Virus record (IMG/VR): IMGVR_UViG_3300028381_000007
Coordinates: 4,167-68,166 of that record
Direction: 5' to 3' (one strand)
Source of the DNA: a virus
Lineage: Duplodnaviria; Caudoviricetes
DNA length: 64,000 bases
The position numbers were made by a program, and so were the translations under genes. The notes beneath the pieces were generated by a model. The model had not been told where the DNA came from. It searched no databases and worked only from the letters and a program-made list of their open reading frames with translations. Of this stretch, positions 1-64,000 are shown piece by piece (within the stretch, counting starts at the first letter, position 1; the number at the start of each line of letters is the position of its first letter).

Positions 1-870
1 GGTCGGTTCCGTCGTGAACCCGGCCGCCTGCGCGTGGCCCCCACCACCGTACCGTTTGGCAACCTCGGCGACATTGAAGCCGGTCGACCGCAACCCCCAT
101 TGCCGGTGGCCGTCGCGCCGATCCATGTAGTAGGCCGCGAACGGGGCCTCGTTGTGGAGGCGGCACAGCTCCTCGCCAACCTCGGAGAAGAATACCGTCG
201 CGTTGACCACCGGTACGTGCCACTCCCCGATGAATGCCCATCGGCTCTGCTGGCACATCGTGGAGACTTGCTGGTCGACAAGCGTCAGGAGGGCCGCGGA
301 TTCACGAACGACCGCTTCGAACTCGTCCTCGAGGCGCATCGCGGCGGTGTGCCAGGCGAGCATGTCGTATGGGAAGCTCCGCATCCAGTAGGAGATCGCT
401 CGGCTGTGCGGGAGACGGAACCGCCACAGATCGCGATCCTCGGCGTAGTTGACGATGCGCGGCCGCGTCGGAAACCCGCCGACTCCTCTCCCGGGCTCGA
501 CGCCGTGGTCGGTGAAGCGGGCGCGGTTCTGGCGATCGAAGTAATCCCAGGTGATGCCGGCCCCCGAGCGCTCCATGTCGAACTCGGCCGCGAAGCCCTC
601 GGGATCGCGAAGCTCGTCCGCCGCGGTCTCATGGTGGTCGAGGACCAGGACCTGCGTCCGCTGTCCCCATTCCTGGAGCTGCGCACGGGGATAGCTGAAA
701 TCGAGCACGTAGATGTGCTCTGTCTTCGCTGGGATCGTTGGCGGCGTCTGACCGTACAACACCGGGACGTAGCGGGCGGTGTCGCCGAAGACCTCGTGAG
801 CGACCCACGCGGCCGTCATCCCGTCCGGACAATTGGCGTGATACAACACGGTTACTTTCGGCTGGCTCAT
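1..870 (-). CDS. DHH/DHHA1-family phosphoesterase (3'-truncated by window edge; missing from ORF track)
   Basis: Hand translation from ATG at 870: MSQPKVTVLYHANCPDG...VLDFSY...VLVLDHH...FDMERSGAGITWDYF...EDRDLW...GGGGHAQAAGF. ATGA overlap with upstream stop; frame open to position 1. Confidence 0.9.
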   Translation of the reverse strand, partial: MSQPKVTVLYHANCPDGMTAAWVAHEVFGDTARYVPVLYGQTPPTIPAKTEHIYVLDFSYPRAQLQEWGQRTQVLVLDHHETAADELRDPEGFAAEFDMERSGAGITWDYFDRQNRARFTDHGVEPGRGVGGFPTRPRIVNYAEDRDLWRFRLPHSRAISYWMRSFPYDMLAWHTAAMRLEDEFEAVVRESAALLTLVDQQVSTMCQQSRWAFIGEWHVPVVNATVFFSEVGEELCRLHNEAPFAAYYMDRRDGHRQWGLRSTGFNVAEVAKRYGGGGHAQAAGFTTEPT

Positions 871-1058
871 CGGATCACCGGCTCGTCGTGCACGAGGGCC
901 ACGCTCTCGGGCTCTTCTGTCCCGTCGTAGTCCGCGCCCCACAGGGCGGCGACGTGGCGCTTCCAGGCCTCGATCGCGAGCGCGAAGCTCGGCGCCTCGA
1001 CGTAGTAGGACTCGTTGTCGAACTGGACGTGATAGAGCTTCGTCGTCGGCTCGCTCAT
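867..1058 (-). CDS. small hypothetical phage protein (63 aa)
   Basis: MSEPTTKLYHVQFDNESYYVEA...; coupled on both sides (TGATG and ATGA overlaps). Confidence 0.7.
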   Translation of the reverse strand: MSEPTTKLYHVQFDNESYYVEAPSFALAIEAWKRHVAALWGADYDGTEEPESVALVHDEPVIR

Positions 1059-1462
1059 CAGGATTCTCCTCGCTCGCGCAGCACGGCCGCGATGAGGGCC
1101 AGCCGCCCGGCGCCGAACACGAGACTCTCCGGGCGGGTCGCCGCGGCCTGGTCGAGGGTGTGGGCGGCCTGGAGCCCGTGCAGCGCCTCGGTCGACATGC
1201 CTTGAAACAGGGTCCACGCCGCCCGCGCGTCGTCGATCAGGGCGTCGTGTGAATGCCGCGAGGTCGGCGGCGCATCCCACCCCGCCTCGATGGCCGCTAG
1301 GTCGTGCTGGCACTGAGTGCATGGATCGGCTGGAGGCAGGCCAGCGGCGAGGCAATGGCAGATCGTCACGCGGAGATAGAGGCGACGGAGCGCGACAGCG
1401 ACCACGTCCTGCCGGTCCCCGGGGGCGACGTTGCGGAGTTGCGCGTGCAGCTCGGGCCTCAT
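1058..1462 (-). CDS. hypothetical protein with CxC/CxxC motifs
   Basis: ATG at 1462 overlaps the nuclease stop (ATGA); ICHC...CTQC. Confidence 0.65.
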   Translation of the reverse strand: MRPELHAQLRNVAPGDRQDVVAVALRRLYLRVTICHCLAAGLPPADPCTQCQHDLAAIEAGWDAPPTSRHSHDALIDDARAAWTLFQGMSTEALHGLQAAHTLDQAAATRPESLVFGAGRLALIAAVLRERGES

Positions 1463-3069
1463 GCCTTGCTCCTCGCAATGATCCCGCTCACGCACGCGAT
1501 CGCCGCCGCGTCGCCGGCGACGAGCGCCTTGACGAGGACGAGCAAGTCATTCAGCCCCGCGGCGCCGGCCTTCGTGAGATCAGCCGTGTCGCACGTCGCT
1601 TTGATGATCTCCGCCCACATGGCCTCCGGTGGCTGCCGCTCGAGCTGGCCCTTCGCGTCCGCGATCGCGGTGAGGAGCCCCTCGCGGGGATCGCCCTCGT
1701 CGACCAGGACCGCGGCGAGGGCGGGATCGGGGGTGCTCCCGGCGACGCCTGGAGACGTGGGGAATGAGCCCGTAGCCTCCGGCCGAGTCTCCGCGGCTGC
1801 AGCCGCGGTGTTGGTCGGTGGTGTCGACGCCGCCGGGGGCTCGGTAGTCGTGGGTCGATCGAGGATCGCTTTGACGCGCGCGATCGCCACCGGGTCCTTC
1901 TTGGCGAGACCCTTCACCGTCGCGAGCAGCTCCAGCAGCGCGCCGCGTCGGGCGTCCTGCACGGTCGTGACCCCCGTGTGCGCCAGCACGATGCGCAACC
2001 AGAGATCGTCCGCCGGCTGGCGGGCCAGCGCGGCCTTCGCGATGGCGAGGTCGGCAAGGACCTGGGCGCGCGCGGCGTCTTCGAAGGTCGGTTGACCATC
2101 GGCGGGAGCCTCCCCGCCGCGGTGCGCCCCAGGTGTCACGCCGGAAGGCTCGGCACCTGTTGTCGGGGTTGCGGCGTCGCCGTCCCCGTTTCCCTGGGAG
2201 CTATTGGAGACGGCCGGCCGCGTCCGCGCGTCCTGGCGGGCGCGCTCCTGCTCCTGCAGCCACTCCCACAGCCCCTTGACCTTGAGGAAGACCTCGAAGA
2301 GGGCTGCCTGGGATCCCGGGGGAATGATCTTGATCTCCGGCACCGGGTCGCTCTCGAGTTTCGGCAGCCGCACGATCACCCCGTGCACCGGCCCGGGCGC
2401 GTGGCCCATCTCCGCGAGCGCGGCGACGTACGCAGTATTCTGCAAGAGCGCCTCGGGATAGATGGCCTTGCCGCTCTTCCAGTCGAGCACTGCGGGACAG
2501 GGCACTCCATGGATCGTGATTGTCGCGAGGAGATCGAGTGTGCCCGCGTAGCCGTGCGTCGAGCTCCACACGACCTGCTCGATTCGCTGAGGCACGAGGG
2601 ACACCGTCTCCCGCCACGCCGCGAACTTCTGGTAAGCCACGAGGGCCTTCGGCGACAGCGGCGGGGGCGACGTCGCGACCACCTGCCGCAGCTCCTTCCG
2701 CAACACCCACTCGATGTGCTTGTGGACCTGGGTCCCGATCTCGGCCGCCTTCGCGAGCGCCGTCGTGTGCGCCTTCGTCGTGCCGAGGGCGTTCGTGAGC
2801 GCCGAGATGTACGCGGGCTTCTCGAGGGCCGGCTGGCCGAGCAGCTGCGCGTAGAGTGTGGCGGCCGCCTCGGTCACCAGTGTCCGCTCCTGATTCGCGG
2901 CCCAGGGCACCAGCGCGGGCTTGCCGATCGCATCCAGGATCGTCGTGACGGAGGGCAACAGCGCGCCCGTCGTTGGGATCTGATAGTGCCGCCCCGATCC
3001 CTTGATCTCGACGGTGCGCGGCGCCTCAGCAGGCGCTCCGACCAATGGCGGAACGGTGGCGGTGGCCAT
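1459..3069 (-). CDS. PD-(D/E)XK (Cas4/lambda-exonuclease-like) nuclease with duplicated C-terminal helical domain
   Basis: LPSVTTIL, GTQVHKHIE, YAGTLDL, LDWKSG motifs; two ~70-aa C-terminal repeats. Confidence 0.85.
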   Translation of the reverse strand: MATATVPPLVGAPAEAPRTVEIKGSGRHYQIPTTGALLPSVTTILDAIGKPALVPWAANQERTLVTEAAATLYAQLLGQPALEKPAYISALTNALGTTKAHTTALAKAAEIGTQVHKHIEWVLRKELRQVVATSPPPLSPKALVAYQKFAAWRETVSLVPQRIEQVVWSSTHGYAGTLDLLATITIHGVPCPAVLDWKSGKAIYPEALLQNTAYVAALAEMGHAPGPVHGVIVRLPKLESDPVPEIKIIPPGSQAALFEVFLKVKGLWEWLQEQERARQDARTRPAVSNSSQGNGDGDAATPTTGAEPSGVTPGAHRGGEAPADGQPTFEDAARAQVLADLAIAKAALARQPADDLWLRIVLAHTGVTTVQDARRGALLELLATVKGLAKKDPVAIARVKAILDRPTTTEPPAASTPPTNTAAAAAETRPEATGSFPTSPGVAGSTPDPALAAVLVDEGDPREGLLTAIADAKGQLERQPPEAMWAEIIKATCDTADLTKAGAAGLNDLLVLVKALVAGDAAAIACVSGIIARSKA

Positions 3070-3572
3070 CAGAAGGGCAGTCCATCTCCCTCGAGCTCAC
3101 CCGCTGCGACCGCACCACTTCCATCCTTCGCCCGATCCTTGAATCGCACGAAGTTGAGTGGCTCGAGCTTTTTCATCGTGGGCAGGCACGGCACGATCGC
3201 CTGGACGTTGGCGTAGACCCTCCCCTCATCCGCCACGTTGTGCACGACCTGCATCTGACAGTTGGCGCCAAGGAGTTTCTCGAGGTCAAAGCCCTTCAGC
3301 TCATCCCCCGTGAACGCCTTGCCGCGCCACATCTCCAGATGCTGGCGGAGCTTGGCCTTCTTGTGGAGCGAGACGGTGTACCGGCCCGCGACCTGGTGGC
3401 GCTCCCCGGTCTTTGCGACGGTGGGCACCTGCCAGACGATCCGGACCATGTGCTTGTCGCCGAACTCAGTCTTGACCATTCCCAGATCGACGATATCCAC
3501 GCACACGGCTTGCTGCAGCCCCTCGGGCGCGGGCTCGAATTGAGAAGACGTCTCCTTGACGAGGAAAGGCAT
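3069..3572 (-). CDS. phage ssDNA-binding/replication protein (NGO0469-like)
   Basis: EPAPEGLQQAVCVDIVDLG...SLHKKAKLRQHLEMWRGKAFT...FDLEKLLG; acidic tail ending LPF typical of SSBs; SD AAAGGAG. Confidence 0.7.
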   Translation of the reverse strand: MPFLVKETSSQFEPAPEGLQQAVCVDIVDLGMVKTEFGDKHMVRIVWQVPTVAKTGERHQVAGRYTVSLHKKAKLRQHLEMWRGKAFTGDELKGFDLEKLLGANCQMQVVHNVADEGRVYANVQAIVPCLPTMKKLEPLNFVRFKDRAKDGSGAVAAGELEGDGLPF

Positions 3573-3586
3573 GGGTGCGGCTCCTT

Positions 3587-3874
3587 TCAGGAAGCGAGGC
3601 ACGCCGAGCAGAGCGTGCCTTTCATCTGGTAGATCGTGAGGTCCGGGGCGGTCAGGGGGAAGAGAACAGGATCCCCGCAGTCACCACACGCGATGCCGAC
3701 GGTGTCGATTACGCAGGGGTCCGCCACGCGCGCCTCGGCGATCAGTTCGTGGCACTGGTCGCACCAGCCGGTGCCGGCGTCAGTCAGACGCCGGACGCTG
3801 TGCGTGCGCAGGACCAGCGGCGTCGGACGCCACGCGAGCCCGGGCACCATGTCGGACAGCGAGAAGAACGTCAT
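3587..3874 (-). CDS. Cys-rich small protein
   Basis: Three CxxC pairs (CDQC, CGDC, CSAC); ATGA coupling. Confidence 0.65.
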   Translation of the reverse strand: MTFFSLSDMVPGLAWRPTPLVLRTHSVRRLTDAGTGWCDQCHELIAEARVADPCVIDTVGIACGDCGDPVLFPLTAPDLTIYQMKGTLCSACLAS

Positions 3875-4047
3875 GGCGCGTTCTCGACCGCGGCGAGCGC
3901 GGCATTCCCATGCGCCTCGGCGCAGGCGCGGCACAGCTCGAGACTCGCTTCGTCGCCGACCACCGTCTGCTCGGCGGGATTCGGACAGCCGTCGATGGCG
4001 CCGCACGTGTCGGCCAAACACTGACACCGCTCGTAGGGGCGGGTCAT
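3871..4047 (-). CDS. Cys-rich micro-protein
   Basis: MTRPYERCQC...C...C...CRAC; ATGA coupling both ends. Confidence 0.6.
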   Translation of the reverse strand: MTRPYERCQCLADTCGAIDGCPNPAEQTVVGDEASLELCRACAEAHGNAALAAVENAP

Positions 4048-4337
4048 CGCGCGGCCGTCCCGAGGATCGAGCGCTCCAGGCGCGCCTGCTCGTCCGTCTC
4101 GGCGGAGATGCGGCGCTCGACGCCGTTGGTGTCCGTCACGATCCACAGACCCGCGCCGCCGCTGATGGTCGTGATGGCCCCGGTCTCGCGGAGGATGCTG
4201 AGCCATTGCTCGGTGTCCGCCCACTGGCTCGGCCCGGCGGTCGCCGGCTTGGACGCGGGGAACGCGCGATCGCCCCAGGGCCTCCGTCGGACCTCGGGCT
4301 GCCGGGTGCGACGCGGGGACCGGCGGCGGGCAGTCAT
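4044..4337 (-). CDS. hypothetical protein
   Basis: 97-aa ORF coupled by ATGA overlaps at both ends. Confidence 0.6.
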   Translation of the reverse strand: MTARRRSPRRTRQPEVRRRPWGDRAFPASKPATAGPSQWADTEQWLSILRETGAITTISGGAGLWIVTDTNGVERRISAETDEQARLERSILGTAAR

Positions 4338-4528
4338 GAGACCGGCGCCTCGACCTCAAGCCGCCGATAGTGGCCCGCCGCCGGCGCCCCGCAGGCGCAG
4401 CACCGCCGTGTCCCTGCGCAGAGATCGCACAGCACCGCCTCGCAGGCGCCCACCCACCGAGCACTGTGGTTCAGGCACCGCACCCCTTGCGTCTGCTTCC
4501 CCCGGCACTCGCACACGGGGGCGATCAT
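4334..4528 (-). CDS. Cys-rich micro-protein
   Basis: MIAPVCECRG...CDLC...CCAC; ATGA coupling. Confidence 0.6.
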   Translation of the reverse strand: MIAPVCECRGKQTQGVRCLNHSARWVGACEAVLCDLCAGTRRCCACGAPAAGHYRRLEVEAPVS

Positions 4529-4728
4529 GGGCGCGGCTCCGCGAGAGCCGCGTTCCCGGCGGTGACGTGATAGGCATAGCGATCGTCCGGCTTTGTTTCT
4601 TCGCGATTCAGCCACCGGGCGATGCTCTCGATCGCGGCGCTCCCGCAGCTCGGGCACCGGCCACTCGCGGACCCATCGAAGAGGGCGTCCTCATCGAGAC
4701 AGAGATACGCGCGCGCCAGCGCAATCAT
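4525..4728 (-). CDS. Zn-ribbon micro-protein
   Basis: MIALARAYLCLDED...CPSCGS; ATGA coupling. Confidence 0.6.
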   Translation of the reverse strand: MIALARAYLCLDEDALFDGSASGRCPSCGSAAIESIARWLNREETKPDDRYAYHVTAGNAALAEPRP

Positions 4729-4808
4729 CCGAACACCACGAGTGCCGCGATGAGGCAGCACAGGGCCGTCGCCACGCAGACCGCGATCGTGCCCAGCGCC
4801 TCTTTCAT
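4725..4808 (-). CDS. 27-aa single-pass membrane peptide
   Basis: MKEALGTIAVCVATALCCLIAALVVFG; ATGA coupling both ends. Confidence 0.5.
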   Translation of the reverse strand: MKEALGTIAVCVATALCCLIAALVVFG

Positions 4809-4957
4809 TGCGGCTGGGCTCGGGAGACGGGCACCGTCCGGTCGTCGAGCGTGAGTGCCGGGATGGCGTCGACGAGGGCGGTGAGGGTCTGGCCGCACTT
4901 GGAACATTCCAGGTCGGTCAGGCGCCGGCGGAGCACGTGGACACAGGTGGCGCTCAT
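4805..4957 (-). CDS. Zn-ribbon micro-protein
   Basis: MSATCVH...CSKC; ATGA coupling. Confidence 0.55.
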   Translation of the reverse strand: MSATCVHVLRRRLTDLECSKCGQTLTALVDAIPALTLDDRTVPVSRAQPQ

Positions 4958-5094
4958 TCCCCGCCCTCGGTCTCGGTCGCCGGCCACACATGGAACATCC
5001 ACCGGCGCGAGGTCGCGTTCACGAGCCGCTCAACCTCCGAGTGGACGTCTTCGCCGCTCGCGTGGTCGCTCGCGACAATCACATCCAGCACCAT
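4954..5094 (-). CDS. 46-aa hypothetical protein
   Basis: MVLDVIVASDH...; ends in ATGA overlap with next ORF. Confidence 0.5.
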   Translation of the reverse strand: MVLDVIVASDHASGEDVHSEVERLVNATSRRWMFHVWPATETEGGE

Positions 5095-5106
5095 CGTGAA
5101 AGACCT

Positions 5107-5131
5107 CGGCGTAACACATTGTGTTACGCCG
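5107..5131. promoter_or_regulatory. perfect 25-bp palindrome, probable operator
   Basis: CGGCGTAACACA-T-TGTGTTACGCCG, 12-bp perfect arms, intergenic, no U-tract. Confidence 0.7.
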
Positions 5132-5146
5132 GTAGGTTGCCTCGGG

Positions 5147-5635
5147 TCAGGCTGTAATACGGACGTCGGTCTTGAGGGCTTCTTCGACCTCTGCCATTTT
5201 GAGTCCATGGAGGAGCACCTCCCGCGCAACCGTCGTGTGGCCGAGGCCGCGCACCCGCGCTAGCGCCTGGAGCCGTTCGATGTCGCGGCGCTTCAGGCGA
5301 ATCACGTAGGGTTCCTTTCGCTGTGCCTTTGGGGTGATCGTGGATGGCCTGCGTCTCGATTTCTTCGGCGCCAGTGTCCCTGGATCCTGGCGCTTGGGAT
5401 CACGCGAATCCTCCAGAGGCACGCCCGCTGGGGTCACCTCCGCGAGCCGGAGCGCGATGAGATTCGCGAGCTTATCGAGACAGGGCTGTGATTTCGCCTT
5501 CCGTGTCAGGGTCATGCTCACGAGCGCGGGACTTTGCTCCGTCTCCTCGGCCGCACGCATCTGCGTGTAGCCGATGACCCGAAGGCCGCGCTTGACTCCA
5601 GTCACGGTCGCAGGATATTCAATTGAAGACATCAT
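5147..5635 (-). CDS. Cro-like regulator: N-terminal HTH plus C-terminal ribbon-helix-helix
   Basis: YTQMRAAEETEQSPALVSMTL (HTH-like); YVIRLKRRDIERLQALARVRGLGHTTVAREVL (RHH/CopG-like); divergent from repressor. Confidence 0.7.
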   Translation of the reverse strand: MMSSIEYPATVTGVKRGLRVIGYTQMRAAEETEQSPALVSMTLTRKAKSQPCLDKLANLIALRLAEVTPAGVPLEDSRDPKRQDPGTLAPKKSRRRPSTITPKAQRKEPYVIRLKRRDIERLQALARVRGLGHTTVAREVLLHGLKMAEVEEALKTDVRITA

Positions 5636-5699
5636 CAAGGGACCACACTGTATTCAATTTGAATCGTGCAAGTCAAGAGTGAATTTCAGTTGAATTCAA
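5618..5699. promoter_or_regulatory. divergent promoter/operator region of the lysis-lysogeny switch
   Basis: AT-rich island with TTCAATTGAA (5618-5627), ATTCAA-T-TTGAAT (5652-5664), TTCAGTTGAA (5685-5694), TTGAATTCAA (5690-5699); leftward TTGACT-N18-TACAGT. Confidence 0.75.
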
Positions 5700-5700
5700 T

Positions 5701-6159
5701 ATGACCAAGCGGCCCAAGGAAATCAAGGAGTTGAGCGAGCTCGTCAGACGTCGCGCCCGGCAAAAATTCGGGCAGCGGCGGTGGGCGCAACGGTTAGCGG
5801 AGGCCGTCGGTGTCTCGAAAGCGACGCTCAGCACCCGCCTTGGTCGGAACCAAACGTGGCCAGCCGAGTTTGAGCAGGCGCTGCAGACCACCCTGGGCCC
5901 GCTGCGCGACCATGGGAAGGTGCGCGCGGCCTCGCCTTTCGCCGAGTATCCGGCGGAGCTCCGCTATGGGCTCATGCTGATGGTCGCGTACTACATTGAA
6001 GTCGATGCCCTGCAGAAGCTCGACCATTGGGCGGGTACCCTCTTCGGATTTCAGCACGGTCTCCAGCGCGTTGCCCAGGAGGCACCCGCGAACCAGGCGG
6101 AACGGCTCACCACCTTGATGAAGGACTTGGCCGATGCGCGCGAGGCGGCATCGGCCTGA
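5701..6159 (+). CDS. putative CI-like repressor (XRE-type HTH)
   Basis: QRLAEAVGVSKATLSTRL HTH; divergent from cro-like gene across operator repeats; no SD (possibly leaderless). Confidence 0.75.
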   Translation: MTKRPKEIKELSELVRRRARQKFGQRRWAQRLAEAVGVSKATLSTRLGRNQTWPAEFEQALQTTLGPLRDHGKVRAASPFAEYPAELRYGLMLMVAYYIEVDALQKLDHWAGTLFGFQHGLQRVAQEAPANQAERLTTLMKDLADAREAASA

Positions 6160-6226
6160 TCCGGGCGCAAACCTTGCACGGTACACCGAGACACCTGACC
6201 GATCCTGTCCCCTTTGGTGGAGGATC

Positions 6227-6484
6227 ATGCGATCCGTATCCCGATTTATCATGGTGCAGCAGTGCATCGAAGATCTCTGGGCGTCTCGCGCCGACGGCCG
6301 TTGGTCGGCTCTGGAATGCGCACTTATCATCGTCCTCACCCCGAAGAAGGCAATCGCGCCTGCCGGTCTTCTTCCGGCCCAGCTCGCCGAGCGTCGCATG
6401 CGACAGCGTCGAAAGAACGTGATTGAGCTGAAGGACTACCTCGACAAGCGACGCCGCGCTGACCGTCGGAAACCGTCACTATGA
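6227..6484 (+). CDS. small hypothetical protein in the repressor operon
   Basis: GGAGG SD before ATG 6227; basic C-terminus NVIELKDYLDKRRR. Confidence 0.55.
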   Translation: MRSVSRFIMVQQCIEDLWASRADGRWSALECALIIVLTPKKAIAPAGLLPAQLAERRMRQRRKNVIELKDYLDKRRRADRRKPSL

Positions 6485-6604
6485 CCAATAACGCGCTACC
6501 AAATGCGGTGGGAACCCTGGAATCGCCAGCATTTTTGAGGGCGGATACGTTTCGATCCCCAATAAGCACACACGCGTCGCGTCGTGACAGATAGTGGAGG
6601 GGCT

Positions 6605-7219
6605 ATGAAGCTCGCGCTCGGAATTGCTGTGGCTATCTTGCTGGTGGGCGGGGCGTTGGCGCTTGGGGTGATGCTGTCCCAGTGGACCCGTCCCGTCGGG
6701 CTCCCCGTCGCATCGCCCGACTCCTCCGTAGCCCCGGCCGCAATCCCGCGGCCGCCGCCGGTGTCGGCGGAACAAACGCGCGCGGCGACCGACGGCTTGG
6801 CGGCCCTGAAGGCGCTCCAGTCTGTCACCCGTGTAGGCGTGACCTATGCCGAGTACATGCGACGGCTCGGAGATGCCAAGATCAAAATCGACCAAGCATC
6901 GGACCAGATCACGGAGGCGCCCGTTCGAGTCTCCCTCGAGAGTGCCATGCTCTACTACGAAGGCACCGGCCAGGTTTGGAACGCGAAGATCCAGAAGAGC
7001 GACATGCGCGGCATCCTCCAGATCTTCACCCCCAACTGTCAGCCGCTGGCCGAGTTGATGAGGGGCGCACAGTCTCCATCATGTGTTCGCAGTCCGGGAG
7101 CCGCGATCCCAACCGATCCGGCATGCTATATGCCAGAGGCGGCCGGCGTCGAGACGATGATGGGCTGCGCGACGCAACAAGTGGCCGAGGCGTCCCGGCT
7201 CATCGAGCGGCGCCCATGA
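6605..7219 (+). CDS. membrane-anchored hypothetical protein
   Basis: GGAGGGG SD; N-terminal TM helix, Pro-rich linker, helical domain with Cys residues. Confidence 0.75.
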   Translation: MKLALGIAVAILLVGGALALGVMLSQWTRPVGLPVASPDSSVAPAAIPRPPPVSAEQTRAATDGLAALKALQSVTRVGVTYAEYMRRLGDAKIKIDQASDQITEAPVRVSLESAMLYYEGTGQVWNAKIQKSDMRGILQIFTPNCQPLAELMRGAQSPSCVRSPGAAIPTDPACYMPEAAGVETMMGCATQQVAEASRLIERRP

Positions 7220-7761
7220 GATTCGCGCCGGCCGCCAGCTTGGTCGCCCTGCTTCTCGTCGGCACGCTCCATCATGAGGCCGCCGCCCAGGTCCGCTACG
7301 TCGATCGTGATGGCCACGTCTACTTCGTGGACTCCCTCGACCAGGTGCCCGCACCTTACCGTCCCGGCGCCACCGGAACCCCGACGAAGCTGGTGCCGCC
7401 GACGCCGTCGGGGATCAATTGGGAGCAGCGCTGGCGTGAGGCGGAAGCGCGGCGGGAGCGGGAACGTGCTGACCAGGAACGAACTGGAGCCATTCAGGAC
7501 CTCGACGCGGCCCGCCGGCAGGCGGACCAGGATCAGGCCCGCGGCGCTCAGGCTGCCGGCCAGGCCGCGCTCGACGGGCAGCGGCGCGCGGATCAGGCCG
7601 TCAAGACGGCCACCGATCTCTGTATCAGCCGCGTGCGCTATCAGACGCTTTCGCCCAAGCTCGACGCCTTCAGCCCGGCACCCGGGTACGTGGAGCTGCG
7701 CGGCACCCGGAACGAGCGGTACCTCTTCGACAAGTGCATGGCCGAGGAGTTCGGACGGTAA
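7216..7761 (+). CDS. secreted protein, DUF4124-like N-terminal domain
   Basis: Signal peptide then QVRYVDRDGHVYFVDSLDQVPAPYR; ATGA coupling. Confidence 0.7.
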   Translation: MRFAPAASLVALLLVGTLHHEAAAQVRYVDRDGHVYFVDSLDQVPAPYRPGATGTPTKLVPPTPSGINWEQRWREAEARRERERADQERTGAIQDLDAARRQADQDQARGAQAAGQAALDGQRRADQAVKTATDLCISRVRYQTLSPKLDAFSPAPGYVELRGTRNERYLFDKCMAEEFGR

Positions 7762-7801
7762 TCGACACCGTGCACCCTCACAGCAATGGAGGCTGATCCC
7801 C

Positions 7802-8020
7802 ATGGCGAAGACTGACCCCTTCCATCAGAAGCAACCGATCCTGGCCAACAGTCAGACCATCACGATGGACCGCATCGACGTCTTTGCCGATGGCTCGGTC
7901 GCGTATCACGATAACGATGCGTGTCCTGTGGGGCAGAAGATCGCACCCGCTGAGCGGGAACCTGGCAAGGGCAAGGACGGCGCGAAGCGGTGCCCCACGT
8001 GCGCCACGCTCAAGGAGTAG
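7802..8020 (+). CDS. small His/Cys metal-binding hypothetical protein
   Basis: GGAGG SD; PFH...YHDNDAC...CPTC. Confidence 0.6.
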   Translation: MAKTDPFHQKQPILANSQTITMDRIDVFADGSVAYHDNDACPVGQKIAPAEREPGKGKDGAKRCPTCATLKE

Positions 8021-8174
8021 CACTCCTCCCCGCCCCCACGTATTCACTCGCCCGCGCCGCGTGGATCCCAACGCTGGTGATCTGGCACGCGGACGGCCGC
8101 TTCACGCGCCTCGAGGGCGCGCCGTGCGCGGACTACGCGGCGGCGCTGGCCGCGAGCTGACGGCTACGGCCGGC

Positions 8175-8414
8175 ATGAGCCCGCCTCTCTGGATCGACGA
8201 GCTCGGCCACCGGCGGCCGACGCGCCCCTGCCCGCGCTGCCAGCGCGAGATTCCGGTCAACCGCTGGCCCGTGAGGACACTCCGCACCCAGGGCTGGCGG
8301 CCCTACGGCGTCGCGACGTGGGTCGAGTGGTGCGGCCATCAGCAGGAGGTCGTGCTGGTGCCAGCGGGGGACGGGTGGTATTCGGAGATTCCGGTGCTCG
8401 GGGTGGCGCGGTAG
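8175..8414 (+). CDS. small Zn-binding hypothetical protein
   Basis: MSPPLWIDELGHRRPTRPCPRC...WCGH. Confidence 0.55.
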   Translation: MSPPLWIDELGHRRPTRPCPRCQREIPVNRWPVRTLRTQGWRPYGVATWVEWCGHQQEVVLVPAGDGWYSEIPVLGVAR

Positions 8415-8559
8415 GAGTAAGGGCAGATTTGGCTTGAACTCAACTACCGATGCGCTACGCTGCGCGCACCCTGGTCCGCTGGCCGCAGCTCTTCCAGCGA
8501 CAGAAACGGGAGTGACGATGTCGGATTCCGCGATCCTCGCGATTCAAGGCGGTTGACGT

Positions 8560-8907
8560 ATGGCGGCACGCGCGCTCTATGCAGCCTACTTTTCCGGCGC
8601 CAGCGGCAAGAGTATCGCGCTCTTTTACATAGGCGATGGCGTCATTGCTGGCGTCGACACTGGTGGTGTCACATATGATGGCCCAGTAACCATAGATGAG
8701 ACGGATGGGTCGCTTCAAGGTGCGGTGAACTTCACGGTACCGGCCGGAATCCCAATGATCACCGGTATCAGCGGACCGACGGATCCGACAGTTTTATCAA
8801 TCCCGATCTCTCTCCCCGCGACGTTTGCGGACGGCAGGGTCACTCGAATCGAAACAACCTTCGGTCCGCTAAATGCGCGCTTCGAGAAGATCAGAGATTT
8901 GCCCTGA
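8560..8907 (+). CDS. beta-barrel hypothetical protein (GrlR-like)
   Basis: YAAYFSG...DGVIAGVDTGGVTYDG pattern; lower GC. Confidence 0.6.
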   Translation: MAARALYAAYFSGASGKSIALFYIGDGVIAGVDTGGVTYDGPVTIDETDGSLQGAVNFTVPAGIPMITGISGPTDPTVLSIPISLPATFADGRVTRIETTFGPLNARFEKIRDLP

Positions 8908-8911
8908 GACC

Positions 8912-9493
8912 ATGAACTGTCCCGCCGGATTCTGGTGCTTTCAGTTGAAGGACATCATCAGTCTACTGATCCTCGTGGCGACCATCGTGGCGATCTGGCT
9001 GGGGCCTATCCGTGCCGTCAACGTTTCACGCCGAATCGATGAGGAAAGAGAACGTCGCCATCGCCAGTACGCGATCTTTCATAGCCTCATGAAGACGAGA
9101 CGCATCGCCCTCGCGCCCGAACACGTAATGGCTCTCAATGTGATCGTCATCGAATTCTATGGGCATCAGAGGATTAACGACGCGTTCAAGCGCTACGTCG
9201 AGAACCTCGAACTACGCGCACCAGCCGCGGGAGACGTCAGTGCTTTCCTCAAGCAGCGCGAGGATCGCTTCTTCGATCTTGTGCAGGAGATTGGCGCCTA
9301 CCTCGGATTCCACTTAGACAAGCGGGAGCTCGACAAGTTCTCCTACGTTCCCCAGGGCTGGAACGACATCGAATTCGAGAACGCTCGGATTCGGCGGCTG
9401 GCTCTGGAGGTCTTATCGGGACAGCGGTCCCTGCCGATTGGGCCGTTCAAGGCTGACGCCGCCGGGAAGTTTCCTCCGCCGCCATCAAGTTGA
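8912..9493 (+). CDS. DUF6680-like membrane-anchored protein
   Basis: TM helix then IFHSLMKTRR...HVMALNVIVIEFYG; lower GC. Confidence 0.65.
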   Translation: MNCPAGFWCFQLKDIISLLILVATIVAIWLGPIRAVNVSRRIDEERERRHRQYAIFHSLMKTRRIALAPEHVMALNVIVIEFYGHQRINDAFKRYVENLELRAPAAGDVSAFLKQREDRFFDLVQEIGAYLGFHLDKRELDKFSYVPQGWNDIEFENARIRRLALEVLSGQRSLPIGPFKADAAGKFPPPPSS

Positions 9494-9545
9494 GGAGAAG
9501 TGGCCCAACCCAGGCGGTCCGGCGACCGGATGGTGGGAGGAACTG

Positions 9546-11237
9546 CTATGACGCGCGACGGTGACGGCGCGGCGCCGCCCGTCCTTGTCTCCGAGCTGGG
9601 GCCTTCGACAACGGCGCTCGCTCTTCGGCCTGGACAGGAAGGTCCAATTGCTTCGTCTTGCTGCGCGCCGCCTTCGGAGGGGCGCTATAGGTCACATTTA
9701 CCTGACGGGAAGGGGGATAGTCGATCCTTGCGCCATTTAGGAGTTCCCCAATCGTCAAAATTTGCAGGCGAGGATGTTTCCCCCAGGGCGATTCATAGAA
9801 CCCGGCAGAGGCGGCCTTTCGCATCGCCGACGTTGGCGGCTGAAGAGTAATGAACACGCCGAGCTGAGCCTTTTCCTGTTCCATCGCGCCGTGGAGACTT
9901 TGAATGTGTGCTGGCGAAACATGGCCGGACTTCACTTGAAACACGATTTGCTTTGTGTCGCCGCTGTCGTCGTCGTGAAAGTACAAGCGACCATCGATGC
10001 CCCGGTCTGCGCCCTTCTTTGGACTGGCCGGCCGTGCGTCAACGAGACTGAGCGCCCACCACTCGAATTGATACGGGCTCTCGAGGGCGAGCGCTTCCGC
10101 GTCGGCGGGAGACGTTGGCTCACCGATCACCTTATAGGGAAGGACGCCCAGCCGTTTCTTAATCACAGCGATGGCCGCTTGCGTAATGTCGATTCCTACC
10201 CACCGCCGATTCAGCTTCTCGGCGACAGCAACCGCCGTCCCGCAGCCGCAGAATGGATCGAGGACGGTATCTCCTTCATTGCTGCTCGCTCGTATGATCC
10301 GCTCTAGTAGAGCCTCCGGCTTCTGGGTTGCATAGCCCAAGCGCTCGCGTGAACCTGCCTGAAGGCGAATGTCTGTCCAGACATCCTGTAGCGGAACGCC
10401 TGGCATCTCGTCGAGATAGCGTTTGTATACCGGCATCCCGGTCCGCCGGAAGACGATGCGCCCCTCGGATAGAAACTTATCCAGATTGGCCTTGGAAAAG
10501 GCCCAGTGCCGGCCCCGGTATGGTTTCATGCCGTGCCATTCGTAGTCCACGTCACCGCCTGGCTTATGAGCCGTCAGATCACTGACGCGATAGCGGCGTC
10601 CACTCCCCTCTTCCACGTACCGATAGTTCTCATCGACATAGTCAGGCTCGAATGGACCATATTGCGGATGCCACGTGAACACCGGGCCGCGCGTATAAAA
10701 CAGCAAGACATCGTGAGTTCGCCCATAGCGCCGCGGATCATTCTTCCCGCTGAAACGCTTCCAAGACAGTTCGTTCTGAAAATTCCTGGGATCAAAGACG
10801 GCGTCCATCAGAATCTTGAGGTAGTGGCTGGCGGTGGGGTCACAGTGTAAATAAATCGAGCCCACGGGCTTCAGCACTCGATGAAGCTGCTTCAGCCTCG
10901 GCGCCATCATCGTGAGGTACGCCAGAAGATCGCTCTTTGGGAAGAGCGAGTGAAAGGCTTGCATGGCTTGGGAGAGCGGCCCGCCAGTCGTTACGAGTTC
11001 TTCGTAGAGACGCTCCGTCGCCGTCCCCCACTCCCATGTATCCTCAAAGGCTTGGATCTGGGCGACGGCGTGGGCCCCGGTCCTTTCCTTGAAGAGGACG
11101 TTGTATTCGCGATTGCTGTTGAATGGTGGATCGAGGTAAACAAGGTCGACCGATTCATCTTTGATGTAGCCGGGGCGCGTGAGGATATCGAGGTTGTCCC
11201 CGTAGTAGAGCGTGTTCTGGGGCTCGGGGACGTCCAC
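9546..11237 (-). CDS. beta-class N6A/N4C DNA methyltransferase fused to Mrr-like endonuclease domain
   Basis: LYYGDNL, DPPF (motif IV), YATQKPEALL, DPFCGCGT (motif I); C-terminal DRGIDG...QVKSG. Confidence 0.9.
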   Translation of the reverse strand: MDVPEPQNTLYYGDNLDILTRPGYIKDESVDLVYLDPPFNSNREYNVLFKERTGAHAVAQIQAFEDTWEWGTATERLYEELVTTGGPLSQAMQAFHSLFPKSDLLAYLTMMAPRLKQLHRVLKPVGSIYLHCDPTASHYLKILMDAVFDPRNFQNELSWKRFSGKNDPRRYGRTHDVLLFYTRGPVFTWHPQYGPFEPDYVDENYRYVEEGSGRRYRVSDLTAHKPGGDVDYEWHGMKPYRGRHWAFSKANLDKFLSEGRIVFRRTGMPVYKRYLDEMPGVPLQDVWTDIRLQAGSRERLGYATQKPEALLERIIRASSNEGDTVLDPFCGCGTAVAVAEKLNRRWVGIDITQAAIAVIKKRLGVLPYKVIGEPTSPADAEALALESPYQFEWWALSLVDARPASPKKGADRGIDGRLYFHDDDSGDTKQIVFQVKSGHVSPAHIQSLHGAMEQEKAQLGVFITLQPPTSAMRKAASAGFYESPWGKHPRLQILTIGELLNGARIDYPPSRQVNVTYSAPPKAARSKTKQLDLPVQAEERAPLSKAPARRQGRAAPRRHRRAS

Positions 11238-11389
11238 AGGTGGGCCTCGCAGGTGCTCAGGCGCGACATGCCCGACGCACCGGGGCTCGGCGCCGGGGGC
11301 GCCAACCCGAAAGGCCAGGTGCAGGCAAACAGGAATTGTCCGGGGGTCACCCTCCGCGGCTAGGTGGACTTAAGGGCATCACCGCCCCT

Positions 11390-11427
11390 GGGGGTCGCCG
11401 CCGCCGGGGGCGCTACGACCCCCTTTT
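11390..11427 (+). terminator. GC hairpin with T-tract
   Basis: GGGGGTCG...CGACCCCC then TTTT on plus strand; both flanking genes are on minus. Confidence 0.5.
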
Positions 11428-11451
11428 GCTGAGACACACTTACCCTCTGTC

Positions 11452-11790
11452 CTACCTCGGCACCGGCCCGACCGCCTGCGGCGCGACGAGGGTCGGCGGG
11501 CCGACAGAGAGCTGCGGGACGATCGTGAGCGGCACACCGATCTGCGCCGGCTGCGATTGCAGCGTCAGCCCGTCGTCGCCGCACTTCATGTTGCCCGACT
11601 GGACCCCCGAGCCGCCGACCTTGAGATTTTCGCCGTAGCCGATCGCGGACAGGCACCACGACCGATCGCTCTTGGCCAGCTCCTTGACGATGTCACGGGC
11701 GTTGGAGCAGCCGGCGCCCGAGAGCCCGACGAGGGCCGCGAGGAGGAGGAGGAGCGGGATGCGCATGGTGTTGGTGCCCGGCCCGGTCAT
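11452..11790 (-). CDS. lipoprotein, possible o-spanin
   Basis: Hydrophobic signal and lipobox LSGAGC; Pro-rich tail; last gene of late operon. Confidence 0.6.
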   Translation of the reverse strand: MTGPGTNTMRIPLLLLLAALVGLSGAGCSNARDIVKELAKSDRSWCLSAIGYGENLKVGGSGVQSGNMKCGDDGLTLQSQPAQIGVPLTIVPQLSVGPPTLVAPQAVGPVPR

Positions 11791-12149
11791 GTCTTGGGTA
11801 CCGGGTCGCCGCTGGTGATCGCGAGGGCCGACGCCTGGTTGCTGGAAAACTTCTTGAGCGCGGCCTCGATGTTCGCGGCATCCGTCTGGAGCTCCTCGAA
11901 TGCCGACTCCGCAATGGCCCGCACCGCGAGTGCCGGGTACCCGTCGTTCACCAGCGCGGTGAGCGCGTCCCGCACGGCGGCCATCAGCCCCAGGCGCCGC
12001 GCGTAGTCAGTGATCGCCTCGGTCACCTCGCGCGCCGTGTCCGGCCGCAGGTTGAATTGTTTGAACTCGAGCAGTCCTTGGTACTCCGGGCCCACGGCCG
12101 CGAGCGCGTCGGTGATCTCCGTGAGGGCGGTATCGATGCCTGTCGTCAT
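11787..12149 (-). CDS. hypothetical protein
   Basis: GGAGG SD; helical 120 aa ending ASALAITSGDPVPKT. Confidence 0.7.
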   Translation of the reverse strand: MTTGIDTALTEITDALAAVGPEYQGLLEFKQFNLRPDTAREVTEAITDYARRLGLMAAVRDALTALVNDGYPALAVRAIAESAFEELQTDAANIEAALKKFSSNQASALAITSGDPVPKT

Positions 12150-12216
12150 GAGAGCCTCCGTGAAGCGGGAGCCCCAGCTGAAATGCCGGGGCTGCCCGCG
12201 ATGGGTGTTGGTGGGG

Positions 12217-12612
12217 TTACCGGCGCGCGGCGCTGATCTTTGGGACCGGCGCGCCCGCCACGAAGCCGAGCGCGGACGCCTGCGGAATGGGCGGCGGAGG
12301 CGCGGGACTGACGGAGAGCGTCACGGTTTCCACGACATCGTTGACGCCGGGGCCGAGGTCGCCGTCGACCCGCACCTCGTAGACGGTGTTGGCGGGCACG
12401 CCCTCGACGCCGCCATCTGCGCCCGAGATGCCATTGAACGTGAGCGGGCTCGCGGGGTCCTGGCTGAACGAGCCATCACCCGAGAGCACGGTAATGCGGA
12501 GCGCGCCGTCGACCTTCGCGGCGACCAGCTCGCCGGTGTTCGGGTCCTGGTAAGTCGGGGCAGCGGTGAACGGAACCATCTGGGTGTTGTCGCACGAGGC
12601 ATTGAACGCCAT
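12217..12612 (-). CDS. Ig-like beta protein
   Basis: AAGGAG SD; VDGDLGPGV motif; ends ASALGFVAGAPVPK. Confidence 0.7.
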   Translation of the reverse strand: MAFNASCDNTQMVPFTAAPTYQDPNTGELVAAKVDGALRITVLSGDGSFSQDPASPLTFNGISGADGGVEGVPANTVYEVRVDGDLGPGVNDVVETVTLSVSPAPPPPIPQASALGFVAGAPVPKISAARR

Positions 12613-12682
12613 GAGGCTGTCTCCTTGGTCAATGAGGGAACGACAAACGGCGCGCGAGGTCTCTCCCCGCACGCGGGGCCCC

Positions 12683-12835
12683 TTACAAGCGCCCAGTGAC
12701 GAGCAGGATGAGCAGAATCAGCAGGACCAGGCCGAGCCCTCCGCTCGGGTAGTAGCCCCAGTTGGCGCTGTGTGGCCATGAAGGGAGCGCGCCGACCAGA
12801 AGGACGATCACCAGGATGAGCACGATCAGCTGCAT
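12683..12835 (-). CDS. DUF3309-family small membrane protein
   Basis: GALPSWPHSANWGYYPSGGLGLVLLILLILLVTGRL matches the family signature. Confidence 0.85.
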   Translation of the reverse strand: MQLIVLILVIVLLVGALPSWPHSANWGYYPSGGLGLVLLILLILLVTGRL

Positions 12836-12852
12836 AGCGGTCCGTCCTTTCG

Positions 12853-13350
12853 TTAGGGGCAGAGCCGACCGGTCACCAGGATGCAGCGCAGCTGCCAGGG
12901 CTGCTCGGTCCCCGCGCTCCTGGGCCCCCACGCGCGCAGGTTGTCGAGTTGTTCTTTGCCGTCTGGCGATGTGACGCCGAGCGGGAAGATGCCGAGGCAC
13001 GTGTGGGAGAGCGGGCTGGGGTTCCCCGCCCCGTCCGCGTACGCGTACACGCGGCGGTCTACAGCGTCGGGCGCCTTGCCCGGGAGATCCCATGCCTGCC
13101 GGTAGCGCTCGTCGAAGTTGACCGGCTGGCGCGGGCAGTCCGTCGGGAATGCGAAGGGCGTCCGGTCGACGATGGGCGGCACGGGCGGCGGTGGGACCAC
13201 CGGCGGCGGGATCACCGGAGGCACCACGGATGGCGTGAGCGTCGGGAGCGGGCCCTCGCCGGTGATGGTGACGGGCCCGCTGGTCTTGATCTCCCAGGCG
13301 CTCGCCGTCGTGGTCAGGAGCAACAGGGCAACCAGCATGCGAACGAGCAT
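12853..13350 (-). CDS. secreted Pro-rich protein
   Basis: Signal peptide ending ASA-W; poly-Pro linker; GAGGAGG SD. Confidence 0.7.
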   Translation of the reverse strand: MLVRMLVALLLLTTTASAWEIKTSGPVTITGEGPLPTLTPSVVPPVIPPPVVPPPPVPPIVDRTPFAFPTDCPRQPVNFDERYRQAWDLPGKAPDAVDRRVYAYADGAGNPSPLSHTCLGIFPLGVTSPDGKEQLDNLRAWGPRSAGTEQPWQLRCILVTGRLCP

Positions 13351-13363
13351 GGGCCTCCTCCTC

Positions 13364-14863
13364 TTAGGGTGCGGCCGTCAGCAGGAGGGCGCCGTCGAGC
13401 GACAGCGCCACCGTCGCGGGGGTTGCGCCGGGCGCGAAGCGCTGGCAGCGCAACGTGAACAGCACATTAAAGGCCGGACGGGGCACCTTCGTGCTTCCGA
13501 GGATCTGTTCTTTCCCATTCACGACCTTGACGATCCGTCCCGCGCTCGTGCCACCCATGAGCCGCACGCAGCGGTACGGGAGCAGGTCGATCGCGACGCG
13601 CGTGTCTGTCGTGGTTCTGCGGACAAAGGTCCGCGTCACGTCGTCCGCGGTGGGCGGTGGCGGGGGCGGTGGTGGTGGGGGTGGACCGACATTCGTCCCC
13701 ACCGTGACCTGCGCCGAGGTGGCGTCGTAGCGATCGAGCCGCATCGAGACCTGGCTGACCGGATCCGTCCAGAGCCGATCGAGCACGAGGCCCGGCGCCG
13801 CCCAGTTGCTTGGGCTCATCACCAGCATCGCAATCCCGTTGGCGCTCGGGGTCGCGAGATGCACGATGAGGCCCTCGGGTCGATGCTCGAGCCAGAACAC
13901 GTCGCTGCCCGTGCCCCGCGCAATCCGGAGCGCGCGCGGCGTCGTGAGGAGCGTGGGGAGTGTATAGGTGCCGGCCGTCGCCAGCTCCGGCGTGAGCCAG
14001 CCCATCAGCGCTTTCTGCGCGGCGTTGAAATGTCCCGTGGGGAGACTCCCCCCGCCCATCACGTCGAGGGTGTCGCCGTACTCGATCATCGCGCAGCCCG
14101 CGCCCACGGTGCCGATCGCCTCCGCGCCGCACGCGAGCGCGTGCGAGTGGTAGCTGCCGAGCCCGTGGCCGAGCTCGTGCGCGGTGACCATGCCCGAGAC
14201 ATTGCCGTTCACCCACGACAGGCTCGGGCTGCCGCCGACGGTGCTCACTCCGGCGAAGCCGCAGGGCAAAGCGGGGAAGAAGTAGACCTTGTGCAGGTAC
14301 GGCGCGAGCGCGCCTTTGGCCGCGGCATCGGCCTTCGCACCGATGTCCCGATAGTTACAGTCCGTCCGTACCGGGATCGTGACGGGAACCACGTCGATCG
14401 CCAGCGTGAGCTGGCCGTAGGAGTTGGCCGCATAGAAGGACGCGATCTGCTGGACCAGGCCCGCCGGCAGCACCGAGGGCCGCCCCGGGAACGACACCGG
14501 GACGAAGGCCGTGGGGTGCCGCCCGCCGACGAGCGGCGCGGCCGCGGCGGCCTTCCGCTGCGTGAGCGGCTCGATGCGCCACGTAGGCGCGGCCGCAACG
14601 CCCGTCGTGGTGCTCTTGCGGACGACGACCTGGGTGGCGAGCACCCGGTCCCCGTGCTGGATATCCGTCCGATACGGTGCGGTGCCAGACGCAACGAGGA
14701 ACCGCCCGCCCGTGTCGGGCCGCACGTAGGTCTCGAACCGTGAGACCCGCTGGCCCTTCGTGATTCGGTCGGCGTGGAGGACCTCGGCGGTCCCGGTCAC
14801 GGCGGCATGCGCGAGGCCGGGAAAGAGCAGCAGCAGGAGGAGGAGCAGGGTGAATGTCTTCAT
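13364..14863 (-). CDS. secreted zinc metalloprotease, gametolysin/peptidase M11-like
   Basis: Signal peptide; HELGHGLGSYH zincin motif; EYGDTLDVMG Met-turn; HFNAAQK. Confidence 0.85.
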   Translation of the reverse strand: MKTFTLLLLLLLLFPGLAHAAVTGTAEVLHADRITKGQRVSRFETYVRPDTGGRFLVASGTAPYRTDIQHGDRVLATQVVVRKSTTTGVAAAPTWRIEPLTQRKAAAAAPLVGGRHPTAFVPVSFPGRPSVLPAGLVQQIASFYAANSYGQLTLAIDVVPVTIPVRTDCNYRDIGAKADAAAKGALAPYLHKVYFFPALPCGFAGVSTVGGSPSLSWVNGNVSGMVTAHELGHGLGSYHSHALACGAEAIGTVGAGCAMIEYGDTLDVMGGGSLPTGHFNAAQKALMGWLTPELATAGTYTLPTLLTTPRALRIARGTGSDVFWLEHRPEGLIVHLATPSANGIAMLVMSPSNWAAPGLVLDRLWTDPVSQVSMRLDRYDATSAQVTVGTNVGPPPPPPPPPPPTADDVTRTFVRRTTTDTRVAIDLLPYRCVRLMGGTSAGRIVKVVNGKEQILGSTKVPRPAFNVLFTLRCQRFAPGATPATVALSLDGALLLTAAP

Positions 14864-14871
14864 GAGGATCC

Positions 14872-15063
14872 TCATTTCGGCGGCAGGACCGTGGCGATGC
14901 CGAGCGCGCACGCGCTCACGCTGGCGTTGCTACGATGCTCGTCGAGCTGGCGGACCAGGAGCCGGCGCACCTTGTCGCATTGCTCGGCCGTCTCGTTCTC
15001 CACGCGCACGACGACGGGCGCGCCGAAGAGGAGCGGGAACACCACGAGAAAGAGCCAGGTCAT
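14872..15063 (-). CDS. small exported protein
   Basis: Hydrophobic N-terminus, two Cys; ATGA coupling. Confidence 0.6.
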   Translation of the reverse strand: MTWLFLVVFPLLFGAPVVVRVENETAEQCDKVRRLLVRQLDEHRSNASVSACALGIATVLPPK

Positions 15064-15809
15064 CGCGCTGCGGCCTGCGCTCGGGCGAGGTCGGCCACCG
15101 CTTGCTGATGGATCAGCAGGTCACCCGGGGACTTCGTCCGCTCCGCGTCGCGCCTGGTCATGCTCACGAGCGTCTGCAGCGTCAGGATGAGCTGCTCCTG
15201 CACGGTGGGCAGGGGCTTGCCCGCGCGCGCCGTCGCCGCGTCGAGCTGAGCCTGGACTGCGGTGGCCCGATTGTCGTCACTCACCTGCGACTGGACCTGC
15301 TCAACGGTGAGCGCGGAGGCCTCCGCCTTGGTTAGCTCTCCGAGGGCTTGCTCATACATAAGCCGGTCGGAGTCCGTGCCGGTGCGGTCGAACTCCTTCT
15401 TCGTCACGGTCACCAAGAGGCGCAGCACCGTCAGCAGCCGGCTGTTCACCAGGAGGTGAATCTCCTGGATCTTCTGGTCGCGCAAGACGCCTACCGCGGC
15501 CGCGGCGACCTGACCGGTGACGACGATGCGCTTCGTATCGCGGAGCGCGGCCGTAATCTTGATCACCCCCGTCACCAGGGCTCCGATGATCGCGACGACC
15601 GCCGTCGCAAAGGCCGCGATCATCGCCGGCGAGATGCCACTCACGACGGCGGCCGGTAGCGGGAGCGGGTTGACAATCACGGCGGCCACCGGCGGGCCCG
15701 CGGGCACGGGCGGGACTGGAGCCGCGGCCAGCACCCAGCTTATCGGGCCGATCGCGGCAACGACGATGACGATGAGCGCGGGTCCTATGCGGAATGACCG
15801 ACCTGGCAT
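15060..15809 (-). CDS. membrane protein with two hydrophobic segments (holin or i-spanin candidate)
   Basis: AAGGAGG SD before ATG 15809; two TM segments then coiled-coil region. Confidence 0.6.
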   Translation of the reverse strand: MPGRSFRIGPALIVIVVAAIGPISWVLAAAPVPPVPAGPPVAAVIVNPLPLPAAVVSGISPAMIAAFATAVVAIIGALVTGVIKITAALRDTKRIVVTGQVAAAAVGVLRDQKIQEIHLLVNSRLLTVLRLLVTVTKKEFDRTGTDSDRLMYEQALGELTKAEASALTVEQVQSQVSDDNRATAVQAQLDAATARAGKPLPTVQEQLILTLQTLVSMTRRDAERTKSPGDLLIHQQAVADLARAQAAAR

Positions 15810-15896
15810 GCGGGGCCTCCTTGTGACCAACCAAGGCGGCCCCACCGCGCGGCTCGTCGGGATGGTCCCCGAGAGCGGGGGTGTGGGGCGGGCTTG
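15810..15896 (-). ncRNA. structured 5' leader, copy 2 of an SD-sequestering switch motif
   Basis: CAAGCCCGC-CCCAC...GCUCUCGGG(GACCAU)CCCGACGAGC...GUGGGGCCGCCUUG-N8-CAAGGAGGCC; homologous to 36703-36781. Confidence 0.7.
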
Positions 15897-15953
15897 AAGC
15901 GGGGGTTCAGGGATGAGTCTACGCTGATTCCCTCGGGACTAGGCGATCTCCTT

Positions 15954-18900
15954 TCACGGGGGCGCCAGGTCGCCCATTCGATAGCTCGCCCACCGGATGA
16001 CCGGCGTCCCGTCGGCATCGAGGACGATCGCCGGGAGCGGCTTGAGCACGGCCGGCAGCTCCGGATCGGTCAGGCTCGCGCGCTTCGGAAACGCGGCCTC
16101 ATCCTGAAACCCGACCCGCGGCTCGTTGGCATCCAGCCAATCGAGGAAGTGATGGCCGCCGACCTCGCGCCGGTCATAGAGCGACTGGACGTCCCCCTGG
16201 TTGCCGAGACGGAGAAACGAGGCCGCAGAGTCGCTCGTCCGGTAGGCGAGGGTCAGCGCGTCGGTCTCCGCATGGAGGACCGCGTCGCCGAGGTTCCACG
16301 GCTCGTAGTCGACGCCGGCGGAGACCTGGACCGTCGTGGCCGTGGCGAGCGGGGCGCCCGCCGCGGGCAGGTGCGTCACCCAGACACCGCCCGCGGCGAA
16401 GTCGGTCCAGACGACGAAGTCCTGGGTCCACTGGAGGGGATAGAAGATCGGCTCGTGGAGCGGCCACTCGAGATCGAGGCCGAAGAAGAAGCGCGTGTAG
16501 TTGGCCAGCGGCCGAATGGCGTGCGTCTCCTGCGTCTGCGGGTTGTAGAGAAAGAGCCCGGCCTGCCGGAGCCGCGTCGTTGGCTGCACCGGTCCAAAGC
16601 TCGCCTCCTCGGGCTGCAGCTCAACATTGACGAGAAGGAGGGTCGGCGTCGTCCCGGTCCAGCGGAGCGGCAGCGCGCTCACGTAGCTGTTGTGGACCTT
16701 GAAGGTGTGGAGCAGCGTGGCGCCATATTTCAGATACATGAAGGCCGGCCCGAGGAAGAAGTAGGCGTGCGCGTCGACCTGGCGCGGCGTCTCGCGGTGG
16801 AAGTACTGCAGCGCGCGCGCCGGCAGGTAGGGCGGGAGCGTCTCCGGGAACAGGTCGCCCCGCATCGTGGCGCGGACGCCGTTGTGATAGCCGAGCTGGA
16901 AGGAGAAGCAGCTCCCCTCGCCGACGTTCCCGAGGTCCGCGGCCTGGCCGGGCGCGGGGACGTCCGACTCATACCGAAGATCCGGAATCAGATCGATGAG
17001 CGTCGGGGGCGTTGCGCCCCCCGGCTCGTAGAGCCAGGTCACCGCGCCCGGGAGCCCCTCGAACTTGAGCTGGAGCCGGTTGGTACCGACGAGGTCGTTG
17101 ACAGCTGGCAGTGGCGCGGCGAAGGTCCACACGCCCGTTGTCGTCGCACTCAGGGGATCGCCGAAGCTCTCCGAGATCTGCGCCCGGGTGAACCAGAGAT
17201 CGCTCGCGTAGTCGAGGAGCACCCCACGCGAGAAATCGTACGAGCCCCACAGCAGTCGCCAGCCGGGCGCGGGCGTGCTCGCGTCGAGGAGCAGCATGGC
17301 GGTGTGGGACTCGGAGAGCGCGAAGCGGCTGAACCCATTGCTGCCCGTCGCATGGTAGCCGAGGAAGTAGGCGTCGGGGTCGTCCGCACCGATGGTGCGC
17401 TGTGGGGGACTGCCGACGTTCCGCAGGCCCGGCTTCCAGCGGCACTGCGTGACCTGCGCGGCCGCGAAGCCCACCGTGCCGACCACTGCCGTGTTGTTGT
17501 CAATGCCGAGCTGATTCGCGGAGCCCGGCGCCGTGCGGAAGTTCTGCTCCAGCCCGAGCCAGTAGTGGGTGCCGATCGGGTGCGGCATGGGCCCGCCCGG
17601 ATCCAGGCCGGTGAGGAGACTGCCGGCGCCCGTCGGCGCGCCGACGTCCACGTAGCCCTGCATCATCACACCGAACGTCGGGTCCGGTCCCTCGAGCGCG
17701 GTGATGTCGGCGACCAGCGCGTCCGTGTAGACGTTCGGCGTCTCCGAGCGATAGATCCGGTAGCGCGCGGCATGCGGGACGCGGTCCCAGCGGAGCTGCA
17801 CGGTGCGCGTGATCGCGTAGGGCGGGACGCCGAATGTCGCGGTATTCGTCCCGCCATCGGGACAGGTCCGGTAGACGTCGAACTCACAGGACACGGCGAG
17901 TGAATCCCCGTCGGCGTCCAGGGCCTCCACGCGGTAGTAGCGCGCCACCGCGGACGTCCAGACGCCGCCCGTACCCTCGCCCAGGAGCCACGCGCGGAGC
18001 GAGAACTGCCCGCCGCGGTGTGTCTCCGCGCCATTGAAGGCGAACCAGAGCGTGACGGCGAGCTGCCATGCGTCGTCGACGACCGCGCTCGCGACATAGC
18101 CCGTCAGGTGCCCCGTGCGGAAGCGGGCGCCGTCCCCGAAATGCTGCGGCGGCTGCGTCACACCATTGCCCGCACGGTAGAAGGCCGCCGGCCCGAGCAC
18201 GACGTGCATCTGGCTGCGCCGCGCATAGCTGCCGTCCATCGGCTGGACGTCGTCGACGACCGCATGCGAGGGCACGCCGGGCGCCGCCGGGACAAAGCGG
18301 ACGGTGTAGTTGCGCCGGTTCCCCGAGAGGCGGTGCTCGAAGGTGGCCACGCCGAGGTCAAACTCCGCGACGCCCACGGGCTCGAGGCGCTTGAGCAGCA
18401 CGGCCGGCAGAATCCTGAGGCGCTTGAACACGCCGGCGGCGGTGGCCGTACGGACGAGCTGGAACACGGCGAAGTAGGCGCCCGGGGGCCCGCCGAGCTC
18501 GACGTGAAAGCGATCGGCCTTCGTGCCCCACCGCACGCGCATGAGCTGCTCGGCCAGGTTCACGCCGGCGAAGACCGGGTGCGTGATCGGCCCGCGCGCC
18601 GCGAGGGCGCCGCGCACGTTCAGCGGGGCGCACAGGACATCGTTGCGGAACCAGACATCGAGCTGTCCGGTCTCGTCGAGCGCGATGAAGAGCTCCTCAA
18701 CGGCGCCGGCCACCACGAGCACCGAAGGCGGCCCTCGCAGCACCGGGGGCGGCCCCTCGCGCTTCTGATGCGCGAGCACGACCGCCGGCTTCACGCCGTG
18801 CTGCCCCGGCGCGAGATTCGCGCGGCTCCAGAGCACCGGGACCGTCGTGCCCGCCTGCACCCCGCGCACGTCCCCCGAGGTGCGGAGCGTCGCATCGCCG

Positions 18901-19031
18901 ACCTGTAGGTCGCCGTTGCCGAGCACGGCGTCCACGGACTCCTGGGTCACCTGCTTGCGCTTCGCCTGCCCGAAGCCGATATATTGCAGCGCGAGCTGCA
19001 CGGCGCGGCTGAGCGTCGGACTGTCGGGCAT
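15954..19031 (-). CDS. large tail/receptor-binding virion protein (~1025 aa) with FN3-like segment
   Basis: Position in tail module; N-terminal OB-like VDAVLGNGDLQV; VQLRWDRVPHAARYRIYRS; beta-rich. Confidence 0.65.
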   Translation of the reverse strand: MPDSPTLSRAVQLALQYIGFGQAKRKQVTQESVDAVLGNGDLQVGDATLRTSGDVRGVQAGTTVPVLWSRANLAPGQHGVKPAVVLAHQKREGPPPVLRGPPSVLVVAGAVEELFIALDETGQLDVWFRNDVLCAPLNVRGALAARGPITHPVFAGVNLAEQLMRVRWGTKADRFHVELGGPPGAYFAVFQLVRTATAAGVFKRLRILPAVLLKRLEPVGVAEFDLGVATFEHRLSGNRRNYTVRFVPAAPGVPSHAVVDDVQPMDGSYARRSQMHVVLGPAAFYRAGNGVTQPPQHFGDGARFRTGHLTGYVASAVVDDAWQLAVTLWFAFNGAETHRGGQFSLRAWLLGEGTGGVWTSAVARYYRVEALDADGDSLAVSCEFDVYRTCPDGGTNTATFGVPPYAITRTVQLRWDRVPHAARYRIYRSETPNVYTDALVADITALEGPDPTFGVMMQGYVDVGAPTGAGSLLTGLDPGGPMPHPIGTHYWLGLEQNFRTAPGSANQLGIDNNTAVVGTVGFAAAQVTQCRWKPGLRNVGSPPQRTIGADDPDAYFLGYHATGSNGFSRFALSESHTAMLLLDASTPAPGWRLLWGSYDFSRGVLLDYASDLWFTRAQISESFGDPLSATTTGVWTFAAPLPAVNDLVGTNRLQLKFEGLPGAVTWLYEPGGATPPTLIDLIPDLRYESDVPAPGQAADLGNVGEGSCFSFQLGYHNGVRATMRGDLFPETLPPYLPARALQYFHRETPRQVDAHAYFFLGPAFMYLKYGATLLHTFKVHNSYVSALPLRWTGTTPTLLLVNVELQPEEASFGPVQPTTRLRQAGLFLYNPQTQETHAIRPLANYTRFFFGLDLEWPLHEPIFYPLQWTQDFVVWTDFAAGGVWVTHLPAAGAPLATATTVQVSAGVDYEPWNLGDAVLHAETDALTLAYRTSDSAASFLRLGNQGDVQSLYDRREVGGHHFLDWLDANEPRVGFQDEAAFPKRASLTDPELPAVLKPLPAIVLDADGTPVIRWASYRMGDLAPP

Positions 19032-19032
19032 G

Positions 19033-19560
19033 TCAGCGCCCCGGCGTCCCGAGCACCAGCCACCCGCCCGCATCGGTCTGAATCGCGTAGACGGGGCCGC
19101 CCGCGCGGAAGCGCTCGGTGGTCGCCGCGCCCGCGAGCACCGTCCCGAGCCGGGGATGCGCGAGATGGACGAGGAGCCGCCCATCGGCGAACACGGCCTC
19201 AATGGTCCCGCGTCGGAGGATCTTCTGCTGGGCCGTGATCAGCCGCGTTACGGCGGCCGCGAGCGTCGGCGACGGCAGCGCGCTCGAGGGCGCCGGCCCG
19301 CTGACCGGCAGGCCCAGGGCCCCGCGATCGGCCGCGGCCCCAGGCCCCAACACGACCCAGGCGCCGTCATCGGCCCACGCCAGGAGGACCGTCTCGCCGG
19401 CGCGAAAGACATGGTCGATGATGGCCACGGCGATCAGCGCCGTGCCCTTCGCGGTGACGAAGAGTCGGCCGTCCGCGGTGACAGCCTCGAGCGTGCCCGT
19501 GAGCAACACTTCCCCTTGGAGCTTCGACAGCGCCCCGGTGATGGTCTGGGCGGCGATCAT
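19033..19560 (-). CDS. tail-tip protein with two OB-fold-like repeats
   Basis: GTLEAVTADGRLFV...FRAGETV...WVVLG and GTIEAVFADGRLLV...FRAGGPV...WLVLG. Confidence 0.65.
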   Translation of the reverse strand: MIAAQTITGALSKLQGEVLLTGTLEAVTADGRLFVTAKGTALIAVAIIDHVFRAGETVLLAWADDGAWVVLGPGAAADRGALGLPVSGPAPSSALPSPTLAAAVTRLITAQQKILRRGTIEAVFADGRLLVHLAHPRLGTVLAGAATTERFRAGGPVYAIQTDAGGWLVLGTPGR

Positions 19561-20003
19561 CCGAGGCGCAGGAAAGTGTGCTGGGCGATGCGCACCGTCA
19601 CGCGATCTTCTGAAAACCAGGCGGGCAAGTCATGGTGCTCGCGGCCCTCGCGCGTGACGATCTCGTTGAGGTAGTATCCCGCGCCCTGCGTTGGGTCCGG
19701 GAGGAACGCCCAGTAGGCCGCCGCCATGGCCCACCAACAGCGGTCCCATGCGACGGTGTCCAGCCGCGCGAGCCGCGCCTCGGCCGAGGCGGGGATCGTC
19801 CAGCACGAGAACTGGGCCGGCGCCAAGATGACCGTGGCAATGCTCTGGTCGCGACGGACCATGCGGTTCTTGATGACCCAGGCGACCGCGAGCTTCCCCG
19901 CGTCGGGCTCGCCGCCCGCCTCGAGGTAGACCGTGGCGGCGTAGAGCGTCAGCTCCGGCCAGAAGGGATGGGCGCGCGTGAGGTCGGGCCGCGGCGCGAT
20001 CAT
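19557..20003 (-). CDS. SleB/Hydrolase_2 cell-wall hydrolase (endolysin or tail lysin)
   Basis: ATVYLEAGGEP...AVAWVIKNR...VILAPAQFSCW...DPTQGAGYY. Confidence 0.9.
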   Translation of the reverse strand: MIAPRPDLTRAHPFWPELTLYAATVYLEAGGEPDAGKLAVAWVIKNRMVRRDQSIATVILAPAQFSCWTIPASAEARLARLDTVAWDRCWWAMAAAYWAFLPDPTQGAGYYLNEIVTREGREHHDLPAWFSEDRVTVRIAQHTFLRLG

Positions 20004-23000
20004 GGCGGGGTCCACGCCAGCGCCTTGATCGCGCGCGCGACGGAAACGTTGACGGAACTTTCGTCATGGGTGAGCTGGAGCGACTGGACCAGGAACGACG
20101 GGGGCAACGCGATGACGCCGCCGCGCTCGTCGTGCAGCTCGACGATGGCCATCAGCGACCCGCGGTGCAGCCAGGGGACATTGACTCCGGTGAAGCTCGC
20201 CTCGTGCTGCCAGGCGCCACTGACGCCCGCGGCGAGCTGCGCGGCGATCAGATCGAGCGTGGCCTGATCCAGGTTCGCGTCGCTATAGCTGAGCGGCGGC
20301 GCCGTCGGGTCCGGATCGATGATCAGATCGACCAACGCGAACACGGGCTCGGTCGGGGGTGGGATCGCGACGGGCCGGGGGAGGATGCGCAGCTGGCGTG
20401 TCGCCGTGACCGCCTTGTAGGTGACCGGATCGTCGGGCGTGAAGGTCGCCGTCAACGTCGCGGACTCCGAGCGCTCCGTCCAGACGACGGTCCCGTCGGC
20501 GACCGTAGCCCCAGGCTCCGTGATCCCCACGAGCGGGCTCGCGCCCGGATCCGTCGTGCCGGGCGCGGTGCAGACGAAGACCAGCGTGCCCTCCTGCACC
20601 GTGTCTCCATTCGCGTAGATCTCGCCCGGCAGGCGCGCGCCCTTGCTCGCCTGGACGAGGCCGAACGCGATAACAGTCCCGGAGGGCGGCGAGAAGTCGA
20701 ACGTCCCGGCGACCGGCAGATGCGCGTCGTCCGGGGTGACCGCCGTCGCGCTGAGGGTGAGCACCTCCCCCACCATGAGCGAGCCCGGCGGCGTCCACCG
20801 GATCTCCGGCGTGAGCCCGGTGTGGGCCGTGCCAGCGTCTATGCGCAGGTCGCGCCTGGCCTCCTTCATCGTGTATGTGGACGCATCCGGCGTGAAGAAC
20901 GCGACCATCGTGAGGCGGTCCGCTTGCTCGCGCCAGACGACGGTGTTGTCGACCACGGTGATGCCGGGCGTGACGTCGACCGCGCCGAACGGGTCGCCGC
21001 CACCGCTGGTCCCGGGCGTCGTACACACGTAGAAGTGCCCGCCGACCTGCGCGGTCGGCGCGACGGTGTCCCCTGTCGCGTAGATCTCCCCCGGTTGCCA
21101 CGGCCCGCGCGACGCGGTGACCAGCCCAAGGCCGAGGACCGTCCCCGGACCGGGGCTATACGCAAAGGTGCCGGCGACCGGAGTGTGCGCAAGCGTCGTA
21201 TCGACCGCTGTCGCGTTCAAGGCCGGATCGATCACCGCGCCGGCCAGGAGCGAGCTGGGTGGCGTCCACCGAATCTCGACGTCGGCCGGCTTGACCGTCA
21301 CGCGCACCGTGACGGTGACCGGCTCGAACGCCGTGTTGGCGGGGGTGAACACCACGGCGAGCGGCTGTGCCTCGCCCGGGAGGAGCACCGTTCCCGCGGC
21401 GGGCGTGTAGACGAAGGTCCCCTCCATGTTCGCGCGCGCATCGAGCTGCGGGGTCGGCGTCCCGGGTGGCGGGTTGTCCTGGAGCTCGGTCAATGCGGTC
21501 GGCCAGGTCATGTCCGCGGGATCGTTCCACGTGACTTTCGCGACCTTGGCCCCGGGCACGGGCCCCTCGCCCGCGCCCGCCGCGCCCCCCGAGCGAATGC
21601 CGCCGGGCCGCGTGCCCGAGGCAATGGACACGCCGCTCTGCGCGGCCTGCCAGACCCAGTGGAATTGATTCGTGGCCGCGCCACGCTCCCATGCGAACGT
21701 ATCGACGTAGACTGCATAGAAGTCCGGCCCCTGGTCCTGGTAGCGCGTCACGACGAGCTGGCTCGGCGCGAGCGGCAAGTTCACCTCGCCGGTGATAATC
21801 AGCTCCGCCCCGGGTGAGGCGTCGAGCTCCGCCTTCCACTGGGTCTGCGTTGTCATGGTCAGCAGACGCAGCGTGTCGTAGGCCTGAATGGTGAGGGAGC
21901 GCTGCTGCGTCACCTTGTCCGGGTGCCCCTGGACGGAATCCGTCTGCTCGCGGAGCTTCAACGGCTGATTGACCGGACCATCGGGCCCGTAGATCGACGG
22001 CTCCCAGGTCGTAGTGATGACACTGCGGTTCACAAGCCCTGAGGTACCGAAGAAGAACCCAACCAGGGCGGAGGCATAGGTCTCCGTGATCGCGGAGACG
22101 AGCAGCTTGTCCGGCATGCGATACGTCGACACGGCCGTGACCCGGCCGACCTCGCGCCCGGCATCGTCCTGCACGACATCGCTGGTCCGGATTGTCAGCG
22201 ATTCCCCGGGCCGATAGGGCGGGGCCGGGGACGCGGGCATCGCGAGGAGCAGCGTCGAGCCATCGAGCAGCGTCACCGTCCCGACACCGAGCACCGCGCC
22301 GAGGGATGTCACGACGGAGACGAGCACTGTCTCGTCCGCAAGCTGTGCCGTGGGCGTCGCGACGCTGCCCGCGGGAATCGCCACCGTCGTCGTATCGAGC
22401 AGGCGCAAGGTGCCGCCGGTCAGCGTCGCGGCGCCCAGCGGATCCCCGGCGCCGGGGTTCGTGGCCGGCGTCGCATCGAGGCGCATGCCTCGCAGCGTCA
22501 GGTGGCCAATGCGGTCCGTGCGGAACTTCCGGAGCCGCAAGCTCTTGATGCGCAAGTCGCGCGCCGCGAAGGTGTTGACGGCGGGCGCCACCGGCGCCGG
22601 GAGCGGCCGCTGGCGGCAGATGACGGTGCGCCCCTCGAGAAAGACGTCGACCTTGCGGGCCTCGCGCAAGGAGAACGGGCGCACCAGCTGAAGCAGCACA
22701 TCAATAGGCCGCCCCACGGCATTGACGCTCTCGTGAACGGCGTAGTCGGGACATTCCCAGGACAGCGCGAGCCCGGCGCGCTGGACGACGAAGGTGGCAA
22801 TGTCACTGGCCCAAAAGAGCCCATACGCGATCGGGACAGTCACCTCGCCGGAGATCACCTCGGGCGGGGGGCCGTTCTGAAAGATCTGGCTGACCTGGGT
22901 GTCGAGCAGGCGCGCCATGGGATCGCGGCCCTTAATCGTGCCGGTGATCCGCGTGGGCTCGACGGTGAGGGCGTACTCGTCGATGCTGCCGCCGTCGATG

Positions 23001-23629
23001 ACGGGCCCGCCGTCGCCCGCGCGGAGTGTGACCCGGTCCGTCGCATGCGCCTGTTGATAGAAGTCGCTGCCGGCGACGTCGGCGGTGTACTGGTCCGCGG
23101 GCAAGTCGAGCGAGGCATCCACCGTGAAGCGGGTGGGGAAGAACTGCCCCGGCGCGAGCGGCACCACGAGCGCCGTCTGTTGTGGGACGTCCGGCCACGC
23201 GGGCTGGGACGCGACGAGGCCAAGGCTCCCGGTGCCAGGCTGGCACGCTATGCCCGGGCGGAGCGTGGGCGCGAGGCCAACGAGCGCCAGCGCGGCGGCC
23301 GCAGGCGTCAGGATACTGCTTCGAACGGCAGTCCCCTGGATCCCGACGAGCGCGAGCACCCCGACGGCTGGCGTGAACCGGCCCTGGACAATCGTCCCCG
23401 CGACACTCGCGAGGCCGAGCACGCCCGGGGCGGGGGTCCGGCGGGGCGAGGAGCCCTGCTGGCCCACGAGGGCGAGGCCCCCGGGCGAGGGCGCCAGCTT
23501 CATCGGCCGAACCGTGCCCTGGGTCCCGGTGACACTCAGGGCGCCCGCGACGGGCTGGAGCACCGTGCCGCGCACGGAACGGGCGAGGATGCCGGTGAGC
23601 GTGAGCGTGCCGAGGGTGGGCGTTGGCAT
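20000..23629 (-). CDS. multidomain tail hub/adhesin protein (1209 aa)
   Basis: Seven N-terminal PxxGxLxLxG repeats; hub-like middle (IKGRDPMARLLD); three Ig/MBG-like repeats with CBM-like inserts. Confidence 0.7.
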   Translation of the reverse strand: MPTPTLGTLTLTGILARSVRGTVLQPVAGALSVTGTQGTVRPMKLAPSPGGLALVGQQGSSPRRTPAPGVLGLASVAGTIVQGRFTPAVGVLALVGIQGTAVRSSILTPAAAALALVGLAPTLRPGIACQPGTGSLGLVASQPAWPDVPQQTALVVPLAPGQFFPTRFTVDASLDLPADQYTADVAGSDFYQQAHATDRVTLRAGDGGPVIDGGSIDEYALTVEPTRITGTIKGRDPMARLLDTQVSQIFQNGPPPEVISGEVTVPIAYGLFWASDIATFVVQRAGLALSWECPDYAVHESVNAVGRPIDVLLQLVRPFSLREARKVDVFLEGRTVICRQRPLPAPVAPAVNTFAARDLRIKSLRLRKFRTDRIGHLTLRGMRLDATPATNPGAGDPLGAATLTGGTLRLLDTTTVAIPAGSVATPTAQLADETVLVSVVTSLGAVLGVGTVTLLDGSTLLLAMPASPAPPYRPGESLTIRTSDVVQDDAGREVGRVTAVSTYRMPDKLLVSAITETYASALVGFFFGTSGLVNRSVITTTWEPSIYGPDGPVNQPLKLREQTDSVQGHPDKVTQQRSLTIQAYDTLRLLTMTTQTQWKAELDASPGAELIITGEVNLPLAPSQLVVTRYQDQGPDFYAVYVDTFAWERGAATNQFHWVWQAAQSGVSIASGTRPGGIRSGGAAGAGEGPVPGAKVAKVTWNDPADMTWPTALTELQDNPPPGTPTPQLDARANMEGTFVYTPAAGTVLLPGEAQPLAVVFTPANTAFEPVTVTVRVTVKPADVEIRWTPPSSLLAGAVIDPALNATAVDTTLAHTPVAGTFAYSPGPGTVLGLGLVTASRGPWQPGEIYATGDTVAPTAQVGGHFYVCTTPGTSGGGDPFGAVDVTPGITVVDNTVVWREQADRLTMVAFFTPDASTYTMKEARRDLRIDAGTAHTGLTPEIRWTPPGSLMVGEVLTLSATAVTPDDAHLPVAGTFDFSPPSGTVIAFGLVQASKGARLPGEIYANGDTVQEGTLVFVCTAPGTTDPGASPLVGITEPGATVADGTVVWTERSESATLTATFTPDDPVTYKAVTATRQLRILPRPVAIPPPTEPVFALVDLIIDPDPTAPPLSYSDANLDQATLDLIAAQLAAGVSGAWQHEASFTGVNVPWLHRGSLMAIVELHDERGGVIALPPSFLVQSLQLTHDESSVNVSVARAIKALAWTPP

Positions 23630-24442
23630 CTAGGGCCGCTTCGTCCAGACGGTACGGGGCGTCTGGCGGTTGTCGAGCTGCGAGGCCTGCGTCACGACCG
23701 GCACCACGTCCCACGAGAGCAGCAGCGGCTTCGCGGTCTGCAGCACGTCCCACGAGAGCAGCAGCGGGAAGACCCCCGTCCCGACGACGTCCCAGGACAA
23801 CACCAGCCGCTGCAGGGGCGCCACGGCGTCCAGGACATCCCAGGAGAGGGTGAGCGTGGCCGTCTCGGTGGTGGGCGTCGTCCCGAGGCTCCCGGTGAGA
23901 ACCAGGGCCCCGGGACCCGGCACCAGGATTCGCCCGGCGAGGAGATCGGGGGGTGTGCCGGCGAGAACCAGACTTCCGGTCCCAGGCGCCAGGGCGAGCG
24001 AGACGAGGAGCAACGGCGCGACGCTCGAGGCGGCCAGGGCGCCCGTCGACGGCGTGCGCTGGGTCTGGCCGCCGATCCCGGCGAATTGTGGCGTGAGGAC
24101 CAGCGCCTCGGCCGCGGGACGGATGGCGAGGTCGAGCCTCGAGGCAATACCGGTAAGCACCAGAGCGCCGACCGTGGGCGCCACCACCGTGTCACGCGGG
24201 GCAGCGGGCGCCACACCGAGGAGCGCCAGCGCCCCCACCGCGGGCCGGATGAAGGTCGGGACGGTCGGCGGGTCACTCGCGAGGACCAGCGCCCCAGTCG
24301 ACGGGGTTTTCGAAACATTCCCGAGCGCGGCATCGGCATCGAGAACTGGCGCGCCGTCGGCCCAGGCATCGAAGCTCCCGGCGCCCGCGGCGACCGACGG
24401 CGCCCCGTCGGTCCAGAAGTCGAAGGCCTGGCTGCTCGGCAT
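23630..24442 (-). CDS. repeat-rich minor tail protein
   Basis: Seven PxxGALxLxG repeats plus four LxLSWDV repeats. Confidence 0.7.
   Translation of the reverse strand: MPSSQAFDFWTDGAPSVAAGAGSFDAWADGAPVLDADAALGNVSKTPSTGALVLASDPPTVPTFIRPAVGALALLGVAPAAPRDTVVAPTVGALVLTGIASRLDLAIRPAAEALVLTPQFAGIGGQTQRTPSTGALAASSVAPLLLVSLALAPGTGSLVLAGTPPDLLAGRILVPGPGALVLTGSLGTTPTTETATLTLSWDVLDAVAPLQRLVLSWDVVGTGVFPLLLSWDVLQTAKPLLLSWDVVPVVTQASQLDNRQTPRTVWTKRP
23705..23767. repeat. 24-bp perfect direct repeat, period 39
   Basis: CACGTCCCACGAGAGCAGCAGCGG at 23705-23728 and 23744-23767, encoding PLLLSWDV. Confidence 0.85.
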
Positions 24443-24451
24443 CGCCGCAGC

Positions 24452-24982
24452 CTAGCCGAGGACGCGATTATCCCAGTTGGCGTAGACCGCCGGCGAGCCG
24501 CCCGCCGCGCCGATCGCGTTGCTGCCATCGGGCCGCGGATTCCGCGTCCGGAGGATCACCTTGAGGACGCCCACCTCGCGGGCCGTCACCGAAATGGTCG
24601 GGCTCGTGTGCCAGGCGTCCGCGCCGGCGTCGATCGTGACCACCTGGTCGTCATGGAGTCCCACCGCGTAATTCGCTTTCACGATCACCTGGGGCCGCGT
24701 GGCGGCACCGTCGTCCGGCCCATAGCGGCAATCGATGTTGAAGGTATTGCTGCCCGCCTGGACGCGCCAGAAGAGCGGGCCGAAGTCGACGACGCCGCGG
24801 AGCTGCAGCGAGGGAGCACTCGGATTGCCGAGGAGGTCATCTCGCCCGGCTCCGCGACCCAGCACCCTGCGGTCCCCGAGCACGATCGCCCGGAGCGCCG
24901 TGACGTTGCCGGCCTGGAGCGCGATGAGCATCTGCTGTGCGGTCGACAGGCCCGACGCCCCGATGGTCCCCAGATCGGCCAC
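24452..24982 (-). CDS. minor tail protein
   Basis: 176-aa ORF, GTG start, within tail operon. Confidence 0.6.
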   Translation of the reverse strand: MADLGTIGASGLSTAQQMLIALQAGNVTALRAIVLGDRRVLGRGAGRDDLLGNPSAPSLQLRGVVDFGPLFWRVQAGSNTFNIDCRYGPDDGAATRPQVIVKANYAVGLHDDQVVTIDAGADAWHTSPTISVTAREVGVLKVILRTRNPRPDGSNAIGAAGGSPAVYANWDNRVLG

Positions 24983-24986
24983 GGCG

Positions 24987-26366
24987 CTAATTCGTCTCCC
25001 AGGTGTCGGAGGTCTCCAGCACGAGCACGGGCGCCGAGCCGTTCGTCACCGCCTTGACGATGAGAAAGGACTTGCCGGCAAGGGCCCCGGTCCCCGCAAA
25101 GACATCGCCATCGCTGAACGAGGCGACGGAGGCATGCAGCAGGCTCCAGAGCCCACGGAGCCGACCGCGAATGTGCGCATTGCCGCCTGTCAGCTCGCTG
25201 ATCCAGACCGGCGCGATGTAGAGCCCGCTGTCCGGCCCATTGGGATACGGCACCAGGCCGGCGGCGGTCAGATCCACCGCCGTGCCGCCCTTCTTGGCAG
25301 CATCCGTTTGCTTCCCCAGCGCGATGGCCGTGCCAACCCCGGTATAGGCGCGCGCGGCGTACGCGCCCGCCACCGTGCCATTCGGCGGGGTCGTCAGCGC
25401 CAACGCGTCCGCGGAGGACGACGCGCTTGAGCTGTTGGTTGTCACGCGCCCCGAGATCGCCGTCCGAAACGCGTCACTGGTGACGAGCGAGAAGAAGTCG
25501 CCGCAGTGGTTCGCGAGATAGGTGTTGGTGTTGTCCGTGGTCAGCACGCCGAGGAACGCGATCGTCCGGTCATCCGCGAGCAGGAGCCAGCTCCGAGCGG
25601 TCGCATCGGCGGTGGCCGACTTGCGGAGCACCATGCCCTGCGCGAGCTGGGCCACCGTGGGGAAATCGCCCGTGGTGGTGCCGATCGCCGAGGCGCCCTC
25701 GCTCCACCGGTAGAGTGCCTCCTTCGTCGTCGCCGTCGATGGCGTGCCGGTGAGCCAGGTATTGCCGTCGTCCTGCACGCGGAAGTAGAACTGATTGCCT
25801 CCGCCCGGCTGATAGATTCGGATGTTGGCTGCGGAGAACGCCTCGGTCCAGCCGGTGAGCGACGCCGTGTTGACCAGCGGGTTCGTAGTCCACGTGCCCG
25901 CCGTGAAGCGCACGCGCACCCAGTAGCACGTGGTCCCGTTGACCGCCGTCGTCGCCCACGTGCCCGGGATGGTCCACGTGACGGAGCCGTTGACGGTGAG
26001 CTTCGTCGTGCCGTCGGTGACGGTCAAGGCCGTCCACGCCGAGCCATTCCAGTATTCCCAGGCCAGCGTGATCGTCGTGTTCTGCACGCCCGCCGTCCCG
26101 AAGACGAGCGCGAGCCGGTCGAACGGGCGCTGGAGGCCGAAGTACGCCTCGTCGACCGTGACCGTCGGTCCCGCAAACAGCTTGAACGCGGTGCCGCCCT
26201 GGAGCCGCGCCTCGGTCGTGTTGTCGACGAACGTCCCACCGCTGATCGCCCCGAACTGCTTCAGGATGCAGAGGCACCCGCTCAGCACGTTGATCATCGC
26301 GCCGGCGGAGCCCGAAAGGACGGGCGCGCCAGAGTCGGTATCGCGGAAGAGGATCGGGGAGGCCAT
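24987..26366 (-). CDS. tail fibre/tail-tip protein
   Basis: FRDTDSGAPVLSGSAGAMINVL N-terminus typical of siphovirus tail proteins; Thr/Gly-rich beta content. Confidence 0.7.
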   Translation of the reverse strand: MASPILFRDTDSGAPVLSGSAGAMINVLSGCLCILKQFGAISGGTFVDNTTEARLQGGTAFKLFAGPTVTVDEAYFGLQRPFDRLALVFGTAGVQNTTITLAWEYWNGSAWTALTVTDGTTKLTVNGSVTWTIPGTWATTAVNGTTCYWVRVRFTAGTWTTNPLVNTASLTGWTEAFSAANIRIYQPGGGNQFYFRVQDDGNTWLTGTPSTATTKEALYRWSEGASAIGTTTGDFPTVAQLAQGMVLRKSATADATARSWLLLADDRTIAFLGVLTTDNTNTYLANHCGDFFSLVTSDAFRTAISGRVTTNSSSASSSADALALTTPPNGTVAGAYAARAYTGVGTAIALGKQTDAAKKGGTAVDLTAAGLVPYPNGPDSGLYIAPVWISELTGGNAHIRGRLRGLWSLLHASVASFSDGDVFAGTGALAGKSFLIVKAVTNGSAPVLVLETSDTWETN

Positions 26367-27590
26367 CTATCCCACCTCGGGCGGCACGCGGTTCACGGCC
26401 CAGTCGTGAAGGAGCGGCGTGTACTTTGCCGCGAAGGCCTGGCCCTGCGGCGTGCTGAGGAGATTCGTCAGCTCCCCCGGATCGAGCCCCAGGTCATAGG
26501 CGCGCTTCGGCGTGCCGTACTGGTCGGTGTAGAAGCTGCCCATCGTCGGCGTGCCATCCGCGCGCAGCAGATCCGTCGCCATCGCATGGGGGGCGCCGAT
26601 CTTGTTCCACTGCCCGGGCTTCCACCGACGCCACTGCGCCGTTCCACCGGACTCGAGCAGCGCCCGCATCGAGAGGCCATCGATCAGCGGCGGGGCCGGC
26701 GACACCACCTCGTTGTAGTCCAAGATCGTGGGGTAGAAGTCGATGCAGCTCACGATCTTGTCACTCACGAACGGACCGAATGCCGCGGGGAAAGCCGCTA
26801 CGATCGGGGTCCCGCGCCCGTACTGGGTATCGCAATCCTTGCTGTTCTTGAGTGCAAAGCCGTTGTCAGACCACAACAGAATGAGGGTCTGATCCAGCAC
26901 CCCGAGGGAGATCAGGTGGTCTTCGATCTGCCCATAGACCTTGTCCACCCACGACACCATCCCATACCAGTTGCGCGCCCAGGCGACGTTCTCGTGACCG
27001 GCCAGCCACTCCGTGCTCCAGTCCATCGTGTCGTACAGCGCGCGACACTCCGCAAACCCGGGGAACGTCTGCGCCGGAAACGGGTAGTGGGGAATCCGAG
27101 GCGCCGCCGACGCGTAGCAGGACCGGCCCGCCGCCACCTCGGTTGTTAGAAAGTCGAGGAGCGGCTGCACGGACACGCGACCGAAGTAGTCCGCGGTGGC
27201 GCCGGCATCGTACTGATCCGTGAACCCACCGCCGCCGAGAACCGCCCCCTCCCAATACTTGCCGCACTTGATGCCGCGCTGACCACCCACGTCGCGCAGG
27301 ACGCGCGGCCACACCCACTCGGCGCTCAGGTCAAGGTTGTTCGTGCTGCCCGCATAGCTGTGGTCCAGCACCTCCTTGCCGGTCATCTCGCACTGCAGCG
27401 CGTCCATGCACTTCGGCGCCCCGGACTGCCCCCAATAGAACAGCGCGCCGCGCGACGCCAGCGCGTCCATCCGCGGCGTCAGCACCTTCGGATGCCCGAC
27501 CGGCGGCTGGCTCGCGTAGGGCGCCATGAAGCCGTAATACGGCCAGCCGTTGTCGTCGATGATGAACTCGAGCGTGACCTTGGGGATCAT
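26367..27590 (-). CDS. sulfatase / alkaline phosphatase superfamily hydrolase
   Basis: FIIDD, TPRMDALASRG, PHYPF, WSDNG, DFYPTILD, IDGLSM, YDLGLDPGELTNL; nucleophile region CMDAL lacks CxPxR. Confidence 0.85.
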   Translation of the reverse strand: MIPKVTLEFIIDDNGWPYYGFMAPYASQPPVGHPKVLTPRMDALASRGALFYWGQSGAPKCMDALQCEMTGKEVLDHSYAGSTNNLDLSAEWVWPRVLRDVGGQRGIKCGKYWEGAVLGGGGFTDQYDAGATADYFGRVSVQPLLDFLTTEVAAGRSCYASAAPRIPHYPFPAQTFPGFAECRALYDTMDWSTEWLAGHENVAWARNWYGMVSWVDKVYGQIEDHLISLGVLDQTLILLWSDNGFALKNSKDCDTQYGRGTPIVAAFPAAFGPFVSDKIVSCIDFYPTILDYNEVVSPAPPLIDGLSMRALLESGGTAQWRRWKPGQWNKIGAPHAMATDLLRADGTPTMGSFYTDQYGTPKRAYDLGLDPGELTNLLSTPQGQAFAAKYTPLLHDWAVNRVPPEVG

Positions 27591-28336
27591 GGCACCACCT
27601 CGATCGCGCCGAAGCGCTTGTTGCCGAGCGCCGTCGTGGCCGGCGCCACCACGCGCCCGACCCAGATGAAGGCATAGCGACCAACCGCGAGGGCCCCGAG
27701 CGTGACATCCGCCGTCCCGAGGGACGCCATGGCCGGCGGCGTCCCGTAGGTCGGTGCTGCGCCAGCCGTCGTATTCGTGGCTGGGGGCGCGCCGGCCGCC
27801 GGGCTCGAGCCATCGTCGATGAATTGCACGGTGCCCGCGCCGGCCAATGTCGCCTCGTTCGCGATGAGCGACGGCGTCGTATAGGTCCCCGGCGTGGTCG
27901 AGCGATACAACCGGTAGCCCGTCGCCCCGGTCACCTGCTGCCAGGCCCACGTAATGCGGGACGTAAGATCGCTGATGGTCGCCGTCGCCTCGACGGAGCG
28001 CACGGTCTGGCCCGTGGCATTGACCGCCACGACGACCGCTGCCTTGATGCCGAGACCGGGCCACACGCCCGAACTCGGGCCCGAGACCGTGCCCGACAAG
28101 CCCCACGGCGGCGACAGCGTGACCGGGTCGAACGCGAGGCGGAGCTGGGTCGCCCCATCGCTCGAGCCGACGACGGCAATCCGCGCGAGCGCGCCCGCGG
28201 CAAACGCCTCGTCGCCCCCATTCAGGATCCCGAATTTGACCGGCGTGTCGAGGGCCCCCGCCAGGAGCGCGGCCAGCTCCTCGCTCTGAATCAGCGTGGC
28301 GCCATCCGCATCGACAAAGGCCGCGACCTTCGTCAT
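27587..28336 (-). CDS. minor tail protein with FN3-like segment
   Basis: ITWAWQQVTGATGYRLYRSTTPGTY. Confidence 0.65.
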   Translation of the reverse strand: MTKVAAFVDADGATLIQSEELAALLAGALDTPVKFGILNGGDEAFAAGALARIAVVGSSDGATQLRLAFDPVTLSPPWGLSGTVSGPSSGVWPGLGIKAAVVVAVNATGQTVRSVEATATISDLTSRITWAWQQVTGATGYRLYRSTTPGTYTTPSLIANEATLAGAGTVQFIDDGSSPAAGAPPATNTTAGAAPTYGTPPAMASLGTADVTLGALAVGRYAFIWVGRVVAPATTALGNKRFGAIEVVP

Positions 28337-28339
28337 GCG

Positions 28340-28774
28340 CTAATCCCCCGTGTACGGCTGCCCGAGGTAGAGGGCCATCGTCAGGACGCGCAGGTCCAGC
28401 GTGCCGTAGTAGAGATCGGGCTGGCCGAAGATCCGGCGCTCCTCGAAGCCGACCAGCTCAACGGTCCAGTCATTGCCCTCCCCGTCCTGGAGCCGATAGG
28501 CGGAGCTGGCCTGCCCCTCCCACGTCTTGAGCTGCTGCACCGCCGTCTTGTTCAACGGCTGCGATGTGCTCCAGCTCAGGCGCAGCGTGCAGTCGCGCGC
28601 GAACCGGCCGAAGTCCTGCGTGGTCAGCGTCCCCTCGAGGCCGGGGTGCTCACTGCGCCGCTTCGGCCATGTGCGCGCATAGCCGTCGGGGTCGGTCGTG
28701 ACCGTCAAGGCGCCGGGCAAGGGGTTCGCCCCGATCGGGGTCAACACGATCGTGCCGTAGCTCGGTATGGTCAC
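28340..28774 (-). CDS. distal tail (Dit-like) protein
   Basis: GTGA-coupled directly after the tape measure gene; 144 aa beta-rich. Confidence 0.6.
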   Translation of the reverse strand: MTIPSYGTIVLTPIGANPLPGALTVTTDPDGYARTWPKRRSEHPGLEGTLTTQDFGRFARDCTLRLSWSTSQPLNKTAVQQLKTWEGQASSAYRLQDGEGNDWTVELVGFEERRIFGQPDLYYGTLDLRVLTMALYLGQPYTGD

Positions 28775-31488
28775 GAGCGATTGGCCTCGGCGTCGAGCGC
28801 GCCGACAATGCGGTTGATGAGGCCCTCGTAAATCGAGTCCCCAATGCGAGAGTTGCCCGCGTCGATCTTCGCCTGCAGCTGGCCATAGAAGCTGTCCACC
28901 GCCGAGAGCGACCCGTCGAGCCCGCGCGTGAGTCCGTCCCGGAACCCGCGTGAGGCCGCGGCGCCCGCGTCGTTGAAGCTCACCTCGACCCGGTCCGTCG
29001 CCACGTCGATCCGATTGAGCTGGTTGACGATGTTCCCCGTCGCGGTGTTCACGGACGCATCGACGCCGCGCGCCGCGCCACCGATGCCCGTGAGCGAGCT
29101 GGCCGCATCCGCCGCCGTCCGGGGCACGCCGGCCAGCGCATCCCGCGCGAGCGTGAAGTCGGTCTTGATCGCATCCCCAGCGGTCTGCCCGGAGGCCGTG
29201 AGGGCCGCAAAGCTCGCCGACAAGTCCAGGGCCTTCTTCAGCTCGCCCGCATTGACCGTGTTGCCCTTGAGAAACTCCGTCAGCGTCGCCAGGGCCGCAG
29301 CGCGACTCGTGGCCGACTGGGCCGTGATGGAGGCGAGGCTCACCTCCTCCTGGCCTTGCGCCTTGAGCGCATCGATCGCCTGCGTCGAGAACTGGCGCCC
29401 GACCGCGGCGACCTGGGTCTGGAGCTGCATGACGGCTGTCGCCCATTGCGTCTCCGCAGCAATGCGCGCGGTCGAGCCCTCGACATAGGAATCGGCAATG
29501 GTCCGCGCATGGGCCACGGCATCGGCGGCGTTCGTGAGCCCCAAGGCCTGCGACAGATCAAAGGTCGCCTGCTCGAGCGCGCGCCGCTGTCCCGCGGCCT
29601 CCACCGCGTAGCCGATCCGCTGGTCGACCGACAGCTTTTCGTTCGTGCTCTGCTGATCGAGGAACCCGATCTGCTGGGCGGCACTCACCTGGCCGAGGCT
29701 GGCGAGCTGCTGGTAATAGCCTGCGGCCTTCGCAATGAGCTGGCCGTACATGGCGAAGGCCTGTTCCTGGAATTGGAGCCGCTGCTGGTCGGACAGATTC
29801 TCGTCCCGCCCCTTGGCGACGAGCAGCGCCAAATGGCGCCCATAGTCGGCCTGGTCGAGCGCCGCCAGGTGCTGGTAATAGCTCGCGGCGTCTGATGCCG
29901 CGCGGGCGTTCGCCGCGCGCCGCTCCTCGGTAACCTTGGTCGCATCGTCGGCCAGGGCGACCGCCGTCCGTCCGGAGATGGCCTGGACATCCGCCGCATA
30001 CTTCGCCTCGGCCGCGGTGAGGGCGTTGAGCGCCGCGCGCCGCCCTTCAGGGCCCGCATTCGGGTCGTTGATGGTGACGGTCTGTCGCGCACGCTCCGCC
30101 TCGAGCACGCGCGTGAGCGTGGCGATCTCGAGCGCGGCCGTCTCCTCGATGCTCGCCCGCCGCTTCTGCTGATACGCCGCCAGGCCGGCCTCGGACTCGC
30201 CGAAGAACTGCGCGTCGGCCGCGGCCGCCTTGTGGGCCGCCTCCACGAGGGCCGCGCCCGTCTTCGCGGCGTCGAGCTGGGCGGCGCCTTGAATGCCGGC
30301 CATCCGGCCCTGCTGCTCGTAGACTGCCACCAGGGCCGCCGTGACGGCCTTCGCCGCGGTCATCTCCTGGGCGGCCGCGGCCGCGGCGGCCTTCTCGCGG
30401 ATCGAGCCGGCCACAATCGCCGCGTCCGCTACCGTCTGCTGGGCCCGCACCTTGAGCTGCTTGGCCTCCTCCTCATCCGTCGTCTCACGCGACAGTCTCA
30501 GGAAGACGGCGGCGGCCAGCTTGCCCTCGTCCACCACCCGCTGGGCATTTATCTCACCCATGCGGAGGATGCCATCGGCCTCCCGGGCGTAGAGCGGGAG
30601 GAGCTGCTCCAGCGTGGCCACCCGCTGCCGCTCGATACCGAGGGTCGCGGCTTGCCCCTCGAGCGCGGCCTTTTCTGCGTTGAGCGCCGACGTCGTCGCG
30701 GCGAGCTTGCCGAGGTAGCCTGTATTCAGCTCGATCGCCTCGCGGACCTTTTGATTCGTGGTCCCCATCACCCCGTCCACGGTCACCATGACGCCGGCGA
30801 TGAGCCGCTGCGCGAGGGAGACGTGCTCGATATGGCCCGCCCAGATCTCGTAGTTCGTGGCGGTATCGGAGACCGCGCGGTCCGCGGCGGCGAGCGCGGC
30901 CCTGGAGGCGTTGACGTCCTCCGTGAGCTTGGCGAACTCCGCGGCCTGCAGCGCCTTGTTCAATTCGAGCTGCTGGCCGACGTAGATCCCAGCGACGACG
31001 GCGAGCGCCCCCATCCCGAGGGCGAGCCCGGTGCTCAGGGCGGAGGAGCCGCCGAACTCCCGGCCGAGGAGCTGCACCTCGCGCGAACCGATGCGCAGGC
31101 CGGGGACAGCTTCGCTCAGCAGGGCGACGGCGAGGGAACGGAGGGCCTTGGCATGCTCCAACGTTTCCTTGCCCGAGCTGGCGTGCCCCAGCTCCAGCTT
31201 TTTCAGCTCGGGGACGAGATCCTTCGTCGGGATGACGGCGCCGCGGACCGCATCGGCGGCCGCCTTGGTGGCACCGGCGGTCCGCGTTTCCGCCTCGCCC
31301 ACCGTACTGACCGCACGCCCGTACTGGTCGACAATACCGGCGGCGCTCGTGGCCGCGGCGCCCTGCGAGGAGATTTCGCTCGTCAGCTGGCGCGAGGAAG
31401 CGAGCACCTGGGCCTTCGTCGCCTGGTAGCCGGAGTCCTCGCCGACGAATCGGACAACCGCTTGGGCAAGTTCCTGACCTTCAGCCAC
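28771..31488 (-). CDS. tape measure protein
   Basis: 905 aa, Ala/Gln-rich helical, hydrophobic segments, follows tail chaperones. Confidence 0.9.
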   Translation of the reverse strand: MAEGQELAQAVVRFVGEDSGYQATKAQVLASSRQLTSEISSQGAAATSAAGIVDQYGRAVSTVGEAETRTAGATKAAADAVRGAVIPTKDLVPELKKLELGHASSGKETLEHAKALRSLAVALLSEAVPGLRIGSREVQLLGREFGGSSALSTGLALGMGALAVVAGIYVGQQLELNKALQAAEFAKLTEDVNASRAALAAADRAVSDTATNYEIWAGHIEHVSLAQRLIAGVMVTVDGVMGTTNQKVREAIELNTGYLGKLAATTSALNAEKAALEGQAATLGIERQRVATLEQLLPLYAREADGILRMGEINAQRVVDEGKLAAAVFLRLSRETTDEEEAKQLKVRAQQTVADAAIVAGSIREKAAAAAAAQEMTAAKAVTAALVAVYEQQGRMAGIQGAAQLDAAKTGAALVEAAHKAAAADAQFFGESEAGLAAYQQKRRASIEETAALEIATLTRVLEAERARQTVTINDPNAGPEGRRAALNALTAAEAKYAADVQAISGRTAVALADDATKVTEERRAANARAASDAASYYQHLAALDQADYGRHLALLVAKGRDENLSDQQRLQFQEQAFAMYGQLIAKAAGYYQQLASLGQVSAAQQIGFLDQQSTNEKLSVDQRIGYAVEAAGQRRALEQATFDLSQALGLTNAADAVAHARTIADSYVEGSTARIAAETQWATAVMQLQTQVAAVGRQFSTQAIDALKAQGQEEVSLASITAQSATSRAAALATLTEFLKGNTVNAGELKKALDLSASFAALTASGQTAGDAIKTDFTLARDALAGVPRTAADAASSLTGIGGAARGVDASVNTATGNIVNQLNRIDVATDRVEVSFNDAGAAASRGFRDGLTRGLDGSLSAVDSFYGQLQAKIDAGNSRIGDSIYEGLINRIVGALDAEANRS

Positions 31489-31873
31489 CGGGGATCCCCT
31501 TCCCGTGCTCGCGAAGCCAGGCCGCGGCCTCGTGTTCCTTCACGATGCGCACGCCGGGCTCGAACCGCGGCGCGCCCGGGGGCGGCATCGGCTCATCCCG
31601 CGAGATCGTGGCCCAGAGCTGCAGCCGCCGCTGCTGCGCGTCCTCCGGCAGGTGCACGAAGCCAGCGGTCATCGCCTCGTCCGGTCGCGCCCGCGCGATG
31701 TTGCGCTGGTGCGCCTCTGTCATCGCCGTGAGAAAGCGCGAGGTGTAGCCGATGCAGGTCTCCCAGTCCCAGCCGAACGCGGCCGCCGCGTCCGCCTCTA
31801 GGTCGAAGAGGCCGAGACCGTCGAGCTGTCTTCCGGCGCCGTATGCGCTGGCGGCGCCGGAATCGTAGGGTTT
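31481..31873 (-). CDS. tail assembly chaperone C-terminal extension (gpT-like, -1 frame)
   Basis: Open -1 frame overlapping the end of the G-like gene and ending at the tape measure start. Confidence 0.65.
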   Translation of the reverse strand, partial: KPYDSGAASAYGAGRQLDGLGLFDLEADAAAAFGWDWETCIGYTSRFLTAMTEAHQRNIARARPDEAMTAGFVHLPEDAQQRRLQLWATISRDEPMPPPGAPRFEPGVRIVKEHEAAAWLREHGKGIPGG

Positions 31874-32310
31874 GCGTCCGACAACTTCTCCTTCATCGCC
31901 CACAGCTCCCGGAGCGCGGGGCAGTCAGGGTGCTCGCACGCCTCCTCGCAGGGGACCGGATAAGGCCGGAGCAGGGCGGCGAGCGATTGCACGAGCGGCG
32001 GCGGGCCCGCGTCCAGGCAGGCGGCATGGAAGTCGACCTTCTCGCGAAACGTCATTTCGTCGACGATGTCGGCCGGCATGGTCGGGCAGAGCATCTTGAT
32101 CTGCGCCGTCAGCCGGTCGCCCTGCGCGAGGATCCCGTTGTCTTCGCCCGTCGCGGGGTTGTCGAGCGCCAGGAGCTCATGCAGTGCCTTTCGCTTGAGG
32201 TCCACCACGCTGAGGATGGGATAGGCGACGGGTGGGTCGCCATGGAGGACAACGCCGCGCGGCTCCGGTCGGAGCACACGCAGATCGCGCAGGACGCGAG
32301 GTTCGGCCAT
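31798..32310 (-). CDS. tail assembly chaperone (gpG-like)
   Basis: Between tail tube and tape measure genes; NPT followed by an S/T/P-rich tail. Confidence 0.75.
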   Translation of the reverse strand: MAEPRVLRDLRVLRPEPRGVVLHGDPPVAYPILSVVDLKRKALHELLALDNPATGEDNGILAQGDRLTAQIKMLCPTMPADIVDEMTFREKVDFHAACLDAGPPPLVQSLAALLRPYPVPCEEACEHPDCPALRELWAMKEKLSDANPTIPAPPAHTAPEDSSTVSASST

Positions 32311-32313
32311 GGG

Positions 32314-33192
32314 TTAGGCGATCGCGCCGACGCTGCCCCAGACCTTCGTCGCGTCGTTCGGCCAGACGTAGAACGAGATGACGATGAGCCGCTGCTGGGT
32401 CGGATGGAACGGGATCTTCACCTGACTCGGCCCCGGCGACGCCTCCGGGAAGATGAAGATATCGTTCGGGTCCGTGGAGGGCACGGCGCCCTTGATCTTG
32501 ACGATCCGCAACTCCTTCGCGAGGCTGCGGAGCGACAGCCCCGTCTGGTTCGTGAACGACAGGAGGCCCGTGCCCACGTTCGCGGCCATAGTTGCGGCGC
32601 CGAAGGTCAGCGTGACCGCGACCTTGGTCGTGGCAATGGCCGCCGTCGTCGCGATGCGCGTCAGCGTGACCACCGTGGAGGATGTCAGCACCGCCGAAAC
32701 CGAGGGATGCGCGGCCGCGACATAGTAGTCCACGCCAATAACACCGCCCGACCGGTTGATGGCGTTCACGAGGTTCTGCAATGAGGCCGCCGCGGTCGCG
32801 CCGATGAGGACCTCGCCCTCCGTCGTCGGTGAGGTGAGGGCCGTCGCGCGGAAGGTGTAGGTCTTGGTGCCAATCGTGACCGTATCCGCCGCCGTCACCT
32901 GCACCCCGCTGGACGTCAGCACGCCCGTCGCCGGGAGGCCCGTGAGCGCGGAATTGGCCAGGCCCTTGGCGAACTTCGTCACGGAGATCTCCGCGAGCGG
33001 GACCTCGATCATCACCTTGCCGCCCGAGATGATCGCATCGAGCGGCGTGTCGCCGGCCTGCGCGCCCTTGAGCTCGGTGACGCTTGTATCGATATTCAGC
33101 ACGAGCCCGTCCCCGAGATAGCCGAGGCTGATCCCGTCAAAGAGCACATTGGCCGGGCCGGCCTCGAGCTTGGTCCTGTCGACGTCTGCCAT
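32314..33192 (-). CDS. major tail tube protein with inserted domain
   Basis: LEAGPANVLFDGISLGY...VPLAE; inserted DTVTIGTKTYTF...SLQNLVNAIN domain. Confidence 0.8.
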   Translation of the reverse strand: MADVDRTKLEAGPANVLFDGISLGYLGDGLVLNIDTSVTELKGAQAGDTPLDAIISGGKVMIEVPLAEISVTKFAKGLANSALTGLPATGVLTSSGVQVTAADTVTIGTKTYTFRATALTSPTTEGEVLIGATAAASLQNLVNAINRSGGVIGVDYYVAAAHPSVSAVLTSSTVVTLTRIATTAAIATTKVAVTLTFGAATMAANVGTGLLSFTNQTGLSLRSLAKELRIVKIKGAVPSTDPNDIFIFPEASPGPSQVKIPFHPTQQRLIVISFYVWPNDATKVWGSVGAIA

Positions 33193-33204
33193 GGATGCGT
33201 CCTC

Positions 33205-33636
33205 CTATTCCGGGTTGCCAGGCGTACTGCGTGCCCGATCAAGTTCTGGAAGCCAGACCGGACGCGGCAACATGCGCGACGTCCCCAGCTCGAGCGCCAG
33301 CAGATAACGCGCGGCGGCGGGGCTCGTCACGCCCACGTCGACGGCGCGGCTCGTGCCCTCACCCTGGCCCACCGTCGCGATCGCCTCGACCAGCTCGCGC
33401 GTGTCCGGCGCCGGCGGCTCTCCTGGGGCGCTCGCCCGGTGGTACCCCCCGCCCTGCCGGCCGCCCTCGACGCTCACCGAGCCGCTCTGATAGGCGCGGC
33501 CCGACGCGGGACTGTTCTCCATCGCCATCCGAACGCGGGTCGCATAGCCCTCCGCGTAGCGATCGACGAGCGGCCCAGCCTGGTCGGCGAGCCAGGGATC
33601 GAACCCCGGGTTGGCGGTGAACTCGACGGTGGGCAA
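33205..33636 (-). CDS. HK97 gp10-like tail completion protein
   Basis: HRASAPGEPPAPDT, LELGTSRMLPRP. Confidence 0.85.
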   Translation of the reverse strand: MPTVEFTANPGFDPWLADQAGPLVDRYAEGYATRVRMAMENSPASGRAYQSGSVSVEGGRQGGGYHRASAPGEPPAPDTRELVEAIATVGQGEGTSRAVDVGVTSPAAARYLLALELGTSRMLPRPVWLPELDRARSTPGNPE

Positions 33637-34068
33637 CTAGGCCCCCTGCAGGGCGAAGGACACGAGCGCAAAGCGGAGCGTCTTGCGCACGATCGTCGGG
33701 TCCACGTCGAGCGTGTCGCGGCTCTCCATCACGCTCAGCACGGCCAGAACGACCTCGCCCCCCGGCGCCGTCAGGGGCGCGAGGCCGGCGAAGGCCGCCT
33801 CACCCTGATCGAGGAGCGTGACGACCCGAGCGGCGATCGCCTCGGCCGCATCGAGATCCCGCGCCCAGACGTCGACCATGAGGGACGAGTCCAAGCGCGG
33901 CAGATTGGACGGATAGAACGTCGAGTCGTAGTAGGTCACGCTCGGCACCTGCACACCCGTCTGGACGAAACGGTGGTACACGTGCGTGCCGCCCAGGAGT
34001 GCCACCAGGGGCGCGTCCGACACGAGCCGGAGCCGCACCGCCGTCCGGAGCGCGGTCAGCGTCACCAT
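33637..34068 (-). CDS. tail terminator (DUF3168-like)
   Basis: RLVSDAPLVALLGG...PSVTY...VDVWARDL; TGATG coupling. Confidence 0.8.
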   Translation of the reverse strand: MVTLTALRTAVRLRLVSDAPLVALLGGTHVYHRFVQTGVQVPSVTYYDSTFYPSNLPRLDSSLMVDVWARDLDAAEAIAARVVTLLDQGEAAFAGLAPLTAPGGEVVLAVLSVMESRDTLDVDPTIVRKTLRFALVSFALQGA

Positions 34069-34448
34069 CACACGACCCCCGCCGCGAGCATGGGCTCGAC
34101 GGCGACCCGGTCCAGCTCCACCGAGAGGTGGCTGGGCCCGATGTCGTCGTGCACCACGCGACTGAACGTCACGAGGTAGGTCACGCCATCCACCACCAGG
34201 CGGTCCTGAACCAGCACGGGCGCGTCCAGCAGGAACATCCCGCGGGGGCTCGAGGTGACCCGCAGGCCGGCCTCGCGCTGGTCCGAGCGGCCGCCCGCGT
34301 TCGAGAGATAGATCCGGCACGGGACGGCGCTCGCGAACGGGACGTAGTCCCGGCGCGTGACGCCCGTCCCTGAGACCGGCACGCTCACCACGCGCAGGAC
34401 GTCGGCGCTCTGCACCAGCAGATCCGCGACCTCGTCGCCGACGCTCAT
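34068..34448 (-). CDS. head closure / head-tail adaptor protein
   Basis: Neck position; VLVQDRLVVDGVTYLV. Confidence 0.75.
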   Translation of the reverse strand: MSVGDEVADLLVQSADVLRVVSVPVSGTGVTRRDYVPFASAVPCRIYLSNAGGRSDQREAGLRVTSSPRGMFLLDAPVLVQDRLVVDGVTYLVTFSRVVHDDIGPSHLSVELDRVAVEPMLAAGVV

Positions 34449-34903
34449 GGCGTGCCGCTCACCAGCGCATCGATCACGCCCGCCCCGTCTTGCGGGCCGG
34501 CGTGCGGGTTGTCGAAGCTGCCGAGATGTACGGGCAGCCGCGGCCAGTCGGGGTTCTGGCGCAGCACCTCGATATCCGCTCGGGAGATCCCGCCGGCCGT
34601 GGGAATCTGGTTGGTCAACGACCGCGCTCGGAACCGAAACGAGGTGATGAGCTGGCTGATCTCCTGGGGCGAGAGATACGTCACGCTCACATCGCCCACG
34701 GTGCGCGAGCGATAGCGCATGGCGGCGCCCGCCGCGACTTCGAAGGCGGTCGCCGCCGCGAGCCAGACGTTGCCGCCCTCCTGTGCGAGCAGGAAGGCGA
34801 TCTCCGTGTCCTGCACGAGCGGCCGCGCCGCGTTCGTATCCTGGATCAGGAAGCGCACCTGATCCTTGGGCTGCGCCAGGTCCTCGTTGTACGTCCAGGG
34901 CAT
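34445..34903 (-). CDS. head-tail connector protein
   Basis: MPWTY...DQVRFLIQDT...DTEIAFLL...VGDVSVTY. Confidence 0.8.
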   Translation of the reverse strand: MPWTYNEDLAQPKDQVRFLIQDTNAARPLVQDTEIAFLLAQEGGNVWLAAATAFEVAAGAAMRYRSRTVGDVSVTYLSPQEISQLITSFRFRARSLTNQIPTAGGISRADIEVLRQNPDWPRLPVHLGSFDNPHAGPQDGAGVIDALVSGTP

Positions 34904-34907
34904 CGCG

Positions 34908-35336
34908 TCAGGCCGGCAGGCGCGTCGGGGTCGCGCCGGGTGCCGCGAGCGCGCCCGTCCCCGGCGTGCGATAGGAATTGCCCGTGGGATAGAACGTGGA
35001 GAACACGCGCGCCGTCCAGGTTCGCGAGGCGCCGTCAATGGGCGCGCCCGTCGTGTTCAGCAGATTGATACGGACGGTGTTGTTCGCCTGAATGGGCGTC
35101 GACGTGATGACCAGCCCCGCCTCCAGTGCCGTCGGCGGGATCATGACCACGCGCTGTCGGCGTAGCGCCCCGAGCTTGACGTCGGGAATGGTGACGTCGA
35201 CAAACCCCGTCGCGCCCCCGGCAATGCTCGGCGGATCGACGGCGAGGACGGTGAGGAGCTGGCGGCCGGTGAGGTACCCGATGAGGCGTCCATACCGGCC
35301 ATATTGCCGCGCCCGAAGATCACTCATTGCCGCCAT
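34908..35336 (-). CDS. virion structural (decoration-like) protein
   Basis: DPPSIAGGA...LEAGL...ANNTVRINLLN...IDGASRTW. Confidence 0.6.
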   Translation of the reverse strand: MAAMSDLRARQYGRYGRLIGYLTGRQLLTVLAVDPPSIAGGATGFVDVTIPDVKLGALRRQRVVMIPPTALEAGLVITSTPIQANNTVRINLLNTTGAPIDGASRTWTARVFSTFYPTGNSYRTPGTGALAAPGATPTRLPA

Positions 35337-35338
35337 GA

Positions 35339-35725
35339 CTAGCGCCTCCGCTTCCCCACGATCCCGGCTATCTCGAGGACGCCAGACCGCGGGTTCAGCA
35401 CGAGCGGCGGGAGGGTTGCCCGGTCGAGATCCTCCTCGGTCGCCTCGCGAAGGAAGCGCGAGGCAATGAGCGTATCGACGTGGCGCCAGCCGTCCAGATC
35501 GATCAGCGTCCCGGTCTCCAACAGGGCCCCGTCATGCAAGAAGGGCTTGCACACGATGGCGAAGCGCAGGCTCCCGCCGTCCGCCTGCTCGTCGGCCTTG
35601 CGCAGAAAGCGCCCCGAGAGAAGGGTCGGCAGGGTCCGCCACCCCGAGGGATCAACCCGCATACCGGGCTCGAGCACGCCCGCGGGGCCCCGGAACGGCT
35701 TGGCGACGATGTACTCAGTGCCCAT
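35339..35725 (-). CDS. post-capsid small protein with internal duplication
   Basis: YIVAKPF...GWRTLPTLLSGRFL / AIVCKPF...GWRHVDTLIASRFL. Confidence 0.65.
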   Translation of the reverse strand: MGTEYIVAKPFRGPAGVLEPGMRVDPSGWRTLPTLLSGRFLRKADEQADGGSLRFAIVCKPFLHDGALLETGTLIDLDGWRHVDTLIASRFLREATEEDLDRATLPPLVLNPRSGVLEIAGIVGKRRR

Positions 35726-35733
35726 GGACGCCC

Positions 35734-36702
35734 TTAACTGACCACGCTGTTGAACATGTACCCGAGGTCCGCGGCGACCTTCTTGTTCGCGAACGCCATT
35801 TCTGCCTCGATCCGTTCCGCGCCCAGGCCGAGCAGCGGGATCGGAATCCGGTACACGACACTTGGGGTCCCCATGCCTCCGGCGATCCCACGCCACCAGA
35901 ACTGATACCCGGCGGAGGGCGCCATGAGGCTCGGGCTGTCCGCCGAGTAGGCGAGCAGCGCCGACTTGCCGAGCGCGAACGCGTACGCCTCGGCCGCGCC
36001 CTCGTTGTTCGTCGCTTTGATCGCCCGGGCGACCAGCACGCGCTTGAGCCCGAAGATCTTCGCCAGCGTCTGCTCGTTGACGAGCGCCGGATTCTCCGCG
36101 CTCGAGGAGCCGTACTTGATCCGGTCAACGATGTCCGGGTGGTCGATCAGCTTCTGATAGACCTGGTACCCAAGCACCAGCGTGTTCGGCTCGTACCCGG
36201 TCGTGCCGAGCACGGTCGCCATGCCGGTCCGGATGTCCCCAATCGGGTCCGACGTGGCGTAGTTGTCCCACAGCGTGGGCGTGATGTCCGTCCCCCAGAT
36301 GCCGGTGCCGAAGAAGTCCGTCACCCACTGCAGCTCCTGACGCAGGAGGATCTTCTGGGTCACGAAGAGCGTCGCGTCCCGATCCATATCGATCGGCGCA
36401 TCGGCGTTCGCGCGCTCTTGCGGGCCCACATCCTTGTGATACGCGTACACTTCGGCGGTGTAGCTGTCCGTGGTGAGGTTGTATCCCCCGCCCGCCGACT
36501 CCGTCAGACTCGCGCGCGGCTTGGCCTCGTCTCGGAACCAGTCGTTCTTCGTGTATTTCCAGAAGAGATCGCTCTTCTTCTCCACGGGCACCCGTGGGAA
36601 CACCTTGCTCGCGATGAAGTTGTTCTCGTCCTGGATATACGCGACCGAGATCTGTGTGAGGATCCGATCGATGTGGACCTGACTGACGGTCGGCTGCGGC
36701 AT
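35734..36702 (-). CDS. major capsid protein (HK97 fold)
   Basis: MPQPTVSQVHIDRILTQISVAY...IASKVFPRVPV...DPIGDI; strong SD; 322 aa. Confidence 0.92.
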   Translation of the reverse strand: MPQPTVSQVHIDRILTQISVAYIQDENNFIASKVFPRVPVEKKSDLFWKYTKNDWFRDEAKPRASLTESAGGGYNLTTDSYTAEVYAYHKDVGPQERANADAPIDMDRDATLFVTQKILLRQELQWVTDFFGTGIWGTDITPTLWDNYATSDPIGDIRTGMATVLGTTGYEPNTLVLGYQVYQKLIDHPDIVDRIKYGSSSAENPALVNEQTLAKIFGLKRVLVARAIKATNNEGAAEAYAFALGKSALLAYSADSPSLMAPSAGYQFWWRGIAGGMGTPSVVYRIPIPLLGLGAERIEAEMAFANKKVAADLGYMFNSVVS

Positions 36703-36781
36703 GGTGACGGCCTCCTTGAGTTGTTCAAGGCGGCCCCCACTGCGGCCCGGAGGGTCCCGGGCGGATGTGAAAGCGGGCTTG
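36703..36781 (-). ncRNA. structured 5' leader, copy 1 of an SD-sequestering switch motif
   Basis: CAAGCCCGC-UUUCAC...GCCCGG(GACCCU)CCGGGC...GUGGGGGCCGCCUUG-N7-CAAGGAGGCC then capsid ATG. Confidence 0.7.
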
Positions 36782-36793
36782 CGCGATCCGTAT

Positions 36794-36985
36794 CTAGTGC
36801 GTCAGGTGTTGCCACTTCTCCGCGATGGCTTGAATCCCACGTGCATGGCGCAGGAGACCATTGGCCAGCTCTCGTTCCTCTTGCGACTGCGGCCTCCGCT
36901 GCGCGGCGACCGCGAACAATTCCATCGCGACGGCCTGCTCGCCAAACTGCAGCAGGGGCGTGGACGCCGTCGCGGTGCCGGCCAT
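36794..36985 (-). CDS. small hypothetical protein
   Basis: 63-aa ORF filling the gap in the head operon. Confidence 0.5.
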   Translation of the reverse strand: MAGTATASTPLLQFGEQAVAMELFAVAAQRRPQSQEERELANGLLRHARGIQAIAEKWQHLTH

Positions 36986-36990
36986 CGCGT

Positions 36991-37431
36991 CTATGACGCC
37001 TCAGGGGACTTGGGGGGCATCGTGAGCCGGAGCGTCGAGCCGTCGGCCTCCGTTACCGTTCCGGTCCCGAGGGGCTCACCTGAGGGTGTCACGACGGAGA
37101 CGAGCACCGTGCCGTCGGCCAGCTGGACGGCGGGCGTCGCGACGCTGCCCATGGTGATGGCCACGATGGTCCCGTCGGCGGTCCGCAAGCTCCCGCCACG
37201 ATCGAGAATGACCGACCCCGGCGCGTGCGGCTGGATCCCGATGGGCTCCGACGCGGGGATCGGCAGCCCGTCGTCACGCGCATCGTAGGTGATGCGATGC
37301 GCGAGGCTGTCGTGCCCCGCCTCCCGAAGACGCTCGAGGGTCTCGGCGAGGATGCGATCGACGTCGCCCGCCGCCTGGTTCCGGTTCGCCCCGGCTCCCG
37401 AGATCGTGATCGTCCAGACGTTGCGCGGCAT
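36991..37431 (-). CDS. hypothetical head-operon protein sharing a ~60-aa module with the tail hub protein
   Basis: GSVATPAVQLADGTVLVSVVT vs GSVATPTAQLADETVLVSVVT. Confidence 0.65.
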   Translation of the reverse strand: MPRNVWTITISGAGANRNQAAGDVDRILAETLERLREAGHDSLAHRITYDARDDGLPIPASEPIGIQPHAPGSVILDRGGSLRTADGTIVAITMGSVATPAVQLADGTVLVSVVTPSGEPLGTGTVTEADGSTLRLTMPPKSPEAS

Positions 37432-37435
37432 GCCC

Positions 37436-37828
37436 TTACGCTCCGCGCCCGGTGCCGGGGCAATTGACGAACGCGGTCGCCAGCTCGCCGGCCGCGCCGG
37501 ACCCCTCCAGCACGACGCCATTGATCCGCTTCGTGGTGTCGGTCCCCGGCGCGTACACCGCTGCCTGGCCGTCCGCGGAGGTCCCGATCTCGTTGCCCGC
37601 CGTCAGCGCGGCATCGGAACTGATCTTCGTGATCCCGATGGCGCACACATTGGCGGCCTGCCCGGTGTTGGGCGTGTTCTGCAGGATACCGATCGGGATG
37701 TCCGTCGTGGCGGCACAGATGGTCACCGTATTGTTCCCCGACACCTTGACGTACTTGAACTGGTGCGTCCGCAAGTCCGCGGAGGCGGTGACCGCGACGA
37801 GTCGAATCTGCGGGCCTTCGTATGCCAT
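37436..37828 (-). CDS. capsid cement/decoration protein (DUF2190-like)
   Basis: ASADLRTHQFKYVKV...PIGILQNTP...TSADGQA. Confidence 0.85.
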   Translation of the reverse strand: MAYEGPQIRLVAVTASADLRTHQFKYVKVSGNNTVTICAATTDIPIGILQNTPNTGQAANVCAIGITKISSDAALTAGNEIGTSADGQAAVYAPGTDTTKRINGVVLEGSGAAGELATAFVNCPGTGRGA

Positions 37829-37866
37829 TGGGTAGTCCCCCTTGTCCTACTCGAGTTCCGCCCGCG

Positions 37867-39063
37867 CTAGCGGGCCGCCCGCATCTCGGCCGTGTGCCGC
37901 TCGTAGAGCTCCGGGTGCTGCTTGACCACGAGGTCGATCGCCTTGGCCTTCGTCAGCCCCTCGGTGCTCTTCGCCACCAGGCCAGCCGCGAGCGTCTCGA
38001 TCTCCGCCCACGCGGAGCCGCTACCGGACCCAGCCTGCGAAGAGCCCACGGCCTTGAACAGGTCCCCGGAGACGATCGCGGCGTCGGCCGCCTGGAGCAA
38101 CTCGGTCACCCGCTTGGCCACCTCGGGCGAGAGCTTCTCGTCGATCTCCTGGAACACCTTGTAATCGTCATCGGCCTTGACGGGCAGGCCCTTGAAGCCG
38201 GCCGCCTTGGCGATGTAGACGCCCTTGAGACGCGCTTCGCGCTCGGCCTTCGCGACGGCCTCGACATCCTCCAGCCGCTTCTTGAGCTGGACGTTCTCGG
38301 CCGCCGCCTCGTCGAGGCGCTTCTGGACGTCGGCGGGGACTGCGGAGGCCGCCGGCGCAGCCCCGGCAGGTGCAGCGGGCGCGGCAGGCACAACCGAAGC
38401 AGCAGAACCAGGAGCACCCTCGGTGGTCTTCATGACCTTCTCTCCCTTGTCGACCGCGACATCCGCGGGCTTCGTCTCGTGCTCGGCAATGAAGTCCCCG
38501 AGCGTCTTGTGCATGGCCTGCAAGCGTCCGAGGCGCTCGCCAGAGATCTTCCGACCGGCCTTCTTCACGCGCTTCGCCAGGCTCGCGTCATCAGCCGCGC
38601 CCAGCCAGTCGTCGAAGTCGGCCATAAGCGCCGCACAGTAGGCCTGCACGGCCGTCTTGATCGCGGCGGCTTTGTCGGGCGCATCGCTATAGAGGGCCGA
38701 GCTGACGGCCGACCAGAGCGCGCCGAGGTTGTCATAGAGGTCCTCGTACACGTCGTCCGAGCCGCGCACCATCTGCGCCTCCTCGAACGTCAGCGGCTCG
38801 CTCTTGGCGACCTCGGCGAAACCGCCCGCGATCTTCGCAAGGACCGCGTCGAGGAACTTCTTGACGGGGCCGGCGGGCGTGGCCGCGGGCGCGGACTCAT
38901 CCCGCTTGAACAGCAGGACATGGGCGCCCTGGCCACTGGCGACGTCGTGCGAGGCCCCTTTGTCAACGAGGTCAATCCGCTTGTAGCGCAGGTTTTTCAG
39001 CCGGCGCGCCGGCCGCGTACCGACGCTATCCACGTGCACGGCGCTCACGCTCGGCTGGCTCAT
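37867..39063 (-). CDS. capsid scaffolding protein
   Basis: RLKNLRYKRIDLVDKGA N-terminus, coiled coil, C-terminal HPELYE helix; precedes decoration and capsid genes. Confidence 0.75.
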   Translation of the reverse strand: MSQPSVSAVHVDSVGTRPARRLKNLRYKRIDLVDKGASHDVASGQGAHVLLFKRDESAPAATPAGPVKKFLDAVLAKIAGGFAEVAKSEPLTFEEAQMVRGSDDVYEDLYDNLGALWSAVSSALYSDAPDKAAAIKTAVQAYCAALMADFDDWLGAADDASLAKRVKKAGRKISGERLGRLQAMHKTLGDFIAEHETKPADVAVDKGEKVMKTTEGAPGSAASVVPAAPAAPAGAAPAASAVPADVQKRLDEAAAENVQLKKRLEDVEAVAKAEREARLKGVYIAKAAGFKGLPVKADDDYKVFQEIDEKLSPEVAKRVTELLQAADAAIVSGDLFKAVGSSQAGSGSGSAWAEIETLAAGLVAKSTEGLTKAKAIDLVVKQHPELYERHTAEMRAAR

Positions 39064-39476
39064 CAGACGACCACCGCCTCGGGCTCGGCCGTGCCCTCAA
39101 CGGAAAACATGAGCCGCTCGCCGGCTTGTACCCGCTTGAACGTCGCCGCCGGCACTTCGAAGCCGACCCAGTGCGCCACCGGAAGCACGCCCGCCGGGAT
39201 CCCGAGCGCGTCGAGCTTCTCGGGAGTGAACGCCATCGACTCGATGAGCCGCGCCGTGGCCGCACCCTCGTGCATCTCGCCGCCCAGGCCTGCCGACTTG
39301 GCGAAGTCATAGGCGGCCTCTTCCATGTCCTCGACCTCGGTCATGTCGCCTTGCTTGTCGACGACCACGACGCCTTCGCTCGTGCGCGTGATGAGGCCCC
39401 ACCCGAAGACACGCTGCTGGGGCGTCTCGACCTTGCGGATGACCTGCACTTCCCAGAGCGTGGCGACCGTGCTCAT
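39063..39476 (-). CDS. XkdF-like prohead serine protease
   Basis: RVFGW...VVDKQGD...EEAAYDF...GEMH...IES...WVGF...MFSVEG. Confidence 0.85.
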   Translation of the reverse strand: MSTVATLWEVQVIRKVETPQQRVFGWGLITRTSEGVVVVDKQGDMTEVEDMEEAAYDFAKSAGLGGEMHEGAATARLIESMAFTPEKLDALGIPAGVLPVAHWVGFEVPAATFKRVQAGERLMFSVEGTAEPEAVVV

Positions 39477-39497
39477 GTGGTCGCTACGATACGGCCC

Positions 39498-39515
39498 GGT
39501 TTCGCACGTGAAACC
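39498..39515. promoter_or_regulatory. inverted repeat upstream of the head operon
   Basis: GGTTTC-N6-GAAACC in an intergenic gap, just upstream of a TATCGT -10-like hexamer (minus strand). Confidence 0.4.
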
Positions 39516-39580
39516 CAAGGGGATAGGCCTGGGAGGGGGTTGGGATAGCAAACGGACAGCATTGGGCACTTGACAACGAT

Positions 39581-39856
39581 TCAGGAATGCTGTCCGTGCC
39601 CCCCCGTCTGCGGAATTGCCCGCCGCGTGATCCACGCGTCCACGTGCGCCCATCGGGCATAGAGTGGCCCGCCCGGCGTCAACCGGAACAAGGGGAGCCC
39701 GGCCTCGCGCCCCCACCGCTTGAGCGTCTTCGGACTCACCCGCAACCGCCGAGCCAGGTCCTCGAGCGCTAGGATGTCCGCGGCTGACGACGCTCCATCG
39801 GGCACCGCCGCCGGCACCAGCGCCGCGCGCCGCGGCGCCAGCTCGGCAATTTTCAT
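39581..39856 (-). CDS. MerR/Xis-like HTH DNA-binding protein
   Basis: LALEDLARRLRVSPKTLKRWGREAGLP. Confidence 0.75.
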   Translation of the reverse strand: MKIAELAPRRAALVPAAVPDGASSAADILALEDLARRLRVSPKTLKRWGREAGLPLFRLTPGGPLYARWAHVDAWITRRAIPQTGGHGQHS

Positions 39857-39920
39857 CGTCGCCCCCCACGGCCGCAGGAGGATGGACTGTCGTCGTTGAT
39901 GGCGCCGTCTCGGGGCACGC

Positions 39921-40175
39921 TCACGTGAGATCACCCGCCCCCACCCGCACGTGCCGCGGACGACCCATGGCATCGATGAGCAGCACGCGCACGGACCGGC
40001 CCCGCGGGCGGGACTTCACGCGTCCAGTCAGGCCTTGCGTCCACGCGAGCGCGGGCCGGCGACCGGTCGCCTTCACGGTAACGGGACCGACCGTCACGCC
40101 GCCGGCGGGGACGCGAAGAGCGAGGCCGGCGAGACTGAGTGGCCCGACTCGGGCGGTGATTGGTGTGTCGGCCAT
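39921..40175 (-). CDS. small basic hypothetical protein
   Basis: GAGAGG SD, 84 aa. Confidence 0.55.
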   Translation of the reverse strand: MADTPITARVGPLSLAGLALRVPAGGVTVGPVTVKATGRRPALAWTQGLTGRVKSRPRGRSVRVLLIDAMGRPRHVRVGAGDLT

Positions 40176-40187
40176 AGCGTGTCCTCT

Positions 40188-40412
40188 CTATTTCGCCAGC
40201 TTGGCGCGGACCGCAGCGTCCTTCGCCTCAAGCAGCTTCCTCAAGGCAACGGTGCGCTCCGGGTTGCGCGGCAGCGTCTCGACGATTTGCTCGGCCAGGA
40301 TCCCGAACGGTTTGGACACGTCCTGCAGATGGGCAGGCAGGTGCTCCCACGCGAAGAACTGCAGGATATGGTCCGCGGGCGCGAAATTCGTCGGATCTGT
40401 CGTCTCTGCCAT
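40188..40412 (-). CDS. small helical-hairpin protein, Acb2/Tad1-like sponge candidate
   Basis: ILQFFAWEHLPAHLQDVSKPF...LPRNPERTVALRKLLEAKDAAVRA; strong SD. Confidence 0.6.
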   Translation of the reverse strand: MAETTDPTNFAPADHILQFFAWEHLPAHLQDVSKPFGILAEQIVETLPRNPERTVALRKLLEAKDAAVRAKLAK

Positions 40413-40426
40413 CGTGGTCTCCTCCT

Positions 40427-41353
40427 TCAGTCTCCGCTCGCCGGGCGTAGCTCCAGCTCACAGCGACAATTCGGGTGAAGAGGCGGCCCATCGAACAGCC
40501 CGCCGGCCTTGAACGCCCTGCCGATCGCCGCCTCCTCGCCGTCGAGCTCCAGGCACTCGTCGCAGGCGTCGGCCTGGGCCACCCAGACCATGACCAGGTC
40601 CTCGCCAAGCAGGCCGAGACCATCGAGCAAGGTCCAGCTCTCCATCTCGCCCGCGGTCGCGGCGGCCCAGCTCTCCGTCTCCGCGATCGCCTGCGCGCGT
40701 GCAGCCACCAGCTCGCGCGCGTACGCCTCCGCCGCGGCGCGCTGCTCCGCGAGCGAGAGCGCCGCCTCGGCCGCCAGGCGCACCCGTTCCGCCTCGAGCG
40801 CCACGGCCTGCGCCTCGGTGAGTCCGACCACCGGCCGCAGCGCCGCGGCGGCATCCTCGACACTCAACCCCTCACGGATCACGCGGGCGATCGTGGTGCG
40901 GATGGCCGCGCGCGTCCCCGCGGAGATCTCCGCCACCGCGGCGCCCGCCCGCTGCTCCGCCCACTCGAGCGCGGCCGCGCGGGCCAGCGTCAGCGCCGCC
41001 GCCTCCGTGCCATCCGGCCCGCCATAGGTCGCGGCACTCGTGCGGAGCGTCACCAGGTAGGCCGCCGCCAGCGCGAGCGTGATGCCGACGAGCAGCTCGC
41101 GCTCGTACGTGTCCCAGTCCAGCGCCTGAACGGCGGCCTCGAGATCCCCTGCCTCGAGCGCAGCGCGCACGTCCGGGGAGGCGATGCCGTCGCCCAGCAT
41201 CCGCGCCGCCGCAAGCGCGGCGGCGCGGACCTCGCCTTCCGCGTTCCGCGCGGCCTGCTCGAGCGCGGCCTTCAAGGTGTCGGCGTCCGACTTGCACACG
41301 CGCGAGAGGAACGTGTCGAGGGCGTCGAGGAGATCGCTAGTTGCGCTGGTCAT
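40427..41353 (-). CDS. head morphogenesis protein (Mu gpF / SPP1 gp7 family)
   Basis: RAQAIAETE...ACDECLELDG...GPPLHPNCRC. Confidence 0.88.
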   Translation of the reverse strand: MTSATSDLLDALDTFLSRVCKSDADTLKAALEQAARNAEGEVRAAALAAARMLGDGIASPDVRAALEAGDLEAAVQALDWDTYERELLVGITLALAAAYLVTLRTSAATYGGPDGTEAAALTLARAAALEWAEQRAGAAVAEISAGTRAAIRTTIARVIREGLSVEDAAAALRPVVGLTEAQAVALEAERVRLAAEAALSLAEQRAAAEAYARELVAARAQAIAETESWAAATAGEMESWTLLDGLGLLGEDLVMVWVAQADACDECLELDGEEAAIGRAFKAGGLFDGPPLHPNCRCELELRPASGD

Positions 41354-41651
41354 CCACGGCCACCCAGGTTCCGAGGTCGAGCGTATTGCCCGACGCCGTC
41401 CCCACGACGCAATGCAATTCGTAGGCAACTCCGTGCACACCTCCGGCAATGTCCACCGTGACGAAATAGCCCGACGGCAAATCCGGCGTGCCGACGGTGA
41501 TCCCCGTGGGCACCACGGCCCCGGCGGCGCCCTGCATCACGGCAGAGCCCACCAGCGGATCTCCGCTCGCGGGCAGCGTGAAGTCGAAGGTCACGGTGCG
41601 CCTTTCGGTGCTCTTCTTCGTCATCGTCGGCAATCGGGCCGCCACCGTCAT
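41337..41651 (-). CDS. fibre-tail adaptor-like protein
   Basis: KKSTERRTVTFDF...VDIAGGVHGVAYELHCVVGTASG. Confidence 0.7.
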   Translation of the reverse strand: MTVAARLPTMTKKSTERRTVTFDFTLPASGDPLVGSAVMQGAAGAVVPTGITVGTPDLPSGYFVTVDIAGGVHGVAYELHCVVGTASGNTLDLGTWVAVDDQRN

Positions 41652-41661
41652 CGCGCTCTCC

Positions 41662-43950
41662 TCATGGGACACCTGCATTTGATCCGACGACGACCAGGCT
41701 CCGAGATCCAATGACCGAGCCCCATCGGCTCCCCGCCACACGGATATTCGTCGGGATGCTCGGTGGCGTGCCGGCCCCGATGATCTGCACGCTCTGTCCG
41801 ACGAGCACGACCGCCCCGACCGCCGGCCGGCAGACCGCCCCGGCCCGGAGCGTGCCCGCGACGCTCGTGATGACCATCTGCCCGGTGCTACAGGTCAGGA
41901 CCTCGCCGCGCGCCGGGATGGGCGCGACCCCGGTCACCGCAAGCGCACCCACTGCCGGCGTCAGCCGCGTATCCTCCCGCAGCGTCGGCGCGCTACTCGA
42001 GATCGCCAACGCCCCGATGGCGGGCGTGAACGACGTGGCACCACCGAGGACCGGCGCCGCCCCTTGCCCCACGAGCGCGCCCCCGCCCGGCTGCAGGAGG
42101 GTACCGATGCCTCGAGACGGCGCCGCCCCCGCGAGGACAAGGCTCCCCGCCGACGGCTGGAGCTGCGTGGTGACCAGCGTCGTCGGGGCCGCCCCGGTGA
42201 GGACCAACGTCCCCACCGCCGGCGCGATCTGCACTGCGCCCCCGACCTGCGCGGGCTGCCCGGTCAAGACCAGCGTCCCCGCTGGGGGCGTGAGCGTGAC
42301 GCTGAGCCCGAGCGTGGGTGCCACACCGACGAGGGCCAGCGCCCCGGGACTTGGTGTCTCGACGGTCCCGGTGAGCAGGCTTCCCAACGTGCTCGTGAGG
42401 CTCAGCGTGCCGGCCGGCGCCGTCTGCACTGTTCCGAGCGCAGCCGCCGACGTCGCGCCCGCACACACGAGGCTCCCGCTGCTCGGAACAAGCGCGGTGC
42501 CCCGGACGAGGCTCGGCGCCACGCCGACCACGGCAAGCTGGCCCGCTCCTGGGATCAGGGCCACCGCGCTCATCGCGACGGCAGGCTGTCCTGTTGCGAG
42601 CAGTGCGCCCGAGCTCGGCACGAACGCCAGGTCGAGGCGCGCCGCCGTTCCCGCGAGCACGAGCGTCCCGACGGCCGGGGTCAGGGGCGTATCGCCGGCC
42701 CCACCCGGAATGGACGGCGCGACCCCGATCAACGCGAGCGCGCCGACGCCCGGCGTGAGGAGCGTGCCGCGGGACAGCAGGAGCGTGCCGGTGCCGGGGG
42801 TAATGCCGAGGTCGTTCCCCTGGACACCACCGATCAGCGCCAGCGCCCCCGCGGCCGGTGTCCCCGACACGGCTCCGCCCTGCTGGAGCGTCGGCGCGAC
42901 GCCCACGAGCACCAGAGCACCCGCGCCCGGCGTGAGTGACGCTGAGCTGCTCTGTTGAACGGTGGGCGCCAGGCCCCCGAGCGCGAGGGCGCCCGGAATG
43001 GGCGCCACCGCAAGCGCGAGACCTCCCGAAGCGCCGGCCAGCGCAAGAGCGCCGGCCGTCGGCGGGAATACCGTCCCAAGGACGCGCGCCGGTGCCATGC
43101 CGGCAAGGAGCAGCACCCCCACGGCTGGCAGCTGGACAGTGCCCACCGGACCCGTCGGCGCGATGCCGGCGAGCGCGACGGCGCCGACCGCAGGCAGGAG
43201 CGCCGTCCCGACAACGCGCGCGGGCGCCACGCCGGAGGCGGCGAGCGCGCCCACCGCGGGCGTGATTGCCGTGCCCGTGTCGGCGAGGGGCAGCTCCACG
43301 ATGATGAGGGCCATGGCGGCATTGCCCGCGGCCTTCGTGGCGTCCCCCGTCGTCTCGCTCGTCGCGAGACGGTATTGCGTCTCGAGCCGCGTCGTTGGCG
43401 TCCCGTACCCGCCGTCATCGCTCTCGGTCCACGAGGCGCGCGGCGTCATGGCGGCGTTGGCATCGTTGGAGGCGAGCACAAAGGTCACCGAGCCCGCGGC
43501 GAGGGCCGCGTCGAGGACAGCGGCCAGGGTGATGGCCGCGTCCGTGACATTCGTCTTTGCCTGCAGGCGCGGCGTGCTCGCCGTCGAGCCCACGAATGAC
43601 CGCACGGAGATGTTGCAGCCGGACTGGTTCTCGCCGCCGAAGTCCACCACGACCTGCATCGCCGAGGGCGACGCGCCCGTCTTCGCGTAGAACCAGCCGA
43701 GTTTGCGGGTCGGCGAGGCGATCGTGGCGAAGGGCACGCCATCTTGGAGCGCCGACCACGTGAGCCCGCCCCCGCTGATCGTCGGCGTGTTGCCGAGCGA
43801 GGTGCCGGAGGGCCCGGACCATGAGACGTCGACGATAAGCCACGCGTTGGCCTCGGGCGTGAACGTCCCTGCCGACGCCGGCGCCTGGTAGGACGCCACG
43901 TTGGTGGTCAATGAGATCGAGGTGAGGAGCGAGCCGAACGTGGTCGCCAT
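41662..43950 (-). CDS. repeat-rich fibre protein (762 aa)
   Basis: ~225-aa beta-sandwich-like N-terminus then about 23 repeats of (L/T)xPxxGxLxLxGxAP. Confidence 0.75.
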   Translation of the reverse strand: MATTFGSLLTSISLTTNVASYQAPASAGTFTPEANAWLIVDVSWSGPSGTSLGNTPTISGGGLTWSALQDGVPFATIASPTRKLGWFYAKTGASPSAMQVVVDFGGENQSGCNISVRSFVGSTASTPRLQAKTNVTDAAITLAAVLDAALAAGSVTFVLASNDANAAMTPRASWTESDDGGYGTPTTRLETQYRLATSETTGDATKAAGNAAMALIIVELPLADTGTAITPAVGALAASGVAPARVVGTALLPAVGAVALAGIAPTGPVGTVQLPAVGVLLLAGMAPARVLGTVFPPTAGALALAGASGGLALAVAPIPGALALGGLAPTVQQSSSASLTPGAGALVLVGVAPTLQQGGAVSGTPAAGALALIGGVQGNDLGITPGTGTLLLSRGTLLTPGVGALALIGVAPSIPGGAGDTPLTPAVGTLVLAGTAARLDLAFVPSSGALLATGQPAVAMSAVALIPGAGQLAVVGVAPSLVRGTALVPSSGSLVCAGATSAAALGTVQTAPAGTLSLTSTLGSLLTGTVETPSPGALALVGVAPTLGLSVTLTPPAGTLVLTGQPAQVGGAVQIAPAVGTLVLTGAAPTTLVTTQLQPSAGSLVLAGAAPSRGIGTLLQPGGGALVGQGAAPVLGGATSFTPAIGALAISSSAPTLREDTRLTPAVGALAVTGVAPIPARGEVLTCSTGQMVITSVAGTLRAGAVCRPAVGAVVLVGQSVQIIGAGTPPSIPTNIRVAGSRWGSVIGSRSLVVVGSNAGVP

Positions 43951-43961
43951 GCGCTAGACGC

Positions 43962-44171
43962 TCATGGGGTGCGGGGCATGATCAGCGTCCCCGCCACGCG
44001 CCCGGGCGCGGCGGGAGCGAGGACGAGGCCGACCAACGCGGGGGTCAGATTCACACTTCCACTCGCCGGGGCGTCGATGAGGTCCTCGCTGAACCCGCCC
44101 TCGGCCACGAGCGCATCGTCGAAGAGCGCCGCCGGGCGCAGCGTCAGATCAAAGGCCCCGAGCCGGGCCAC
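43962..44171 (-). CDS. 69-aa protein with a single fibre repeat
   Basis: MARLGAFD...LTPALVGLVLAPAAP. Confidence 0.55.
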   Translation of the reverse strand: MARLGAFDLTLRPAALFDDALVAEGGFSEDLIDAPASGSVNLTPALVGLVLAPAAPGRVAGTLIMPRTP

Positions 44172-44174
44172 GGG

Positions 44175-45014
44175 TTACCCGATCTGCTCGAGCACCATCG
44201 ACGAGCCGGCCAGGACGGTCGTCTGGACCGCCCCTTCCGAGCCGTGCCAAAGGTCGAGGCTGCCCGCGACAGTCACGACCATCAGGCCTTCGATGATCGT
44301 CAGCATATCGGCGTCTGCCGTATCGACACTGACCGTAGTGCCAATTCCGGCCTGACTCTTGGCGCGCGCGGAGAACGCATTCATGATGGTTGCGGTGCCT
44401 CCCGCGGCCGCCTGGTTCGGGGCGGCGTCGGACGCGAGCGCGCTGGTCCCCGGGAACATCTCGTTGTACACGAACTTCGTGACGGTGCCCGTATAGTCCA
44501 TCGACAGTTTCACGCCGGTGCCGAGCGCCGTCGATCGGTACACCACGTAGCATCGGAAGATAAAGGTCCCGACCCCCGTCGGCGTCGACAACCCCGTGAC
44601 CCGCGTTGGCGTCGTCGTGCTGTTCGATTGGTCCGCGCCCAGCAGAATGCGCGCCGGCAAGGCGGCCGCGAGAGTGAAAAACCCGACGCCTTCGATGTAC
44701 TCCAGCGCGTCGCCGGCGAGGAGCAGGACGGAGTGCAGCTCGACAATCGTCGTGCCATCCGTATGCAGGACCGTCACGCGGACGGAGGACGTCGCATGCT
44801 TGTTGCGGATGTGCACGGTCCGGACGTTGCGCTGCTTCCCCGACGCAGGGCTGCCGACCAGGTCCGTGGTCGTGGCCGTGGTAATCGCGGTGTTCGTCCG
44901 ACCCGGGGTGACCGTCGTGCCGTCGTACTCCATCCACGAGGCGTGGACGTCGACCACGCACGCGGCGTCGGTGACGAGCCGCAGCTTGTCCGAGGTGCTG
45001 GTCAGCAGCAGCAT
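44175..45014 (-). CDS. virion structural beta protein
   Basis: MLLLTSTSDKLRLVT...DVHASW...TPGRTNTAITTATTTD; GAGGAGG SD. Confidence 0.7.
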   Translation of the reverse strand: MLLLTSTSDKLRLVTDAACVVDVHASWMEYDGTTVTPGRTNTAITTATTTDLVGSPASGKQRNVRTVHIRNKHATSSVRVTVLHTDGTTIVELHSVLLLAGDALEYIEGVGFFTLAAALPARILLGADQSNSTTTPTRVTGLSTPTGVGTFIFRCYVVYRSTALGTGVKLSMDYTGTVTKFVYNEMFPGTSALASDAAPNQAAAGGTATIMNAFSARAKSQAGIGTTVSVDTADADMLTIIEGLMVVTVAGSLDLWHGSEGAVQTTVLAGSSMVLEQIG

Positions 45015-45033
45015 ATGGCGCCTCCTCCTAGCC

Positions 45034-45774
45034 CTAGCCTACGGGCCGCTTCGGAAACCGCCGGTAGTCGGGAAACACCGGATCACGTCCGATCGACTGG
45101 AAGCCGCACACCACCATGTAGGCCTCCGCGACGGCGGGCGAGCCCGGATTGGTGAGCGTCCAGGCCAGGGCCTTGAGGCCCGGCCCTTCGGCATGCTGGT
45201 AAGCCATCGCGAACGCGAACGGCGCCGCGTGCCCCCACGCATAAACGAGATGGCTCGGCGGGTGGAGGGAGAAGTCGCCACCATAGGGGACGTCGCGCAG
45301 GTAGGGGAATCCGCTGCCGACGCCGACGAGCAGCCCGGACACGGCGAGCAGGTCGAGATAGACCTCCACGCTCTCCCCGTCCGGCTGCTCGAGGAGATAG
45401 TCGGGCGCGAACGGCATCAGGAGATCCGCCTCATTGGCCGGCGCGAACTCGGCGATGGCCAGCGCCAGATCCTCCGTGGCCCCCACGTCCAGCGTCACCG
45501 TGCACGGGCCGCCGACGGTCGCGCGCGCATAGTGGAGCGCGAGCGGCGCGACGCCCCACCCCGCCCCGGTCTCGAAGCCGCCCGTCAGCGCGACGGCCTG
45601 GGCATATGCGCTCCCGAGGCTGTCCGTGGTCTGCGCGGCAAGGAGGTCCGTCGTCGCCGCCGCGCAGCCGACGACGAGAAGGCTCCCCGGCGTGACGTCT
45701 ACAGGGAACGGCACCGCCAGGGAGCCGACGCCGGAGCCTTGACCTCCGGCGCCCTGGAGAAAGATGGCGGCCAA
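45034..45774 (-). CDS. virion-associated beta protein
   Basis: 246 aa, VTPGSLLVV motif resembling the N-domain of the 762-aa fibre protein. Confidence 0.6.
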   Translation of the reverse strand: MAAIFLQGAGGQGSGVGSLAVPFPVDVTPGSLLVVGCAAATTDLLAAQTTDSLGSAYAQAVALTGGFETGAGWGVAPLALHYARATVGGPCTVTLDVGATEDLALAIAEFAPANEADLLMPFAPDYLLEQPDGESVEVYLDLLAVSGLLVGVGSGFPYLRDVPYGGDFSLHPPSHLVYAWGHAAPFAFAMAYQHAEGPGLKALAWTLTNPGSPAVAEAYMVVCGFQSIGRDPVFPDYRRFPKRPVG

Positions 45775-45787
45775 CCGGCCCGCCGGG

Positions 45788-46255
45788 CTATGCCAGCGTG
45801 AAGACGCCCGTCGCCGCGGGCAGGATCGTCAGCGTGTTGGGGCTCGTGATCGTGAACTGCGCGCTCGACAGCGAGCAGTAGCACAGCACCTTCCCCGCGC
45901 CGGCGCCCGTCGAGTTGCGGATGAGGGCATACCGGATATTGATGAGCGACGAGCCGGAGGCCGTGAAGACCAGGCCGGCGGTCGTGAACGTGAACTTGTA
46001 CTGCTTGGCCGAGGCGCCCACGGTCCACTGCCCGGTCGCAGGAGGAATGTTCCGCCCGCCCGCGACGTACCCACCGCGCGCGGAGATTTCCGAGCCGATC
46101 GACGCAAACGTCGAGCGCGTCGACAGCACGTTGATCGCAGCACTGGCCGCGGTCGTGTGCAACGACATTTTGAACACTCCGGCGCCCAAGGTGATCGTCC
46201 CCGCGCCCAGGTACTTCTTCGCCTTCGCATAGATCTTCCAGGTCCCGACTGCCAT
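45788..46255 (-). CDS. virion structural protein (minor-tail-like)
   Basis: FKMSLHT...EISARGGYVAGG...IRYALI...VLCY; AAGGAGG SD. Confidence 0.7.
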   Translation of the reverse strand: MAVGTWKIYAKAKKYLGAGTITLGAGVFKMSLHTTAASAAINVLSTRSTFASIGSEISARGGYVAGGRNIPPATGQWTVGASAKQYKFTFTTAGLVFTASGSSLINIRYALIRNSTGAGAGKVLCYCSLSSAQFTITSPNTLTILPAATGVFTLA

Positions 46256-46259
46256 GGTG

Positions 46260-46445
46260 TTAGCCCTCCTTCGTTGTGGGACTACTCTCGTCACCCGCCT
46301 CGCGCCCATGCCACTGATGCACGTCTGCTTCCCCGCACCACACGCACCCGACGTATCCCTCGCGCGCCGTGAACGCGTGCGGCTGGCCCGTCGCCGGGAC
46401 CCGGCCGCGCGCGTAGTCGTGGCCGGGGACGCGCGCTTCGATCAT
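46260..46445 (-). CDS. small His/Cys protein
   Basis: ATGA-coupled; GHDY...HAF...CVWC...H. Confidence 0.5.
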   Translation of the reverse strand: MIEARVPGHDYARGRVPATGQPHAFTAREGYVGCVWCGEADVHQWHGREAGDESSPTTKEG

Positions 46446-47902
46446 GGCAAGGCCGTCTCCGTGTCCACCTGGAGCTGCGCCGCGTGCTCGAGCGTCCACG
46501 CGAGCAGGCCGTCGCCATGAATCTCGATCTCGATCTCCTCGCCCAGAAACTTCACGAGGTCCAGGAACTCCGTCGCCTGGCTCGCCATCCATGGATGGCA
46601 CGCGAACATGCGCCCGCCGAGGGTCACGTTCATCACGAGCGCGCCATCGTTCTCCGTCTGCGTATAGGCGTGGTGCCGTTCCTCGTCGCCGAGGCAGCTA
46701 TCACAGCCGTAGAGATGGAACTTCCGGAAGCCGAGCATCCGCAGGAGCGGAATCGCCCGCAGCAGCACCGTCGAGCCGCCCGGGATGCTCCACCACCCGC
46801 CCGGATAGGCCTCGGTCAAGATCGCCTTGATCAGCTCCGTCGACGTGTGCCAGAGCAGCGTCCGATGTTTCGGCAGGCCCGCGAGCACGGCGGGATCGCA
46901 CTGCGACGCGATCAGGTAGAGGTTCCGGTCCTCGATCGGCTGGACGAACCGCGCGTTGAACGGCCGCGCGTCCACCATGATCTGGGTCACGGGACCGAGG
47001 TCGCGGTCGAGCGCCCATTTGTACGCGCCGTTCAACGTGACCACCTTGCCGCCCGCGGCTTTCTGCGCGCGAATCTCCTCTTCGAACGCGGCGATGGAGG
47101 GCCCGCCGCCGAGGATCATCACCTCGAGGTCGTTCGTCTCGTGCGGCGTGACCTGGGCCCAGCCCTGTGCCGTGTTGTGGCGGACATTGGTCCGCACCTG
47201 GTCCTCGCCGATGTTCAGCGCGCCGGCAGCGACGAGCGCCGGGCCATCCTGCCAGGCCGTGACGTAGAAGAGCGCGGCCCCCGGGATCTCCTGCGACCAG
47301 TGGACGACACAGTCGCGCGCGGCGAACTGCGCGAGCCACCACGGATACGGGTGCACGCTCAGATGCAGCGGCTCGCCGATCAGCGCGCCACACGCATCGT
47401 CGACGGTGGAGATCGAGAAGAAGACGTGCTGCGCCGCGCGGAGGAGGTTGTTCAGCACGGCGTCGACCTTCGCCGGCGGGATATGCTCCATCACGTCCGT
47501 GCAGAAGCCGTACTCCGCCGCGACGGGCAGCGGCTGTTCCAGATCCGCCTTGACGAAGCGGAGCGCATGCGCCTGGGTCTCGAGCATCGCGCGGATCTCC
47601 TCGTCGAGGGAGTTGCGGACGAAGTCGACCATCGTCACGTTCATCTGGCCGAGCACGGCGAGCATCAGCGCGCCGCGGCCGGTGCCGCACCCGAAGTCGA
47701 TCACCGAGGCGCCGGGCTTCGGCCGCGCCTGCGCGAGGAAGACCTGAGCGAGCTGCTCGCCGGGGGCAATCTTCCGGTACTCGGGATGCTGCCAGATGCG
47801 CCCGTACTTTTGCGCCTCGGGATTGCCGGGCTGGATCGCCAGCTCGGGGGCGAACCCTTCGAAGCCGGCATCGGGGGAGGGCAGCTCGTGCTCGTTGATC
47901 AT
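46442..47902 (-). CDS. class I SAM methyltransferase fused to Maf/MptE-like (DUF115) domain
   Basis: VIDFGCGTGRG, FCTDVMEHIP; C-half VMILGGGPSI, VVTLNGAY, MVDAR, HLYGCDSC. Confidence 0.85.
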   Translation of the reverse strand: MINEHELPSPDAGFEGFAPELAIQPGNPEAQKYGRIWQHPEYRKIAPGEQLAQVFLAQARPKPGASVIDFGCGTGRGALMLAVLGQMNVTMVDFVRNSLDEEIRAMLETQAHALRFVKADLEQPLPVAAEYGFCTDVMEHIPPAKVDAVLNNLLRAAQHVFFSISTVDDACGALIGEPLHLSVHPYPWWLAQFAARDCVVHWSQEIPGAALFYVTAWQDGPALVAAGALNIGEDQVRTNVRHNTAQGWAQVTPHETNDLEVMILGGGPSIAAFEEEIRAQKAAGGKVVTLNGAYKWALDRDLGPVTQIMVDARPFNARFVQPIEDRNLYLIASQCDPAVLAGLPKHRTLLWHTSTELIKAILTEAYPGGWWSIPGGSTVLLRAIPLLRMLGFRKFHLYGCDSCLGDEERHHAYTQTENDGALVMNVTLGGRMFACHPWMASQATEFLDLVKFLGEEIEIEIHGDGLLAWTLEHAAQLQVDTETALP

Positions 47903-49392
47903 GTCGTCCTCGCGTGTCCGTTCCCCCCGAGCCCCTTGACCGCGTCGCGCAGCTCCGCCACCGCGGACACGAAGAGCCGTCGGTCCGGGTCGTAGCGCCA
48001 CCCGCCTTGTTTCCGGACCCCACTGCCCGCCCACTGGGGATCACTGAGCGCGGCCAGCTCCGCCGCGGGCCCATCGCGCTTCGCCACCTCGCCCAGGTCG
48101 CGCGTCGGCAATTTCGCCGCGGACAACAGCGCCGCTTCGAGCTCGGGCTCGGGGAACAAGACCATGCCGGCACCGGCGACCTTGGAAATGAAGTCCCCGA
48201 GCGCGGCTAAGTCCGGGATGTCCACGCTGCCGTGCGCGAGCTTCGGCAGCTTGCGCCCCTGCCAGCCGTTCAGCGCGAGCAACCGCGGGATCGCGTGGCG
48301 GTTGAAGATCTCCGCGATCCCGTCGAGGAAGCTCATGAGCGCGAGGCTGAAGAGGCGCGACTTGTTCTCCGACAGGGCAAAGCTCCCCGTGCCCTCGTGG
48401 CCCACGAGGATGAAGTCGGCCAGCACCGTCATCGCGATCCGCTGCTCGTAGCGCACGATGATGCCGCCCGTGTCGTACGCACGGCGGCTCCCCGTGGAGA
48501 GCAGCTTGAACTCCATCCAGTGGGGAATAACGGCGCCTTCCTGCTCGTCGCGCCGGACGGAGCGGATGAACGTCTCGATCCCTTGCTTCTGCGCGCGCGC
48601 CGCGGGCGTGTCCGCCCAGATATCGGGCCCCAGGGGCTTCCCCGCCTGGTCCGCGAGCATCTGCGCCACCGGGTAGCCCGCGAGGTCGCGCTCGAGGCCG
48701 ATCGCCTCGTACTCCTGCATGCGCTTCAAGAGCCACCAGCTCCGGTACGCGCCCCTGAGCAAGCTCCGGCCTTCCGGATTGTTCTTCCACGTCGTCGGCC
48801 GGAACAGCAGCGACTTGTCCATCGGGATCGTGACCATCTGGTACCGCGGCGGCGCCTGCTGGACCATCGCCTGCGTCCCGCCCTCGTCGTCGAACACCCA
48901 ATGCAACAGTGAGTCCTGCGCACGCGTCGCGATCTTCCGCCACCCGATCAGGCCATCCGTGTATCGACTCTTCTGGCTGGGATCGTTCTGCTCGCCGAGG
49001 CGCCGCTTATAGACGATCTCGCCCCAGTGCCAGCCGTACGCGAGGAAGCTGAGGATCTCGGCGATGAAGTCGGCCCACGTCGTCGACATGTCGTCGAGGC
49101 ACGTGTTGACAAAGTCCCGGGTGGCCAGGTCCTCGAGGTCCTGACTGGCCGCGTCCACGCGCCAGCCCACTTGCCGGGCGAGATGCTCGATCGCGAAGAG
49201 CATCGCGTTGATGATGGCGTCGTTCTCGCGCATCTCGCGGAACGTTTCGGCGGCTTTCCGCCCCTGCAGGACCCTGAGGAATTCCTCGTTGACGTAGCCC
49301 CCGAAGCGCTTGAGCCCCGTCGAGCCCAGCTCGACGAAGGCGCTCGCGTTGGCGGGCTCCGGCGGCGCGGTCGTGCCGTTGTTACTGGCCAT
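47899..49392 (-). CDS. portal protein (DUF935-like)
   Basis: ELGSTGLKRFGG...EMRENDA...YGWHWGEIVYK...NNPEGRSLLRGAYRSW...GSFAL. Confidence 0.92.
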   Translation of the reverse strand: MASNNGTTAPPEPANASAFVELGSTGLKRFGGYVNEEFLRVLQGRKAAETFREMRENDAIINAMLFAIEHLARQVGWRVDAASQDLEDLATRDFVNTCLDDMSTTWADFIAEILSFLAYGWHWGEIVYKRRLGEQNDPSQKSRYTDGLIGWRKIATRAQDSLLHWVFDDEGGTQAMVQQAPPRYQMVTIPMDKSLLFRPTTWKNNPEGRSLLRGAYRSWWLLKRMQEYEAIGLERDLAGYPVAQMLADQAGKPLGPDIWADTPAARAQKQGIETFIRSVRRDEQEGAVIPHWMEFKLLSTGSRRAYDTGGIIVRYEQRIAMTVLADFILVGHEGTGSFALSENKSRLFSLALMSFLDGIAEIFNRHAIPRLLALNGWQGRKLPKLAHGSVDIPDLAALGDFISKVAGAGMVLFPEPELEAALLSAAKLPTRDLGEVAKRDGPAAELAALSDPQWAGSGVRKQGGWRYDPDRRLFVSAVAELRDAVKGLGGNGHARTT

Positions 49393-49552
49393 GCGCCGAT
49401 CGCCGAGCCCCAAAATGCTCGAGAATGCCGCGCGCTGACGGGGCGACCGTGACCAGCTTCTGCGCGGGGTCGTACTTCACGCGGCCGAGCAGCTCCTCGT
49501 CCAGCCAGGCGTGCTCGCGTGCGTCGAGGTATTCGTTCGGGGTGAGGGTCAT
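49382..49552 (-). CDS. small hypothetical protein between terL and portal
   Basis: ATGA-coupled to terL stop. Confidence 0.55.
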   Translation of the reverse strand: MTLTPNEYLDAREHAWLDEELLGRVKYDPAQKLVTVAPSARGILEHFGARRSAHGQ

Positions 49553-51120
49553 ATGTCGGTGCGCCATCCCTCACCCACCCCCACGCCCACGGGCATGCCC
49601 GAGGTGTCCGGCATGCGCGCGATCTGGTCGAGATCGGAGAGCGCGTCGAGGACGTCGTCGTGGCCCTTCGCCTGGCCGAAGACGGCCAGCTCCTCGCGCA
49701 GGACCTCCGTCCCGCCGCACCCGTCGACGAGGTAGAGGCGCGGCGGGTCACTGCCGAGCCGCACACCGAGCGAGCCCTGGATCCGGGTATCTTTGGCGAT
49801 CTTGCTATTGCGGGGCAGGGCGATCGCGTTGATCCGGGGCGCCGCCTCACCCCGGGCGGCGCGGATGGTCCGCTCCTGCTCGAGCATGTAAGCGAGCCAC
49901 GACGAGAACGCCACCGATTCGAAGCCGAACGCCTGGAGCTGGTGGATCTGGTGGACGGCGAAGATCCGCGCGAGGAGATCCGCCTCGGCGAATCGGCCCG
50001 CGATGATGTCGAACACGTAGGCCGTGCCGTCCTGGGTGAAGCCCGCGACGACGATCGCGCTCCGGTCGCCCGCGCCGCCCTTCCCGCCGGCCGCGGCATC
50101 GCACGTGGCGCCCATCGTGAGTCGCAGCGCCTGAGCGTGCGCGCGCGGGACCCACTGGAACAGTTCCCAGTGCAGGCCCCCCGTGAGCGCCGCGAGCCAC
50201 GCCCCGCGCCGATAGCGCAGCTCCTCGGGCGAGTTCTCGCCGAGATCCCGCGTGAGGCCCTCGTAGTACTCGGCCGGGACGGGCGACTCCTCCTCCGGCA
50301 CGTGCACGCACAGCGTCTCGCCATGCGGCTGCGGGAGGTCCGGCCGGAACGTGCGGAACGTCCAGTGCGCCGTCGAGCCCGGGTTGCCGAGCACGATCCC
50401 GCGGACCCGCTCGAGGACCATCGCCGGCGGATGCGACAGGCGCGGAATGAGCCCGCGGTAGCTCGACTCCGGCACGCCCGGCTGGATATTCCCCGCGTCG
50501 TCGAGGCCCCCCGCCGGCTCCTCGATCACGAATCCCGTCAAGTCGAGCGACTGCAGGCGCGCGACGTCCTTGGCATCGTCGAGGCCCGCGTAGACCACCT
50601 CGGCGCGCTGGCCCTTCGGCAGCCGGACGGTGTAGGTCTTCTGCTGCTCGTTCCAGCGGCCGTATGCCGGCGGCGGAAAGAGGTCGAGCCAGCTCTTGAG
50701 CGTCGTCCCCCGGATGCTCTCGTAGGTATCGCGCACGAAGAGCCAGCGGATCGTGTCGCCCGGATATTTCGCGGCGTACTTGCGACAGTGCTCGTAGACG
50801 TACATGCAGACGCCGCGGGTCTTGCCCGTCCGCGCGGGCCCGAAGAGCGCCACGATCTTCTGCGGCGCCGCCAGCGCCCGCTCGACCGACGGCGGCATCA
50901 GGTACACCGGGCCCGGCGGCGCCGTGATCACCTGGCGATAGAGGCGGGCGATCGCCGTGTCGGGGTCGATCGCGAAGCGGGCGGCGAGATAGGCGGCGCG
51001 CGCCCGGAACAGCCCGAGCGGGACCCGCCGCTCCGCGAGCTCGGCGCGCAGCGCGGCGTCGACGTCGACCTCGTCGAGCCGCGCGAGATACGCCGGGCGC
51101 TCGGGGAGGATGGCGTTCAC
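49549..51120 (-). CDS. terminase large subunit
   Basis: Walker A GPARTGKT, Walker B-like FVIEE, GNPG, nuclease motifs TCDAA and HDDVLDAL; GTGA-coupled start. Confidence 0.92.
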   Translation of the reverse strand: MNAILPERPAYLARLDEVDVDAALRAELAERRVPLGLFRARAAYLAARFAIDPDTAIARLYRQVITAPPGPVYLMPPSVERALAAPQKIVALFGPARTGKTRGVCMYVYEHCRKYAAKYPGDTIRWLFVRDTYESIRGTTLKSWLDLFPPPAYGRWNEQQKTYTVRLPKGQRAEVVYAGLDDAKDVARLQSLDLTGFVIEEPAGGLDDAGNIQPGVPESSYRGLIPRLSHPPAMVLERVRGIVLGNPGSTAHWTFRTFRPDLPQPHGETLCVHVPEEESPVPAEYYEGLTRDLGENSPEELRYRRGAWLAALTGGLHWELFQWVPRAHAQALRLTMGATCDAAAGGKGGAGDRSAIVVAGFTQDGTAYVFDIIAGRFAEADLLARIFAVHQIHQLQAFGFESVAFSSWLAYMLEQERTIRAARGEAAPRINAIALPRNSKIAKDTRIQGSLGVRLGSDPPRLYLVDGCGGTEVLREELAVFGQAKGHDDVLDALSDLDQIARMPDTSGMPVGVGVGEGWRTDI

Positions 51121-51344
51121 CGGCGCCGCCGCGCGATGCGAACCGTCGCCAGCGCGCGCGTGAACGCCCGCTCGGCTCGCGCATAGGCCCGCGTCCGGCG
51201 CGCCGTCGCCTGCCCGGTCAGCGCATCGCTCGCCGCGTTCCACCGGAACGCCGCGATCCCGAGCGCCCGCTCGAGCCGGGCGCGGTCCCCCAGGTGCGGG
51301 GCCGTGGGCATCCCCCGCACGCGCGACGGGTCGACGGGGCTCAT
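51117..51344 (-). CDS. small basic hypothetical protein
   Basis: Coupled both ends (ATGA, GTGA). Confidence 0.55.
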   Translation of the reverse strand: MSPVDPSRVRGMPTAPHLGDRARLERALGIAAFRWNAASDALTGQATARRTRAYARAERAFTRALATVRIARRRR

Positions 51345-51553
51345 GGCGTCCCGGAATTTCCCGGTCCGGGTTCGCAATTTTCCGAGAAGATCGGTCGGGC
51401 GCCAACGTCAGTGCCCCGGGACCCCCCACCCCCCAGGATCGCCGCGGAGGCCCGGGAACGTGTTCGGATAGCCCCTCCCCCCGTCCGCGCGTCACCGTGG
51501 CCCGTCTCCGGCCCGGCTCGTGGCGATTTCGTGGCGCCCGCCGGGTCGCTCAC
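51341..51553 (-). CDS. Gly-rich 70-aa ORF
   Basis: GTGA-coupled to terS stop and ATGA-coupled to next ORF. Confidence 0.45.
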   Translation of the reverse strand: MSDPAGATKSPRAGPETGHGDARTGGGAIRTRSRASAAILGGGGSRGTDVGARPIFSENCEPGPGNSGTP

Positions 51554-51924
51554 ACGCTGTCTCCGTCCAACCCGAGCAGGTTGAAGCTCACGCTGCCGTG
51601 CACCTCGTGCTCGAGCTTGTTCGGGTACCAGTCCAGCAGCTTCGCCAGCTCGACCGCCGCCTGCCGACGCTCGCCGTAGTCCACCCGCGGCACGTCCGCG
51701 ATGATCTCGTCGGAGACGACCTGCTCGGCCGCGCCCGCCGCCGGCGTCTTCCCCACCTGCAGCGACAACCCGGGCCGCAGGAAGACCTTGACCTTCACCG
51801 CGTCCAGGCCCTCCACCAGGCGGGTCCGGACCTTGCGCGCATCCGCGTCCGTGAAGCCGGCCTGCTCGAGCATGGTGCGGCCGAGCAGCGTGAGACGCGC
51901 TTGCTGGGCCGATTCACTGGGCAT
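51550..51924 (-). CDS. probable terminase small subunit
   Basis: Upstream of terL; LVEGLDA...DYGERRQAAVELAKLL...KLEHEVHG pattern. Confidence 0.65.
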   Translation of the reverse strand: MPSESAQQARLTLLGRTMLEQAGFTDADARKVRTRLVEGLDAVKVKVFLRPGLSLQVGKTPAAGAAEQVVSDEIIADVPRVDYGERRQAAVELAKLLDWYPNKLEHEVHGSVSFNLLGLDGDSV

Positions 51925-52291
51925 GGGTCGGGTCCAGGGGCGAGAGGCCAAGGGCCGGCCGTCGGGGGGCCCCATCGCGAATATTCGACCCCCCACCCCC
52001 CTCCGACGCTGGCGAGGCGCGAAGCAGCGCGAGGTACGCCTGCCGCGTGTTGGCGCCCAACGTGTCGAGCCATGCACGCAGCAAGACCCGACTGCGCCGC
52101 GCGATCACGCCGCCCTCCGGCAGCCGTGCAGCGCCCCGAGGGGTACCCAGCCCTGACACCACGCGCAGATCCGGCCGATCATGCCGACCTGGTCACCCGT
52201 ACAACTGCCGCACACCACCGTGTAAACTATTGCCATCATTGACTCCGTTCGCCAGCGGATTCTTGTCGAGACTCCGCGAGTGCCCGTCCCC

Positions 52292-52570
52292 GTGTGCCAC
52301 GCGCCACCCTGTGTGCCACGCGCCGAGTCCCTCGCTTGGGAGCATTCTCGACACGGACATCGCCCAGAGCTGACCCGGACATCGCCCGGATATGAGCCTG
52401 TGTTTCCGCATGCTTGCGTCGCTCGCCTACCTGGCAACGCGACCTGAGCGGGAGACAGGCGAGTAGAGCACATGGCGCGAGTGTTTCACGGTTTGCGGGC
52501 CTGTTTCGGGGGGTTCCGGGCCATGTAGCGGGCCACGTGATACATCTCCGGGCCATGTAGCGGGCCACGT
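52292..52570. repeat. three pairs of direct repeats upstream of terS
   Basis: GTGTGCCACGCGCC (52292, 52311); CGGACATCGCCC (52354, 52376); TCCGGGCCATGTAGCGGGCCACGT (52515, 52547). Confidence 0.85.
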
Positions 52571-52580
52571 AACTGGGACG

Positions 52581-52823
52581 CTACCCGCCCCGGGTGAGGC
52601 GCCGCAGCACATCGACCGTGGTCGGGGGCAGGAGCAAGATGCGTCGACGCCACGCCTTGCCCCGAACCGGCTGTCGGCCATCACGACGGACGGGCAGGTT
52701 GTGCAGGTAGATCAAGTTGCGGATGGTCTTCGGGGCACGCCGACACGCCAACGCCGCTTCCTGGACCGTCCAGCACAGCTGGGCGTCCCCGAGGATCTTG
52801 GACGAGGAGCCCGATGACGTCAC
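52581..52823 (-). CDS. HTH DNA-binding protein (Xis/late-regulator-like)
   Basis: WTVQEAALACRRAPKTIRNLI; GTGA-coupled to rep stop. Confidence 0.65.
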   Translation of the reverse strand: MTSSGSSSKILGDAQLCWTVQEAALACRRAPKTIRNLIYLHNLPVRRDGRQPVRGKAWRRRILLLPPTTVDVLRRLTRGG

Positions 52824-53692
52824 CCATCGCCTCGATGGGCAGGACACGGCGGCCATGAGGGCTTGAGGCCGGGAAAGTCCAGGCGCACGCATTTCCCCCG
52901 GACAAGCGGATCGGGACAGTCGTGGTGAAAGGCCGCCCAGGGGTAGAGGCCGGGGGTCCACCCCGAGGTGCCTCGAGGCTGATCGGGAGGCCAGGTGTAC
53001 AGCGGCGACGAGCTGGCGGGCGATCGGGTGCACGCCGTGAGGCCGGAGGCATCGAGGGCGATCCCGCGGGCGGGGCAGGTCGGCAGGTGGGTGCAGACGT
53101 GGGCCGTGGGGGTGGCTGGTGCCGTGGAAGGCTTCGAAGCCTTCGGTAGGGGGGTAGGGGGGAATCCTGTTACTGCTCCTGGTACTGTTTCGCCCATGCC
53201 TTTGCCTAAGCCTTCGTGGAAGTCTTCATGGAAGGCTTTCTCGAAGGCTTCGCCCAAGTCTTTGACATAGGCTTCGATGGCGGCGATGGCGGCAATCTTG
53301 AGGGGACAATCCGGGATTTCCGTCACGGCCTTGCGCCAAGCCTTGACGACATTGGGCGATTCCGGCGGGTTGTGGGCTAGGGCCTTGGGGAGCCAGATGA
53401 CCCGGGCCCGCCGATCGATCTGGGCCATGCCAGCGTTCAGGATCTCCTGGAGACACTTACGCAGCGCGGGCAGGGGCCAGCCGAGCGCCTCCGCGAGCGC
53501 GCTCTCGCCGATGACGAAGAGGCCCGGCACCGCGCTCGTGTGGCGTCCGGTGAGCAGGTAGGTCCACAAGGTTTGCCCATTCGGGCGGGGCGCGGACAGC
53601 GCGAGGAAGCGCGGATCATCCCACATCAGGACGGACACGCGCCGGTAGCGCGTCTTGGGGCGCGGTCGGGCACGACTGGTGAGCGTGGCCAT
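52820..53692 (-). CDS. replisome organiser / replication initiator
   Basis: YRRVSVLMWDDPRFLALS...LWTYLLTG...HNPPESPNV; followed by a 4-aa periodic tract; adjacent to DnaB. Confidence 0.85.
   Translation of the reverse strand: MATLTSRARPRPKTRYRRVSVLMWDDPRFLALSAPRPNGQTLWTYLLTGRHTSAVPGLFVIGESALAEALGWPLPALRKCLQEILNAGMAQIDRRARVIWLPKALAHNPPESPNVVKAWRKAVTEIPDCPLKIAAIAAIEAYVKDLGEAFEKAFHEDFHEGLGKGMGETVPGAVTGFPPTPLPKASKPSTAPATPTAHVCTHLPTCPARGIALDASGLTACTRSPASSSPLYTWPPDQPRGTSGWTPGLYPWAAFHHDCPDPLVRGKCVRLDFPGLKPSWPPCPAHRGDG
53127..53278. repeat. iteron-like array inside rep gene (probable origin)
   Basis: Seven 12-bp tandem units around GAAGnCTTC (53195-53278) and a perfect 18-bp palindrome GAAGGCTTCGAAGCCTTC (53127-53144). 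Confidence 0.7.
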
Positions 53693-55110
53693 CAGAAGGG
53701 CACCTCATTCCTGGGATCGTCGGGGTCGAGCGGCAGCGCGGATGGGACGGCTGGCGGGACCTCGCCGAGCTGGGAGAAGCGGACGTGGACCGGATCCCAA
53801 TCGAGCGCGGTGCTGCCGCCCGTCTGCCCGTGGCGGAGCTTGGCGAAGACGATCTCCCGGTCGTAGTGCTCGAGCGAGGGTTGCCACAGGAGCAGCACCA
53901 CGTCGGCGTCGGCCTCGATGTCGCCCGACTCCTTGAGGTCCTCGAGGGTCGGCGGGGTCCGTTTCGGTCCGCGGGTCTTCCCGCGTCCGGCGATCTCCGT
54001 CTGCGGCCGGCGGAGCGACGAGAGCGCCAGCACGCTACAGCAGCCCATCTCGTGGGCGATGGCTTTCAGCCCGGCCGACACGGCCGTCACCTCGAGGCGT
54101 CGTTGCTGTTTCGCCGCCTCGGGGGCCCGGACGAGCTGGACGTAATCGACGACGAGGAACCGCGGTCGCAGGGTGCGCACCTGCCGGCGGATCTCGGGGA
54201 TCGTGGTCGCCTGGTCATCGAACCACAGGGGCAGGGCAGACAAGCGCGGCCAGGCCCGGTCGATGCGCCGGCGTTCTTCCGGGTCGAGGTCGTGTTGCCG
54301 GAGCGCCGTGGCCGAGACGTGACACTCCTGGGCGAGGAGCCGATGGGCGAGGGCGGCGTTCTTCATCTCGCGCGAGATGATCAGGGTCGGTTGGCCCGCC
54401 TGGGCGGCGAGCGCCCCCCACTGGACAGCGAGGGCCGTTTTCGACGTGCCTGGTCGTCCTCCGAGCACGGCGTATTCCCCGATGAGCAGGCCCCCGCCGA
54501 GGCGGGCGTCGAGCTCCGGGATCGGGGAGCGGACGAAGTCCGTCTCGGGGGTGTCGAGCTGCGTCCACAGGGTGGCGAGGACCTCTCGGATCGATTGCGG
54601 GTCGGCCGGCGGGGCCAGCGCACGCCCCGGTCCGTCCTGGGTGGCGTGCAGCGTGCCGAGGCCATCCCGGACGGCGTCGAGGACCTCGGACACGGCACCG
54701 GGCGCATAGGCACGGGCAATGACCTCCGTCGCCATGCGGATCGCCGCGCGCTTGACCGCGGCCTCCCGCACGAGCGCGACGTAGCTCGGCAGATGCGCCA
54801 GGAGCCCCGCCTCCTCGAGGCACTGGGCGAGGCACGGCAGCCCGACCGCGTCGAGATCGTCGGCGGCCCGGAGCGCGGCCTGGACCGTGACAAGGGTGAC
54901 GGCCTGGCCCGCGCGCGCCACGGTGCCGATGGCGGTGAACAGGCGCTGATGCCGGTCGAAGTAAAACGCGTCACCCTCGAGGCCCCCGGCCGTGGCGATC
55001 ACCGCGAGGGCGGCGGCCCCGGACTCGAGGCACGCGCCCAGCACGGCGCGCTCGGCCTCCGCGTTGTGGGGCGGAATGCGCGCGGTCAGGAGATCGTTCA
55101 ACGTGGGCAT
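53692..55110 (-). CDS. dnaB: DnaB-like replicative helicase
   Basis: PPHNAEAERAVLG, GGRPGTSKT, SREM, VVDYVQL, LKESGDIEADADVVLLL, KLRHG. Confidence 0.93.
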   Translation of the reverse strand: MPTLNDLLTARIPPHNAEAERAVLGACLESGAAALAVIATAGGLEGDAFYFDRHQRLFTAIGTVARAGQAVTLVTVQAALRAADDLDAVGLPCLAQCLEEAGLLAHLPSYVALVREAAVKRAAIRMATEVIARAYAPGAVSEVLDAVRDGLGTLHATQDGPGRALAPPADPQSIREVLATLWTQLDTPETDFVRSPIPELDARLGGGLLIGEYAVLGGRPGTSKTALAVQWGALAAQAGQPTLIISREMKNAALAHRLLAQECHVSATALRQHDLDPEERRRIDRAWPRLSALPLWFDDQATTIPEIRRQVRTLRPRFLVVDYVQLVRAPEAAKQQRRLEVTAVSAGLKAIAHEMGCCSVLALSSLRRPQTEIAGRGKTRGPKRTPPTLEDLKESGDIEADADVVLLLWQPSLEHYDREIVFAKLRHGQTGGSTALDWDPVHVRFSQLGEVPPAVPSALPLDPDDPRNEVPF

Positions 55111-55664
55111 CAGGGCCGGTATTGCGTGGCGTTCTGGGCGCGGCCCCAGAGGGTGGTGAAGTTGAACGGGGGACGGGCCGGCTGCTGCCCCCCGCCGCCC
55201 TCGTGGCATCCGGTCACGCGGCAGGCGAAGCTCTGCACGTCGTGGAACAGGGATAGGGATTCACAGATGCCACATCGGTAGAACAGTCCCGCCTCCCAGT
55301 TCCACAGGGTCGGCAGTGTGTCGTCGACGAAGCACTCAGCTAGCAGCCCAATGACGGGGAACCCCTCGTGATACGCGTTGGCAGATGGCAGGGCGCCGAC
55401 GCCGACGAGGAGCGCTTCGCGCGCCCACCCAGACCGTTCGATCTTCTCGGTATGCGGGACCAAGTCGCCGAGGACCAGCGCCGGCTTCACCTCGACGAGC
55501 ACCGGAGCATGCGGGAAGCGCAAGATGAAATCCGGGACGTACCAATCAAGATCAATGGGCTCGTAGCTCCACGGCCACTGACAGCCATCGAAAAACGCGG
55601 CCCATGTCGCCTCGAGGCGGGAGCGGAAGCGAATTGATTTGTAGACGGTGGGGATCGCATTCAT
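55110..55664 (-). CDS. PD-(D/E)XK endonuclease-like protein
   Basis: FRSRLEATWAAFFD...WSYEP...YVPDF...VEVKP. Confidence 0.8.
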   Translation of the reverse strand: MNAIPTVYKSIRFRSRLEATWAAFFDGCQWPWSYEPIDLDWYVPDFILRFPHAPVLVEVKPALVLGDLVPHTEKIERSGWAREALLVGVGALPSANAYHEGFPVIGLLAECFVDDTLPTLWNWEAGLFYRCGICESLSLFHDVQSFACRVTGCHEGGGGQQPARPPFNFTTLWGRAQNATQYRP

Positions 55665-55822
55665 CAGGCACACCTCACCCCACGACGTCCCGTCCCTCTC
55701 CCGGCGCGTCGGGCTGAAGCTCACTGAGGACGCCTTATCGTCTCACTGTGAACAGTTGACTGCGCCTCCACTCGCTGTGAATTGCGGCGATTCTGATCAG
55801 TCGAGCGATGCAGACCGTGCGC

Positions 55823-57550
55823 TCACGCGAACAGCTCCGCACTCGCGCGCACCTGGCCGCGGCCTTCGATGAGCTGCAGCGTGCGGAGCCGGCTCAGGTA
55901 GGTCGAGAACGTGCCGCTCCTCGAATTCAGGTCGGCCCGCTCCCCGAGCTGCTCGAGCGTCAAGCCATTCGGGTAGGCGTCGGCGAGCGCCTGCAGGATG
56001 CGCGCGGCGCCACTCGTGCCCAGCTCGCGGAGCCAGTAGTCGAGGAGGGCCTGCCCTGTTGGCAGCGGGTCATACGAGCCGAGCGCCTGCAGCCCGGCGT
56101 CGGTGATCGTCGACGCCGCCCCCGGCCCGCCATCCTGAATCCACCCGCGCTGCCGCCCGCGGCTCATGTACGTGCTAAACGTGCCGCTCCGGCTCGACAG
56201 GCCGGCGCGGATGCCGATCTGGGGCAGCGTGAGCCCCTCGGGGCGCTGGGCGAGGGCCACGAGGATACGGCGCAGGCCGCCCGTCCCCACCGCCTCGTCT
56301 GTCGGACCGGCGATCACCCGCGCGGGTCGTGGTATCGTGGCCGTCGGCCGAATGGGCGTCACCGTCGCCAGCTTGGGGGGCTGGCCGATGATCGTCTGGA
56401 GCGCGGCGAGCAGCGCCCGCGCCTCCTCGGCCTGGTGGTCCCACAGCAGCGTCATCGCCTTGCCGTGCCGATCGGCCTCGGCCAGCATCCGCTCGTAGTG
56501 ACGGACGAGCGTCGCGATCTGGCTGTCCTTCAGGATCGGCACCTCGACGCGCGTCTCCTTCACCGGCTTCACTGAAGGGGCCGGCGCCGCCTTCACCCGC
56601 GCCAGCTCGGCCTTGACCGCGGCGAGCTCGGCCCGCAGCGCCTTCGGGTCCTCTGCTTTGGCCCGCTCCACGTTGGCGGCGAGCTTGGCCTTGAGGGAGT
56701 CGAGGTTCACCTCGTGCAGATGCTTCGGCGGGCGCACCACCTCTCCGACCGAGGGGCTCGCCGAGCTATCGAAGGTCCGGCGCTTGCGGATCTGGACCTG
56801 GCGCATGATGTCGAGCTGCGGCGCCCACACCCACGCCTGCCCCTTGGGCATCCCCGCCAAGCTGCCGAGGATCGTCTTCAGTTCCGCGGCGCTGGCGTTC
56901 TCCTCGAGCCACTCACCCAGCGCCTTGCGATCCTGGGGGCTGATGAGCCGATGCGCGATGATAGTATCGGCCTGGCTCAGGACGTCCTTGTTGATCGTGG
57001 CCGGGCGCTGCGTCACGAGGACCACGCCAAACCCCGTGTTCCGGCCGCGCGCGCAGAGATCCTCGACGGCACCCACGACGCGCGCCGTCTCGCCCATGAC
57101 CCGCTGCGGGACGAAGAGCGGCGCCTCGTCGATGAACACCGTCAACGGCGATCGATGCTCGGGCTTGCCCTTGAGGTGATAGATCTCCTCGCAGAACTCG
57201 GTCACGAAGCGGCGCTGGCCCGCCTTGCGCAGATGCCGCAACGACAGGATCAGCGGCACGCGCTCCATCACCACGAACTCGGCGATGGCCTTGCCATCCG
57301 TCTCCGCGAGCGGAATATCGCCGTGCGGCCCGCCGAAGATGAAGATCGGGTAACCGCTGCGCAGGCCCCAGCTCCCGTCCGTCGGGTCGATGAAGACCAC
57401 CTGCTGATTGCGGTCGAGCAGCTCCTCGGCGATCACGCCGGCGCTGTTCGTCTTGCCGCTATTGCGGATGCCGACGAGCGCGATGACCTGGCCCGCCACC
57501 TCGATCGGCAGCCGGAGATCCTTCGAGAGGAACAGCGGCTCAGCCATCAC
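55823..57550 (-). CDS. HerA/FtsK-like (DUF87) ATPase with two C-terminal winged-HTH repeats
   Basis: GIRNSGKT, FIDEA, RGRNTG, VTQRPA; SGTFSTY twice near the C-terminus. Confidence 0.85.
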   Translation of the reverse strand: MMAEPLFLSKDLRLPIEVAGQVIALVGIRNSGKTNSAGVIAEELLDRNQQVVFIDPTDGSWGLRSGYPIFIFGGPHGDIPLAETDGKAIAEFVVMERVPLILSLRHLRKAGQRRFVTEFCEEIYHLKGKPEHRSPLTVFIDEAPLFVPQRVMGETARVVGAVEDLCARGRNTGFGVVLVTQRPATINKDVLSQADTIIAHRLISPQDRKALGEWLEENASAAELKTILGSLAGMPKGQAWVWAPQLDIMRQVQIRKRRTFDSSASPSVGEVVRPPKHLHEVNLDSLKAKLAANVERAKAEDPKALRAELAAVKAELARVKAAPAPSVKPVKETRVEVPILKDSQIATLVRHYERMLAEADRHGKAMTLLWDHQAEEARALLAALQTIIGQPPKLATVTPIRPTATIPRPARVIAGPTDEAVGTGGLRRILVALAQRPEGLTLPQIGIRAGLSSRSGTFSTYMSRGRQRGWIQDGGPGAASTITDAGLQALGSYDPLPTGQALLDYWLRELGTSGAARILQALADAYPNGLTLEQLGERADLNSRSGTFSTYLSRLRTLQLIEGRGQVRASAELFA

Positions 57551-57644
57551 GATTCTCGGGCCCGACGTGGGCTAGCCGGAAGGGGCCTTGACTCTCGGAT
57601 AGCCGGGTGTGGTATTGCTCTGCTTTCTGCAAGGAGGGGGAGCT

Positions 57645-58463
57645 ATGGATGCCGATGAGCGGATCAGCCTGATTCAGTTGAAGATTGAGCGTGCCAGGGA
57701 GCGCCTCCGCGAACTGGGGGCCGCGATCAAGGCCTTCCACGATACCAAGCCGTACGTCATAGAAACAAAGCGCGATCCGAGTACGCGACGCCTCATCTAC
57801 TACCTCACTCGAGCGCTCCCGGTACCCCTGACCGTCTCGACCATTGCCGGCGACATGCTCCAGAATCTCAGGAGCGCCCTCGATCACTTGGCGTATCAGC
57901 TGGTCCTCGTCGGTGAGGGGCGACCGGGCCCGTTCACGCACGTCTATTTCCCCATTGCCGACGACCACAAGGAGCACAGAGAGCGTCGGCCTCGGCAGAC
58001 GAAGGGAATGCGGGCGGATGCGATACACGCGATTGATGCGTTGAAGCCGTATCGGGGCGGGAACGATACGCTGTGGCGGCTGCACAAGCTGAACAACATT
58101 GACAAGCACCGCTTGTTGATCACGGCGGGATCTGCGTTCGCCGGTGTCAATGTTGGGCCCGTCCTCCAACGTCATATGTCGCAATTGATGAACACGATGC
58201 CCTCGGCTGCCGGCGGCCCGATTGAAGTCCCCACGCCCGAGATCTTCGTGCAGCCGGCCGATCGGCTGTTCCCGTTGGTCGCAGGTAAGGAACTGTATAT
58301 CGACGAGCCAGACGCGGAACCGTCCCCCAAGATTGAATTCCGCCTCCAGGTCGAGTTCTACGAGCCCGGCCTCATAGAGGGCGAGTCGCTGACCGACAGC
58401 CTGCAGGCAATGTTGGATGAGGTGGAAAAGATTGTCCTGAGCTTCAAGCCGCTGCTGGCGTAG
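57645..58463 (+). CDS. inverted cargo gene, HEPN-like hypothetical protein
   Basis: AAGGAGG SD; GDMLQNLRSALDHL, YFPI, LHKLNNIDKHR; lower GC; TTGACT upstream at 57588. Confidence 0.7.
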   Translation: MDADERISLIQLKIERARERLRELGAAIKAFHDTKPYVIETKRDPSTRRLIYYLTRALPVPLTVSTIAGDMLQNLRSALDHLAYQLVLVGEGRPGPFTHVYFPIADDHKEHRERRPRQTKGMRADAIHAIDALKPYRGGNDTLWRLHKLNNIDKHRLLITAGSAFAGVNVGPVLQRHMSQLMNTMPSAAGGPIEVPTPEIFVQPADRLFPLVAGKELYIDEPDAEPSPKIEFRLQVEFYEPGLIEGESLTDSLQAMLDEVEKIVLSFKPLLA

Positions 58464-58492
58464 CGCTTTCCGTGGGAGCACCCTGACCACGA

Positions 58493-58975
58493 TCACCGCA
58501 CCATCTGCCCTACCCGGCCGGGCACTAGCTCCTCAAGCGCGTAATGCAGGAGGGCCACGGCATCGGCCTCGTTGTCGTCGGTGACGGCTTTCCAGCGCCG
58601 GCAGACGGCGGCGAGCACGTCGGGCTTCTTCGCGTTGCCCTTCCCGGTCGTGAACTTCTTGAGCGTCGACGGGTAGACCGCCGTGTGCTCAATGCCGCGC
58701 TCCGCGCAATACTCCTGCACGCGGGTCGCGAGGCCCGAGGCGAGCTCCCGCGTGCTCGCCCCGGCGAACTTCGTCGTGGTCGGCACGGTCTGCTCGTAGA
58801 CAATCAGCTCTGCGCGCGTGCCGATCTCGGCGAGCCATCGCCGGAACCGGATGTAGCGCATGCCGGGCGACTCGCCGCGCTTGACGTCGAAGACCTGGAC
58901 CCCGCTCTCGACACGGTCGCCCTCTCGGAGGGCCCAGCCGGTCGTGGTCGCGAGATCCAGGGCCAGGATGTTCAT
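58493..58975 (-). CDS. RuvC-like Holliday junction resolvase
   Basis: ILALDLATTTGWA, IVYE, STLKKFTTGKGNAKK, DDNEADAVALL. Confidence 0.88.
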   Translation of the reverse strand: MNILALDLATTTGWALREGDRVESGVQVFDVKRGESPGMRYIRFRRWLAEIGTRAELIVYEQTVPTTTKFAGASTRELASGLATRVQEYCAERGIEHTAVYPSTLKKFTTGKGNAKKPDVLAAVCRRWKAVTDDNEADAVALLHYALEELVPGRVGQMVR

Positions 58976-59016
58976 GGTAGACTCCGGCAAATGTTGAACG
59001 ACGTTGTCGGAGCTTG

Positions 59017-60015
59017 ATGGCGTCCGGAACGCTTGTCGTCGTGATCGGCGCTGGGGCATCCTACGACTGCCTCCTGCCGGACAGTACCCAGACGCCAGAG
59101 TATCGGCCTCCGCTCGCCAAGGACCTCTTCTCGCCAAATTTCAAGGACATTCTGCGGCGTTACCCCGGCGCTCAGCGGTGCAGCGGTGAGATTCGCGCTC
59201 TCATGTCCACCACCGGAATCAGTCTCGAGCAGGCTCTGCGCAAACTTGCGGATGACGCCAAGCCGCATATCAAACGGAACTTTCGCGGGGTGCCGCTGTA
59301 TCTCCGAGAACTTCTTGGCAGGGTCCAAGAAAACTACATCACCCATGGCTCGAATGCCTTCGACCGTCTCGTTGATGAGATCTTCCGTGTTGTTCCGGAA
59401 ACGTTTCAGACCGTGCTGTTCCTGACGCTGAACTACGACACCTTCCTGGAGGAGGCGCTGTGGCCAGTTCGACGCCGGCCCTTCAAGGAGGTCGACGACT
59501 ATGTTCAGACTGATGCCCGTTTCGCCCTGATCAAGCTTCATGGGTCGGTTACGTGGGTGCATCCATTGCATCCGACCGTATATGAGCGGGTAATGGACGG
59601 GGCGGATCTTCCGAGAGAAGGCGATATTGTTGTTGTTGATTCCTACAGTGTGGCCTCGATCGACGGGACACAGGCGGTCTATCCAGCGCTCGCCATCCCG
59701 GTCGACGGGAAAACGGGATTTTACTGCCCCGCCACGTTGTGCGAGACGGCATCGAAGTGGTTGATGAATGCCACGGATCTGTTGGTGCTCGGATGCAGTG
59801 TCGTCGATCCGGACATTCTCACGCTCCTGGGCAGCATGCCCCGGCTCAATCGGTTCAAGATCGTAAATGGCTCCGCTACTGAAGGTGATGCAGCTTGGGA
59901 TCGCCTCAGAGTCCACCAAGTGTTTCAAGACTTGCCCGGGCACATGCCAGCCTTTGCTGGAGGGTTTACGCAATTCGTCACTGGGGATGCTTTGGTCAAG
60001 TTTTTGGAAGGCTGA
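59017..60015 (+). CDS. inverted cargo gene, SIR2-like (SIR2_2) domain protein
   Basis: VVIGAGAS, PPLAKDLF, TLNYD, IKLHGSV; lower GC. Confidence 0.85.
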   Translation: MASGTLVVVIGAGASYDCLLPDSTQTPEYRPPLAKDLFSPNFKDILRRYPGAQRCSGEIRALMSTTGISLEQALRKLADDAKPHIKRNFRGVPLYLRELLGRVQENYITHGSNAFDRLVDEIFRVVPETFQTVLFLTLNYDTFLEEALWPVRRRPFKEVDDYVQTDARFALIKLHGSVTWVHPLHPTVYERVMDGADLPREGDIVVVDSYSVASIDGTQAVYPALAIPVDGKTGFYCPATLCETASKWLMNATDLLVLGCSVVDPDILTLLGSMPRLNRFKIVNGSATEGDAAWDRLRVHQVFQDLPGHMPAFAGGFTQFVTGDALVKFLEG

Positions 60016-60017
60016 CG

Positions 60018-60947
60018 TCACCGCGGGAACTCCCGGACCCGCAGATCCTCGGGCCACTCGGCCAGGTCGCCGCCCTTGCGGTCCTTGAGGCGGATGAACT
60101 GCCGGCCGAGATCGCCGGCCCATTCGCTGCCGATTTGCCGCTGATAGGGCGCTGCGCCGAGCTGCTTCACGAACACCGGCACGCCGGCCGCGCGGCACTG
60201 CGCAACGGTTGAGCGCGCCCACCCCAGATCGAACGGCCGCGCGCCGGGGCCGCTCTCGCCCCCCACGACGATCCAGGACAAGGGCGAAAGATGTCCCCAG
60301 GCGATCGCGCCGCGAGCCATCCGATAGCCGGCCAGCTTCGCCAGCGCGTCGGTATATGGGAGCCAAGGCTCGAAGTGCACTTCGCCGAGGGCCGGCTCAT
60401 AGCTCACCCACCGCACTGCCGCCGGCGTCTTGAGTAGCAACGGAATCCGCGCATCGGCCGTTGCCTGGTCCTCGACGGAGACGCCCCAACAGACGTTCGA
60501 CAGATCGGGCTCATCTGCCTTAGGGTCCGACCAGACGGCAGGTTTGCGCGCGAGCCACCAGTCCAGCATCCGACGCGGGCGCTTCGTGAGGACTTGAAAG
60601 GTGTGCTGTGTCGCCAGGGCCATGATGCCGAGGATCTGATCGATCCACTCGTCGGGCACCGCCTCGTGAAACAGGTCACTCATCGAATTGACGAAGATCC
60701 GCCGCGGCCGCTTCCACCGGAGCGGCTGGTCGAGCGCCGGTTCCCAGAGCCGCACGTCGCCCGTCCACCGCGGCTCGCCGCCGACCAGCTTCGTGAGGCC
60801 CTGATACTTCGTCTGCCCGAGCCGCTCGCCGAGCCGGTGCGCCTCGAGCTCGGCGTAGCAGCGGCGGCAGCCCTCGGACACGCGACTACAGCCCGCGAGG
60901 GGATTCCACGTCGCATCGGTCCACGAGATGCCGGTCTTGTCGCCCAT
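60018..60947 (-). CDS. DUF5131 / Gp37-Gp68 family protein
   Basis: ISWTDATWNPLAGCSRVSEGCRRCYAE, IFVNSMSDLFH, SYEPALG, WIVVGGESG, FVKQLG. Confidence 0.93.
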   Translation of the reverse strand: MGDKTGISWTDATWNPLAGCSRVSEGCRRCYAELEAHRLGERLGQTKYQGLTKLVGGEPRWTGDVRLWEPALDQPLRWKRPRRIFVNSMSDLFHEAVPDEWIDQILGIMALATQHTFQVLTKRPRRMLDWWLARKPAVWSDPKADEPDLSNVCWGVSVEDQATADARIPLLLKTPAAVRWVSYEPALGEVHFEPWLPYTDALAKLAGYRMARGAIAWGHLSPLSWIVVGGESGPGARPFDLGWARSTVAQCRAAGVPVFVKQLGAAPYQRQIGSEWAGDLGRQFIRLKDRKGGDLAEWPEDLRVREFPR

Positions 60948-60953
60948 CAGGAA

Positions 60954-61136
60954 TCAGGCGCACCGGGAGCAGAGCGTCTCGCTCGCCCAGATGCAGCCGC
61001 CGTCGCACGGGTTATCCTCCGTGCACCCGCACCCGACGCAGCGCGGGCCCGCGCCCTCCAGGTCCTCCGGATCGAGGTCGAAGACTTCGTCCTCGAGGGC
61101 GAGATCGTCCGGATCCGGATCGTAGAACCGACTCAC
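60954..61136 (-). CDS. small Cys-rich protein
   Basis: CVGCGCTEDNPC..GC.W....CSRC; GTGA-coupled. Confidence 0.65.
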   Translation of the reverse strand: MSRFYDPDPDDLALEDEVFDLDPEDLEGAGPRCVGCGCTEDNPCDGGCIWASETLCSRCA

Positions 61137-62650
61137 TTCTTGGCCTTCTTCTTCGTGGTGCCCTTCTTCTTCGCCGCCGAGCCCGACTCCTCGACTGCAG
61201 ACGTCTGGACGGGTGGCGCCACGGCATCCACGATCTTCTTGACGTCGACGCCGAACGCCTTGGCACGCTTGAGGAACTCGCGCGGCGCCTGGTATTCGTA
61301 GCACTCGCCGCGGAGCACCTTGAACGCGGCATGGCGGACCAGGTCCTCCGCCGTGGTCCCGAGCGGCACGAATGAGGTAGTGCTGGCGGCGCCCTTCGGC
61401 ATATTCCAGGGGTCCTCCTGGAGCTGGCCGAGGACGATCTGCGCGAGGAGGCCGGTCGCCTTGGCCGGCGCCTTCTTCACCCGCTCGGCGAGCGCCTCGA
61501 GGATCGCCGGCGCCGCCTTCTTCCACCGCGCCAGCTCGGCCTCATCTCGGGCGTGCTGCTCCCGTTGCTTGCGCTGCTCGATCTCCCAGCGCTGCTCGCC
61601 ACTCTTGCCCTGCTTCGCAGCGCCGGCAGCGCGCGCCTTCCGCTCCTTCTGCTCGGCGCCCCAGTGGGTGGCGCACTTCTCCTTGGCGATGCACACCTTG
61701 AAGGCCTCGCTGCGGCCGGGCCCGATCACGACCACGCCGGTCACCGCATGCTCGCAGCGCTTGTGCTTGCCCGTGCCGTCGGCACGCTTCCAGGAGCGCG
61801 GCCCGAACGTCCGGCCCTCCCGCGCGGCCGGGTCGATGTAGTGCTCGTGAGTGATCGGGACGATCTTCTCGGCCTGCTCCTTGGCCGCGGTCACCGCCCC
61901 GACGGTCTCCGGGAAGAGCATGGGGTCCGCGGCCGCGGCCTGGAAGCGCACGTGCTTGTCGATCCAGGCCTGCAGCTCGCGGACGCTGATGGGCTTCCCG
62001 GGATCCTTCTCGCCGGCGAGCACCGAGACGAGCCGGGTGTCCCGCTCCGGATCCCAGAGGAGCTGCTCGCGCGTGAAGAGACCGCCGTCCGCGTACCCGC
62101 GCTCGGCGGTGCCGATGACCCGCGCCTGGTCCTTCGGCGTGAGGCGGGCCAGCAGTATGGCGTGGCCGGCGGTGATCTTCCCGTCGAAGGAGAGCGCTTG
62201 CGCGGCTTTGGTGAGCCCGAGGAGCTTCATCCGGTCGTAGACGTACTTGACCGACTTGCCGACCCGCTCCGCGATCCGCGCGACGTCGTAGCCGCCGGCG
62301 TCGAGGAGCTGCCGGTAGCCTTCCGCCTCTTCGAGCGGGTGGACGTCCTCGCGCTGGAGGTTCTCGATCGTCAAAATCTCGAGGAACTCCGTGTCGGTCA
62401 TCTCGCGGACGATGGCGGGCACCTCGCCGACGCCGGCGGTCTTGGCGGCGCGGTACCGCCGATGGCCGGCCGCGATCTCGTAGCCGGCCGCATTGGGCCG
62501 CACGAGCAGCGGCGTCAGCACGCCCTTCGTCCGGATGCTCTCCGCGAGCTCGGCGAGCGCCTCGGCGTTGAAGTGCTTCCGCGGGTTGCGCTTGGACTCG
62601 TGCAGGTCGGTGAGGGACAGGACCTGGTAGCCGAGGAGGGCCGTCGTCAT
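61133..62650 (-). CDS. ParB/RepB/Spo0J family protein
   Basis: NPRKHF...LAESIRTKGVLTPLLVR...IAAGHRRYRAA...IENLQREDVHPLEEA. Confidence 0.92.
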   Translation of the reverse strand: MTTALLGYQVLSLTDLHESKRNPRKHFNAEALAELAESIRTKGVLTPLLVRPNAAGYEIAAGHRRYRAAKTAGVGEVPAIVREMTDTEFLEILTIENLQREDVHPLEEAEGYRQLLDAGGYDVARIAERVGKSVKYVYDRMKLLGLTKAAQALSFDGKITAGHAILLARLTPKDQARVIGTAERGYADGGLFTREQLLWDPERDTRLVSVLAGEKDPGKPISVRELQAWIDKHVRFQAAAADPMLFPETVGAVTAAKEQAEKIVPITHEHYIDPAAREGRTFGPRSWKRADGTGKHKRCEHAVTGVVVIGPGRSEAFKVCIAKEKCATHWGAEQKERKARAAGAAKQGKSGEQRWEIEQRKQREQHARDEAELARWKKAAPAILEALAERVKKAPAKATGLLAQIVLGQLQEDPWNMPKGAASTTSFVPLGTTAEDLVRHAAFKVLRGECYEYQAPREFLKRAKAFGVDVKKIVDAVAPPVQTSAVEESGSAAKKKGTTKKKAKK

Positions 62651-62663
62651 GGGTGGGCTCCTG

Positions 62664-63230
62664 TCAGCGCTCGGCGGGGAAGGCCTGGGCGAGCGCCGCC
62701 TTGAGAATGCGGGCGCTGGCCAGCTCGGCCTCGAGCTGCTCGAGCGCGCCGCGGATGGTGGCGATGGGGTCGGCGCCGTTCGGGGCGGCCACGCGGGCCA
62801 CCCCCGTCGTCTTCGGGCGACCTCGTTTCTTGGCCGGGGCGGGCTTCGGCTTCGTCGTGCGAGCGCCCCCCCTGGTGGCCGGCGTGTCCTTCGGACACCC
62901 GGGCCGATGGGCGGTCTTCGGGTGCTTACACCATCCACAGGGCTTGTCGGGGTCGCCCCCGGGGCGCGTGTTCCGCTTGGCCATGGCGGGAACCTCCTTC
63001 GTCGTCGTGGATGGCGCGGGCGGGGCGTCCGCCGGCGGAGAGGGTGGGGGCGGTGTCTCAGCGGGCCCGCGGGCCTCCGCCAGGGCCGCCATCGCGGGCA
63101 CACCGTGCTCGTCGATCAGGTGCGTGGCGATGCCCGTGGCGCCCCCCGTAAAGGGCTTGTAGCACCGCGGGCAGAGGCGGATCGCGGGTGGAGCGGTGGC
63201 GGGCGCCGTGGGAGCGGAGGCGACGCTCAC
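62664..63230 (-). CDS. Zn-finger / AT-hook / coiled-coil protein
   Basis: CPRC...H....H, CGWC.H....H..C, KKRGRPK, C-terminal LEQLEAELAS. Confidence 0.6.
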   Translation of the reverse strand: MSVASAPTAPATAPPAIRLCPRCYKPFTGGATGIATHLIDEHGVPAMAALAEARGPAETPPPPSPPADAPPAPSTTTKEVPAMAKRNTRPGGDPDKPCGWCKHPKTAHRPGCPKDTPATRGGARTTKPKPAPAKKRGRPKTTGVARVAAPNGADPIATIRGALEQLEAELASARILKAALAQAFPAER

Positions 63231-63281
63231 ACGCGTCCTCGTGACTGGGGGTCAATAGGACCGAGGCGGCAATCGCGCGCG

Positions 63282-63553
63282 TGTACCGGTTCCGGAGGCG
63301 TCACCGGTACAACTGTGCGGGTCGTGTACCAGTCTGGGTGGGCCGAGGGTGGAGACTGAGGGCGACAGGAGACAGCCCGGTGGCCTTCAAGTACGCGATT
63401 TAGCGCACAGGCACCTCCGAGCTGTCTTCCGTCTCTGGGTCGCACGGTTCTACCCCAGACCCTCCGGATGTGACATCAACATTCGCTAACTCACGAATTT
63501 CCTTCGCGTGTAGTACCGGCACATCGGCGTCGCTGTCCCGGTCATGTACCGGT
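63282..63553. other. probable intact attP (two arms of integrase arm-type repeats)
   Basis: TGTACCGGT-like 9-mers at 63282, 63303 (inverted), 63325 and at 63512, 63534, 63545, flanking ~180 bp directly downstream of int. Confidence 0.65.
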
Positions 63554-64000
63554 CCCATCACGGCCACTGCGGGCGGCTAGCGTCTTCCGGTGGGCCTCAA
63601 GGCGCTCGAGCCCGGCGCGCTGCCGGGCCAGATCCGCGATGTTGTACCGGAGCGCGACACTCAAGCTCCGGTGCCCGGTGAGCGCCATGGCCGTCGCGAG
63701 GTCCACGCCAGCCATCACGAGATTCCTGTACGCTGTGCGACGAAAATCGTGCGGGATCTTGTCCTCGAGCCCCGCGGCGATCGCGGCGGCTTTCCACTGC
63801 TCCCGGAACCACGTCTCCGAGACCTTCGCGCCCCGGCCTTCCCCGAGGAGCGCCCGCCAGAAGACGTAGGGCGCACCCAGCACCCGGGCGCGGCGCCGGC
63901 GCTCGAGCAGCGCGAGAAACCCCTCCTCGATGATCGGCCGCGTGCGCCCCTCCTTGTTCTTCGAGGTATCCAGCCGCACCGTCCGCTCCCGCAGATCGAT
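63542..64000 (-). CDS. int: tyrosine integrase, C-terminal catalytic part (5'-truncated by window edge)
   Basis: SKNKEGR, PHDFRRT, TGH, catalytic RY. Confidence 0.93.
   Translation of the reverse strand: MDLRERTVRLDTSKNKEGRTRPIIEEGFLALLERRRRARVLGAPYVFWRALLGEGRGAKVSETWFREQWKAAAIAAGLEDKIPHDFRRTAYRNLVMAGVDLATAMALTGHRSLSVALRYNIADLARQRAGLERLEAHRKTLAARSGRDGTGT

Follow-up and report, generated by a model that had tools for sequence, protein, structure and literature searches.

A conserved three-strand mRNA leader before the capsid gene of a soil phage and its second copy before a post-tail gene chain: a candidate translational switch

In an uncultured tailed phage, the minus-strand stretch at 15810..15896, hereafter copy A, lies directly 5' of a membrane-protein gene and belongs to a conserved mRNA leader acting in cis, of which it is a true paralogous copy, the other one (copy B) preceding the major capsid gene. 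On comparative sequence grounds, the leader is a conserved RNA family, new to Rfam, where both of two alternative helices are under selection, with compensatory changes. As regards its function, the reading retained here, with a probability of about 0.6, is that of a translational switch, in which pairing of strands Y and Z would constitute the default OFF state and pairing of strands X and Y an ON state held by a trans-acting factor. The phage corresponds to a 68,166-bp virus record of IMG/VR (IMGVR_UViG_3300028381_000007), rated complete by CheckV and for the most part covered by the window, i.e., the whole 64,000-nt stretch of DNA analysed. It is present in rhizosphere and soil metagenomes, all the sequencing runs listed being of rhizosphere or soil DNA.

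The leader family and its two copies in one phage

All genes near both leaders are carried by the minus strand, in the order head genes, capsid, tail genes and post-tail cassette. Read from 15896 to 15807, this strand has the architecture put forward in the original prediction, namely (i) a strand X (15877..15896), (ii) a hairpin P2 (15852..15876), (iii) a strand Y (15832..15851), (iv) a Y-Z loop of 8 nt (15831-15824, read from the sequence), and (v) a strand Z (15807..15823), and its twin is found at 36781-36703, before the capsid gene. Strand X, the anti-sequestor or initiation-region decoy, was delimited by folds and X:Y pair counts and comprises CAAG-CCC-GCC, an upper CCCAC and a C-rich inner module; its lower and upper parts read CAAGCCCGCCCCAC (15896-15883), then comes the linker ACCCCC. 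In the fold, P2 corresponds to GCUCUCGGG[GACCAU]CCCGACGAGC, a sequence in which the family members differ. Strand Y, the anti-TIR, can be the partner of X or of the SD, spacer and AUG, as judged from folds and pair counts, and has the core GUGGGGCCGCCUUG (15845-15832), preceded by the linker CGCGCG. Strand Z is the translation initiation region, with CAAGGAGGCC at 15823-15814, the spacer CCGC and the AUG at 15809.

Copy B extends over 36703..36781 (minus strand), directly 5' of the major capsid protein gene (35734..36702, minus strand; phrog_1005, E 2.9e-85). The pattern GGCCGCCTTG-N(4-14)-CAAGGAGG is encountered at two places in the window and likewise in the whole 68-kb record, and in 0/100 shuffles. 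The claim that the arms of copy A are identical to those of the capsid copy stands for the 10-mers of Y and Z but not for those of X, which agree at 9/10 positions. In local alignment, the likeness of A and B is confined to the leader, and the flanks align no better than shuffles; because the similarity ends at the leader borders, the duplicated unit appears to be the leader itself and not a gene fragment. Selection on the arms with diverged linkers, as originally proposed, agrees with what is seen in the family, since the seven leaders differ in P2 and in their loops and since, in 97%-identical relatives (three rhizosphere or soil contigs) that keep copy A, the sole change is 1 nt in the P2 loop.

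Among 65 IMG/VR loci with a capsid homologue inspected for the leader, it stands directly before the capsid start in three (L003, L029 and L064), where L003 is the syntenic complete relative G001, with a capsid identity of 67%. Pattern scans of genomes and metagenomes, where nearly all the matches listed were due to chance, gave two real ones (L259 and L309), both from the metagenome scan. Altogether, among the matches listed, seven distinct leaders are available from six uncultured phages, with a GC content of 53-72% and a capsid identity of 50-67%, and make up the alignment (A2), a small sample. A capsid gene follows the leader in the five other phages, and copy A is the sole non-capsid case among the leaders found. 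A covariance model built on all seven leaders (R1) and applied to the window, to all of G001 and to 53 more loci, most of them with a capsid gene, gave 63-90 bits for the members, i.e., 67.8 bits for copy B and 63.6 bits for copy A, and at most 18 bits for everything else. The scan for further copies that had been proposed was also performed with a second model (R2) trained on L029, L064, L259 and L309 alone, this phage and G001 being left out; copies B (32.1 bits) and A (30.8 bits, E 8.5e-7) came first and second in the window and the G001 leader reached 22.1 bits, with the best background at 16.6 bits. Copy A carries the family blocks X (CAAGCYCGC), Y (GCCRCCUUG) and Z (SD) in the right order and at the right spacing, and departs from the family in its context, as it stands before a membrane-protein gene with no small ORF on its 5' side, where instead a tail gene ends 57 nt upstream.

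As for the boundaries of the family, the window had no match in Rfam 15 at the gathering score, and around both copies nothing relevant appeared at E up to 10. A strict pattern scan of IMG/VR returned the known phages and one chance coding match (L069), and a scan for Y, Z and ATG gave nine further matches, of which 0/9 had an X strand. Three candidates were rejected as leaders, namely L146 and L163 (Bosea-type), which precede a rhodanese-like gene, and L286. In IMG/VR, loci whose capsids are closely related to those of L259 and L029 lacked the leader, and no leader-like DNA was seen in isolated phages with the capsid family (from Arthrobacter, Roseobacter, Pseudomonas and others, all below 50% identity). 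Of note, a 2023 catalogue of structured-RNA candidates from IMG/VR mentions unnamed candidates 5' of a T7-type capsid gene, which belongs to a different capsid family (PMC10690425).

Alternative pairings, covariation and energetics

Considering the family as a whole, X is the 5' half, composed of CAAG-CCC-GCC, a variable upper strand and YCCGC; P2 is a hairpin whose length and sequence both change among members; the 3' half is formed by Y, composed of GGCYGC(A), a complementary upper strand and GCCRCCUUG, after which comes a loop of 5-8 nt; and Z is the initiation region, with CAAGGAGG, a spacer and AUG(CC). The partners of Y, X or Z, are mutually exclusive, the X:Y pairing leaving the SD free and the Y:Z pairing covering SD, spacer and AUG. 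Strand X is a decoy of Z, with CCCGC for GGAGG and, in the capsid copies, a non-start triplet for AUG (AUC in copy B, where X reads CAAGCCCGCUUUCAC-AUCCGCC versus CAAGGAGGCCGUCACCAUGCCGC for Z).

This alternative pairing, by which the SD would be hidden or freed, was the core of the original prediction, and it proved conserved and covarying across phages. On an unfitted MAFFT alignment, X:Y is paired at 92.6%, with four pairs changed on both sides, a covariation score reached by 0/500 shuffles and slid controls that collapse; Y:Z is paired at 86.5%, with three pairs changed on both sides and a score reached by 5/500 shuffles, and in RNAalifold the Y:Z helix reaches the start codon. The upper X:Y stem, for instance, is CCCAC/GUGGG in copy A, UUUCAC/GUGGGG in copy B, CGCAAAU/AUUUGCG in L029, UGAGU/ACUCA in L064 and GCAUAU/AUAUGC in L259. 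The spacer between SD and AUG is altered in each phage in such a way that it pairs with the same Y strand. The arms are spaced by 35 to 47 nt among leaders, and G.U pairs in copy B and L003 point to a feature of the RNA of the gene strand and not to a DNA repeat. X:Y contains two instances of one module, one in the lower stem and one at the P2 base, each with a C-G pair between two mismatches. In the lower module these are C.C mismatches, with C residues invariant in all seven leaders, and in the inner module the first mismatch is Y.C in two leaders (U.C in copy B). The lower module of L064 has U-A instead of C-G as its middle pair, the flanking C.C being kept and the facing SD adenine still being mismatched in Y:Z.

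In computed folds, the minimum-energy structure in full context is, for seven of seven leaders, P2 plus Y:Z, with SD and start hidden. The Y:Z state lies below the SD-free state by 8.5-20 kcal/mol in all seven, bearing in mind that nearest-neighbour energies of C.C modules are uncertain, and direct-path barriers amount to 5-6 kcal/mol from ON to OFF and to 14.5-24.7 kcal/mol from OFF to ON. As the chain is lengthened, X:Y is given up in the computed fold within a few nt of the SD end, and in L064 the computation prefers another fold already before the SD is included. The initiation regions gated by leaders have a mean unpaired probability of 0.13-0.31, among the least accessible of the 33 compared, the lowest of all being that of copy A (0.13); for 26 leaderless homologues, the median is about 0.5 and the lowest value 0.21. 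Given the Y:Z ground state and the low barrier towards it, the naked leader RNA should, according to this modelling, be OFF; and as X is conserved nonetheless, X:Y would have to be populated transiently or with help.

The companion small ORF and the gene chain behind copy A

A candidate for such a helper is encoded next to copy B, where an ORF of 63 aa (36794..36985, minus strand) ends 12 nt before the leader, has a coding-type codon GC and is predicted as a helical hairpin (AF2 pLDDT 83, two helices), a generic fold with no significant PDB match. An ORF of this kind, of 49-76 aa, is present at all six capsid leaders (6/6), where it ends 3-20 nt before X; its place is between a decoration-like gene and the capsid leader (in the other phages, L003:2721-2900, L029:2769-2915, L064:2672-2899, L259:3950-4102, L309:2272-2427). 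These small ORFs, confined to the leader-bearing phages, have in common a weak helix of LLRxxKGxxAxxEKW type, are 19-53% identical and Cys-free, and belong to no Pfam or PHROG family; neither a Cys4 motif nor an RNA-binding family or fold was found in them. In leaderless relatives, the decoration-like gene is directly 5' of the capsid gene, and in the nearest sisters (L010, L022/L023 and L021) both small ORF and leader are absent. In the capsid tree, a quick search covering L003-L063 plus L259, the leader-bearing phages do not form one clade, and at least three gains or losses are needed. By their joint presence and absence, small ORF and leader behave as one module, and this distribution suggests that the module moves between lineages or is lost repeatedly. 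Since copy A has no adjacent small ORF, the acting agent would be either diffusible or intrinsic to the RNA.

In the same region, the ORF of 176 aa located 5' of the small ORF and the capsid gene contains a domain of about 60 aa in common with a 1209-aa tail protein, and is without counterpart in G001. A direct repeat of 183 nt with 72% identity links 22235-22417 to 37015-37197.

Upstream of copy A, the last tail-type gene (15954..19202, minus strand; 1082 aa, with an N-terminus homologous to a tail-region ORF of G001) has its stop 57 nt 5' of the leader. Within the interval (15897-15953, minus strand), an SD-like AAGGAG directly follows the tail-gene stop, with no usable start codon behind it, and a GTG frame of 12 codons ends 22 nt before X of copy A. 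Downstream, the gene content announced by the original prediction was recovered, i.e., a gene for a protein with two hydrophobic segments, then the M11 peptidase, DUF3309 and lipobox protein genes. The first one (15060..15809, minus strand) encodes 249 aa, in which the N-terminal hydrophobic segment is joined by a Pro-rich linker to a second transmembrane segment, with a twice-repeated helical domain at the C-terminus; it matches no Pfam or PHROG family and is a candidate lysis-associated membrane protein. Its internal duplication involves residues ~118-165 and 203-248 (LLxxLxxLVxxxKKE/RDAERT...), and other phage contigs hold versions of 140-164 aa with one repeat and one transmembrane segment. 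The start, the misplacement of which would have undone the proposed gating, is likely the ATG at 15809, with the SD AAGGAGG at 6 nt on its 5' side, the same call on three independent metagenome contigs and a coding-type GC3 over the first 58 codons. An ATGA overlap couples this gene to an ORF of 63 aa (14872..15063, minus strand), itself ATGA-coupled to the gene of a secreted M11-like metallopeptidase (13364..14875, minus strand; Pfam PF05548, E 1.6e-9); 3' of the latter come a secreted 165-aa protein, DUF3309 and the lipobox protein. Owing to these ATGA overlaps, control exerted on the first gene would extend to the two genes after it at least. The post-tail cassette ends with 9546-11237 (minus strand), which encodes an N6/N4 DNA methyltransferase (PF01555) fused to an Mrr-type restriction-endonuclease-like domain.

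Homologues of the 249-aa protein are few, with 97%-identity copies on three contigs, and in the Protein Atlas it retrieved unnamed viral clusters only, below the lead threshold. The homologue in L327, 43% identical and with a single transmembrane segment, comes after tail genes and is ATGA-coupled directly 5' of an SLT lytic transglycosylase gene, which favours a lysis-associated role for the 249-aa protein. From such gene neighbourhoods, the post-tail cassette is plausible as a lysis cassette; this label, given by the original prediction, gains only from the L327 homologue coupled to an SLT endolysin and loses from the window's own hydrolase being elsewhere. The latter, a cell-wall hydrolase (19557-20015, minus strand; PF07486 Hydrolase_2, E 3e-13), is encoded between two large tail genes, 3.7 kb upstream, whereas in G001 the homologue (49% identity) belongs to the post-tail cassette, 3' of the M11 peptidase, so lysis and tail modules are arranged differently in the window and in G001. 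As to the leader, neither the L327 nor the L328 homologue has one upstream, and G001 has neither a 249-aa homologue nor a second leader. The absence of the motif from homologous phages, which would have counted against the element, thus applies to L327, L328 and the syntenic G001 at that place but not to the near-identical relatives, the only ones to keep it, and copy A is, in the loci compared, specific to one phage lineage.

Switch mechanism, competing readings and meaning

In the translational switch proposed, Y would pair in the OFF state with Z, which comprises the SD (CAAGGAGG) as well as spacer and AUG, so that 30S binding is blocked, and in the ON state with the decoy X, so that the SD is freed. 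A trans-acting factor would clamp X:Y and thereby turn the leader ON; most likely a phage protein, it would probably contact the two conserved C-G modules with their flanking mismatches, and the leading candidate would be the small helical protein encoded directly 5' of every capsid copy. As copy A has no neighbouring small ORF, the factor would act there in trans, and translation of the capsid gene and of the chain of 249-aa, 63-aa and M11 genes could thus be co-timed; from the likeness of the two leaders, both probably answer to one common translational signal. Several findings weigh against a switch, namely that the factor must supply 8.5-20 kcal/mol or act kinetically, that the very high output needed for the capsid is odd with a default-OFF leader, that G001 manages without a second copy, and that the small ORFs are alike only weakly. 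A portable activator-operator module, passed between phage lineages, would go further and is, as a whole, unlikely: acting perhaps as a dimer, the small protein would clamp the tandem modules and so permit translation of a default-OFF message, the operator would have been copied to the holin-like chain, and capsid and lysis-related membrane proteins would be released by the same late protein signal, in what would be a translational late-late checkpoint.

Among the other readings, a kinetic timer would require no factor at all, with X:Y forming first in the course of transcription and closure of Y:Z being delayed, so that loading of ribosomes would be limited to mRNA still being made or under continuous translation; after closure, a message would be permanently silent, and the output per transcript both limited and timed. 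The OFF state being the ground state in seven of seven leaders fits this view, as do the missing small ORF next to copy A and the barriers, of which the 5-6 kcal/mol towards OFF imply that closure takes between milliseconds and tenths of a second, like 30S loading, with 14.5-24.7 kcal/mol for the reverse. A delay on the millisecond scale would, however, poorly protect a gene of which hundreds of products are needed per virion, and the timer explains neither the invariant C residues of the mismatches nor the joint gain and loss of small ORF and leader; it is considered a doubtful account. With a lower chance still, the leader would be an element of mRNA processing or stability, i.e., an RNase III-type site or a protective 5' hairpin parting the mRNA of the capsid gene (and of the cassette) from a polycistronic late transcript, where pairing with the SD would be secondary. 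Such an element would make sense of the irregular duplex of about 20 bp present in both states and of the location of both copies at operon junctions after long upstream genes, where promoter and terminator scans near the leaders came out empty, but it has no need of a precise pairing with SD, spacer and AUG or of a covarying decoy strand, nor of a spacer-Y pairing re-created by different sequences in each phage.

The tandem C.C / C-G / C.C modules could also be viewed as a sensor of a ligand, an ion or pH, where binding or protonation (C.C+) would stabilise X:Y. The C residues of the lower module, invariant in 7/7 leaders though unpaired, and the double occurrence of the module are what speaks for a riboswitch of this sort; these modules are the conserved unpaired features in an alignment of seven sequences only, too few to dismiss a minimal pocket, P2 and the loops being variable. 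Conversely, no conserved junction, loop or pseudoknot is seen, P2 changes in length and sequence, Rfam gives no match, and the invariant C residues may simply avoid an SD-like decoy; this sensor is considered quite improbable. Least probable is a non-functional duplication remnant or an inverted repeat acting in the DNA (operator or recombination site), for which X resembles Z as from a duplicated initiation region and copy A is lineage-specific, but which hardly accommodates conservation with compensatory changes at 50-67% capsid identity and 53-72% GC, strand-specific G.U pairs, the variable arm spacing (35-47 nt) and flanks that are not duplicated.

Further candidate mechanisms were tried and rejected. 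Ribosome coupling from the upstream stop is unlikely as a common mechanism, the stop-to-X spacing being too variable, with 3-20 nt in the capsid copies versus 57 nt in copy A. An intrinsic terminator or attenuator was discarded as there is no U-tract hairpin, Y being followed by GGUUGGUCA in copy A and by AACAACU in copy B. An RNA thermometer of ROSE or fourU type was dismissed as well, the sequestering fold being the minimum at 37 C, with whole-leader energies of -28 to -45 kcal/mol, and lying 8.5-20 kcal/mol below the open state. As for a trans-acting complement, sequences able to pair with Y or X are no commoner elsewhere in the window than expected by chance when coding repeats for Lys-Ala-Ala are taken into account.

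The translational switch, as the preferred reading, can be set against several known systems. In phage Mu, Com is a protein of about 62 aa with a Cys4 zinc finger, which binds an RNA element adjoining the occluded mom SD and start on the 5' side. By its action, translation of the mom mRNA is activated (PMC6483171). The leader resembles this system in that SD and start are, as computed, occluded by mRNA structure and in that a small phage ORF is nearby, a candidate only as regards binding, but the product of the small ORF is devoid of Cys and predicted as a helical hairpin, a decoy strand is absent in Mu and the RNA sequences are unrelated. In the expression platform of translational riboswitches, one strand has the choice between the SD and a competitor located upstream. 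The same three-strand logic of sequestor and anti-sequestor is found here, but no conserved aptamer is attached to the leader, the tandem C.C modules being its sole conserved unpaired features. The leader of the MS2 maturation gene allows translation only until a delayed RNA folding is completed, with a very low output of a minor protein; likewise, the equilibrium fold here hides the SD and a transient fold would give time for ribosome loading, but the leader here mainly serves the virion protein made in the largest amount, and sequence and structure are unrelated. In the lambda S holin gene, the sdi stem-loop tunes initiation and selects between two start codons. There as here, the RNA is structured where a membrane-protein gene begins, a gene known to set lysis timing in lambda and a candidate for it here; unlike the leader, sdi has no decoy/anti-TIR pair and is not common to a capsid gene. 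In the fold-back inhibition of IS10 and IS50, an upstream complement sequesters the transposase initiation region on some transcripts, the outcome being set by the transcript start; an upstream complementary sequence covers the initiation region here as well, but the leader keeps an extra competitor strand, X. To our knowledge, an initiation-region decoy with tandem C.C modules, a companion ORF and re-use before a second gene chain has not been described in the systems compared.

Interest in the leader is tempered by its rarity and by the small alignment, and should the trigger prove only kinetic, or the element serve in processing, the leader would still represent a new, modest RNA family. 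As a compact three-strand switch of about 80 nt with a candidate partner of 49-76 aa, it might serve as a regulatory part. Late gene control in tailed phages is usually ascribed to transcription, i.e., to late promoters and antitermination, and we know of no description of a translational late-late checkpoint in these phages. If the switch reading is true, a conserved and apparently mobile leader would close the capsid message by default and would thereby constitute a translational layer of late timing.

Follow-up and report, generated by a model that had tools for sequence, protein, structure and literature searches.

The RNA leader directly before the major capsid gene of the phage analyzed here belongs to a family of structured RNAs, in which one strand takes part in two mutually exclusive pairings and internal mismatch modules are near-invariant. 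We infer that this leader switches translation and that its resting state is OFF. The preferred reading, to which about an even chance (roughly 0.5) is given, is a factor-dependent translational switch with a small protein as the best candidate for its reader. The module would consist of a gene for a small helical protein and an RNA of ~65–85 nt, placed directly before the most heavily expressed virion genes. To our knowledge, the control by which tailed phages obtain hundreds of copies of capsid and tail-tube proteins from a long message shared with minor proteins is largely unexplained outside a few model phages. The module precedes three or more unrelated kinds of major virion gene, is compact and portable, and offers a control mechanism that can be tested. 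The analysis also supplies a conserved RNA motif (a base pair between C.C mismatches, occurring twice) and a family of microproteins to which gene callers have mostly given no name.

The window, which means the whole analyzed stretch of 64,000 nucleotides, makes up almost the whole of a 68-kb virus record obtained from a rhizosphere metagenome and has a G+C content of ~69%. The capsid protein encoded in it shares 47% identity with capsid proteins of Arthrobacter phages. The features at the capsid locus are as follows.

35734–36702, minus strand: major capsid protein gene, 322 aa (phrog_1005 major head protein, E 2.9e-85).
36703–36782, minus strand: leader RNA copy A, spanning the foot of P1 through the last nucleotide ahead of the capsid ATG (covariance model 61.2 bits, E 4.5e-13).
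36794–36985, minus strand: small ORF, 63 aa including a divergent N-terminal extension, with its stop 12 nt before the 5' box.
36773–36781, minus strand: 5' box CAAGCCCGC, comprising the P1 5' strand (anti-anti-SD; SD, Shine-Dalgarno) and the first C.C / C-G / C.C module.
36767–36772, minus strand: P2 5' strand UUUCAC, with its partner GUGGGG at 36735–36740 (P2 covariation across the family).
36741–36766, minus strand: inner module and P3 hairpin of copy A (from folding and the family alignment).
36761–36765 and 36742–36746, minus strand: second mismatch module of copy A, UCCGC against GCCGC.
36751–36756, minus strand: loop GACCCU of the copy A P3, whose stem is GCCCGG/CCGGGC.
36735–36740, minus strand: P2 3' strand GUGGGG, whose partner in the minimum-energy fold is the spacer GUCAC(C) at 36703–36708.
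36726–36734, minus strand: middle strand GCCGCCUUG, which is the P1 3' strand and also the anti-SD.
36709–36718, minus strand: capsid Shine-Dalgarno region CAAGGAGGCC, paired in the minimum-energy fold.

A second leader lies elsewhere in the window.

15810–15897, minus strand: leader RNA copy B (covariance model 53.4 bits).
15888–15896 and 15862–15867, minus strand: 5' box and P3 loop GACCAU of copy B.
15832–15840 and 15814–15823, minus strand: middle strand and SD region of copy B.
15060–15809, minus strand: gene behind copy B, coding for a 249-aa putative membrane protein (hydrophobic segment at the N-terminus) that matches no family.

The minus-strand leader quoted in an earlier note on this DNA is exact at positions 36700–36781, with the ATG at 36702–36700, and the homologous second leader that it described was confirmed at 15807–15896, the covariance model matching both copies. 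Copy A (80 nt) and copy B (88 nt) are 60% identical in the model alignment, and each carries the full set of features, namely the P1 module, the covarying P2, the second module and the place directly before a gene start. When folded, the two copies form a central hairpin and a second hairpin joining GGCCGCCUUG to CAAGGAGGCC (z = -2.9 and -1.9, respectively), and the masking helix of copy A, at minimum energy, also recruits the spacer preceding the AUG and the 3' strand of P2. The anti-SD / loop / SD combination was found at exactly two places in the window and at no further one in the whole 68-kb record, against an expectation of 0 from 100 shuffles. The hexaloop GACC(C/A)U, which the earlier note had taken for a conserved reading head, is found only in the two copies of the window phage; neither the closest relative L035 nor any other member has it, so it reflects the common origin of the two copies and not a conserved site of recognition.

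No small ORF lies upstream of copy B, where an ORF of 1082 aa terminates at a distance of 57 nt from the box. A single leader is present in the related complete phage G001, which also lacks a match to the gene that follows copy B. In the window phage, copy B therefore seems to put the leader to use a second time, for an accessory gene. The gene behind copy B is followed by one for a 515-aa protein (13364–14911, minus strand) with a gametolysin-type M11 metallopeptidase domain (E 1.6e-9), which is unusual in a phage; together with copy B, this gene gives the impression of an accessory block.

At least 29 distinct leaders, spanning 43–73% G+C, were collected from viral and metagenomic contigs through sequence patterns, the covariance model and, independently, the small protein. 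The leader also stands before the capsid genes of L035, L061 and L096. A pattern made only of the anti-SD, the SD and the capsid start led to three groundwater contigs (L348, L352 and L355), in which the 5' box is present too, together with a P2 helix of other sequence. Relaxing one position per box gave 11 further members in IMG/VR, and look-ups that started from the upstream small protein gave additional ones. Two other patterns were discarded: the exact anti-SD/SD pattern was too specific in IMG/VR, where its matches were chance occurrences inside coding sequence, and a loose two-box pattern, run on 596 Gb of genomes, was too loose, chance accounting for most of the matches listed. Among these listed matches, one Verrucomicrobiales MAG (CBDDAB01...) far exceeds any other genome, with ten matches on seven contigs (L235, L239, L248, L260, L263, L270, L271, L280, L285 and L287); this genome probably has its own family of repeats, with no relation to the phage leader. 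At L424:400–500, a GP7-type capsid locus has a small ORF and a perfect SD-masking hairpin (AAGCCUCC ... GGAGGCUU), and its 5' box and domain are degenerate (model E 0.067); this locus may be a decayed or divergent member. In the low-G+C member at L379:3500–3811 (minus strand), the coding sequence of the small ORF holds a second exact 5' box, CAAGCACGC, ~75 nt before the real one.

The motif, which had not been recognized when the leader was first noticed, matches no Rfam 15 family. The whole window gave no match at the gathering score; at E up to 10, the lone match for both leader loci was unrelated and lay elsewhere (16.8 bits), and at E up to 5 the lone match for eight other members was a chance miRNA. 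Against cultured phage genomes, blastn with two module sequences found no match, and tblastn with the small protein gave chance-level matches only (E >= 2). No description of the RNA family, the mismatch motif or the microprotein family was found in Rfam 15, Pfam, PHROGs, PDB or by full-text searches of the literature. An SD-masking switch with an anti-anti-SD is in itself a well-known kind of mechanism.

The RNAalifold consensus of the family is a single irregular hairpin, P1-P2-P3, in which P1 is the pairing chosen; the earlier proposal that the anti-SD strand can alternatively pair with the 5' box CAAGCCCGC is thus the consensus fold itself. In the 25-sequence model alignment, P1, P2 and the inner module have standard pairs in 86% of cells, compared with 69% in shuffled alignments, and a covariation score of 0.418, compared with 0.134; neither value was reached in any of 500 shuffles. 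Sliding the partners by 1–3 columns lowers the score to 0.10 or less. Changes on both sides were seen in 14 of the 19 pairs in these 25 sequences (10.0 in shuffles). The YYYCAC:GUGGG pairing noted in the two window copies corresponds to helix P2 of the larger family and covaries widely. The outer stem of P1 varies as whole pairs only, from AAG:CUU to GAG:CUC, GGG:CCC or UGC:GCA. Beside it, all 29 members carry the series C.C, one variable pair, C.C, G-C and C-G, and a second module of like orientation follows 13 nt further in at the base of P3 (columns 21.52 and 23.50), with C.C in 24 and C.Y in 21 of the 25 sequences. The internal loop C.C / N-N' / C.Y is therefore near-invariant and present in two copies per hairpin. 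The tip of P3 measures 4 to 22 nt and has no common sequence.

These alignments also bear on the reading of the locus as a DNA-level element, such as a protein-binding inverted repeat or a late promoter, or as a chance resemblance of two intergenic regions, both of which are extremely unlikely. The P1 strands do form an imperfect inverted repeat, and a wobble test of the helices for the transcribed strand returned 13 G.U and 13 A.C, so that wobble pairs alone are no proof of which strand is transcribed and the counts do not distinguish the strands. However, the spacing from box to box ranges over 35–59 nt while the helices inside covary, the leader has the orientation of its flanking genes in every member, and the downstream SD is included in 25 of the 25 aligned sequences. 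Chance is further opposed by the expectation of zero matches for the exact pattern.

In its sequence, GCC-N-CCUUG, the P1 3' strand is similar to the 16S rRNA tail at the 3' end, and it shows complementarity to the extended SD. Across all 25 aligned members, the minimum-energy structure lacks P1 and has a paired SD; forcing P1 costs a median of 5.1 kcal/mol (range -0.7 to +9.6). As in riboswitch-type platforms, the exclusive helices share the middle strand, which pairs with either the 5' box or the SD. The claim of one strand with two mutually exclusive pairings therefore held across the alignment, the SD-masking helix being the minimum in 25/25 and P1 being kept by compensatory changes. P1 is evolutionarily conserved yet thermodynamically disfavored, as expected for a helix that needs help to form. 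The SD-masking helix, in turn, is paired in 74% of cells in the main alignment (73% in shuffles) and shows almost no covariation, because both of its strands are nearly fixed and an SD must look like an SD anyway. In two separate lineages, all three strands (5' box, middle strand, SD flank) have changed jointly, to CGAG / CUCG / GAGGAG in L468 and to CGGG / CCCG / GGGGGAG in L479. These joint changes support selection on both pairings.

In the proposed mechanism, the 3' strand of P1 would pair with the SD region in the OFF state and mask the ribosome-binding site, and in the ON state it would pair with the 5' box and leave the site free. The RNA alone would prefer OFF; the ON fold, conserved but weakened by mismatches, would need a stabilizer. 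A factor binding the hairpin through its two mismatch loops would stabilize P1 and turn translation on.

The same folds can be set against the idea that there is no switch at all and that the leader acts in RNA processing or stability, as an RNase III-type site or as protection of the 5' end, and uncouples the abundant capsid or tail message from the message upstream of it, the likeness to an anti-SD being incidental. This is very unlikely. P1, P2 and P3 stack into an imperfect helix of ~25–30 bp inside polycistronic late operons, no promoter or terminator was found nearby in the window, and phages such as T7 place RNase III sites around their capsid genes. Cleavage, however, would free the anti-SD beside the SD and shut translation off, the three-way compensation in L468 and L479 points to selection on SD pairing, and no aligned member leaves the SD unpaired at minimum energy.

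The genes behind the leader encode capsid-E-like major capsid proteins, GP7-type major capsid proteins (PF20911), major tail proteins (PF08813), a tail tube protein (PF18906), unnamed proteins of 157–162 aa that lie among virion genes, and an unnamed protein of 330 aa. For the 162-aa class, the AlphaFold model (pLDDT 41) was too poor for a fold search, and the neighboring genes gave a single 'virion structural protein' match only. The leader was found in 3 of the 54 model-searched loci among 65 capsid-E-type loci, and in 1 of 80 GP7-type capsid loci. Most relatives of the served genes thus lack the module, which is sporadic and behaves as an insertable cassette.

A small ORF of 28–64 codons lies directly upstream in 28 of the 29 leaders and ends 1–37 nt before the 5' box. 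The earlier note had put forward an ORF at 39921–40175 as a candidate activator, for which no protein family match was found; the small conserved gene at 36794–36985, unmentioned there, is the most obvious candidate partner. Its product is the best match to the family profile in the six-frame translated window, but a weak one (E 0.07), is 56% identical to the L035 homologue over 55 aa, and counts as divergent within the microprotein family, whose core is L-x-R-x-x-[KR]-G-x5-E-K-W. The core motif of the family reads M-x-P-A-T-x-x-L-H-E-x-L-I-R-L-x-K-G-x-I-x-A-W-E-K-W-L. Close relatives differ at third codon positions, which indicates that the small ORF is coding. In L035 (= L220:4644–5759), a 323-aa ORF ending at the leader was rejected as an arginine-rich, out-of-frame artefact of high G+C, only the last ~55 residues being conserved with the window; automatic gene calls at this locus would mislead.

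A profile search returned at least 190 clusters of the small protein (90% identity), all unnamed or 'hypothetical'. Among 92 sequences, R14 and K17 are invariant and H9, G18, W23, E24 and W26 nearly so, none has two or more Cys, and the median net charge is +2 (mildly basic); the tail past the conserved motif varies from 4 to 23 residues. The protein matched nothing in PHROGs, Pfam, PDB sequences or the ESM Atlas, and a known RNA-binding motif is absent. AlphaFold models it as a single helix (residues 3–31, pLDDT 93). An antiparallel homodimer model scored 0.42, compared with 0.01 for the best of 3 controls, with 100% of contacts agreed between runs and a partner pLDDT of 91; the score attains the mark for pairing, a level that 20 of 30 proteins solved as pairs attained, compared with 1 of 23 among those solved as single chains. 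The modeling thus supports pairing of the small protein as a dimer.

When contigs were looked up from the protein, nine out of nine had a gap of 85–171 nt holding the RNA domain (seven clear model matches, two weak ones and one recognized by eye only), and the small ORF usually overlaps the stop of the preceding gene. In L041 (441–611), L063 (1340–1501) and L093 (1213–1501), the small ORF abuts or overlaps a capsid-E-type start and the RNA is lacking. The motif in L093 forms the N-terminus of a ~90-aa ORF that ends 3 nt before the capsid ATG. It follows from these three loci that the small protein is more widespread than the RNA and that its function does not require the leader. Copy B is the opposite case, an RNA without an adjacent small gene, which fits a product acting in trans. 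The association between the RNA and the microprotein gene is therefore tight, not absolute.

The small ORF could also be read without any factor. The switch would then depend on the order of folding, P1 forming first so that the site is open on new transcripts and closes later, or ribosomes from the small ORF would be handed across the hairpin, and the small protein would have an unrelated virion-related role. Transcription reaches the 5' box ahead of the SD, and P1, though less stable than the OFF fold, is conserved, as such an order would predict. The constant place of the small ORF just upstream, usually overlapping the preceding stop, also agrees with it, as do the hairpin, which brings the stop codon and the SD spatially close, and the abutting, RNA-less layout of L041, L063 and L093, which is that of classic coupled translation. 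We nevertheless consider a factor-free switch unlikely. An ORF that merely delivers ribosomes would not need a strongly conserved peptide with R14 and K17 invariant, and here the distance from stop to P1 (1–37 nt) and the tail after the motif (4–23 residues) both vary. Moreover, copy B has a leader without a small ORF upstream, and the mismatch loops, which would have no role, are kept even in L464 and L472, in which the 3' strand is no anti-SD.

These last members belong to a terminator-type variant of the leader.

L464:2600–2715: terminator-type leader before a major tail gene, outer P1 stem CUGC:GCAG.
L472:1615–1785: terminator-type leader before a major tail gene, outer P1 stem CUGC:GCAG.

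In L464–467 and L472–474, the 3' strand of P1 has lost its anti-SD character and the mismatch modules of P1 are kept. A G+C-rich hairpin and U tract follow within ~10 nt of the domain, with a weak SD beyond. By protein record, L464–467 is a Delftia acidovorans prophage (CCUG 274B), and a cultured host for the L464 leader is therefore possible. The minimum-energy fold of these variants contains P1 together with the terminator-like hairpin, so that a bound factor would have to suppress termination instead of freeing a strand, and the rule that P1 formed means ON needs an extra assumption there. Under the proposed mechanism, the bound factor would suppress the terminator-like hairpin. By analogy, one sensor-like domain with two outputs, an SD mask and a terminator-like hairpin, resembles the pattern of riboswitches and of protein-dependent leaders.

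This pattern brings in a true riboswitch or an operator for a host factor, in which the mismatch loops would bind a small molecule, a metal ion, a host protein or the ribosome. The near-invariant non-canonical nucleotides within a freely covarying helix, present as a duplicated site, would suit it, as would a single sensor domain with two expression platforms, known from riboswitch classes. Members at 43–73% G+C suggest a widely available factor, and the small ORF can occur without the RNA. On the other hand, the domain is a simple helix of ~45–65 nt that has neither a junction nor a pseudoknot from which a pocket could form, no metabolic logic leads from a ligand to capsid and tail genes, and the leader has so far been found only in phage late operons, in striking co-occurrence with a phage-encoded peptide. 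A ligand-sensing or host-factor leader is accordingly judged doubtful.

Within the factor-dependent translational switch, the most specific proposal is that the reader is the module's own small protein, acting as a dimer; this is a tentative assignment with less than even odds, and the remaining probability goes to a host factor or a small ligand. An antiparallel dimer of the helical protein of 30-odd residues might recognize both mismatch loops, lock P1 and thereby turn on translation or read-through, which is likewise possible at best. If true, a self-contained activator cassette of peptide plus RNA would be moving between unrelated phages, and it would represent a new class of RNA-binding peptide together with a novel motif for RNA recognition. 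Should the peptide prove to be the reader, it would form with the RNA a very small orthogonal translational ON-switch of practical use. The leader/microprotein module would then also provide a handle for annotating late genes in metagenomic phages.

Several known systems share parts of this arrangement. The SAS/ESAS elements of Cluster K mycobacteriophages are likewise a repeated conserved sequence before several starts in one actinobacteriophage genome, with the ribosome-binding region included. We know of no SAS that carries a covarying hairpin or a small upstream ORF, and the SAS 13-mer is present at neither leader, the window holding one match with 2 mismatches, at 23444 (2.3 expected by chance). 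The mRNA of lambda cIII also has two alternative folds that expose or hide the start region, with a factor shifting the balance; its sequence and architecture are unrelated, and it has neither a duplicated mismatch module nor a co-encoded small protein.

The lambda N protein and the boxB hairpin of nut are another combination of a short helical phage peptide and an RNA hairpin in the same operon, upstream of terminators (compare L464 and L472). Lambda N has an arginine-rich motif and boxB a small GNRA-like loop, whereas the leader peptide has only two invariant basic residues and the P3 tip is variable; most leader members, moreover, act on the SD and not on a terminator. Translational riboswitch platforms built on an anti-SD and an anti-anti-SD, such as add adenine and thiM, have exclusive helices, with the SD-masking strand held in P1. 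The leader likewise has exclusive helices exchanged through the closing helix P1, and the same sensor is joined to an SD-masking or a terminator-like platform. It differs in having no junction or pocket architecture, no known ligand and no Rfam match, and in its context of phage structural genes.

The closest layout is that of com-mom in phage Mu, where Com, a small zinc-finger protein with four Cys, binds the mRNA and opens the start site of mom. The likeness to Com/mom drawn in the earlier note stands for the layout, a very small protein gene directly upstream of a hairpin that masks the start of the next gene, and fails for the protein, since the leader-family protein is modeled as one helix and none of the 92 sequences has two Cys. 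The RNA differs as well: the hairpin is long, includes its own anti-anti-SD and has two mismatch loops, and the small protein is a candidate partner for binding it. Unlike com-mom, the leader module serves the capsid and tail genes of many unrelated phages.
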